This document shows, piece after piece, positions 1 through 32,000 of a stretch of DNA of 32,000 bases. Source of the stretch: Promethearchaeota archaeon. GTDB lineage: Archaea; Asgardarchaeota; Lokiarchaeia; Sigyniarchaeales; SOKP01. The translations under genes were made by a program, and so were the position numbers. Within the stretch, counting starts at the first letter, position 1. Every line of letters starts with the position of its first letter. The DNA lies in the NCBI GenBank assembly GCA_030606485.1, contig JAUWGH010000004.1, positions 297,392-329,391 on the forward strand, in the 5' to 3' direction. The notes beneath the pieces were generated by a model. That model saw only the letters and a list, made by a program, of their open reading frames with translations, ran no database searches and had not been told where the DNA came from.

Positions 1-1041
1 TTAATTAGTATAAAAAACAGAATTCGGAGATTTTCGGAAGGGCCTTTAAAAAAAGTGTTTAATAATAAAAATTCAATACCAATCAGTAAAATTTTAAATA
101 ATAATTGTATTTTGAATTTGAACTCAATCATTAGACTTGGAGGAGATAAAGAGGATATTTATTTCTTTTTAATGTTAGTTTTAAAGAATATCTGGGATTA
201 TAATGTTTCTGCCGGTATATTTAATAGGTTAAAGCATCTAACAATTGTTGACGATGCAACATATTTTATGCCTAAGGAAAGTTCTCAGAATGATAAAATT
301 AGCACATATCTTGAAGACATTGCATTGCTCCAGAGAGGTACGGGTGAGAGTTTAATGGCTATTGCCACAAGACCCGATATCAGTGAAAATATTTTGGCTA
401 ATTCGGGTTTGGTTATAGGTTTTGAAACACATTTTAAGAAAAAAAATTTCGCTGAATTATTAAATTTACCCGAAGAGAAGTATATGTATCTCTCTTTATT
501 AAAAAAGGGGCAATGTATAATTAGAACGCCCTCTATTAAAAATCCCTTTCTTTTACAAGTTCCTTGGGTAAAAGAAACTCATATCTCAAGAAAATCATCA
601 AAAGTAAAAAAGAAGGAAAAGAATATCGATATGATTTTATTGAAGGATAAGAGACAAAATAAAATCAATTTTAAAAAAACCAATAAAGCAATCAAAATTA
701 AAAACCTCAATTTTCGACTCAATTTTACTCGAAATTGTTTTCATTCTGGGGATTATTCCAGCTGTTATTTCATTTGTTTAGAGATTATTGACTATATTGT
801 TGATCAACTTGTATATCGATTAAATTATAAATTTGGAGGTGTTGAAAAACTTTTACTTGATATTGAGCAAAATAATCTTTCGGATCGCATTAAAATTTAT
901 CCCGAGTTAAAATTAATTTCAGACAATATTAAAAATACTAAACAAAAAAAAATGATCTCACGTAACGATGTTTTAGAACTATTTGAACAAATTCGTAAGA
1001 TTTTCAATAAATATAAATATGCTGAAATTAACGCTCTTTAA
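1..1041 (+). CDS. FtsK/HerA-superfamily (HerA/DUF87-like) P-loop ATPase, C-terminal part; 5' end lies outside the window
   Basis: Frame 1 is open from nt 1, with no stop before the GTG at nt 55 where the ORF track starts, so the gene is cut by the window edge. A Walker-B-like LTIVDDATYF is followed by LQRGTGESLMAIATRPDISENILANSGLVIGF. By eye this matches the acidic Walker B, then GRKxG, then QRPsd layout of HerA/VirB4-type ATPases. A ~150-aa K/N-rich helical tail of unknown family follows. Confidence 0.55.
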   Translation, partial: LISIKNRIRRFSEGPLKKVFNNKNSIPISKILNNNCILNLNSIIRLGGDKEDIYFFLMLVLKNIWDYNVSAGIFNRLKHLTIVDDATYFMPKESSQNDKISTYLEDIALLQRGTGESLMAIATRPDISENILANSGLVIGFETHFKKKNFAELLNLPEEKYMYLSLLKKGQCIIRTPSIKNPFLLQVPWVKETHISRKSSKVKKKEKNIDMILLKDKRQNKINFKKTNKAIKIKNLNFRLNFTRNCFHSGDYSSCYFICLEIIDYIVDQLVYRLNYKFGGVEKLLLDIEQNNLSDRIKIYPELKLISDNIKNTKQKKMISRNDVLELFEQIRKIFNKYKYAEINAL

Positions 1042-1176
1042 GATTTAAATGATTTTCTACATTTTGAAATCAGTTGGAGCAAACAATACTTGCTTCCCGT
1101 ATTTCACATCCTTTTATTTTATGAAAAAGGTTGTATATTTTCTATATCTTCTCCAGTATAATGGATCTCAATTTGT

Positions 1177-1716
1177 TTAAACACGATAAATTTTTTTCTG
1201 ATTAAAAGTAAAATTCCTACCAGTCAAATGATAAGGGATTTCTACTTTTTTAACATCTATTCTATTATTTTTTAAAAAATCCTCATTTCCTAGACATGTT
1301 ACAACCTTACCAATAAATAAAGTGTGATCTCCGTAAACCTTACTATCGATCAGCTTACATTCTATGTGGCAAATGCACTCTTTTATTCGAGGACACTTCA
1401 CATTTATTCCATCTAATGATGTTAAGCCTGTTTCTTTGAATTTATTTACTTTTTTCCCAGAGATTTGACCACAATACATTAGTTTTTTTAATATTTCGCT
1501 TGTAGGAATATTAATTGTGAATTCTCCTTGATCTTTAATTAAATTATGCGAAAATCTTAAGGGCGACACAGAAATTCCTACAATAGGAGGATTTCTACTT
1601 ATAATTAAATTCCAAGCAAGTGGAATAATATTAATCGGAAAAGTCGTGACTAAAATTGTTTGTCTTGGATGCATTAATCCAATATGATTTGTATTTGCTA
1701 ATTTTTTAAAACCCAT
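1177..1716 (-). CDS. Flavin reductase-like FMN-binding domain protein (flavoredoxin family)
   Basis: ATG-started 179-aa ORF. The size and the pattern PRQTILVTT...IIPLAWNLIISRNPPIVGISVSP..FSHNLIKDQGEFTINIP...CGQISGKKVNKF..TGL are typical of the split-barrel flavin reductase-like domain. Confidence 0.65.
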   Translation of the reverse strand: MGFKKLANTNHIGLMHPRQTILVTTFPINIIPLAWNLIISRNPPIVGISVSPLRFSHNLIKDQGEFTINIPTSEILKKLMYCGQISGKKVNKFKETGLTSLDGINVKCPRIKECICHIECKLIDSKVYGDHTLFIGKVVTCLGNEDFLKNNRIDVKKVEIPYHLTGRNFTFNQKKIYRV

Positions 1717-1786
1717 GAATTTTTAAATTCTTTTATTTTATTTATTATTTTACTATTAATAATCTAATTAAATTGAAATATAAATA

Positions 1787-3628
1787 ATGTGCGGAATTTT
1801 TGGAGTTATATCAAATCAAGATACCCCTATAGGGAGTATTGTACTTGAAGGAATTAAACGATTGGAATATCGAGGATATGATTCTGTAGGCATTGCCTCA
1901 CAATTTAACGGAAAAATATTTGTGAAAAAAGATTCTGGAAAAATCAATGATGTTCATAAAAAAATAAAATTAGATGATTTTCCAGGAACTATTGCGATTG
2001 CGCACACTAGATGGGCCACCCATGGTGCTCCAATTAAAGAGAATAGTCATCCACATTTAGATTGTTCAAATAAAATAGCAGTAGTACATAATGGAATTAT
2101 TGAAAATTTTATGACTCTAAAAGAAGAACTCATTCAAAGGGGGCATAATTTTAAATCTGACACAGATACAGAGATTATTCCACATTTAATTGAAGAGAAA
2201 ATGAAGGAAGGGTTAGACTTTAAGGATTCAATAATTGAAGCTTTAAAAATCTGTAAAGGGTCATATGGATTAGCCATTCTAAGCTTATATATCCCAGATA
2301 CTATTATTGCTGTAAGAAAAGAATCTCCGATTATAATTGGGATTGAACCCGGAGTAGCAACCTATTGTGCATCAGATTTTCCAGCTTTTCTGCCATTAAC
2401 AAAAACATATTACATTTTGGAGGATTGTGAGATGGCGATTTTAAAAGCAGGAGAGGTAGAATTTTATGATATGAATACTTCAGAGATAATTGAGAAGAAA
2501 TCTCAACAAATTGAGTGGAGTATTGATGCAGCAGAAAAGGGAGGATATAAACATTTTATGTTAAAAGAAATATATGAACAGCCTGAAGCTTTGAAACGGA
2601 CATTGAAGATTTCGAATGAAGATATTAAAATTTTTGCCCAAATACTTTTGGCTGCCAATGATATTTATATTACTGGTGCTGGAACCTCACTATTTGCTTC
2701 CTTAGCTGGAAAATTTATTATTTCCAAATTTTTAGGTAAATATATTCAGGCAATTGAATGTTCTGAGTTAAAAGGTCAGTTAACAAATTGTTTAAGGGAT
2801 AATTCAGTAATAATTGCAGTTTCACAATCAGGTGAGACAATAGATACAATTGAGGCTATTCGCTGGGCCAAAAAAGCACAAAATTTAAAAATTTTATCGA
2901 TAACTAATGCTGTAGGATCATCAATTACAAGATATTCAGATCACTTTATAATTACACAAGCTGGTCCTGAAATTGGAGTCGCTGCTACAAAAACTTACTC
3001 TTGCCAAGTACTTACACTTGCATTAATCGCGTTGGAGATTGCAAAATTGAGAAAAATAGAACCAGAAAGTGAAATACAAAACTATTACAAGGCTTTAAAA
3101 TCAACACCTCAAATAATTGAGAATTTTTTGAGTAATAATATTAATTTAATTAGAAAAATTGTAAAAGATTTAGAGAAACATTCGAGTTATTTCTTTTTAG
3201 CTCGTGGGATATCAATTGGTACAGCTAAAGAAGGTGGATTAAAGTTAAAAGAAGTAGCTTGTAGATTCATTGAAGGATATTCTGCAGCTGCAGCAAAACA
3301 TGGTCCCATTGCATTGGTACGAAAAGGATACCCCATTGTTTTTATCGCACCGCCAGATGAGACTTATGTTAGATTAATCGGAAATTTAATGGAATTTAAA
3401 TCAAGAGGGGGCAAAATTATCTCCATTGTTGTAGAAAGTGATAAAAAAGTTAAAGTACATAGTGATATGACAATTGATATACCTCAACCAGCCGATATAT
3501 ACCATAATATATTTAGTCCAATTACCTTTATTCCAGCATTACAGTTGCTTGCATATTATACAGCAATTTTCCATGGACTCGACCCAGATATGCCATTGAA
3601 CTTAAGTAAGACTGTTACAGTTCATTAA
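1787..3628 (+). CDS. glmS: Glutamine--fructose-6-phosphate aminotransferase (isomerizing)
   Basis: The N-terminal MCGIFG carries the Ntn-type Cys2 glutaminase nucleophile, and RLEYRGYDSVGIA and HTRWATHG are present. There are two SIS-domain segments (VSQSGETIDT; ARGISIGTAKEGGLKLKE). The 613-aa length is typical. Confidence 0.95.
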   Translation: MCGIFGVISNQDTPIGSIVLEGIKRLEYRGYDSVGIASQFNGKIFVKKDSGKINDVHKKIKLDDFPGTIAIAHTRWATHGAPIKENSHPHLDCSNKIAVVHNGIIENFMTLKEELIQRGHNFKSDTDTEIIPHLIEEKMKEGLDFKDSIIEALKICKGSYGLAILSLYIPDTIIAVRKESPIIIGIEPGVATYCASDFPAFLPLTKTYYILEDCEMAILKAGEVEFYDMNTSEIIEKKSQQIEWSIDAAEKGGYKHFMLKEIYEQPEALKRTLKISNEDIKIFAQILLAANDIYITGAGTSLFASLAGKFIISKFLGKYIQAIECSELKGQLTNCLRDNSVIIAVSQSGETIDTIEAIRWAKKAQNLKILSITNAVGSSITRYSDHFIITQAGPEIGVAATKTYSCQVLTLALIALEIAKLRKIEPESEIQNYYKALKSTPQIIENFLSNNINLIRKIVKDLEKHSSYFFLARGISIGTAKEGGLKLKEVACRFIEGYSAAAAKHGPIALVRKGYPIVFIAPPDETYVRLIGNLMEFKSRGGKIISIVVESDKKVKVHSDMTIDIPQPADIYHNIFSPITFIPALQLLAYYTAIFHGLDPDMPLNLSKTVTVH

Positions 3629-3704
3629 ATAAATTAGTAGCTTTAACGCTGTAAAAAATAATTTTATATTTCGTAGTAAAATAATATATATAAAAACGAG
3701 ATAA

Positions 3705-4676
3705 TTAATTACTGTTTTTTTGCAAAATATTAATTTCTATACCTTTTTGTTCAAGTATCATTTTATTAGCGAGTAACTCTCGACCAGCAATTTTATCCAC
3801 TATATAAATTAGATTACCACCCTTTTCAGAGTATTTCTGACCATAGGAAATGGGAATATTTGGTGTAGGATCAACTAATAGCGATTCGGCAACTGCCTTT
3901 TCTTTTCGTTTGCCAGTAGCTAGCAGGACTACTGTTTTCGCTTTATAAACTAATTCTGCACCCATGCTAATAGCATAATGTGGGCTATCTTTTTCTGAGG
4001 GAAAATGTCCATCGATAACGGCATTTTTTATCGTGTTATCGTCAAGTTTAACTAACATGATATTACTACCATCAAAAGGAATTCCCGATTCATGGAAAGC
4101 TACATGGCCACGTCCACCAACTCCTATAATTTGCAAATCAATACCTCCAATATCCTTAATTTTTTGGGCATATCCATCCAAGATTGTTTTACGGATCCAA
4201 GCTAGATATTCTGAAACTGGATTATCTATGATATCAATTGATTTACCAGCATCTGTGCCCAATTCACGCCAATCATCTGGATGACCTTTTAATTCTTGTA
4301 TGAGAATTTCTTGATCGATTAAGCACCCATAAGGAACAGTTGTTTCTATGAATTTATTGACAAGATGTCCAAAAAATTCTTGAATCATAAAATAACAGTA
4401 GCTCTCCGGATGTATCGTGCGTTGTTGAACATTTTCACCTGGAAGGCCAATATATTCATCAAGGTTGAAACTGCGGATCCGACTACTATCAAATTCACCA
4501 GCGTTAGCCATTCTCGCTAAATGTTTATAAAGACCAGTAGGCGAATTTCCTGTTGCTAATCCAATAACGAATTCTTTTTTCTTCTGTAACGTTTGGTTGA
4601 TATTATCTTTAATAATTATGGATGCAATTTCGCTAATGTGTTCAAAATTTTCTGTTATAATAATTTTGATTGGCAT
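3705..4676 (-). CDS. nagB: Glucosamine-6-phosphate deaminase (NagB / 6-phosphogluconolactonase family), long form
   Basis: Motifs GLATGNSPTGLY, FNLDEYIGL and IGVGGRGHVAFHESG are present. At 323 aa it seems to carry an internal insertion (about CLIDQEIL...KDIGG) compared with the ~266-aa enterobacterial type as I recall it. Confidence 0.8.
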   Translation of the reverse strand: MPIKIIITENFEHISEIASIIIKDNINQTLQKKKEFVIGLATGNSPTGLYKHLARMANAGEFDSSRIRSFNLDEYIGLPGENVQQRTIHPESYCYFMIQEFFGHLVNKFIETTVPYGCLIDQEILIQELKGHPDDWRELGTDAGKSIDIIDNPVSEYLAWIRKTILDGYAQKIKDIGGIDLQIIGVGGRGHVAFHESGIPFDGSNIMLVKLDDNTIKNAVIDGHFPSEKDSPHYAISMGAELVYKAKTVVLLATGKRKEKAVAESLLVDPTPNIPISYGQKYSEKGGNLIYIVDKIAGRELLANKMILEQKGIEINILQKNSN

Positions 4677-4988
4677 AAAAATCTACTTTTATAGCAAGAT
4701 ACTTAATTATATTTTAAAAAAAGAGCATTTTCTAATAAATTTAATTACCTAATATATCGAATTGATTTTATTTATTAATTTATTTCCAAACTATAATAGT
4801 ATATATTAATAAAATTATCATTTATTCAGAGATTTTAAAACATTTTTTATTCTAATTAATTTTTAATTTAAAAGATTTATTCTTTTATATGTATGACATA
4901 TTTGGTGTTATTAAGAAAAAGAGCCGAATTATGATAGTCTGATTCTCTTTCAAATATATCAAGTATATGATTCGAGATATATCTTTTC

Positions 4989-5858
4989 TTAGCCTAAAAT
5001 AAGATTAATTTTAGAAGCTAAAATACCAGGTGATTCTCCAAGAAAGCTCTCAGGACTAGCGAAAAGAATATAATAATAAGGCATAAAAATAGATTCTTCA
5101 GAAGGGCCTACTCCAGAATTGACGATATATATCCATTTCCTTAGATCTCCAATTGTTGATTCTCGATATTTCCATCGTAAAGTCTCTACTTCAGGAATTT
5201 TTCCTAAATTTCTTAGGAGGACTGCAACGGATTTAAAATTAATACCAAAAGAAATTATAGGGGATAAATCAAATGATGTAACACATACTCCTTCAAGTCC
5301 ATAAACCTCCATTTCATTTAAAAATTTATTAAAAACGCGTGTTAATTCGTCTTTTTTTGCTTCAATTAGTTCTTTTGCTTTTGCATCTGTAAGTATTCGT
5401 ATAATTCTTTCTTTTTCTTCAAGATTTATTTTTTTTTCAAAACCAAGTGGGATTTTATTTTGAATTACCCAATCAAATATCATTTGAACTTTTTGTTTTA
5501 CAGCCTTACTATTTAAATAGGTTTCTGTTTGACATGTGATTAAAACATTGCCACTTTGTTTTTTTATTTGCTTTTCTTGGGATTTATTACTTCTTTTTGT
5601 ATTTTTACGTAAGGGAATAAATTCTAATACTTTTAGGTTTTTATCTAAAAGCCTTGCAAATTCAAAAATAGCTGAGACAAATCCGGAAGTCAATTCAAAA
5701 CATTCGGTTGGATTGAATTCATTCTTATGGTTAAATTCTTGAGTTGAAAAATCGAAAAATCTTAGATAAAGAGGGACTCCTTTAGGCAGAGGTTCTATTT
5801 CTAGATCATAATATGGATAACCAGTGGTCGTTATAACTTGAAGTGAGTAAATTGTCAT
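4989..5858 (-). CDS. Uncharacterized protein, possible longin-fold (sybindin/Bet5-like) N-terminal domain plus second alpha/beta domain
   Basis: A clean ATG-started 289-aa ORF whose only overlapping ORFs are antisense ones. The N-terminus MTIYSLQVITTTGYPYYD and the later LTSGFVSAIFEFARLL..LKVLEF...VLITCQTETYL resemble, from memory, TRAPP Bet5/Trs23-type longin domains. The fold assignment is speculative. Confidence 0.6.
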   Translation of the reverse strand: MTIYSLQVITTTGYPYYDLEIEPLPKGVPLYLRFFDFSTQEFNHKNEFNPTECFELTSGFVSAIFEFARLLDKNLKVLEFIPLRKNTKRSNKSQEKQIKKQSGNVLITCQTETYLNSKAVKQKVQMIFDWVIQNKIPLGFEKKINLEEKERIIRILTDAKAKELIEAKKDELTRVFNKFLNEMEVYGLEGVCVTSFDLSPIISFGINFKSVAVLLRNLGKIPEVETLRWKYRESTIGDLRKWIYIVNSGVGPSEESIFMPYYYILFASPESFLGESPGILASKINLILG

Positions 5859-5969
5859 GTATTCTTAAAAATTTCTCAATTTTTTATATATTCAATATAT
5901 ACATAAATTTGTTAATTGGATATAAATAATTATAGAAAATTAATATTAAAGCGAATTGAACAAGTTTTA

Positions 5970-6533
5970 TTAGCCTGAAATTGCAATTATTTCAGCACTT
6001 CTTACAACAAAATTTGTATCGATATAGAGTAATAGAGCATGGTCTTGATGATTAAAAACTAAAGGGACTAGTTTTTTAGTTGAATTCTCGATTAAACTAT
6101 TCTTTACATATATTTTAAGAGTTTTTTTACAATATTTACAAAATGCATCAATAAATTTTCCATTTTTACTCGGTACTATTTTTATAGCTTTCTCTACTAC
6201 TGAGTTAAAACCTTTAAAAAAATCATCATAAATCGCATCATACGAATTTAAAAAAGATTCTCCATAGATTTCAATAAATTCATCAGAGATGTAATCCAAA
6301 ATCGCCTCAATTAACTGAAATTGAACGGATTTATCGGCACCAATTACAAAGACTATATTTTTTTTTTTGATAAATATAACCTTAGAGTCAGCTTTGTTTA
6401 TATGATAATATCTGGATTCTTTAGGTACATTTCTAGCGAGAGAACTTTCAAAAAAAAAAGATTTTGGTAAATTTTTTTGTTTCCATGAAAAATAGGAGCT
6501 TTCAAAACATCCAATATTAACAAAAAAAATCAA
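5970..6533 (-). CDS. Uncharacterized protein, longin-like N-terminal domain plus C-terminal C2H2 putative zinc-binding beta segment
   Basis: 187-aa ORF with no Met codon at all. The ORF track start is a TTG at 6533, and an in-frame stop lies at 6567-6569. The segment NIVFVIGADKSVQFQLIEAILDYISDEFIEIYGE resembles the hhFhhhhD....LEAIh.Fh..h.eYF core of sigma-adaptin/longin folds. The C-terminus has FCKYCKK ... FNHQDH. Confidence 0.5.
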   Translation of the reverse strand: MIFFVNIGCFESSYFSWKQKNLPKSFFFESSLARNVPKESRYYHINKADSKVIFIKKKNIVFVIGADKSVQFQLIEAILDYISDEFIEIYGESFLNSYDAIYDDFFKGFNSVVEKAIKIVPSKNGKFIDAFCKYCKKTLKIYVKNSLIENSTKKLVPLVFNHQDHALLLYIDTNFVVRSAEIIAISG

Positions 6534-6638
6534 ATTTGAATAATCAGGGAATTGTTTGGATATTTTTCAGCACCATCAATTTCATATTATATAAATAAAG
6601 TATATTTTTTTGAGCTTTTATTTTTATTTTTTTCTCAA

Positions 6639-9419
6639 TTATTCTAAAATTAGAACAGGTTTTCCAGGTAATGCTTGTTTAGCTTTTTTATGGTCAATTT
6701 GATCTTCTAAAAATATTTCAATATTACATTTAAACTTATCCTGAAAAGTTGGTTTTATTTCATTAAAAAAGTCCATTTCATCTTTTGATGTTAGGACTAT
6801 TTTTGAATATGTCCTAAGATTTTGTAAAATATTATTGGTGATTTGATTTATTTGTTTCCCAAATTTTTTCAATTCAGCGTCCTGCATAACTGATTTCATA
6901 ATTTCTCCTTGATCTTTAGATTTTTCAATCAATGGTATTAATATAGAAAACAATTTGTATTTCCATTCGGTTGCAATTACAATTTTAATCAAAGAAATTT
7001 TTTGATCCTTTAAAATTTGTATTATATTTTTTACATCATCTATTGTGTTGTTCATTAAATTCCATTTAAAATCGTTTTCATCTGTTAGTAGATTTTTGTT
7101 ATAGGATGGCCAAGTAGATATACTTAAGAAATCTTTATGACCAAGCATTTCCCATAATTCTTCTGTTATGTGTGGTATAAATGGATGTAAGAGCAGAAGC
7201 AATTTTTCTTGACATTCTTTATAGAGATGTTCAATAACACCATTTTTTTTATATTCTTTCAAATTTGGAATGAATTGAACAATTTCATTTATAGCATCAC
7301 GTATTGCTAGATTATTCATATGCTCTGTAACAAATTTTATAGTCTTATTCAATTGGAATTCTATTAAATCGTCATTAATATTCCTTTTTTTCCTTATTTT
7401 CTCTAGAGACTCTGTAAATAAATTCCATAAACCAGATACAAATTTATATGCAAAACCAACTCCTTGATCAGACCATTCCATTCCTTTCTCTGGACTTGCT
7501 CCGAATAAAATGAAAAATCTAGTTGCATCTGCCCCATATTCATTCATAATTCCAATTGGATCAACGGTATTTCCTAGAGATTTGCTCATCTTAGCGCTTT
7601 TTAGAATATATTTCGTTCCACATCGTTTACATCTCTCATCATGCATTTCTGCTTTCATCGCAAAGGTATTACATTTTGAACAATATGGATGTGCTTTATT
7701 AATCATACCATGTGTAAATAATCGTTGAAAGGGTTCATCATGTGAATGTAGCCCAAGATCACGCGCTACTTTTGTAAAAAATCTTGCATAAAGAAGATGC
7801 ATAATTGCATGTTCTATTCCACCAATATATTGATCAACATTTCCCCAATAATCAACAATTTCCTTTCTATATGGTAAATCTTTTACATGAGGATCACAGA
7901 ATCTAAAAAAATACCACGAACTATCAACAAAAGTATCCATTGTATCAGTCTCACGCCTCCCTGGTTTACCACATTTTGGACATTGACAATTAATGAAAGA
8001 TTCAGAAGTTTCTAAAGGGTTTCCTTTTCCAGTAAATTTAACATCTTTTGGTAGTTCTAATGGTAAATTCTCATAAGGAACAGGCACAACTCCGCAATCA
8101 TCGCAATATATTATTGGTATTGGGCATCCCCAATATCTTTGACGGGAAATTAACCAATCCCTTAACTTATAATTAACGGTTGCTTTACCCAGCCCAATTT
8201 TTTCTAACTTTTTTGTTATCGCGTTAATCGCGGTTCGATTATCCATCCCATCAAATTCTTCTGAATTTACTAGGATGCCATCTGCCATATAAGCTCTTGT
8301 CATTTTATCCTCATTTAATTCATAATCAGGTGGTTGAATAACAACTCTAATCGTGATATTATATTCTTTTGCAAATTCAAAATCACGTTGGTCATGAGCA
8401 GGAACCGCCATGACTGCACCTGCCCCGTATTCATAAATGATAAAATTTCCAATATAAATAGGAACTTTTTCTTTTGTCATTGGATTAATCGCATATTTTC
8501 CGATAAACATCCCTTTTTTATCAACCTCAACATCCGTTCTTTCAAATTTATTCTGCTTCATAACATCAGTATAAAAAATTTCAAAATCTTTTTCATATTC
8601 AGTTCCTTTAACCCATTCGCGAACCCAAGGATGTTCTGGAGCAAATACCATAAAAGTTACTCCATAAAGTGTATCAGCTCTAGTTGTAAATATGTCGATG
8701 GTTCTTTCTTCTCCCACAATTGGGAATTTAATTATCGACCCCTCCGACCTCCCGATCCAATTTCTTTGCATAACTTTAACTTTTTCGGGCCAATCAACAT
8801 TATTTAAGCCATTTAACAATTCTTCGGCATAAGATCTTATTTTTAAAAACCATTGGGTCAAAAATTTTTGTTCTACTTCTGAATTGCAACGCCAACAGTG
8901 ACCACCTTGAACTTGCTCGTTAGCCAACACTGTTGCACATTGAGGGCACCAATTAATATAACTATCTTCCCGATAAGCAAGATCTTTTTCAAACATTTTC
9001 AGAAAAAACCACTGGTCCCATTTAAAATAATTTGGATCGTGGCTATGAATGTCACGAGTCCAATCATAAGATAATCCTATGCGTTTTTGTTGATTTCTCA
9101 CGATATCGATGTTTAAATTGGTCCATTCCTCCGGATTCACTCCCTCGTCAATTGCGGCGTTTTCTGCAGGTAATCCGAAAGAATCATATCCCATGGGATA
9201 AAGTATTTGGAATCCGCACATTCGTTTGAATCTAGTAAATGCATCGCCAACAGTATAATTACGTAGATGACCTATGTGAAGTTTTCCAGAGGGATAAGGA
9301 TACATTTCGAGTATATAATACTTTTTCTTTTTAAGATCTTTTTGTACTTCGAATATTTTTGCTTCTTCCCATTTCTTTTGCCATTTCTCTTCTATTTTTT
9401 GGGGGTTATAATCATTCAT
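6639..9419 (-). CDS. leuS: Leucine--tRNA ligase, bacterial-type architecture
   Basis: Class I motifs are present: HIGH (LHIGHLRNY, nt 9261-9281) and KMSKS (KMSKSLGN, about nt 7577-7593). The protein is colinear by eye with bacterial LeuRS: YPYPSGKLHIGH..GDAFTRFKRM, GYDSFGLPAENAA, CPQCATVLANEQV..CWRC, QRNWIGRSEG and CPKCG..RETDTMDTF. Confidence 0.95.
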   Translation of the reverse strand: MNDYNPQKIEEKWQKKWEEAKIFEVQKDLKKKKYYILEMYPYPSGKLHIGHLRNYTVGDAFTRFKRMCGFQILYPMGYDSFGLPAENAAIDEGVNPEEWTNLNIDIVRNQQKRIGLSYDWTRDIHSHDPNYFKWDQWFFLKMFEKDLAYREDSYINWCPQCATVLANEQVQGGHCWRCNSEVEQKFLTQWFLKIRSYAEELLNGLNNVDWPEKVKVMQRNWIGRSEGSIIKFPIVGEERTIDIFTTRADTLYGVTFMVFAPEHPWVREWVKGTEYEKDFEIFYTDVMKQNKFERTDVEVDKKGMFIGKYAINPMTKEKVPIYIGNFIIYEYGAGAVMAVPAHDQRDFEFAKEYNITIRVVIQPPDYELNEDKMTRAYMADGILVNSEEFDGMDNRTAINAITKKLEKIGLGKATVNYKLRDWLISRQRYWGCPIPIIYCDDCGVVPVPYENLPLELPKDVKFTGKGNPLETSESFINCQCPKCGKPGRRETDTMDTFVDSSWYFFRFCDPHVKDLPYRKEIVDYWGNVDQYIGGIEHAIMHLLYARFFTKVARDLGLHSHDEPFQRLFTHGMINKAHPYCSKCNTFAMKAEMHDERCKRCGTKYILKSAKMSKSLGNTVDPIGIMNEYGADATRFFILFGASPEKGMEWSDQGVGFAYKFVSGLWNLFTESLEKIRKKRNINDDLIEFQLNKTIKFVTEHMNNLAIRDAINEIVQFIPNLKEYKKNGVIEHLYKECQEKLLLLLHPFIPHITEELWEMLGHKDFLSISTWPSYNKNLLTDENDFKWNLMNNTIDDVKNIIQILKDQKISLIKIVIATEWKYKLFSILIPLIEKSKDQGEIMKSVMQDAELKKFGKQINQITNNILQNLRTYSKIVLTSKDEMDFFNEIKPTFQDKFKCNIEIFLEDQIDHKKAKQALPGKPVLILE

Positions 9420-9885
9420 ATTTCCTTTTATTCCATTCCATTGTTTTTATTAAAATTATCCACATTTTTTCAATTTTATGAATTCTTTTTTTCAATGCTT
9501 CTTCGAACCTTTGAGCTTTAATTCTAAAGATATTTGCTGGAGATTAAGAAAGAACAAATCCATAGAAATTATTTATAGAAAAGAAGGCTCAGGTTCGTTC
9601 TCTCTCGAATTAGAGCACCAATAAGAGTACCACTACTAAGAGTAATACAAATAACAATGCATTTTGTACTTTATTCATCAAGAGAGACATTATGGTAAAT
9701 ATTATAATTACTACTTTTAAAGATTATTATAAGATTTATAGGAAATTTATAAATTTAAATTAAATTAAGAGATATTTTTTGAAATTTTCGATGAGGATAA
9801 TATTAAGAAGGAGTTTAACCATAATTTTTTCATTTACTTTATATTATTTTTAAATTAACATAATTATTTAATTTTAAAATATTCT

Positions 9886-10884
9886 ATGACGATTGGGAAA
9901 ATTAGAGTTTCTATTGGTAGCGCCACGATTTTAGGATTTACTTCCATAAAACTCGAGAGTCCACCTACTACGATTTATATTATGACTTATAAGAAAGGAA
10001 AATGCATTGCAAATTGCGGTTTTTGTCCTCAAGCGAGAAATTCAAACAGTCCAAATGAAAAATTATCGCGAATCAACTGGCCGATTTTTCCTTTTAAGGA
10101 TTTTTTAACCAAATTGAAATATACTGCTTCTTTAAAAAAATTTCAGAGAATTTGTATTCAAACACTTAATTATGCCGAGAATTTGCAAGACTTAATTGAA
10201 ATTATATCTGAGATTAGAAAAGTTACCAATATACCAATATCTGTGGCAATTCCTCCAATGTCTAAAGAAAGTTTAAGGGATTTAAAATTGTGTGGAGTAC
10301 AAAGAGTAGGAATAGCATTGGATGGCGCAACACAAGAAATTTTCGAAAAAATTAAGGGAATAGGAGTTAATGGTCCGTATTTTTGGCGTTCTCACTTTGA
10401 TAGTTTAAGAGATGCTTTAGATGTTTTTGGAAATGGACTTGTAAGCACTCATATAATAATTGGTTTTGGTGAGACCCAGAAAGAAACATTAAATTTAATT
10501 ACAGAATTGCATAAGTTTTCTATTTTACCCGGGTTATTTGCATTTACTCCTATTGAAGGGACAAAATTTGAAAATATGATCCAGCCAAACATTAGTCACT
10601 TTAGAAAAATACAATTAGGTAGATATCTTCTCATTAATGATTACAAGAAATTAGATGATTTTACATTTAATCAAAAAGGAGATATTATATATTTTAATTT
10701 AAATAAAAAAGAATTAAGAAATTTTGTTGATGAGAGTGAGGCCTTCAGGACTACAGGATGTCCGGGTTGCAATCGTCCTTATTATACTTCTAAACCTTCA
10801 GGACCAATCTATAATTATCCACGAAATTTAAATGAAAATGAGAAAGAAGAAATATATAAATTACTAGAGAGATTAGTAAATTAA
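9886..10884 (+). CDS. Radical SAM protein, candidate LipS1/LipS2-type lipoyl synthase subunit
   Basis: CxxxCxxC motif CIANCGFC at nt 10003-10026 (aa 40-47). A biotin-synthase-related layout is visible (IIGFGETQKE, FTPIEGT), and a C-terminal CPGC could bind an auxiliary cluster. It lies 17 nt upstream of an LplA-like gene, and a second radical SAM gene sits on the other side of that ligase. Confidence 0.65.
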   Translation: MTIGKIRVSIGSATILGFTSIKLESPPTTIYIMTYKKGKCIANCGFCPQARNSNSPNEKLSRINWPIFPFKDFLTKLKYTASLKKFQRICIQTLNYAENLQDLIEIISEIRKVTNIPISVAIPPMSKESLRDLKLCGVQRVGIALDGATQEIFEKIKGIGVNGPYFWRSHFDSLRDALDVFGNGLVSTHIIIGFGETQKETLNLITELHKFSILPGLFAFTPIEGTKFENMIQPNISHFRKIQLGRYLLINDYKKLDDFTFNQKGDIIYFNLNKKELRNFVDESEAFRTTGCPGCNRPYYTSKPSGPIYNYPRNLNENEKEEIYKLLERLVN

Positions 10885-10901
10885 TTATTAAGAGTGATAT
10901 T

Positions 10902-11681
10902 ATGGATATTTGGAGATTTTTACCATTAGAAATCAGAGATGGTTATTGGAATATGGCATTAGATGAGTCAATATTACAATCTTGTATTGAAAAAAAAACT
11001 CCAAATACGATTCGTTTATTTAAATGGGATCCTTCTACGGTAACGATTGGATATCATCAGAGTGTTTCAGATGAGGTTAACATAGCTGTTGCTAAAGAGG
11101 AAAAATTTAATATAGTAAGAAGGATAACTGGAGGAGGTACGGTTTTTCATGATTCTAAAGGAGAAATAACTTATTCAGCTGTATGTCCATTAAAATTTTT
11201 AGAGGAAAAGGGATTTACAAGAATGATAGAACAATATGAGATTATTACTCAAGGGATAATTGAAGCCCTTAGTAATTATCATTTAGGATCTGATAAAGGA
11301 GTTATACATTGCCCTGCGATTTTTTTAGATGGAAAAAAGATCTCCGGAAATGCACAAGTTAGAAAAAGAGGATATATATTACAACATGGAACGATATTAT
11401 TAAAAATAAATCCTGAGTTGATGTATTCTGTATTAAAAGCTCCAAATAATGTTCCTACTAAAAAGATGGTGGCTTCAGTGTATGCTAAAGTAATTGGAAT
11501 AAAAGAACAAATTCAAAATTTTAATGAAAATGAATTTATTTCTTATCTTATTAATGGTTTTGAAAAAACTTTAGGAATAAAATTGGAGAAGGGAAAATTT
11601 TCAAAATATGAATTAGATTTAGCAGAAAAATTGGTAATAGAGAAATATAGTTTGGATAAATGGTTATACAAATATGAATAA
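10902..11681 (+). CDS. lplA: Lipoate/octanoate-protein ligase, catalytic (LplA N-terminal type) domain only
   Basis: BPL/LplA/LipB family motifs are present: RRITGGGTVFHDSKGEITYS, GKKISGNAQ (the conserved Lys) and ILQHGTILL. At 259 aa it matches the short archaeal LplA-N type. No LplB-like accessory domain gene is adjacent. Confidence 0.8.
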   Translation: MDIWRFLPLEIRDGYWNMALDESILQSCIEKKTPNTIRLFKWDPSTVTIGYHQSVSDEVNIAVAKEEKFNIVRRITGGGTVFHDSKGEITYSAVCPLKFLEEKGFTRMIEQYEIITQGIIEALSNYHLGSDKGVIHCPAIFLDGKKISGNAQVRKRGYILQHGTILLKINPELMYSVLKAPNNVPTKKMVASVYAKVIGIKEQIQNFNENEFISYLINGFEKTLGIKLEKGKFSKYELDLAEKLVIEKYSLDKWLYKYE

Positions 11682-12744
11682 AATCCAGCAATTACTTAAT
11701 AAAATTAAGGTGGGAAATGCCTCATGGGATGATTACCATAATTTTTTACAATTAGAAGAAAACGATTTAGAAGCTTTTTTTGATCTTTCTCATGAAATTT
11801 CAATTCTAAATTTTGGAAATCAACTTAAGATATATACACCGGGTAAAAGATTTCCGGCTATAAGTATTACAGGAAATAAGTGTGCCTTAGAATGTGAACA
11901 TTGTAATAAAAAATTTTTAGAAGGAATGGAAAAAATTCAAAATTCAATTAAATTAGAAAAATTCTTGCTTAATCACTCAAAAAATAATGGTGTAGGGGCT
12001 TTAATTTCTGGGGGTTGTGATGAAGAAGGAGCGGTCCCTTTAAATGATTTTTTAGATGTGATTAAAAAAGTAAAAAATGAGACTAATTTAATTATAAATA
12101 CACATACTGGATTGTTAACTGAGGAAACGGCAAAAAAATTGGCAGATTCTAATGTTGATATTATATCATTTGATATTAATATGGATGAAGAGATTATCCA
12201 AAATATTTATCATTTGAATAAGAATTTAGAAGATTATAAACGAGCTGTTCAGATTTTAAAAAAGTATAATTTAAATATAGTTCCTCACATTTGTATTGGA
12301 CTATTTTATGGGAGACTTCATAAAGAAATTGAATCTATTAAATTTATCAAACAGAATATTATTAATCCTTCAGTAATTGTATTAATTGTATTAATTCCTC
12401 CCAGATCTTTAGAGGATAAGAATGAAAGATTTGCCACGCCAAATCCAATCGATATTGCAAAGATTGTAACATTAACTAGATTAATTTTTCCTAATACAGA
12501 AATTTCATTAGGTTGTATGCGCCCGAGAGGTTCATTAAAATTTAAAATTGAGAAATATGCAGTTCAAGCAGGAGTTAATAGAATCGAGATTCCTTCCAAA
12601 AAAACTTTAATTTGGGTAAAAGAAAGTTATCCTGGAATTTCATTCAAATTTTATTCTGCCTGTTGTGCAATTCCAGAAAAATTTGAAAAATTTTCTAAAA
12701 GTTCAGATAAAGAAATTAAAAAATATCAAAATTCACAAGAATAA
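11674..12744 (+). CDS. Radical SAM protein, candidate LipS1/LipS2-type lipoyl synthase subunit
   Basis: CxxxCxxC motif CALECEHC at nt 11881-11904 (aa 70-77). Further conserved-looking Cys are present (GGCDEEG, LGCMRPRG, SACCAIP). Its start overlaps the lplA stop by 8 nt (ATGAATAA). Confidence 0.65.
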   Translation: MNKIQQLLNKIKVGNASWDDYHNFLQLEENDLEAFFDLSHEISILNFGNQLKIYTPGKRFPAISITGNKCALECEHCNKKFLEGMEKIQNSIKLEKFLLNHSKNNGVGALISGGCDEEGAVPLNDFLDVIKKVKNETNLIINTHTGLLTEETAKKLADSNVDIISFDINMDEEIIQNIYHLNKNLEDYKRAVQILKKYNLNIVPHICIGLFYGRLHKEIESIKFIKQNIINPSVIVLIVLIPPRSLEDKNERFATPNPIDIAKIVTLTRLIFPNTEISLGCMRPRGSLKFKIEKYAVQAGVNRIEIPSKKTLIWVKESYPGISFKFYSACCAIPEKFEKFSKSSDKEIKKYQNSQE

Positions 12745-12754
12745 ATGATTTAGA

Positions 12755-13555
12755 ATGATATCAAAAAATCAAATTGAGATAATTGGTGTTCAAGATATTC
12801 CTTTTATAAAAGAAGGAGATAATATTTCGAAAATAATAATAGAATCACTAAAGAAAAACAATATATCCTTAAAGGATAAGGATGTTATTATTATATCTCA
12901 ATCAATTATTTCGAAGAGTAATGGGCGTATTAGAAATTTAAATGTAATTGTACCTAGTAAAAAAGCTATTGAAATATACAAACAGATGAAACCAAAAGCA
13001 GAAAGAGCTGGGATTCCAATAAAACCTCCTGAATTAATTCAGGCAATATTAGAAGAATCGAAAGAAATACTTAAAGTTGAGCATGTGATAATAGTTGAAA
13101 CAAAACATCAAGGATTTATATGTGCTAATGCTGGGGTAGATAAATCAAATGTTGAAGGGATTAACAATGTTACTTTACTACCAGAAAATCCGGATGAGGA
13201 TGCTAGGAGAATAAGAAAAGAATTTAAAGAATTATCAAATAAAGAAGTAGCAGTAATCGTTTCAGATTCTTTTGGAAGACCTTTTCGAGTTGGGACTGTA
13301 GGAGTTGCAATTGGTATTGCTGGAATGAAACCTATTTTAGATAAACGAGGTTGCATGGATTTATATGGGTATAAATTACAAACAACAATAATAGGACAAG
13401 CAGATAATTTGGTATCCGCTGCACAATTAGTAATGGGTGAAAGTAATGAAGGAATTCCAGTAGTGATTATTAGAGGTTATGATTATAATATAGAAGAACA
13501 TGCTTCTATAACATCTATTTTAAGAGAAGATAAATTTGATATTTTTAGGAGTTAA
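12755..13555 (+). CDS. cofE: Coenzyme F420-0:L-glutamate ligase
   Basis: Motifs SQSIISKSNGR, ICANAGVDKSNV and VSDSFGRPFRVGTVGVAIGIAG are characteristic of CofE and the FbiB N-terminal domain. Confidence 0.9.
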   Translation: MISKNQIEIIGVQDIPFIKEGDNISKIIIESLKKNNISLKDKDVIIISQSIISKSNGRIRNLNVIVPSKKAIEIYKQMKPKAERAGIPIKPPELIQAILEESKEILKVEHVIIVETKHQGFICANAGVDKSNVEGINNVTLLPENPDEDARRIRKEFKELSNKEVAVIVSDSFGRPFRVGTVGVAIGIAGMKPILDKRGCMDLYGYKLQTTIIGQADNLVSAAQLVMGESNEGIPVVIIRGYDYNIEEHASITSILREDKFDIFRS

Positions 13556-13560
13556 TTTTT

Positions 13561-14184
13561 ATGGAAATTATAAATGCATTAAAGAATAGAAGGAGTTATA
13601 AATTTCCTTTTGAAAAAAAAGAGGTTGAAAAGAGAATAATAGATGAATGCATAGAGATTTCTCAATGGGCTCCTTCAGCACATAACTATCAGCCATGGCG
13701 CTACATTATTATCGATAATAAGGAACAACGATTAACTCTAGTGGATAAAATGAATGAAAAATTGAGGAAAGATCTAAAGAATGATTGTAAATCAGAAGAA
13801 GAAATTGAGATAAAAATTAAATTAACTAGAGAACAGTTCTTAAATTCTCCACTTTTGATCCTTTCATGTATGGATTCATCTGTATTGTATATATATCCAG
13901 ATAATGAACGTAATAAGAATGAATTTATCTTAGGAAATTTAAGTGTAGCTAGTTCAATTACATATTTACTTATTTCATTTCAAAAGTATGGATTAGCTTC
14001 TTGCTGGTATTCAGCGCCTTTATTTACAAGAGAAATAGTCTTATCTATATTAAATCTACCTAAAACTTATTATCCCATAGCATTTATTACTGTTGGCTAC
14101 CCAAAAAAAAAAGAGATTAAACCTCCTAATCGCCAACCACTTAATAAGATTCTATTTATTAGCTCAAATTTTATGAAAAATTAA
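13561..14184 (+). CDS. Nitroreductase-family flavoprotein (possible stand-alone counterpart of the FbiB C-terminal domain)
   Basis: NRRSYKF and APSAHNYQPWRYIII are classic nitroreductase-fold motifs. The gene is wedged between cofE (5-nt gap) and cofD (8-nt gap). Confidence 0.75.
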   Translation: MEIINALKNRRSYKFPFEKKEVEKRIIDECIEISQWAPSAHNYQPWRYIIIDNKEQRLTLVDKMNEKLRKDLKNDCKSEEEIEIKIKLTREQFLNSPLLILSCMDSSVLYIYPDNERNKNEFILGNLSVASSITYLLISFQKYGLASCWYSAPLFTREIVLSILNLPKTYYPIAFITVGYPKKKEIKPPNRQPLNKILFISSNFMKN

Positions 14185-14192
14185 AAGTTTAT

Positions 14193-15140
14193 GTGGATAA
14201 TATGTTGGAAAATTCAAAAATAGTAGTCTTAGCGGGGGGAATAGGTGCAGCACGGTTAATACGAGGTTTAATTGAAGTTTTACCTCAAAAAAAATTTCAA
14301 ATTATCGTCAATACTGGAGATGATATTGAGTTATTTGGGCTAAAAATCTGTCCTGATATCGACATTATAACTTATACAGTAGCAAATTTAGTAGATGAGA
14401 ATAAGGGGTGGGGATTTAAAGATGAGAGTTTTACCTGTTTAAATATTTTAAAAAAATATTATGGTTTTAATTGGTTTAACATTGGAGATAAGGATGCTGC
14501 AACACATATCTACAGAACAGATTTAATGTCAAAAGGATTTTCTAAGTCAGAAGCCACAAAAAAAATTTGTGATAAATTAGGAGTTAAATGTGAGATTATA
14601 CCTATGACTGATACATGGGTGGAAACTCATATAATAACACCGCGTGGAGATATTCATTTTGAAGAATATTTTATTAAGTATAAGACTAATATCGGCATTA
14701 TAGATGTTATTTTTAAGGGAATAGACCAAGCAAAACCAGTTAATGGCGTATTAGAAAAAATTAAGCAAGCGAAAAAAATTATTATATGCCCATCAAATCC
14801 TATTGTATCAATTAAACCAATTTTAGAGGTAAAGGGAATAAGAGCTGCCCTAAAAGAAGTGAAAGAAAAAGTAATTGGAGTTAGTCCTTTAATAAAAGGG
14901 GCTCCAGTAAAAGGTCCAACGGATAAATTAATGAAAGCATTAAATCTTGAAGTATCTTCTTTTGGAATAGCAAAATATTATGCAGATTTTTTAGGACATT
15001 TTATCATTGACATAAGAGATGAAAAATTTACTTTAAAAATTGAAAACCTTGGAATTAAAACCCATTTATATGATATTTTAATGATAAATTTACAAAAAAA
15101 AGTAGCATTAGCAAAATATATTCTAAATTTAGACATATGA
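14193..15140 (+). CDS. cofD: 2-phospho-L-lactate (or EPPG) transferase, F420 biosynthesis
   Basis: Motifs VVLAGGIGAARLIRGL, NTGDDIELFGLKICPDIDIITYTVA and CPSNPIVSI are present. The ORF track start at 14193 is GTG; an ATG at 14202 (MLENSK...) is an equally plausible start. Confidence 0.9.
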   Translation: MDNMLENSKIVVLAGGIGAARLIRGLIEVLPQKKFQIIVNTGDDIELFGLKICPDIDIITYTVANLVDENKGWGFKDESFTCLNILKKYYGFNWFNIGDKDAATHIYRTDLMSKGFSKSEATKKICDKLGVKCEIIPMTDTWVETHIITPRGDIHFEEYFIKYKTNIGIIDVIFKGIDQAKPVNGVLEKIKQAKKIIICPSNPIVSIKPILEVKGIRAALKEVKEKVIGVSPLIKGAPVKGPTDKLMKALNLEVSSFGIAKYYADFLGHFIIDIRDEKFTLKIENLGIKTHLYDILMINLQKKVALAKYILNLDI

Positions 15141-15147
15141 AAAGTTA

Positions 15148-16593
15148 TTATGTGATTGAAACCTCTCCCTCTTCTTCAATGATTTCACTCTTTTCCTGTT
15201 CTGTAGAGACTAGATAATCTCCAACAGTAGCTTCAATTTCTTTTATTTCTTTTTCTTCCTTTAATTGACTAATAAGGGCTCGCTTTTTAACATAAGATAT
15301 TATTTGAGCACTTAGAGGGAAAAGTAATATAATTGGCAACATTACAACAAGTATTATTTCCGGTGAGAACATTGCAACACTTCCTGATATTGCCTCCGGT
15401 AAATTCAAAACTGAATTAATTATCCAAGAAGTATGGAGAATAATAAAACCAATAAAGATTAATGCAATTACTCTAATAAAAAAACTGGTGAGAGTTGAAA
15501 CAATGAGTTTAGAAGGTCTTGGTGCGGAACTTGTAGCTGTGAGTGTATCTCTTGCTTCTGAATCTTCTACAAACAATCTTTCTATATAACTCCCTAATCG
15601 CCTTGTATCATGAGCAGCAGAAATCAGTTTCTTTTCCTCTTCTTCTAATTTCTTTTTTAATATCATCTCCTTAATATACGAGAATTTTTGTTCCTTTTTT
15701 CCTAAGAACTTAGAAATTTTTGCCTCCTTTTCAATTCCCAATTCTTCCTTTTTCTTTTTACTTTCTTCTTTAATTTGTTCAATATTTGTTGTAATCTCCA
15801 AGGCTTCTTTTTTTAATACATCTAATTGAGATTCTAACCTTTCAGATCTTTCTAAAGAGGGCATTGATATTAAATTTATATAATTTATTTGAAAGGATAG
15901 ATCTAGATAAATATAAAGTGCAAGTGCCAATTGAAAAATAGAACTTAAAATAAAAGATATAAAGTCATTAACAGGTCTCTCAAGAATAGATGAAAAGAGA
16001 GGATTTGGAAGATCATCCAAATATTCTATACTAATATTAAATAAATTAAACGCATTTCTTAATCCTTCAAAGAATAGTGGGATTATAATCATTCCTACAA
16101 GGCAACCAACTACCCAAAAATTATATTTTGGATTTGTTTGAAGTGTGGATCTGATAAAATTAATAATTAAAAGCAAAAATAAGATTTGGAATGATACATT
16201 ATAAATATCATCCGTTATTAATTCAATTTGATTTAATAAACGACTTGGAATCTGGCCTAAGGATTCTATTGGTCCTTCTGGAAATGCAAACCATGAGTTT
16301 AAAAGACCTTTAAATAAATTATCAAGAAAATTACGCATAAAAGAGGGATCGAAATAGCTATGCCATAAAAACAAGAAAATTACCATCATAGATAATCCTA
16401 TTGCGACTAAATAGAGCAATCCAAAAATTAAATAGCTAACAATATTCTTTAAAGAAGTTATTACATTTATTACTGCAGCAAAGTCAATTAAACTCTGATC
16501 AAAAATCGTATTAAAAATTGCTAAAATCCAAAAAAATACTAAAATATTTGCAACTTTTAATGTTGTTAGATACCATCTTACCATTTTTATCAC
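15148..16593 (-). CDS. Polytopic membrane protein with central K/E-rich coiled-coil segment and acidic C-terminus, unknown family; last gene of the MoxR operon
   Basis: 481-aa ORF. Several hydrophobic helices fill the N-terminal ~230 aa. A charged heptad-like stretch follows (SERLESQLDVLKKEALEITTNIEQIKEESKKKKEE...LEEEEKK), then two more hydrophobic helices and an acidic tail. It starts at GTG 16593 or ATG 16584, 27 nt after the DUF58 stop. Confidence 0.7.
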   Translation of the reverse strand: MIKMVRWYLTTLKVANILVFFWILAIFNTIFDQSLIDFAAVINVITSLKNIVSYLIFGLLYLVAIGLSMMVIFLFLWHSYFDPSFMRNFLDNLFKGLLNSWFAFPEGPIESLGQIPSRLLNQIELITDDIYNVSFQILFLLLIINFIRSTLQTNPKYNFWVVGCLVGMIIIPLFFEGLRNAFNLFNISIEYLDDLPNPLFSSILERPVNDFISFILSSIFQLALALYIYLDLSFQINYINLISMPSLERSERLESQLDVLKKEALEITTNIEQIKEESKKKKEELGIEKEAKISKFLGKKEQKFSYIKEMILKKKLEEEEKKLISAAHDTRRLGSYIERLFVEDSEARDTLTATSSAPRPSKLIVSTLTSFFIRVIALIFIGFIILHTSWIINSVLNLPEAISGSVAMFSPEIILVVMLPIILLFPLSAQIISYVKKRALISQLKEEKEIKEIEATVGDYLVSTEQEKSEIIEEEGEVSIT

Positions 16594-16620
16594 TTTTTTG
16601 TTATTTAAATTTACCCAATT

Positions 16621-17925
16621 TCAATATGCTTTTCCCTTCTTTTTGACTTCTAAGTATTGGGCTAAGATCTGAGACATCATATCATCTGGACCCACACTAA
16701 TAATTGGTACCCCTAATGTTCTAGCACTATGTCTTATCTTTAAAACTTGTTCCATCATTTCTTCTGATATTGCTTCAGCTAGCGCCTTATCACTTGGAGA
16801 TAAATCAACCTCGTGAATTTCAAACCAAGGACTGAATGGACTTATGACGACTAGAGAATGCTTCCACATTACAATTTTTTTAATTCCCTTAATAATATCA
16901 TCAGAAGTTTGCTCTAAATCTGTAATTAAAAACACTAAACTCCTTTTTTGAAATTGTTTATTAATAAAATCCATTGCTTCTTCTAATTTAGTTTTACCAG
17001 ATGGTTTTACTTTTGCGATAAAATCAAGCACTTGATAGAAATGATTGCTCCCACTATTGGGTTCTTTAAAATGATAATTTTTCTTATCTGAAAATAAGAA
17101 AACCCCTACTGAATCTCTTCTCGTAAGTGAAATCTTTGTTAATAACATTGTAGCTCTAATGGCATATTCGAATTTTGTATTTTCAATCGATCCACCTGCC
17201 ATAGATTCTCCACAATCAACCATAATCAGGACTGTAATGTCTCTCTCTGATTCATATTCTTTAACTATGAGTTTCTGATGACGAACACTTGCTTTCCAAT
17301 CTATTAATCTAAATTGGTCTCCAAAAGCATATTTTCTCAATCCAAAGAATTCAGAGCCCAAACCTTTCATCTTTGATCTTTGAATACCATAGTTTAAACT
17401 GAGAGATCTTTTTGAACCAAGAATTTCAATTCGTTTAATATCTTCATAAGGAGGATAAATTAAAATTTTCGTGACTGATTTTGGAACGATTCTTTCTTCA
17501 GAATTAAAACCTAATCTATCTTTTACGATGACGGATAATGGCCCAAATGGATATTCACCTCGTACTCTTGGTTGTAATACGTAGGAAAATTTTATTGTTT
17601 CTTTTGGATCAATTCTTGTTAAAATATGATTTTCTCCTAAAACCAATCTAAAAAGTGTAGGGTTGTAATAATCTCTCACTTCGATAAATTCAAATTTATT
17701 TTTTCCCAAATTCTCTAATATGACTTTTACATGGACAAAATCGTCTTTAAATACCTTATTTTTCTCTAATTCCCTCGTAACTTTGAGATCTTCAATATTT
17801 AATCCTAAATGAAACGATGGCAGGCTGATAATAGTACTAAATAGAAGTATAATTGCAAGAAATATTAAAAAAAAATTGACAAAGGCAAACCCTGCCATTA
17901 AAAAAAATGCAGAGAGCAGTATCAA
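16621..17925 (-). CDS. DUF58 family protein (vWA-like partner of MoxR ATPases)
   Basis: The hallmark DQFRLIDWKASVRHQKLIVKEYESERD (IDWKASVR at nt 17281-17304) is followed by VLIMVDCGESM, a degenerate MIDAS-like start of a vWA fold, and there are N-terminal TM helices. The start is uncertain: TTG at 17925 in the ORF track, first ATG at 17898, and the frame stays open further upstream into the moxR 3' end. Confidence 0.85.
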   Translation of the reverse strand: MILLSAFFLMAGFAFVNFFLIFLAIILLFSTIISLPSFHLGLNIEDLKVTRELEKNKVFKDDFVHVKVILENLGKNKFEFIEVRDYYNPTLFRLVLGENHILTRIDPKETIKFSYVLQPRVRGEYPFGPLSVIVKDRLGFNSEERIVPKSVTKILIYPPYEDIKRIEILGSKRSLSLNYGIQRSKMKGLGSEFFGLRKYAFGDQFRLIDWKASVRHQKLIVKEYESERDITVLIMVDCGESMAGGSIENTKFEYAIRATMLLTKISLTRRDSVGVFLFSDKKNYHFKEPNSGSNHFYQVLDFIAKVKPSGKTKLEEAMDFINKQFQKRSLVFLITDLEQTSDDIIKGIKKIVMWKHSLVVISPFSPWFEIHEVDLSPSDKALAEAISEEMMEQVLKIRHSARTLGVPIISVGPDDMMSQILAQYLEVKKKGKAY

Positions 17926-17972
17926 TAACCGTCCATGTCCCGCTAATATTTTTATACACCAATTTTCTTTTT

Positions 17973-18953
17973 TTAGATAGGAACTGGAAGATCTTCTATA
18001 ATTCTCTTAATAACTGTACTAGAATTAAGACCTTCTAATTCTGCTTCTGGTTTTAATAAAATTCGATGGTTTAATACTGATATACAAAGTGATTTTACGT
18101 CATCAGGAGTTACATAATTCCGTCCTAGAATTGCTGCTCTTGCCTTACCACATTTCATTAACGCCAAACTTGCTCTAGGTCCAGCTCCAAGAGCAATTTG
18201 TGGGTGTTGCCTAGATTTGACTATAATATCTCTGATATATTTTAAAATTCTATCATCGATATATACCATATTTACCAAGTTTTGAATTTGAATTATTTCT
18301 TCTGAATTTGTTATATTTTCAACTTCACTTATATCTCCAGATAATTGTCGGCGAATAATCTCAACCTCATCATCTATATCCGGATAATCAAGCCAAAGTT
18401 TAAAAATGAATCGGTCAACTTGTGCCTCTGGAAGGGGATATGTACCTTCCATTTCTATTGGATTTTCTGTTGCAATGACCATAAATGGTTTTTCTAATAT
18501 CCTAGTTTCATTTTCAATTGTTACTTGCCGTTCAGCCATCGCTTCTAGAAGAGCTGCTTGAGTTTTAGGGGCAGTTCTATTAATTTCATCCGCGAGAACA
18601 ATATTAGCGAAGATTGGTCCTGGCATTAATACAAAACTACCTTCACTTTGATCAAAAATCTTGGAGCCAGTGATGTCTGCAGGTAATAAATCTGGTGTAA
18701 ATTGTACTCTACTAAATGACATACCAAGAACTTTTGCAAAAGTCTTAGCCATGACTGTTTTTCCTAAACCTGGCACGCCTTCTAACAGAACATGACCGTT
18801 TACTAGAAGAGCGATAAAAAGGTGCTGCATGATTTCTCCATATCCTACAATAACGCATGCTACTTCTGAAAGAACATTTTGTGCAACATTTCTTACTGGA
18901 GATAGGTCAAATTCTTGTCCAAATCGGTCTTTTACTTTTTTTGGTGCTTCCAT
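17973..18953 (-). CDS. moxR: MoxR-family AAA+ ATPase
   Basis: Walker A GVPGLGKT (nt 18756-18779) and Walker B IVLADEINR are present, along with TQAALLEAMAERQVT, ATENPIEMEGTYPLPEAQVDRF and GAGPRAS. The 326-aa length is typical. Confidence 0.95.
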   Translation of the reverse strand: MEAPKKVKDRFGQEFDLSPVRNVAQNVLSEVACVIVGYGEIMQHLFIALLVNGHVLLEGVPGLGKTVMAKTFAKVLGMSFSRVQFTPDLLPADITGSKIFDQSEGSFVLMPGPIFANIVLADEINRTAPKTQAALLEAMAERQVTIENETRILEKPFMVIATENPIEMEGTYPLPEAQVDRFIFKLWLDYPDIDDEVEIIRRQLSGDISEVENITNSEEIIQIQNLVNMVYIDDRILKYIRDIIVKSRQHPQIALGAGPRASLALMKCGKARAAILGRNYVTPDDVKSLCISVLNHRILLKPEAELEGLNSSTVIKRIIEDLPVPI

Positions 18954-19017
18954 TTTTTCTCACTTTTTAATTATTTATTTATAATTAATTTTTTTTTAAT
19001 GATTTAATTTTAGGCAA

Positions 19018-20691
19018 TTAAATTTGATTCATTGCCCATTCCATTTCGAAATATAACTTTTGGAAATCTTCAGGATCTTTAATTTTCTTTTTATTATTTT
19101 TAACGCCAATTATTGCTTCAAAAAAATTATTTAATCTTCTTAAATTTGATTTTGAAATATTGGTTTTTCCTTTTACCATAATAATTAAATTAATTATATT
19201 TTCTACAGTAAAGGCTCGACCTTTTAATAAAGAATTGATTTTTCTCTCAAGCCTTCTGAATAGTAAAGTTAATGCTTGATTAAATTTACGATTATCTTTA
19301 TACCAATTAATTTTTCTTGCAAAGAAGGAAGAGGTCCGGAATTTCAATGTTTCTTCTTTCTTTTCCTCTTTTTTTTCTATCTCTTTTTCTTCTTCTTTAG
19401 CTTCTTTAGGTAAATATCTTTTAAGGGTATAAATTCCCAGTAATGGATAAATAAAGGCAGTTAGAGGATTTGTTGATAAATGAATTACATAACCAAGATA
19501 AAGGCCAAAAACGCCTGCAGATGATACATCTGGCAAATTTTCAGGTCTTATATGAGCCTCATCAAAAGCGATTATATAATTTGAAGGATTTCCAAAGGTA
19601 AGCCAGTTCAAAATATTTAATGCAAATTGTTTATTATCATAATTATCATTATTTATTAGTTCATTATCAAATAAACTGGCATCTGCAGAACAGAATATAC
19701 GGGAATGGCTTCCAACATCAGTTGCCATGAATACTGCTTGCGGGTACCCTCCTAATGGTATTGTAAAATCGCCTTTAATACCTAAAAATTCACCCATACC
19801 TCCAAATAAGGTATATCCATCATTTTCACTAGTATATATTCCATCTCCGTTTCTATCTACAAAGCTATATTGACTTGATTGGCCAATTAAACTCCATCCA
19901 AACATTTCAATAAATGGGCCACCTAAAGCACAAGATGATCTACTTAAAATTACATTGGAAATTCCTTGGGTTGTTGGGTGAAATTGGAAATTTGTTATAA
20001 TAGGGAATGTTGGATTTTTGTCATATGAAGCATTATCACGCAAAATTCCTTCAGGAAATATAGTTACGGGGAATGATCCAGCACTTGTAATTGCAATTTG
20101 ATATAATAATTCTGATGTACTTCCATGATCATGACATACAAATAGGGAGTTATTTCCTTTCATAAAATCAATAAAAAACGGAATTTCATATAATGGATTA
20201 TAAAAACGATTTGCTCCCATTATAATTAAAACTACAGGTTTATCAAGTCTCTGAGTTGCACTTAAGTCAGTTTGAATTGAAAAAACATTGTAACCATTCG
20301 CTTCGAGTGTATCTTTCAATTCAGAACATCCATTCCATTGAGAATTATGTATAGAAAAATTATGATCATTTTTTCCTTGATCTATTATAGAAGATAATAG
20401 AGGTATGAAAGATAAAACGAAAATTATAAGGAATAAACTCTGTTTCCAACTAATCTTCACTTTTTTCTCTGATTTTGCCTGTCGGGTTTTTAATTTTCTA
20501 GAAGCCATAATGAAAATTATAAGTCTAATTCCAATGATTCCGGCACCTAAGAAACATACCATTGGAAGGAAACTAACAAAATAGGGAGCATTCGTAACAG
20601 TAGACAATTGAATTCCCACTATTATTAAATACACAGTAAAAAAAATATAAACTATGTATTTTGAAACTACAACACTTTTTCTTTCTGGCAT
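19018..20691 (-). CDS. Membrane protein with DUF4350-like extracytoplasmic domain
   Basis: There are three N-terminal hydrophobic helices. The segment WNGCSELKDTLEANGYNVFSI...KPVVLIIMGANRFYNPLYEIPFFIDFMKGNNSLFVCHDHG matches by eye the DUF4350 pattern (G..al..lL...G..v, then tlvv..p, then wv..GG.l). A late TM helix, a KEE-rich linker and a helical cytoplasmic tail follow. Confidence 0.55.
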   Translation of the reverse strand: MPERKSVVVSKYIVYIFFTVYLIIVGIQLSTVTNAPYFVSFLPMVCFLGAGIIGIRLIIFIMASRKLKTRQAKSEKKVKISWKQSLFLIIFVLSFIPLLSSIIDQGKNDHNFSIHNSQWNGCSELKDTLEANGYNVFSIQTDLSATQRLDKPVVLIIMGANRFYNPLYEIPFFIDFMKGNNSLFVCHDHGSTSELLYQIAITSAGSFPVTIFPEGILRDNASYDKNPTFPIITNFQFHPTTQGISNVILSRSSCALGGPFIEMFGWSLIGQSSQYSFVDRNGDGIYTSENDGYTLFGGMGEFLGIKGDFTIPLGGYPQAVFMATDVGSHSRIFCSADASLFDNELINNDNYDNKQFALNILNWLTFGNPSNYIIAFDEAHIRPENLPDVSSAGVFGLYLGYVIHLSTNPLTAFIYPLLGIYTLKRYLPKEAKEEEKEIEKKEEKKEETLKFRTSSFFARKINWYKDNRKFNQALTLLFRRLERKINSLLKGRAFTVENIINLIIMVKGKTNISKSNLRRLNNFFEAIIGVKNNKKKIKDPEDFQKLYFEMEWAMNQI

Positions 20692-20723
20692 ATTTTAAAG
20701 ATGATTTTATCTTTTTAATTTAA

Positions 20724-21089
20724 TTAAAATCTGAATTGTTTTCCAGTTATTTCTGTATAGACTTTTGAAAACAAACTTAATGTGGCTTTGAAATCAGTTT
20801 CAGTAGGTTCAACTCCTCCGTATATCGTTTCCTCAATTTTTTGAATGAATGGATAAATAATTTCTGGATTTTGGCCTAATTTTTTTACGCAAGTTATTGC
20901 AAATTCACGAATAGTTTCGAAAAATTTTCTTGGTTGGCCAAATTTTTGCCGGATTAAATCAGTATAAATTAAATAAATGTATGCAATAGATTCTTTCATA
21001 CGATTTGTTTGATTTAATACTTGTATATTCCTTTTTTTACTTTCTATATCAAAAATGGGTTGTGATTTCTTTTTTTTACTTTTTGCCAT
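20724..21089 (-). CDS. Small soluble DUF4129-like protein, paralog of the C-terminal domain of the upstream 523-aa protein
   Basis: 121 aa with a Lys-rich N-terminus (MAKSKKKKSQ). It aligns by eye with aa ~410-523 of the neighbouring protein. Shared residues: ES..Y.....L...K.G......ETI...AI.CV...G..P..IYPFI.KIE..IYG.......DF......F...Y...TG. Confidence 0.6.
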   Translation of the reverse strand: MAKSKKKKSQPIFDIESKKRNIQVLNQTNRMKESIAYIYLIYTDLIRQKFGQPRKFFETIREFAITCVKKLGQNPEIIYPFIQKIEETIYGGVEPTETDFKATLSLFSKVYTEITGKQFRF

Positions 21090-21147
21090 ATCATTTCACT
21101 ATTTTTATTTTTTTATATTTTTTTTCAATTTTTTATTTACCATATTA

Positions 21148-22719
21148 TTATTTCAATGTAATTTTATATCCGGTAAAATCATAAAATAATGTAATAAACT
21201 GAGAGAAAATTTCTTCAAAATCTTCTTCACTAATTTTACCTCCACTTCCATATAAAATTTGTTCAATTTTTTTTATGAAAGGATATATTTTTGAAGGCGG
21301 AAGCCCCATATCTCTAACACATTTAATGGCATAATCATTAATCGTTTCATTAGACTTCTTTATTACTCCATATTTAGCTTCACTAAGTTGTAAAAAGACA
21401 TAAAATAGATAAACAACTGATTCTTCACGCCTATCGGTATCTTTAAGTATAGTTATGTTTTTTAACTTATTTTCGAGAGGGATTTGGACAACTTTAGGCT
21501 CAGCAGCTTGTCTCTTACTAAAAAAATAAACGGCAGTAATAATTCCCGCTATTATTACAATTAGAATAATAATTGTAACTGGATTAATTAATAATCCGCC
21601 CGGGGGAGGTGGTTCAGCACCAGCAGTGACATTAACAATGATTGATGATTTTACTGGGAGATGGAGGAGATTATCAGTTGAAACAGTTAATGTACCATTT
21701 CCTGATGGCATAAAATTAAATGAAAAACCACCACTACTATTTGTTGTTAAATTTTTAATTAAAACTCCACCAAATTCAATATTAATTGATCTGTTAAATA
21801 TTTTAAAGGAGGAATTTGTGGATGATGTTAATTCTCCTCGAACAGTTATATTCTGCACTTCGGTGATGTTCTTAGGTATATCCCATTTGCATGTGAAGTT
21901 TGAAAATACCAATAAATTATTAATTATTAAACTTGATTCATAAATGTTTGGAGAACCGGTGAAATTAAGAACCAGCTCAATTGAACTCCAACTAGTAGAA
22001 GGGAGAGAAATTTGTCCAGAAAAAAGTCCATTTAAATCGGTTGTTATAGTGCCTTGGTGTGAGTCTGAACCATTGATTCTCCAATATGCATCTACATCTG
22101 TTGTAGAAATTCCAGAATTATTATCAAAATATAAATTTCCTTTAATTTTATAATTTTCACCATTAACTTTAGGATTATAGTTTGTCTCTTTATAGAACAT
22201 TTTTGAGTCTGCTGAAACATAAATAAGGTAATAGTGATTGTATTTCGTATTTTTAGGATCTGTTACATTTATATTGATTATATGTGATTGATAGATATTA
22301 ACCCACATAGGTATTTTTGTTGTTATTGTAAAATTTCCAGTTGAGTCTGTTACATCTTTTGCACCAATACTTTCTCCAAAATCTATTCCATCGAAAATTA
22401 ATGTAACATTTACATTGGGTTGACCTCCACCTAAAAAAGGGTTATATACAATTCCCTTTACTGTTATTGATTCATAATGCTTAAAATGTGAATTATTTAC
22501 TTCAGTTGGATTTGTTAAATTTAAAAAATAACTATATACTATACTTGGTCTTGGGCTTAGACCTTTTTCGATTTTATTTTCATTTATTAAAGTTTTATTT
22601 GAATAAAATGAAACATTTAACCAAATTATGAAAAATGTAATTATTATTATGAGAAGAAGTTTCATATTTTTTAAGTTTTTGTAGGGATACAATTTATTTT
22701 TCACCTTAATTACACCCAT
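21148..22719 (-). CDS. Type-I-like membrane protein: signal/anchor helix, Ig-like/CarboxypepD_reg-like beta repeats, TM helix, cytoplasmic DUF4129-like domain
   Basis: The start ATG overlaps the stop of the 1471-aa gene (ATGGGTGTAA, 10-nt overlap). The N-terminus is hydrophobic (MKLLLIIIITFFIIWL). Beta-rich repeats carry many N-x-S/T sequons (ITVKGIVYNP...NVNVTLIFDG...TDSTGNFTITT). PPPPGG is followed by the TM helix LLINPVTIIILIVIIAGIITAVYFF and then a ~115-aa helical domain (nt ~21151-21492). Confidence 0.7.
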   Translation of the reverse strand: MGVIKVKNKLYPYKNLKNMKLLLIIIITFFIIWLNVSFYSNKTLINENKIEKGLSPRPSIVYSYFLNLTNPTEVNNSHFKHYESITVKGIVYNPFLGGGQPNVNVTLIFDGIDFGESIGAKDVTDSTGNFTITTKIPMWVNIYQSHIININVTDPKNTKYNHYYLIYVSADSKMFYKETNYNPKVNGENYKIKGNLYFDNNSGISTTDVDAYWRINGSDSHQGTITTDLNGLFSGQISLPSTSWSSIELVLNFTGSPNIYESSLIINNLLVFSNFTCKWDIPKNITEVQNITVRGELTSSTNSSFKIFNRSINIEFGGVLIKNLTTNSSGGFSFNFMPSGNGTLTVSTDNLLHLPVKSSIIVNVTAGAEPPPPGGLLINPVTIIILIVIIAGIITAVYFFSKRQAAEPKVVQIPLENKLKNITILKDTDRREESVVYLFYVFLQLSEAKYGVIKKSNETINDYAIKCVRDMGLPPSKIYPFIKKIEQILYGSGGKISEEDFEEIFSQFITLFYDFTGYKITLK

Positions 22720-25700
22720 GGCAACCTAATTCTGAATTCTAATATAAAATTATCTCCATAATAAGTAGCAAATACTCTATCAGCAAGATCCCATCCCGAT
22801 TGTATTGTAATATATCCCCAAAATTCACCTCCGACTAAAGTAGTATAAGATATTTCTGCATATACATATCCTTGGGAATCTTCAAGAGTCATATTTACAT
22901 CATATCCAACCATAGCAATTCCATTATCCCAAGTTAAATTTCCGTGAATTGTAATTATTTCACCCTCACCAAAATAATCTTCAAAATAAGAATCATAGTA
23001 TCCATCAATTATATTGGTTCCAGCGGAAACATTAAGGACTTTTGGCATGCTACTATTTGAGATCATATAATCATTGAGGTTTATGCTACAAAATGGATCT
23101 GGATGATCAATAATTGTTCCATTAAAATCAACCCGTATATCATATTTACCATATGGTATCGATATATTGACTTTGAATATAAACATGTAATCCCAATTAG
23201 TATTCTGAGATATAATCATAGAAGGATAATAACCAGCTTGGAAGATAAGATAATCGGAGTAATCATTTGAATTATTAAATAATTTAATTGTAACTTCCAC
23301 TTGCTTCATTTTTATATTATTATATGTATCCTTAACAGACCCAGATACATTTATCCAATCAATGTTTCTAATAACAACATCATTCTTAACAACAGAAATT
23401 TCTACATTTTTACTTCCATTCAATATAATAAAAGTATAATTTAGGAAATCATAACCATCCAATTGATATAATACTTTGATTTTATGAGGACCTACGACCC
23501 ATGATTCATTTATGTTAGATATAAACTCTATGTATCCATCTTCATCTGTTTGGCCAGAATTTAATAACCTATTTTCATAAACATCGTATAGAAATACATC
23601 ACCATATTGCTCAGGATTCTCGCCACACATTACTTTTACTGTGAAATTAACATTATCATTACGGTTAAAGGATTGAGGGGGATAATTATTATCATAAGTA
23701 GGTAATGCTTCATTTCCATCTATCCAAAGAGCAATTGAGATACTATAAGGATCTTTTATTTTTAAATCCATTATAGTAGATGTTGATGTATTAATATAGG
23801 TAAGGAAGAAATTATGCGGAAAATCATTGTCTTGATTTAAATAATAAAAGGTTCCATTAAAATCAATTCTTAAGGAATAATTTCCAGCCGGAATAGTATT
23901 ACTTACATCAAAATTTAGATCAAAGGTACCATCTGCACCACAATAATAAGGATTAGTGCTAGGATATATAGGAATGAGTTGTGTATTGAATTTATTATTA
24001 TTTTTAATTAAATTTACAGTAATTTCTGCATATTTTATAGGTCTATTATAAAGATCATCAACAATTGTACCTTTTATATTAAACGCAGTGTCTATTGAAC
24101 CACTTCGATTAATAATATTTGGAACAGGCTTTGGTGGATTTATTTCTATTCTGATGGCTTCATATATAATGAAATAAGAGTAATTCTTTAAACTGCCCAA
24201 TTCCCATTCCGCATAAACCAAATGTGGTCCTGCCAATAAATCACCGGCGTTTAAATAATATGTAATATTTGCACATCCATTCTCATCTGTAGTTTTTACA
24301 CCTATTTCGGAATTATTTGTTTCATCGAAAAATCTGACTAATTCTCCCTCTAAAGGACCGCTTCCACCTTGAAGATTAATTTTTAAATTTAATTCTTGAG
24401 TTCTTTTTACAATTGGTTGTTCATACTCAGAAGTTGAAGTTCCATTTATCCAGAAATCAAGGATTTGAATATCTGGAGCTTCAATTTTTAAATCCATCAC
24501 TGTAGATGTAGATGTGTTTATATAGGGAAGATTGAAAAGATATGGATAATCTTGACTTAAGTAATCAAATATTCCGTTAAAATCGATTCTTATAGAATAA
24601 TTTCCAGGAAGAATGTTATCATCAACATTAAAATTTAGATCAAACGATCCATATTCACCACAATCAAAAAGAATAGGATATGGAGGTTGTAGATAGCTAG
24701 AATAATCTACTAAATTCTTAAATAATCTTACAGAAACTTGTGCATATTTTATGGGATTATTGTTTGTGTCATCTAGAATAGAACCTTTTATATTAAATGT
24801 GTAATCACCCACATCAATTCGATTAATAATATTAGGAACCGGTCTTGGTGGATTAAGATCTATTCTAACATTATCATCCAATATAAAATATGAATAATTC
24901 TCTTGACTACCACATTGTGCATAAATTAAATGAGGTCCTGCTATTTTATCATAATCTAAATTATAATTAAAGAAGATCTCTCCATTAAAGTTAGTATCTT
25001 CAGTATGTATTGGTGGTCCTAAAGGATCTTCTGTAATATCGTATAAATTAATTGTTCTCCCTTGTAAAGGCCCACCACTTAATGAATATAATACTACTCT
25101 CAATTCAACCGAAGTGTTTCTTTTTACTCTAGGATTAGAAAAATCATCAGAGGGATACCCATTAATAAATAAATCTAAAAAGATAGCATCGGGATTTATA
25201 ATTTGAACAGAGATTTCTGAACTAGAATCACTTAATTGAGGATATGAATAAAATTGAGAAAAAACTCCAGAAAGAAATCCGATTTGAAATGATCCGTTAA
25301 AATCAACTCTAATACCATATGTTCCGCTCACTACATGATCATTCACATATACAATAATGTTATAATCTCCATCATTATCAGTTAATTCAGAATCGGGAGT
25401 GAATGCTAGTGAAATCTTATTATTAGATGAATCTAAGAGTATAAATTCCACCTCTCCATTAGAAACTCCCTTTCCGTTTAAGGGATCAAAAAGTACTCCC
25501 ATTATTCTAGTATTACTGCTAACGGTTTTATCAATAATAGTGGGATCAACATCAGTAAGATTTACTTCTATGGGTGCATTTAGAAAATAAATAGTGTAAT
25601 TAATAGTAAATCCCGTAGATGCTTGAATTAGATGGGGTCCTGCAACAGTCTGATCGTTAATATCAACTATTATGGAGCATTTACCATCATTATTTGTTAT

Positions 25701-27125
25701 TCCTTCACCTAAATTTGGATTATTTTCCGTTGAATCCTCAAAAATAATAGTTATTCCCTCTTGAGGGGTTCCGTCTGAAAAAAGTTCTGCAATAATTTCA
25801 ACTGAATCCCCGCGAATTACGGGAGTAGTTGTATTAGTATAAACATTTAATTCCATTTCTTCAAAAGTTAAGGGATTTCCTCCTCCAAAGCTTTCAAATA
25901 AAACATCCATTTCAGTCCAGACACCAGATCCATCAACAGCTAATGGAACATAAATTTCTGACCATGAATAAAGATTTAACCTTCTAATTATCGAATAGTT
26001 TTTATCTTCTTGAGCATTATAATGTTCGCTCGGATAGATAGGGAATTTTCGAGAATTGAAACCATCAACATATCGACTTGCAATTCCAAACGCACGAGCA
26101 AATGCTGTAAAAGTTGCAGCAAAATCAGAGAAAATTCCAGATTGTTCACCACAAAACCATTCAACTACGTCTTGTCCATGAGCGGGGCGATTATAAGGAG
26201 GAAGGACATCAATATCAAAATTTTCTTGCAAATAATTTCTAATTTTATTAGCTTTTACATATGCATTATCTGTAGAATTAATAATTGCATCTAATGCATC
26301 ATAATGGCTTTTAAAATTTGGATTATTTAAGATATATCCTGGTATGCCTCCTGGGTCTGGTAATTGATAATATTGATCTTTTATCGCATTAGGAGTATAA
26401 GTTTCCATAACAGCGGAAGTATTTAATTCAGTTGGACTCATAACGGATTCGCTAAATAAATCATATGTAAGATTACAAGAATATGCTTCATCAAAAGAAA
26501 AGCTCATTGATGCTACATTGAAAATATCTTTATATAATAGAAGAGAACTTTCATCAAATTCAGGTGACCATGGATCTACCCATGAATGCTCCCACGGATG
26601 ATCCATAATGTAAGGTGTAGGGAATAAGGCGGGAATTACCAATGAATTTTCTCCTGCTGTTGCATCAATTGGATATTTTATTCTTATTATATCTCTATCT
26701 GAATAGTCATTATTATAATCATGCCAGTAAGTAAATTCTGTTGGGCTTACCCCAGATACTGATTGGGACCAACTCCCATCGTTATTATATTCATCCGCTA
26801 CAGAGAATTTCCATAGCCAAGATTCATCAAAAGGATCATAATCTTCAATATAAAAAACTGCTTCTCCAGCGTGTTCTAGGAGGTCATCATAATCGAGAAG
26901 ATCCGTCAAATTAAACATATCAAATGCAATATCGAATAATTCTGCCTCTTCTTCTGGTGCATTTGCTAATTCATCTGATGGAGTTGTTCTTATACCGAAT
27001 ATTAGCCCAAATAAAGCTATAGAGCCCAAATATAGCCCAAAGAGTAAGATAGCTATTAATATTATTGAAATAGCTTGCTTTATTGTATTTCCTTCAGTAA
27101 TAAGCTCCTTTCTTCTCTCAGACAT
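22710..27125 (-). CDS. Giant TM-anchored surface protein with transglutaminase-like core (catalytic Cys/His apparently substituted) and four tandem two-domain beta modules
   Basis: 4416-nt ORF starting at ATG, with an N-terminal TM helix (AISIILIAILLFGLYLGSIALFGLIFGI). The transglutaminase-core-like segment reads WFCGEQSGIFSDFAATFTAFARAFGIASRYVDGF ... LYSWSEIYVP ... GVWTEMD. The rest consists of repeated modules with recurring AGPH[LK][IV] and [IV]R[IV]DFNG motifs and many N-x-S/T sequons. Confidence 0.8.
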   Translation of the reverse strand: MSERRKELITEGNTIKQAISIILIAILLFGLYLGSIALFGLIFGIRTTPSDELANAPEEEAELFDIAFDMFNLTDLLDYDDLLEHAGEAVFYIEDYDPFDESWLWKFSVADEYNNDGSWSQSVSGVSPTEFTYWHDYNNDYSDRDIIRIKYPIDATAGENSLVIPALFPTPYIMDHPWEHSWVDPWSPEFDESSLLLYKDIFNVASMSFSFDEAYSCNLTYDLFSESVMSPTELNTSAVMETYTPNAIKDQYYQLPDPGGIPGYILNNPNFKSHYDALDAIINSTDNAYVKANKIRNYLQENFDIDVLPPYNRPAHGQDVVEWFCGEQSGIFSDFAATFTAFARAFGIASRYVDGFNSRKFPIYPSEHYNAQEDKNYSIIRRLNLYSWSEIYVPLAVDGSGVWTEMDVLFESFGGGNPLTFEEMELNVYTNTTTPVIRGDSVEIIAELFSDGTPQEGITIIFEDSTENNPNLGEGITNNDGKCSIIVDINDQTVAGPHLIQASTGFTINYTIYFLNAPIEVNLTDVDPTIIDKTVSSNTRIMGVLFDPLNGKGVSNGEVEFILLDSSNNKISLAFTPDSELTDNDGDYNIIVYVNDHVVSGTYGIRVDFNGSFQIGFLSGVFSQFYSYPQLSDSSSEISVQIINPDAIFLDLFINGYPSDDFSNPRVKRNTSVELRVVLYSLSGGPLQGRTINLYDITEDPLGPPIHTEDTNFNGEIFFNYNLDYDKIAGPHLIYAQCGSQENYSYFILDDNVRIDLNPPRPVPNIINRIDVGDYTFNIKGSILDDTNNNPIKYAQVSVRLFKNLVDYSSYLQPPYPILFDCGEYGSFDLNFNVDDNILPGNYSIRIDFNGIFDYLSQDYPYLFNLPYINTSTSTVMDLKIEAPDIQILDFWINGTSTSEYEQPIVKRTQELNLKINLQGGSGPLEGELVRFFDETNNSEIGVKTTDENGCANITYYLNAGDLLAGPHLVYAEWELGSLKNYSYFIIYEAIRIEINPPKPVPNIINRSGSIDTAFNIKGTIVDDLYNRPIKYAEITVNLIKNNNKFNTQLIPIYPSTNPYYCGADGTFDLNFDVSNTIPAGNYSLRIDFNGTFYYLNQDNDFPHNFFLTYINTSTSTIMDLKIKDPYSISIALWIDGNEALPTYDNNYPPQSFNRNDNVNFTVKVMCGENPEQYGDVFLYDVYENRLLNSGQTDEDGYIEFISNINESWVVGPHKIKVLYQLDGYDFLNYTFIILNGSKNVEISVVKNDVVIRNIDWINVSGSVKDTYNNIKMKQVEVTIKLFNNSNDYSDYLIFQAGYYPSMIISQNTNWDYMFIFKVNISIPYGKYDIRVDFNGTIIDHPDPFCSINLNDYMISNSSMPKVLNVSAGTNIIDGYYDSYFEDYFGEGEIITIHGNLTWDNGIAMVGYDVNMTLEDSQGYVYAEISYTTLVGGEFWGYITIQSGWDLADRVFATYYGDNFILEFRIRLPWV
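23020..25870 (-). repeat. Intragenic tandem repeat: four ~236-248-aa (708-744-nt) two-domain modules inside the 1471-aa CDS
   Basis: Equivalent anchor residues fall at aa 522 (nt 25560-25562, IEVNLTDVDPTIIDK), aa 758 (24852-24854, IDLNPPRPVPNIINR), aa 996 (24138-24140, IEINPPKPVPNIINR) and aa 1244 (23394-23396, VEISVVKNDVVIRN). Units 2 and 3 are also recognisably similar at the DNA level, for example ttaataatattaggaaccggtcttggtggatt versus ttaataatatttggaacaggctttggtggatt. Confidence 0.85.
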
Positions 27126-27146
27126 ATATTTGTATTCTCATAAAGA

Positions 27147-27159
27147 TTATTATATATTT
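27147..27159 (-). promoter_or_regulatory. Candidate TATA-like box for the 12-kb minus-strand operon (spacing would imply a leaderless or near-leaderless mRNA)
   Basis: The minus strand reads aaatatataataa, centred ~28 nt upstream of the ATG at 27125. Archaeal TATA boxes sit ~26-27 nt upstream of the transcription start. The background is so AT-rich that this is weak evidence. Confidence 0.2.
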
Positions 27160-27356
27160 GTAATAACATAAAAATAAAAATAGAAATATATAATTTAGCT
27201 GTATTTCTAGAAATGTAGAACATTCAAATTTTTTTATTTGCTGATTAGATATTAAAATTTAACAAGAATATTTACAAAATCAGAAAAACAACTAGAAGAA
27301 ATTAGAAAAAAAGAGATAAAATATATTATTCGAATAAAAAGAATTTAGATAAACCT

Positions 27357-28238
27357 TTAAAATTCATAGCCACATTTGGTGCATATATTTTTCTTTGCGT
27401 AAATTGGTTTAGGAATGTAGGACACTATTTTGGTTTTGTCTTCAACCTCTTTAATCGCAGTAGAGCCACAATTAGGGCAAACTCTTCTTATTCCAGTACC
27501 TAATCCAATTGCGGGAGATATTATTGGTTCAGTTGAAGGCATTGAGGGTGTCGGTTCAGTTGAAGGTATTGAGGGTGTTGGTGCTGGTGTTGGCATAGTA
27601 GGTTGTTGGCTAAAAGGATAAGGACTTGTAGAAGCAAGTGTAGAAGGCATTACAGGTTTTGGCTCTTTTAATTCTTCAATTCTTTTATTTTTTGCTGAAA
27701 TTTCTTGGGTTAATTCATTTACTTTTGCTTGTATTGGACCAATTTGTTGTTTTAATTGAACATTTTCAGCCGAAAAGTAACGTGCTTGAGTTTGTGCTTC
27801 TGCTAATTGTGTTTGTAGTTGTTGAATATGTGAATTGAGTTGATTTACCTGATTTTTATGGACTTCCATCGATTGCTGGAGAGTAGCAAGTTGTTGGTTT
27901 AGTTGATTAATTTGAGCATCCTTTTGAGTTGCAATATTTTGTAATTCATTAATTTGATTATTTTTATTTTGCAGTTCGGTCTCTAACTGGTTAATTTGCC
28001 TATTCAAATCTTGTACTTGAGTTTGAATTTGACCTATATCTACTGAAGATATTTGGGTGGATGGCAATGGTGGTTGTGGCGCTGGAGGGGGAGAAGGTGT
28101 TTGTACTGGGGGAGGAATCGGTGGACTTATCGGAGGCGGGATTTGAGTAGGGGCTGGTGGTGGAGGTGTGTATGGAGGTGCTCCTAAAGGTTTTTTTTCC
28201 TCTTCTTCTTCTTTTTCAGGATCACGTTCATCTGACAT
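27357..28238 (-). CDS. Proline-rich / Q,N-rich coiled-coil / C-terminal zinc-ribbon protein, unknown family
   Basis: 293-aa ATG-started ORF. An acidic N-terminus is followed by polyproline tracts (PPYTPPPPAPTQIPPPISPPIPPPVQTPSPPPAPQPPLP). A ~130-aa heptad-like Q/N/L-rich segment follows (QDLNRQINQLETELQNKNNQINELQN...), then a P/T/S-rich linker. The C-terminus has CPNCG (about nt 27425-27490) and CTKCG (27360-27383). Confidence 0.75.
   Translation of the reverse strand: MSDERDPEKEEEEEKKPLGAPPYTPPPPAPTQIPPPISPPIPPPVQTPSPPPAPQPPLPSTQISSVDIGQIQTQVQDLNRQINQLETELQNKNNQINELQNIATQKDAQINQLNQQLATLQQSMEVHKNQVNQLNSHIQQLQTQLAEAQTQARYFSAENVQLKQQIGPIQAKVNELTQEISAKNKRIEELKEPKPVMPSTLASTSPYPFSQQPTMPTPAPTPSIPSTEPTPSMPSTEPIISPAIGLGTGIRRVCPNCGSTAIKEVEDKTKIVSYIPKPIYAKKNICTKCGYEF
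27526..27579 (-). repeat. 27-nt tandem duplication (2 copies, 2 mismatches) encoding PTPS[I/M]PSTE
   Basis: On the plus strand, ggttcagttgaaggcattgagggtgtc (27526-27552) is followed directly by ggttcagttgaaggtattgagggtgtt (27553-27579). It is in frame within the P/T/S-rich linker of the 293-aa protein. Confidence 0.9.
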
Positions 28239-28379
28239 TTTAAATCATTTAAATTATTTTAAAATAATTCTCTAAGTAAAAAATAGATAGACATTTAAAT
28301 TTATATATTTATAGGTCGCTTAAAAAAAATTTAATGTATAGAGAAAAAAAAATTTAAAAAATTTTTTAGATTAAAATGA

Positions 28380-29465
28380 TTAAAAACAATTCCAATATTC
28401 TGATAAGTTATTCTTGATTTGTTTGATAAGTCTTTCCTGGGTATATTCAAGTATTTTTTCATCAGATTTTCTTTCATCTTCGGAAATTAAATCAGTTTCA
28501 CTGTTTAGAACTTTTAATACATTATATATTGCTTGAGCCTGTTTATCTAATTCATATCCTCCTTCTAAAGTAATTAAGATTTTTCCATTGGCATAATCAT
28601 CAGCTAGTGATTTAATCAGTTTTGTAAGATTTGCTGGCCCTTGGATTGTCCAGCCCATTCTTGTCAGGAGGTCGGTATGATGAGTATCAAAACCAGCAGA
28701 GATTAGGATAAATTCTGGTTTAAATTCATTTGTTATTGGAATTGCTATTTCTTTATACAACAATTGAATTATATCATCACCAGAGGAAGGAGCCATAGGG
28801 AAATTGATTATATGGCCCTCTCCCTTTCCTGAGCCAATTTCATTAGTAAATCCGGTTCCAGGATAGAGAGTTCGTCCATCTTGATGAGAACTGAAAAAAA
28901 GTAATTGTCCATTTTCTGAGCCATCATAAAATATGTCTTGGGTTCCGTTTCCATGGTGGCAATCCCAATCGAAGATTGCAACTTTTTTTACATTTTTTTC
29001 TCTAAAGAGATATTCCGCAGCGATTGCAATATTATTAAAAATACAAAAACCTGCGCATTTATATTTATTGGAATGATGCCCAGGTGGTCTAACAAGACCA
29101 AAAGCGCTACTAATTTCTCCCTTTAATATTTTATCAATACCAGTTAAATTTCCCCCAACTGAATATAAAGAAGATTCAAAAGTATCTCCAGAAACAACGG
29201 TGTCCATATCGATATTTTTTAAACTCTCTGTTTTTGCTGCTAAATCACTTAGTTCCTTAATTTGCTCAATTAGCCTCTCCGAGTGAACATATTTTATCTG
29301 ATCAATGGTTGCCTTGCGGGGTTTAATAACTGGAAATTCTTTAGAGTTCCAAATACCCTTTTCCTCTAAAAATTTTTTCGCTACAATAAGTCTTTTTGGC
29401 GTCTCTACATGGACTCCTACTTCATGTTTTAAATAAATCTCGTCATAAATTAATCCAACTGGCAT
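28380..29465 (-). CDS. Histone deacetylase-family (class II HDAC / AcuC / acetylpolyamine amidohydrolase-like) zinc deacetylase
   Basis: Motifs VRPPGHHS, FDWDCHHGNGTQDIF, SAGFDTHHTD and LEGGY (catalytic Tyr retained) are present, in a 361-aa protein. Confidence 0.9.
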   Translation of the reverse strand: MPVGLIYDEIYLKHEVGVHVETPKRLIVAKKFLEEKGIWNSKEFPVIKPRKATIDQIKYVHSERLIEQIKELSDLAAKTESLKNIDMDTVVSGDTFESSLYSVGGNLTGIDKILKGEISSAFGLVRPPGHHSNKYKCAGFCIFNNIAIAAEYLFREKNVKKVAIFDWDCHHGNGTQDIFYDGSENGQLLFFSSHQDGRTLYPGTGFTNEIGSGKGEGHIINFPMAPSSGDDIIQLLYKEIAIPITNEFKPEFILISAGFDTHHTDLLTRMGWTIQGPANLTKLIKSLADDYANGKILITLEGGYELDKQAQAIYNVLKVLNSETDLISEDERKSDEKILEYTQERLIKQIKNNLSEYWNCF

Positions 29466-29621
29466 TTTTAAAACCTTTCAATCATTAGATGGTTTTCATT
29501 TAATTGAATATAAATAATTTCTGAAGGTTAAAAAGATTTGGGGATAATTTTGGATTAATTCTTTTTAGGTATTGACTTAAAGAAAAGTATTAAAACACAA
29601 ACTAATTTAATATTTACAAAG

Positions 29622-30143
29622 ATGAGTGATATTCAAGTGTTTAAATTTAAGTTTGTTATAATTGGTGAAAACGCTGTAGGAAAGACATCTTTAGCGAGAT
29701 CTTTTGTATCTAAGCAATTTGCTACGGATTATAAACCGACAATTGGCAGTAATATCTTTATGCATAATGTTTCTTTATCAGATAATCTTAATGTCTCAGT
29801 TGCTTTATTTGATATTGCTGGTCAAGAGAAGTGGGCAATGATGAGGCATATTTATTATGAAGGAGCTCAAGCAGCTTTTTTAGTTGGGGATGTAACAAGA
29901 GATCGTTCTTTCGATGAGTTAGCAAATTTTTGGTATCCAGATTTTATAAAATTCTGTGAGAAAAAGCCAACAATCTTACTTGCAAATAAGAGTGATTTAG
30001 AATCAAAAACGGATAAGAAGAAAATTGAAGAAGCGGCAAAAAAAATAGGAGCTATAGATATTGTTTATACTTCTGCAAAAACGGGAGAAAATTGTGATGA
30101 TGCGTTAAAAAAGCTCGTATTATATTGTATGAATCAAATTTAA
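29622..30143 (+). CDS. Ras-superfamily small GTPase, Rab/Ras-like
   Basis: All five G motifs are present: G1 GENAVGKTS, G2 YKPTIG, G3 DIAGQE, G4 NKSD and G5 TSAK. The protein is 173 aa with no C-terminal CAAX/CC prenylation motif (it ends YCMNQI). Confidence 0.9.
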   Translation: MSDIQVFKFKFVIIGENAVGKTSLARSFVSKQFATDYKPTIGSNIFMHNVSLSDNLNVSVALFDIAGQEKWAMMRHIYYEGAQAAFLVGDVTRDRSFDELANFWYPDFIKFCEKKPTILLANKSDLESKTDKKKIEEAAKKIGAIDIVYTSAKTGENCDDALKKLVLYCMNQI

Positions 30144-30144
30144 C

Positions 30145-32000
30145 TCATCTATTATCCACAAATTTTATATATTTATTTCTAGGTTTATAAAGAGTTCCTT
30201 CTTTTACAGCTTGATCAATGGTTTCCTCAATAAATTCTTTATCTAGATCTTCTTCCATTTCAAGTATTTCCATAACATTTTCTATTTCGACTGCTTTTCC
30301 GTCATTTTCATTGATCATATTCTTTATTCTATCTAAGATTTTAGTTATTTTATTTATCTTTGAGCGAGTCTGTCCGGTAAAAATTCTATCGATGTCAAAT
30401 TTACCAGTGCTTTCATCATATCCTACATCTCGTAAGAATCTGTTAAATATTTTTATTATTTCTTCGACATCTTCTATTAAAACTTTATCTCTTAAAGCCA
30501 TTTTTGCATATGATTCACTTAATCTAATCAAAGCTTCTAAATTTCTTGCTAATATTGATATTATTGCTTGTTCTGCATCGTATTTACCTCTTAAATCTAA
30601 ATAATACTCCTTTATTTTATCTTTTGCTTCTTGTGTTAAAACTGGAAAACAATTATTACGTGCATAATGAATATATTTTTTAAGAAGGTCATGATTTATG
30701 GGAATTAATGGTTCGTCAGCATTTTGAGAGATTTTTGTAAAATCACCAGTAGCTTGTTCTAAAATGAATTCTGCCAATTGAGCGTCTTTAGCTTTATCAG
30801 GCTCATCCATAACAATAAAAATAAGATCAAACCTTGAAAGTAATGTTGGTGGTTGTCTAATGTTCTCAGTAGGTGTCTTATATTTATTATATCTACCCTG
30901 ATAGGGATTTCCAGCAGCAATTATACCAGTTTGAGCTCTTAATGTAGCTATAATTCCTGCCTTGGCTATACTAACGGTCTGTTGAGCCATCGCCTCGTGT
31001 ATTGCAGCAATATCTTGTGATTCCATTTTATCAAACTCATCTATAGCAGCAATTCCTCCATCAGCTAATACAATTGCCCCAGCTTCAAGAGACATAGTTC
31101 CTGTATCTGGATCTTTTACAACAGCTGCCGTAAGTCCTACAGCTGTAGAGCCTTTACCAGATGTATATAATGCTCGGGGAGAAACATTAACAGCGGCCTT
31201 AAGAATCTCACTTTTCCCAGTTCCAGGATCTCCTACAAATAATACATGAATATCTCCTCTTCTATAAGTTCCATCAATTTTTTTTAATCTAGTACCCCCA
31301 AACAAGCATAAAGCGGTTGCCAACTTCAAATCCTCTCTTCCATATATGGATGATGCAATAGATCTGGCGATTTTCCTTTGAATATATGGTTCTGCAGCGA
31401 GTTCTTTAATTTGTTGCAGTTCTTCTGGAGTTGGATAAAAATCTTTATCCTCTTTATCTGAAGATTTAATAGAATTCACATCAATAAAAGTTCTAAATAT
31501 AAGTGAGCCTTTTCCTTTAGCATTTTTTTGTGGCAATGATTTGAAAGCTCCCATTATTTTTACACGATCACCAGGACGTACTTTATCGACTAAATCTTTA
31601 ATAAGAATCCCATCAATGGATCTAGGTATTCTTCCAGCTGGCAACTCTTCTGGTGTTTCCTGTATTGTTATTTTCTGCCAATCAATAAAATCAGATTTTT
31701 TAGAAATGAAAATAAAATCTTTTTGAGTATTTGCCTTACATTTTGGATTCATACAATGATTTGGCCAAATAAGTGTGTTGGATAGTTGAATTTGTGGGAA
31801 TTCAGTATCGCATCTTAAACATTTATAAATCGCATTTTCTAATTTTGGACGAACAGTAGAAGCGCGAAGCAAAATTCCACGTGTAAAAATTAATTTATCA
31901 ATATGTTTTGATCTTAATCCTCTAAGCAAAATAAGATTAGAATCATTATCTGTTGAAATTTGAATAAAATATTCTACTTCATCCTTTAATTTGCCTCCAG
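30145..32000 (-). CDS. mcm: MCM replicative helicase; N-terminal part lies beyond the right window edge
   Basis: The minus-strand frame stays open from the ORF-track TTG (31929) to nt 32000, reading ...GGKLKDEVEYFIQISTDNDSNLILLRGLRSKHIDKLI. There is a zinc finger (CLRC...CMNPKC), Walker A GDPGTGKSE (nt 31207-31233), Walker B IDEFDKM, the arginine-finger region LLSRFDLIF and a C-terminal winged-helix-like tail. Confidence 0.95.
   Translation of the reverse strand, partial: GGKLKDEVEYFIQISTDNDSNLILLRGLRSKHIDKLIFTRGILLRASTVRPKLENAIYKCLRCDTEFPQIQLSNTLIWPNHCMNPKCKANTQKDFIFISKKSDFIDWQKITIQETPEELPAGRIPRSIDGILIKDLVDKVRPGDRVKIMGAFKSLPQKNAKGKGSLIFRTFIDVNSIKSSDKEDKDFYPTPEELQQIKELAAEPYIQRKIARSIASSIYGREDLKLATALCLFGGTRLKKIDGTYRRGDIHVLFVGDPGTGKSEILKAAVNVSPRALYTSGKGSTAVGLTAAVVKDPDTGTMSLEAGAIVLADGGIAAIDEFDKMESQDIAAIHEAMAQQTVSIAKAGIIATLRAQTGIIAAGNPYQGRYNKYKTPTENIRQPPTLLSRFDLIFIVMDEPDKAKDAQLAEFILEQATGDFTKISQNADEPLIPINHDLLKKYIHYARNNCFPVLTQEAKDKIKEYYLDLRGKYDAEQAIISILARNLEALIRLSESYAKMALRDKVLIEDVEEIIKIFNRFLRDVGYDESTGKFDIDRIFTGQTRSKINKITKILDRIKNMINENDGKAVEIENVMEILEMEEDLDKEFIEETIDQAVKEGTLYKPRNKYIKFVDNR

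Follow-up and report, generated by a model that had tools for sequence, protein, structure and literature searches.

The question raised by this locus is whether the transglutaminase-like (TGL) domain of a giant archaeal surface protein, encoded at the head of a MoxR-DUF58 operon, is still an enzyme. Bacteria and archaea very commonly have operons that combine MoxR, DUF58 and transglutaminase genes, and TgpA is essential in Pseudomonas aeruginosa; to our knowledge, however, no function has been established for MoxR-DUF58-TgpA systems, those of bacteria included. The window, by which is meant the whole stretch of 32,000 nucleotides analysed here, comes from a lokiarchaeal genome (contig JAUWGH010000004.1), and its features are collected in Table 1. 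The original prediction, made by eye, was that the catalytic Cys and His have been replaced by Phe and Tyr while the Asp is kept, and that the domain is a pseudo-enzyme used for binding or as a scaffold. As set out below, the domain is quite probably a catalytically inactive version of the TgpA-type transglutaminase-like ectodomain, and it is best read as a non-catalytic binding or scaffold ectodomain.

Table 1. Features of the giant-protein gene and its operon, with positions in the window
Feature	Position	Strand	Basis
Gene for TgpA-like giant surface protein (P0001), 1471 aa	22710..27125	(-)	ORF list and translation
Lone N-terminal hydrophobic anchor, aa ~12-46	26988..27092	(-)	Kyte-Doolittle scan
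N-terminal beta-rich domain before TGL core, aa ~89-229	26439..26861	(-)	AF2 strands, model positions 45-180
Conserved transglutaminase-like region, aa 230-440 (alignment A1)	25806..26438	(-)	Family alignment
Pfam Transglut_core match, aa 281-407	25905..26285	(-)	PF01841, 51.9 bits over profile positions 7-107 of 108
Cys325 (TGT), upstream Cys, Leu position of canonical relatives	26151-26153	(-)	Codon check and alignments
Phe332 (TTC), catalytic Cys column, N-terminus of long helix	26130-26132	(-)	Codon check and alignments
Tyr386 (TAT), catalytic His column, inside beta-strand	25968-25970	(-)	Codon check and alignments
Asp407 (GAT), retained third triad residue	25905-25907	(-)	Codon check and alignments
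Ig-like / MG-like / CarboxypepD_reg-like repeat array, aa 441-1471	22713..25805	(-)	Pfam
523-aa partner protein, two hydrophobic segments	21148..22719	(-)	TM scan
121-aa soluble protein, no family match	20724..21089	(-)	Position kept in relatives, 119-126 aa
557-aa DUF4350-like membrane protein	19018..20691	(-)	PF14258, E 1.3e-5, below cut-off
MoxR AAA+ ATPase	17973..18953	(-)	PF07726 AAA_3, 214 bits
DUF58 / vWA protein	16621..17925	(-)	PF01882, 112 bits; VWA_2
481-aa polytopic membrane protein at operon end, no family match	15148..16593	(-)	Hydropathy; position conserved in relatives

The domain belongs to the transglutaminase superfamily by profile score, the 51.9 bits of its PF01841 match over aa 281-407 standing against a cut-off of 23, and a six-frame search of the genome with the same profile gave 57.4 bits for this core. 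The Cys-His-Asp/Glu triad of active enzymes is absent, and its places are taken by Phe332, Tyr386 and Asp407. Four independent alignments agree on this register and reproduce exactly the assignment that had been made by eye. A profile of the family compared with the PDB sets the W/F column on the catalytic Cys of TgpA (6g49, 'SGFCAHYA') and of mouse PNGase (2f4m, 'GRCGEWAN'); such a family profile was required, as the single domain sequence gave only a chance match in a phmmer search of the PDB, and an NCBIfam search returned nothing useful. The source genome retains two canonical TGL paralogues, and hhalign to one of them (L001) places the same column on 'GDCSEF'. In BLASTP with the Freyarchaeota orthologue P0178 (E 4e-21, aa 62-526), F332 falls opposite C, C325 opposite L, Y386 opposite H and D407 opposite D, while hmmalign of 150 representatives finds C, H and D/E in the same three columns of distant relatives. 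The spacing from the Cys column to a conserved Arg is +12 in the giant protein and in both canonical paralogues, and the core keeps the structural motifs G330, R344, R351, W388 and E390.

An AF2 model (pLDDT 81, pTM 0.82) points in the same direction. In the numbering of the model, helix 288-301 begins with residue 332, strand 341-350 contains residue 386 and strand 357-362 precedes residue 407, so that the predicted structure has the arrangement of a papain-like core, with the Cys position at the N-terminus of a helix and the other two positions on the strands that come after it. The best Foldseek match is the periplasmic domain of TgpA (6g4h and 6g49, E 6e-11 and 1.3e-10, respectively), with a TM-score of 0.63 normalised by target length over ~350 columns, a likeness that takes in the whole ectodomain; 3isr, 3kd4, TG2, FXIII and PNGase were matched as well. 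The beta-rich domain in front of the core, for which a Pfam search gave no match, is part of this TgpA-like ectodomain.

The substitutions are shared by orthologues and do not mark this sequence as an outlier. Among 58 full-length database homologues (1180-1530 aa), column 332 holds W37 F13 Y7 S1, column 386 Y57 F1 and column 407 D55 E2 N1. The family was found in 105 of 134 species genomes searched, and the sequences aligned from 80 GTDB species genomes show W64 Y9 F7 S1 at column 332 and Y80 F1 at column 386, Tyr thus being present in 80 of 81. An aromatic residue at 332, apart from rare exceptions, and a near-invariant Tyr386 are thus fixed states of the GTDB family as a whole. Purifying selection acts most strongly on the TGL domain, which is more constrained than any other part of the protein: dN/dS is 0.22-0.24 here, but 0.35 in the repeats and 0.33-0.49 in the N-terminal domain. 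Selection to keep the domain and the missing nucleophile, the two marks of an inactive TGL pseudo-enzyme, are therefore both found, and the view that the domain has not simply diverged at random is borne out. Across the family alignment its invariant polar residues are D286, D319, R344, R351, N384 and E390.

Other Asgard lineages retain what has been lost here. Orthologous operons in records labelled Jordarchaeales (P0115) and Freyarchaeota (P0178) encode proteins with the same N-terminal anchor, beta domain, TGL core (aa ~240-400) and Ig-like repeats, within an operon that likewise carries DUF4350, MoxR, DUF58 and a ~450-aa membrane protein, but they differ in keeping Cys, His and Asp and in having DUF4129 fused at the C-terminus; an HDAC gene is also adjacent in the P0178 locus. 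In a survey of the phylum, further lineages carry Ser-His-Asp or differently dead versions, and the tree separates the dead clade of the Loki order from a second, independently dead clade, so the triad was lost at least twice in the Asgard phylum. It was considered whether triad loss is linked to the splitting-off of DUF4129; this was rejected, since the dead 2042-aa protein P0172 still has a fused DUF4129, and the split is accordingly a trait of the Lokiarchaeia order and not a correlate of inactivation. A literature search on Asgard archaea and transglutaminases found no description of this family.

The setting of the domain is otherwise that of a complete system. The gene heads a co-directional string encoding, in turn, the giant TGL protein, a probable split DUF4129 module, the DUF4350, MoxR and DUF58/vWA proteins and a polytopic membrane protein; the MoxR and DUF58/vWA neighbourhood of TgpA-like proteins is thus present, its synteny is kept in relatives, and DUF4350 is carried at orthologous positions of their operons. 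Both the Walker A (GVPGLGKT) and Walker B (IVLADE) motifs of MoxR are intact. DUF4129 is missing from the giant protein, and neither the 523-aa nor the 121-aa product has a direct Pfam match to it. The C-terminal ~125 aa of the 523-aa protein are nevertheless homologous to the fused DUF4129 tail of the Freyarchaeota giant protein: aa 396-523 match aa 1103-1232 of P0178 by BLASTP (E 2e-7), a region that scores 35.8 bits with PF13559 DUF4129. The multi-helix TgpA_N/DUF3488 membrane domain is likewise absent, with no PF11992 match in the giant protein, and a weak TgpA_N match was recorded only for the relative P0094. The anchor is the sole stretch of the protein to exceed 1.6 on the Kyte-Doolittle scale; it is flanked by a basic N-terminus (RRK) in front and an acidic stretch behind, a charge distribution from which an N-in/C-out topology is predicted. 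The repeat array, with Pfam matches to bMG3 (four stretches), CarboxypepD_reg, Transthyretin and Big_1, is rich in N-x-S/T sequons, of which the whole protein has 33 against 17 expected, and the protein is probably glycosylated.

Readings other than an inactive, retained domain have to be set against this evidence. The idea that the substitutions are sequencing or assembly errors, or belong to a decaying pseudogene, might draw on the fact that one nucleotide separates TTC from TGC (Cys) and TAT from CAT (His); it is refuted by the recurrence of the same states in the 58 database homologues and 80 independent species genomes, and with the 4.4-kb frame intact, the dN/dS at 0.22 and the operon intact and syntenic, there is next to no chance of its being correct. 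More attention is due to the suggestion that the domain is still an enzyme, working through relocated or different residues: Cys325, Ser/Thr333 next to the substituted position, or a Tyr/Asp/Glu chemistry such as glycan or amide hydrolysis. Cys325 does occur only in the lineage that lacks the canonical Cys, where it is 90% conserved (C52 L6 among the database homologues), and Asp407, Glu390 and Tyr386 are nearly invariant; the conserved Asp407 and Glu390 would leave some room for non-thiol chemistry. In addition, hhalign to the second paralogue, L002, pairs Cys325 with the catalytic Cys ('WFC' with 'GFC'). That pairing was rejected, as it is weak (E 0.1, probability 0.6%), opens a 7-residue gap inside a helix and contradicts both three stronger alignments and the +12 Cys-to-Arg spacing, which favours position 332; among the profile and pairwise alignments, no strong one brings both Cys325 and a His into register with the catalytic residues. 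Because Cys325 aligns with Leu of the canonical enzymes, it would be neither catalytic nor a shifted nucleophile, in keeping with the initial view that the Cys of WFCGEQ is out of register. Its column is Leu or Ser in ~10% of family members, and the hydrophobic Leu of active enzymes suggests a buried core position. As for substitutes elsewhere, the family alignment has no invariant Cys, His, Ser or Lys across the TGL domain and no conserved His anywhere in it, and residue 333, Ser or Thr in ~90% of members, is P, Y, N or I in some. Continued catalysis is thus highly improbable, and the ectodomain is predicted to lack transglutaminase activity.

It might be supposed instead that the domain only helps the stalk protein to fold or acts as a spacer in it, with no function besides, and that the aromatics stabilise it by plugging the cleft. 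Cavity filling would be expected to leave aromatic residues at both former catalytic positions, as is seen here, residue 332 varies between W, F and Y, and no ligand is known. On the other hand, constraint on the domain is stronger than elsewhere in the protein, its invariant polar residues exceed the needs of a spacer, and the presence of Tyr and not Phe at 386 in 57 of 58 homologues suggests that the hydroxyl is important. A mere spacer is on this evidence unlikely, and a non-catalytic binding or scaffold ectodomain remains the preferred reading.

If the domain does serve for binding or as a scaffold, the system may be pictured as follows. One N-terminal helix would anchor the giant protein and leave the remainder outside the cell. 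As the side chains of the catalytic Cys and His touch in a papain-like fold, the aromatic residue 332 and Tyr386 are probably packed together, filling or lining the former active-site cleft beside Asp407. Seated at the foot of a long, glycosylated stalk of Ig-like repeats, the domain would then bind a peptide or glycan non-covalently or serve as a structural module for one. The MoxR ATPase and the vWA protein of the DUF58 family, which both seem to be intact, would work from the cytoplasm, probably via the now separate partner that carries the transmembrane segments and DUF4129. Since the full operon is kept without the triad, after at least two losses, the role of the system in these lineages would not need TGL catalysis. 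It is tempting to go further and to propose that the core function of MoxR-DUF58-TgpA systems is non-catalytic; that in Lokiarchaeia the active site has become an aromatic (Trp/Tyr) and Asp pocket for a specific glycan or peptide; and that the glycosylated stalk is a surface receptor or adhesin, for example in contact between cells or with a syntrophic partner, whose assembly or state is set from the cytoplasm by MoxR and the vWA protein through the split DUF4129. Taken as a whole this proposal is speculative and rather unlikely to hold.

What makes the locus of wider use is that a complete operon persists across an Asgard family with both Cys and His replaced, while sister lineages keep the triad, which offers a natural comparison of active and dead forms for working out the role of the system. 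In addition, little is known of what makes up the envelope of Lokiarchaeia, and the giant protein, conserved and present as a single copy, is a candidate for one of its major surface proteins.

Of the known systems, TgpA of Pseudomonas aeruginosa (PA2873; 6g49/6g4h) stands nearest, being both the best structural match for the ectodomain and the best sequence match in the PDB. Each has a membrane anchor and a TGL domain that lies outside the membrane (a side that is predicted for the archaeal protein), each gene has MoxR and DUF58 genes as neighbours, and both proteins appear to be linked to a DUF4129 module. TgpA, however, has Cys-His-Asp as its triad where the archaeal protein has Phe-Tyr-Asp, and it shows transglutaminase activity in vitro (PMC3507681); its membrane part has six helices in place of one N-terminal helix; and the archaeal protein adds ~1000 aa of Ig-like repeats and has its probable DUF4129 module on a separate gene. 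It has been proposed that the TGL domain is the protease of an ATP-dependent degradation machine (PMC3495828). Inactive TGL domains that serve as binding modules have also been described (PMC3495828, PMC10318531). Dead transglutaminase folds are thus already known, for instance in EPB42, Rad4 and CC2D2A, and the present domain is a further variant: like it, erythrocyte band 4.2 (EPB42), Rad4/XPC, FBXO21, CC2D2A and Cyk3 have a TGL or papain-like fold that has lost its nucleophile and been retained under selection, and they work as modules for binding or scaffolding (PMC3495828, PMC10318531). Those proteins are eukaryotic and intracellular and lack the MoxR operon context, whereas the domain described here is archaeal, predicted to be extracellular and of the TgpA lineage, with its Cys and His replaced by conserved aromatic residues.

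The gene for P0001, a giant TgpA-like protein predicted to lie on the cell surface, is found in a window of about 30% G+C, and every named close homologue of the protein belongs to a record with the label Promethearchaeota, Promethearchaeia or Lokiarchaeota (Asgard archaea). Its transglutaminase-like (TGL) core had been predicted from the sequence to be catalytically dead, with Phe332 and Tyr386 in the places of the catalytic Cys and His, Asp407 retained, and a cysteine seven residues upstream, Cys325, out of register. The codons named for residues 332, 386 and 407 were checked and are correct, and the proposed profile alignment to PF01841 (Transglut_core) matched residues 281-407 to profile positions 7-107/108 at 51.9 bits (gathering cut-off 23).

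The profile of an alignment of 58 homologues over the TGL region, run against PDB sequences, gave Pseudomonas aeruginosa TgpA (6g49, E 1e-3) as its top match, and the family motif G-l-w-S-d-F-A was aligned both on S-G-F-C-A-H-Y-A of TgpA and on G-R-C-G-E-W-A of mouse PNGase. The aromatic column of the family falls on the Cys of both enzymes, and is therefore the nucleophile column. Comparison by hhalign with the canonical paralogue L001 (GDCSEF ... HAWLEY) from the same genome gave the identical pairing, with the helix ungapped. BLASTP against P0178, an orthologue of identical architecture from a Freyarchaeota-labelled record (E 4e-21, residues 62-526), paired Phe332 with Cys (QGICVHFAS), Tyr386 with His (INAHAWAEVW) and Asp407 with Asp, and placed Cys325 opposite Leu. 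Finally, an exhaustive HMMER search returned 6770 matches at E <= 1e-3; when the best 150 representatives were put into a family-HMM alignment, the distant ones among them showed L-G-C ... R ... R ... H-W-E ... D/E in exactly the same columns as C-G-F ... R ... R ... Y-W-E ... D of the query. These four independent alignments agree on the register, and so bear out the pairing first made by eye. The alternative, that the upstream cysteine occupies the catalytic column, appears in a single alignment, to the second canonical paralogue L002, which is weak (E 0.1, probability 0.6%) and demands a 7-residue gap in the helix; it was rejected. The conserved Arg lies at +12 from the Cys column in the query, as in L001 and L002, a spacing that fits position 332 and leaves Cys325 out of register.

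In the 58 database homologues the Cys column holds W37, F13, Y7 and S1, the His column Y57 and F1, the Asp column D55, E2 and N1, and the column of the upstream cysteine C52 and L6; in 81 rows, from 80 GTDB species genomes and the query, the corresponding states are W64, Y9, F7 and S1; Y80 and F1; and Asp in 78. Cys codons are one nucleotide away from codons for W, F, Y and S, as is Tyr from His. Gly330, Arg344, Arg351, Asn384, Trp388 and Glu390 are invariant in the 58 homologues, but nowhere in the TGL domain is a Cys, His, Ser or Lys invariant. The aromatic states are common to these homologues and species genomes, which excludes sequencing error and pseudogenisation as explanations. With the concordant alignments, these family-wide states confirm the original observation that the catalytic Cys and His are replaced.

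An AlphaFold2 model of residues 45-450, built from a 57-sequence alignment (mean pLDDT 81, pTM 0.82, with pLDDT 90-94 around the three triad positions), predicts the canonical papain/transglutaminase topology. Residue 332 opens the long helix (288-301 in the numbering of the model), strand 341-350 contains residue 386, and residue 407 comes after strand 357-362. The top Foldseek match in the PDB was the TgpA periplasmic domain (6g4h, E 6e-11; 6g49, E 1.3e-10), with a TM score of 0.63 normalised by target length over about 350 aligned columns, so the resemblance to TgpA takes in the N-terminal beta domain as well as the core. Next came 3isr, a putative cysteine protease from Cytophaga, and 3kd4, with TG2, FXIII, PNGase and XPC/Rad4 weaker.

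Nei-Gojobori dN/dS, calculated against the two informative orthologues (L011 and L012), was 0.22-0.24 for the TGL region, about 0.35 for the Ig-like repeats and 0.33-0.49 for the N-terminal domain, so within P0001 it is the dead domain that is under the tightest constraint. Together with the family-wide substitutions, this supports a pseudo-enzyme rather than random divergence. For the repeats, dS is 0.98 against L011 and 0.27 against L010; for the TGL region the respective values are 0.14 and 0.03. So sharp a difference inside one gene suggests that the surface-exposed stalk has evolved as a mosaic, through recombination or exchange of repeats, with the membrane-proximal domain nearly fixed.

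The P0001 gene heads a run of seven co-directional genes (see table), and its 10-nt overlap with the next is consistent with translational coupling inside an operon. The C-terminal 125 or so residues of the 523-aa protein match the C-terminal tail of P0178 (E 2e-7), which is Pfam DUF4129 (35.8 bits); the transmembrane and DUF4129 tail, which other lineages have fused to the giant protein, thus appears to be encoded here by a gene of its own. The 121-aa protein had been suggested to be a free DUF4129-like paralogue, and Pfam detected no DUF4129 in it; all the split-layout relatives examined (L004, L005, L009, L112) keep its place and size (119-126 aa). The whole neighbourhood, including the upstream genes, is kept in relatives whose TGL regions share only about 44% identity, and at the Freyarchaeota locus too an HDAC gene is adjacent. 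P0001 itself has one N-terminal hydrophobic stretch (residues ~12-46), with RRK before it and an acidic run after it, 33 N-x-S/T sequons where 17 are expected, and, across residues 450-1210, Pfam matches to bMG3, CarboxypepD_reg, transthyretin-like and Big_1 folds. From these features we infer that the protein has a type-II anchor and a glycosylated ectodomain, in which the TGL module sits close to the membrane and an Ig-like stalk extends further out.

Coordinates of the operon, triad codons and related loci
Feature	Position	Strand	Description
Gene 1 (P0001)	22710-27125	-	giant TGL protein; 4416-nt ORF, 1471-aa product
Phe332	26130-26132	-	codon TTC
Tyr386	25968-25970	-	codon TAT
Asp407	25905-25907	-	codon GAT
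Cys325	26151-26153	-	upstream Cys; codon TGT
TGL region	25806-26438	-	dS comparison
Repeats	22713-25805	-	dS comparison
Overlap	22710-22719		P0001 gene end/next gene start (22719)
Gene 2			523-aa protein, two hydrophobic segments
Gene 3	20724-21089	-	121-aa soluble protein without family match
Gene 4			DUF4350-like membrane protein
Gene 5			MoxR AAA+ ATPase; AAA_3 214 bits; Walker A GVPGLGKT and Walker B IVLADE intact
Gene 6			DUF58/vWA protein, 112 bits
Gene 7			481-aa polytopic membrane protein
Upstream genes	27357-30143		~280-aa coiled-coil/zinc-ribbon protein, class I/II HDAC-like deacetylase, Ras/Arf-like small GTPase
Syntenic genes in relatives	L004 and L005 7100-9800; L007 4516-5592		counterparts of upstream genes
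L001	G000:C1:210432-213848		canonical TGL paralogue, Cys and His in place; 443 aa, GDCSEF/HAWLEY/SDP in full, hydrophobic stretch at both ends
L002	G000:C9:7534-10878		canonical TGL paralogue, Cys and His in place; 226 aa, soluble, GFC and FHGYSE

Among 400 genomes surveyed across this GTDB phylum, 134 belong to the window's own family, and 105 of these carry one high-scoring copy, mostly at 190-345 bits; other families scored lower. Triad columns were read in 20 further genomes and representative matches, and gene contexts inspected. Jordarchaeales- and Freyarchaeota-labelled records (f20, f21) have C/H/D, apart from one f20 member with C/Y/D, in the same operon with DUF4129 fused; f11, f26 and f27 (e.g. 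P0135) have S/H/D, again in the same operon; and f30 has D/H/E. The ~2000-aa proteins of f31 (e.g. the 2042-aa P0172) carry P in the Cys column, T or M in the His column and varied residues in the third, with the operon intact and DUF4129 fused. In the remaining families of the window's order, the Cys and His columns hold P with D or Y, or Y/Y (P0184, 2361 aa), and the split layout is seen in P0094 and P0184. Tandem cores occur in the Jordarchaeales/Freyarchaeota orthologues (locus L008) P0115 (residues 243-403 and 584-739) and P0095 (242-402 and 596-741), with Cys in core 1 and Pro in core 2 (P/H/D or P/Y/D); on their sequences these are natural pairs of an active and a dead core in one protein. 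Among the 150 best representatives there are also proteins of 1500-3250 aa with 3 to 7 TGL cores each (P0092-P0133 and others), which mix Cys, Ser, Ala, Gly and His in the nucleophile column of one protein. In an IQ-TREE phylogeny of 70 domain sequences (a quick short search, midpoint-rooted, without bootstraps) a single clade (36 rows, SH-aLRT 87) takes in all the Loki-order sequences, not one of which combines Cys with His; the other clade holds the C/H/D, S/H/D and D/H/E forms together with an independently dead f31 group (99). The triad was therefore lost at least twice, a minimum and undated estimate, with a separate His-to-Tyr change in f20.

P0001 thus retains the TGL fold under strong constraint, nucleophile and base gone without conserved substitutes, in an operon that is intact along with its ATPase motifs. 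The Cys and His side chains of papain-like enzymes touch, and for this reason the aromatic residue at 332 and Tyr386 are probably packed together beside Asp407, where the pair would fill the cleft or make an aromatic/acidic pocket. That the residue is Tyr rather than Phe in 57 of the 58 members suggests that its hydroxyl matters.

Inactive transglutaminase folds are already known, as is the association of TgpA, MoxR and DUF58. A literature search found no description of an Asgard TgpA-type family with aromatic replacements of Cys and His; a family-wide, selection-maintained replacement of this kind in an Asgard TgpA-type ectodomain, with active sister-lineage orthologues, appears to be undescribed. 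The TGL domain of P0001 is most likely a non-covalent binding or scaffold module, a role proposed for the inactive TGL domains of Rad4, Cyk3, CC2D2A, EPB42 and FBXO21 (PMC3495828, PMC10318531). TgpA, in contrast, has a conserved triad where P0001 has Phe332, Tyr386 and Asp407, shows transglutaminase activity in vitro and is required for viability (PMC3507681). In the proposal of Zhang and Aravind (PMC3495828), MoxR-vWA-TGL operons are systems for ATP-dependent degradation in which the TGL domain serves as peptidase; in several Asgard lineages the system would seem to persist without that peptidase chemistry.
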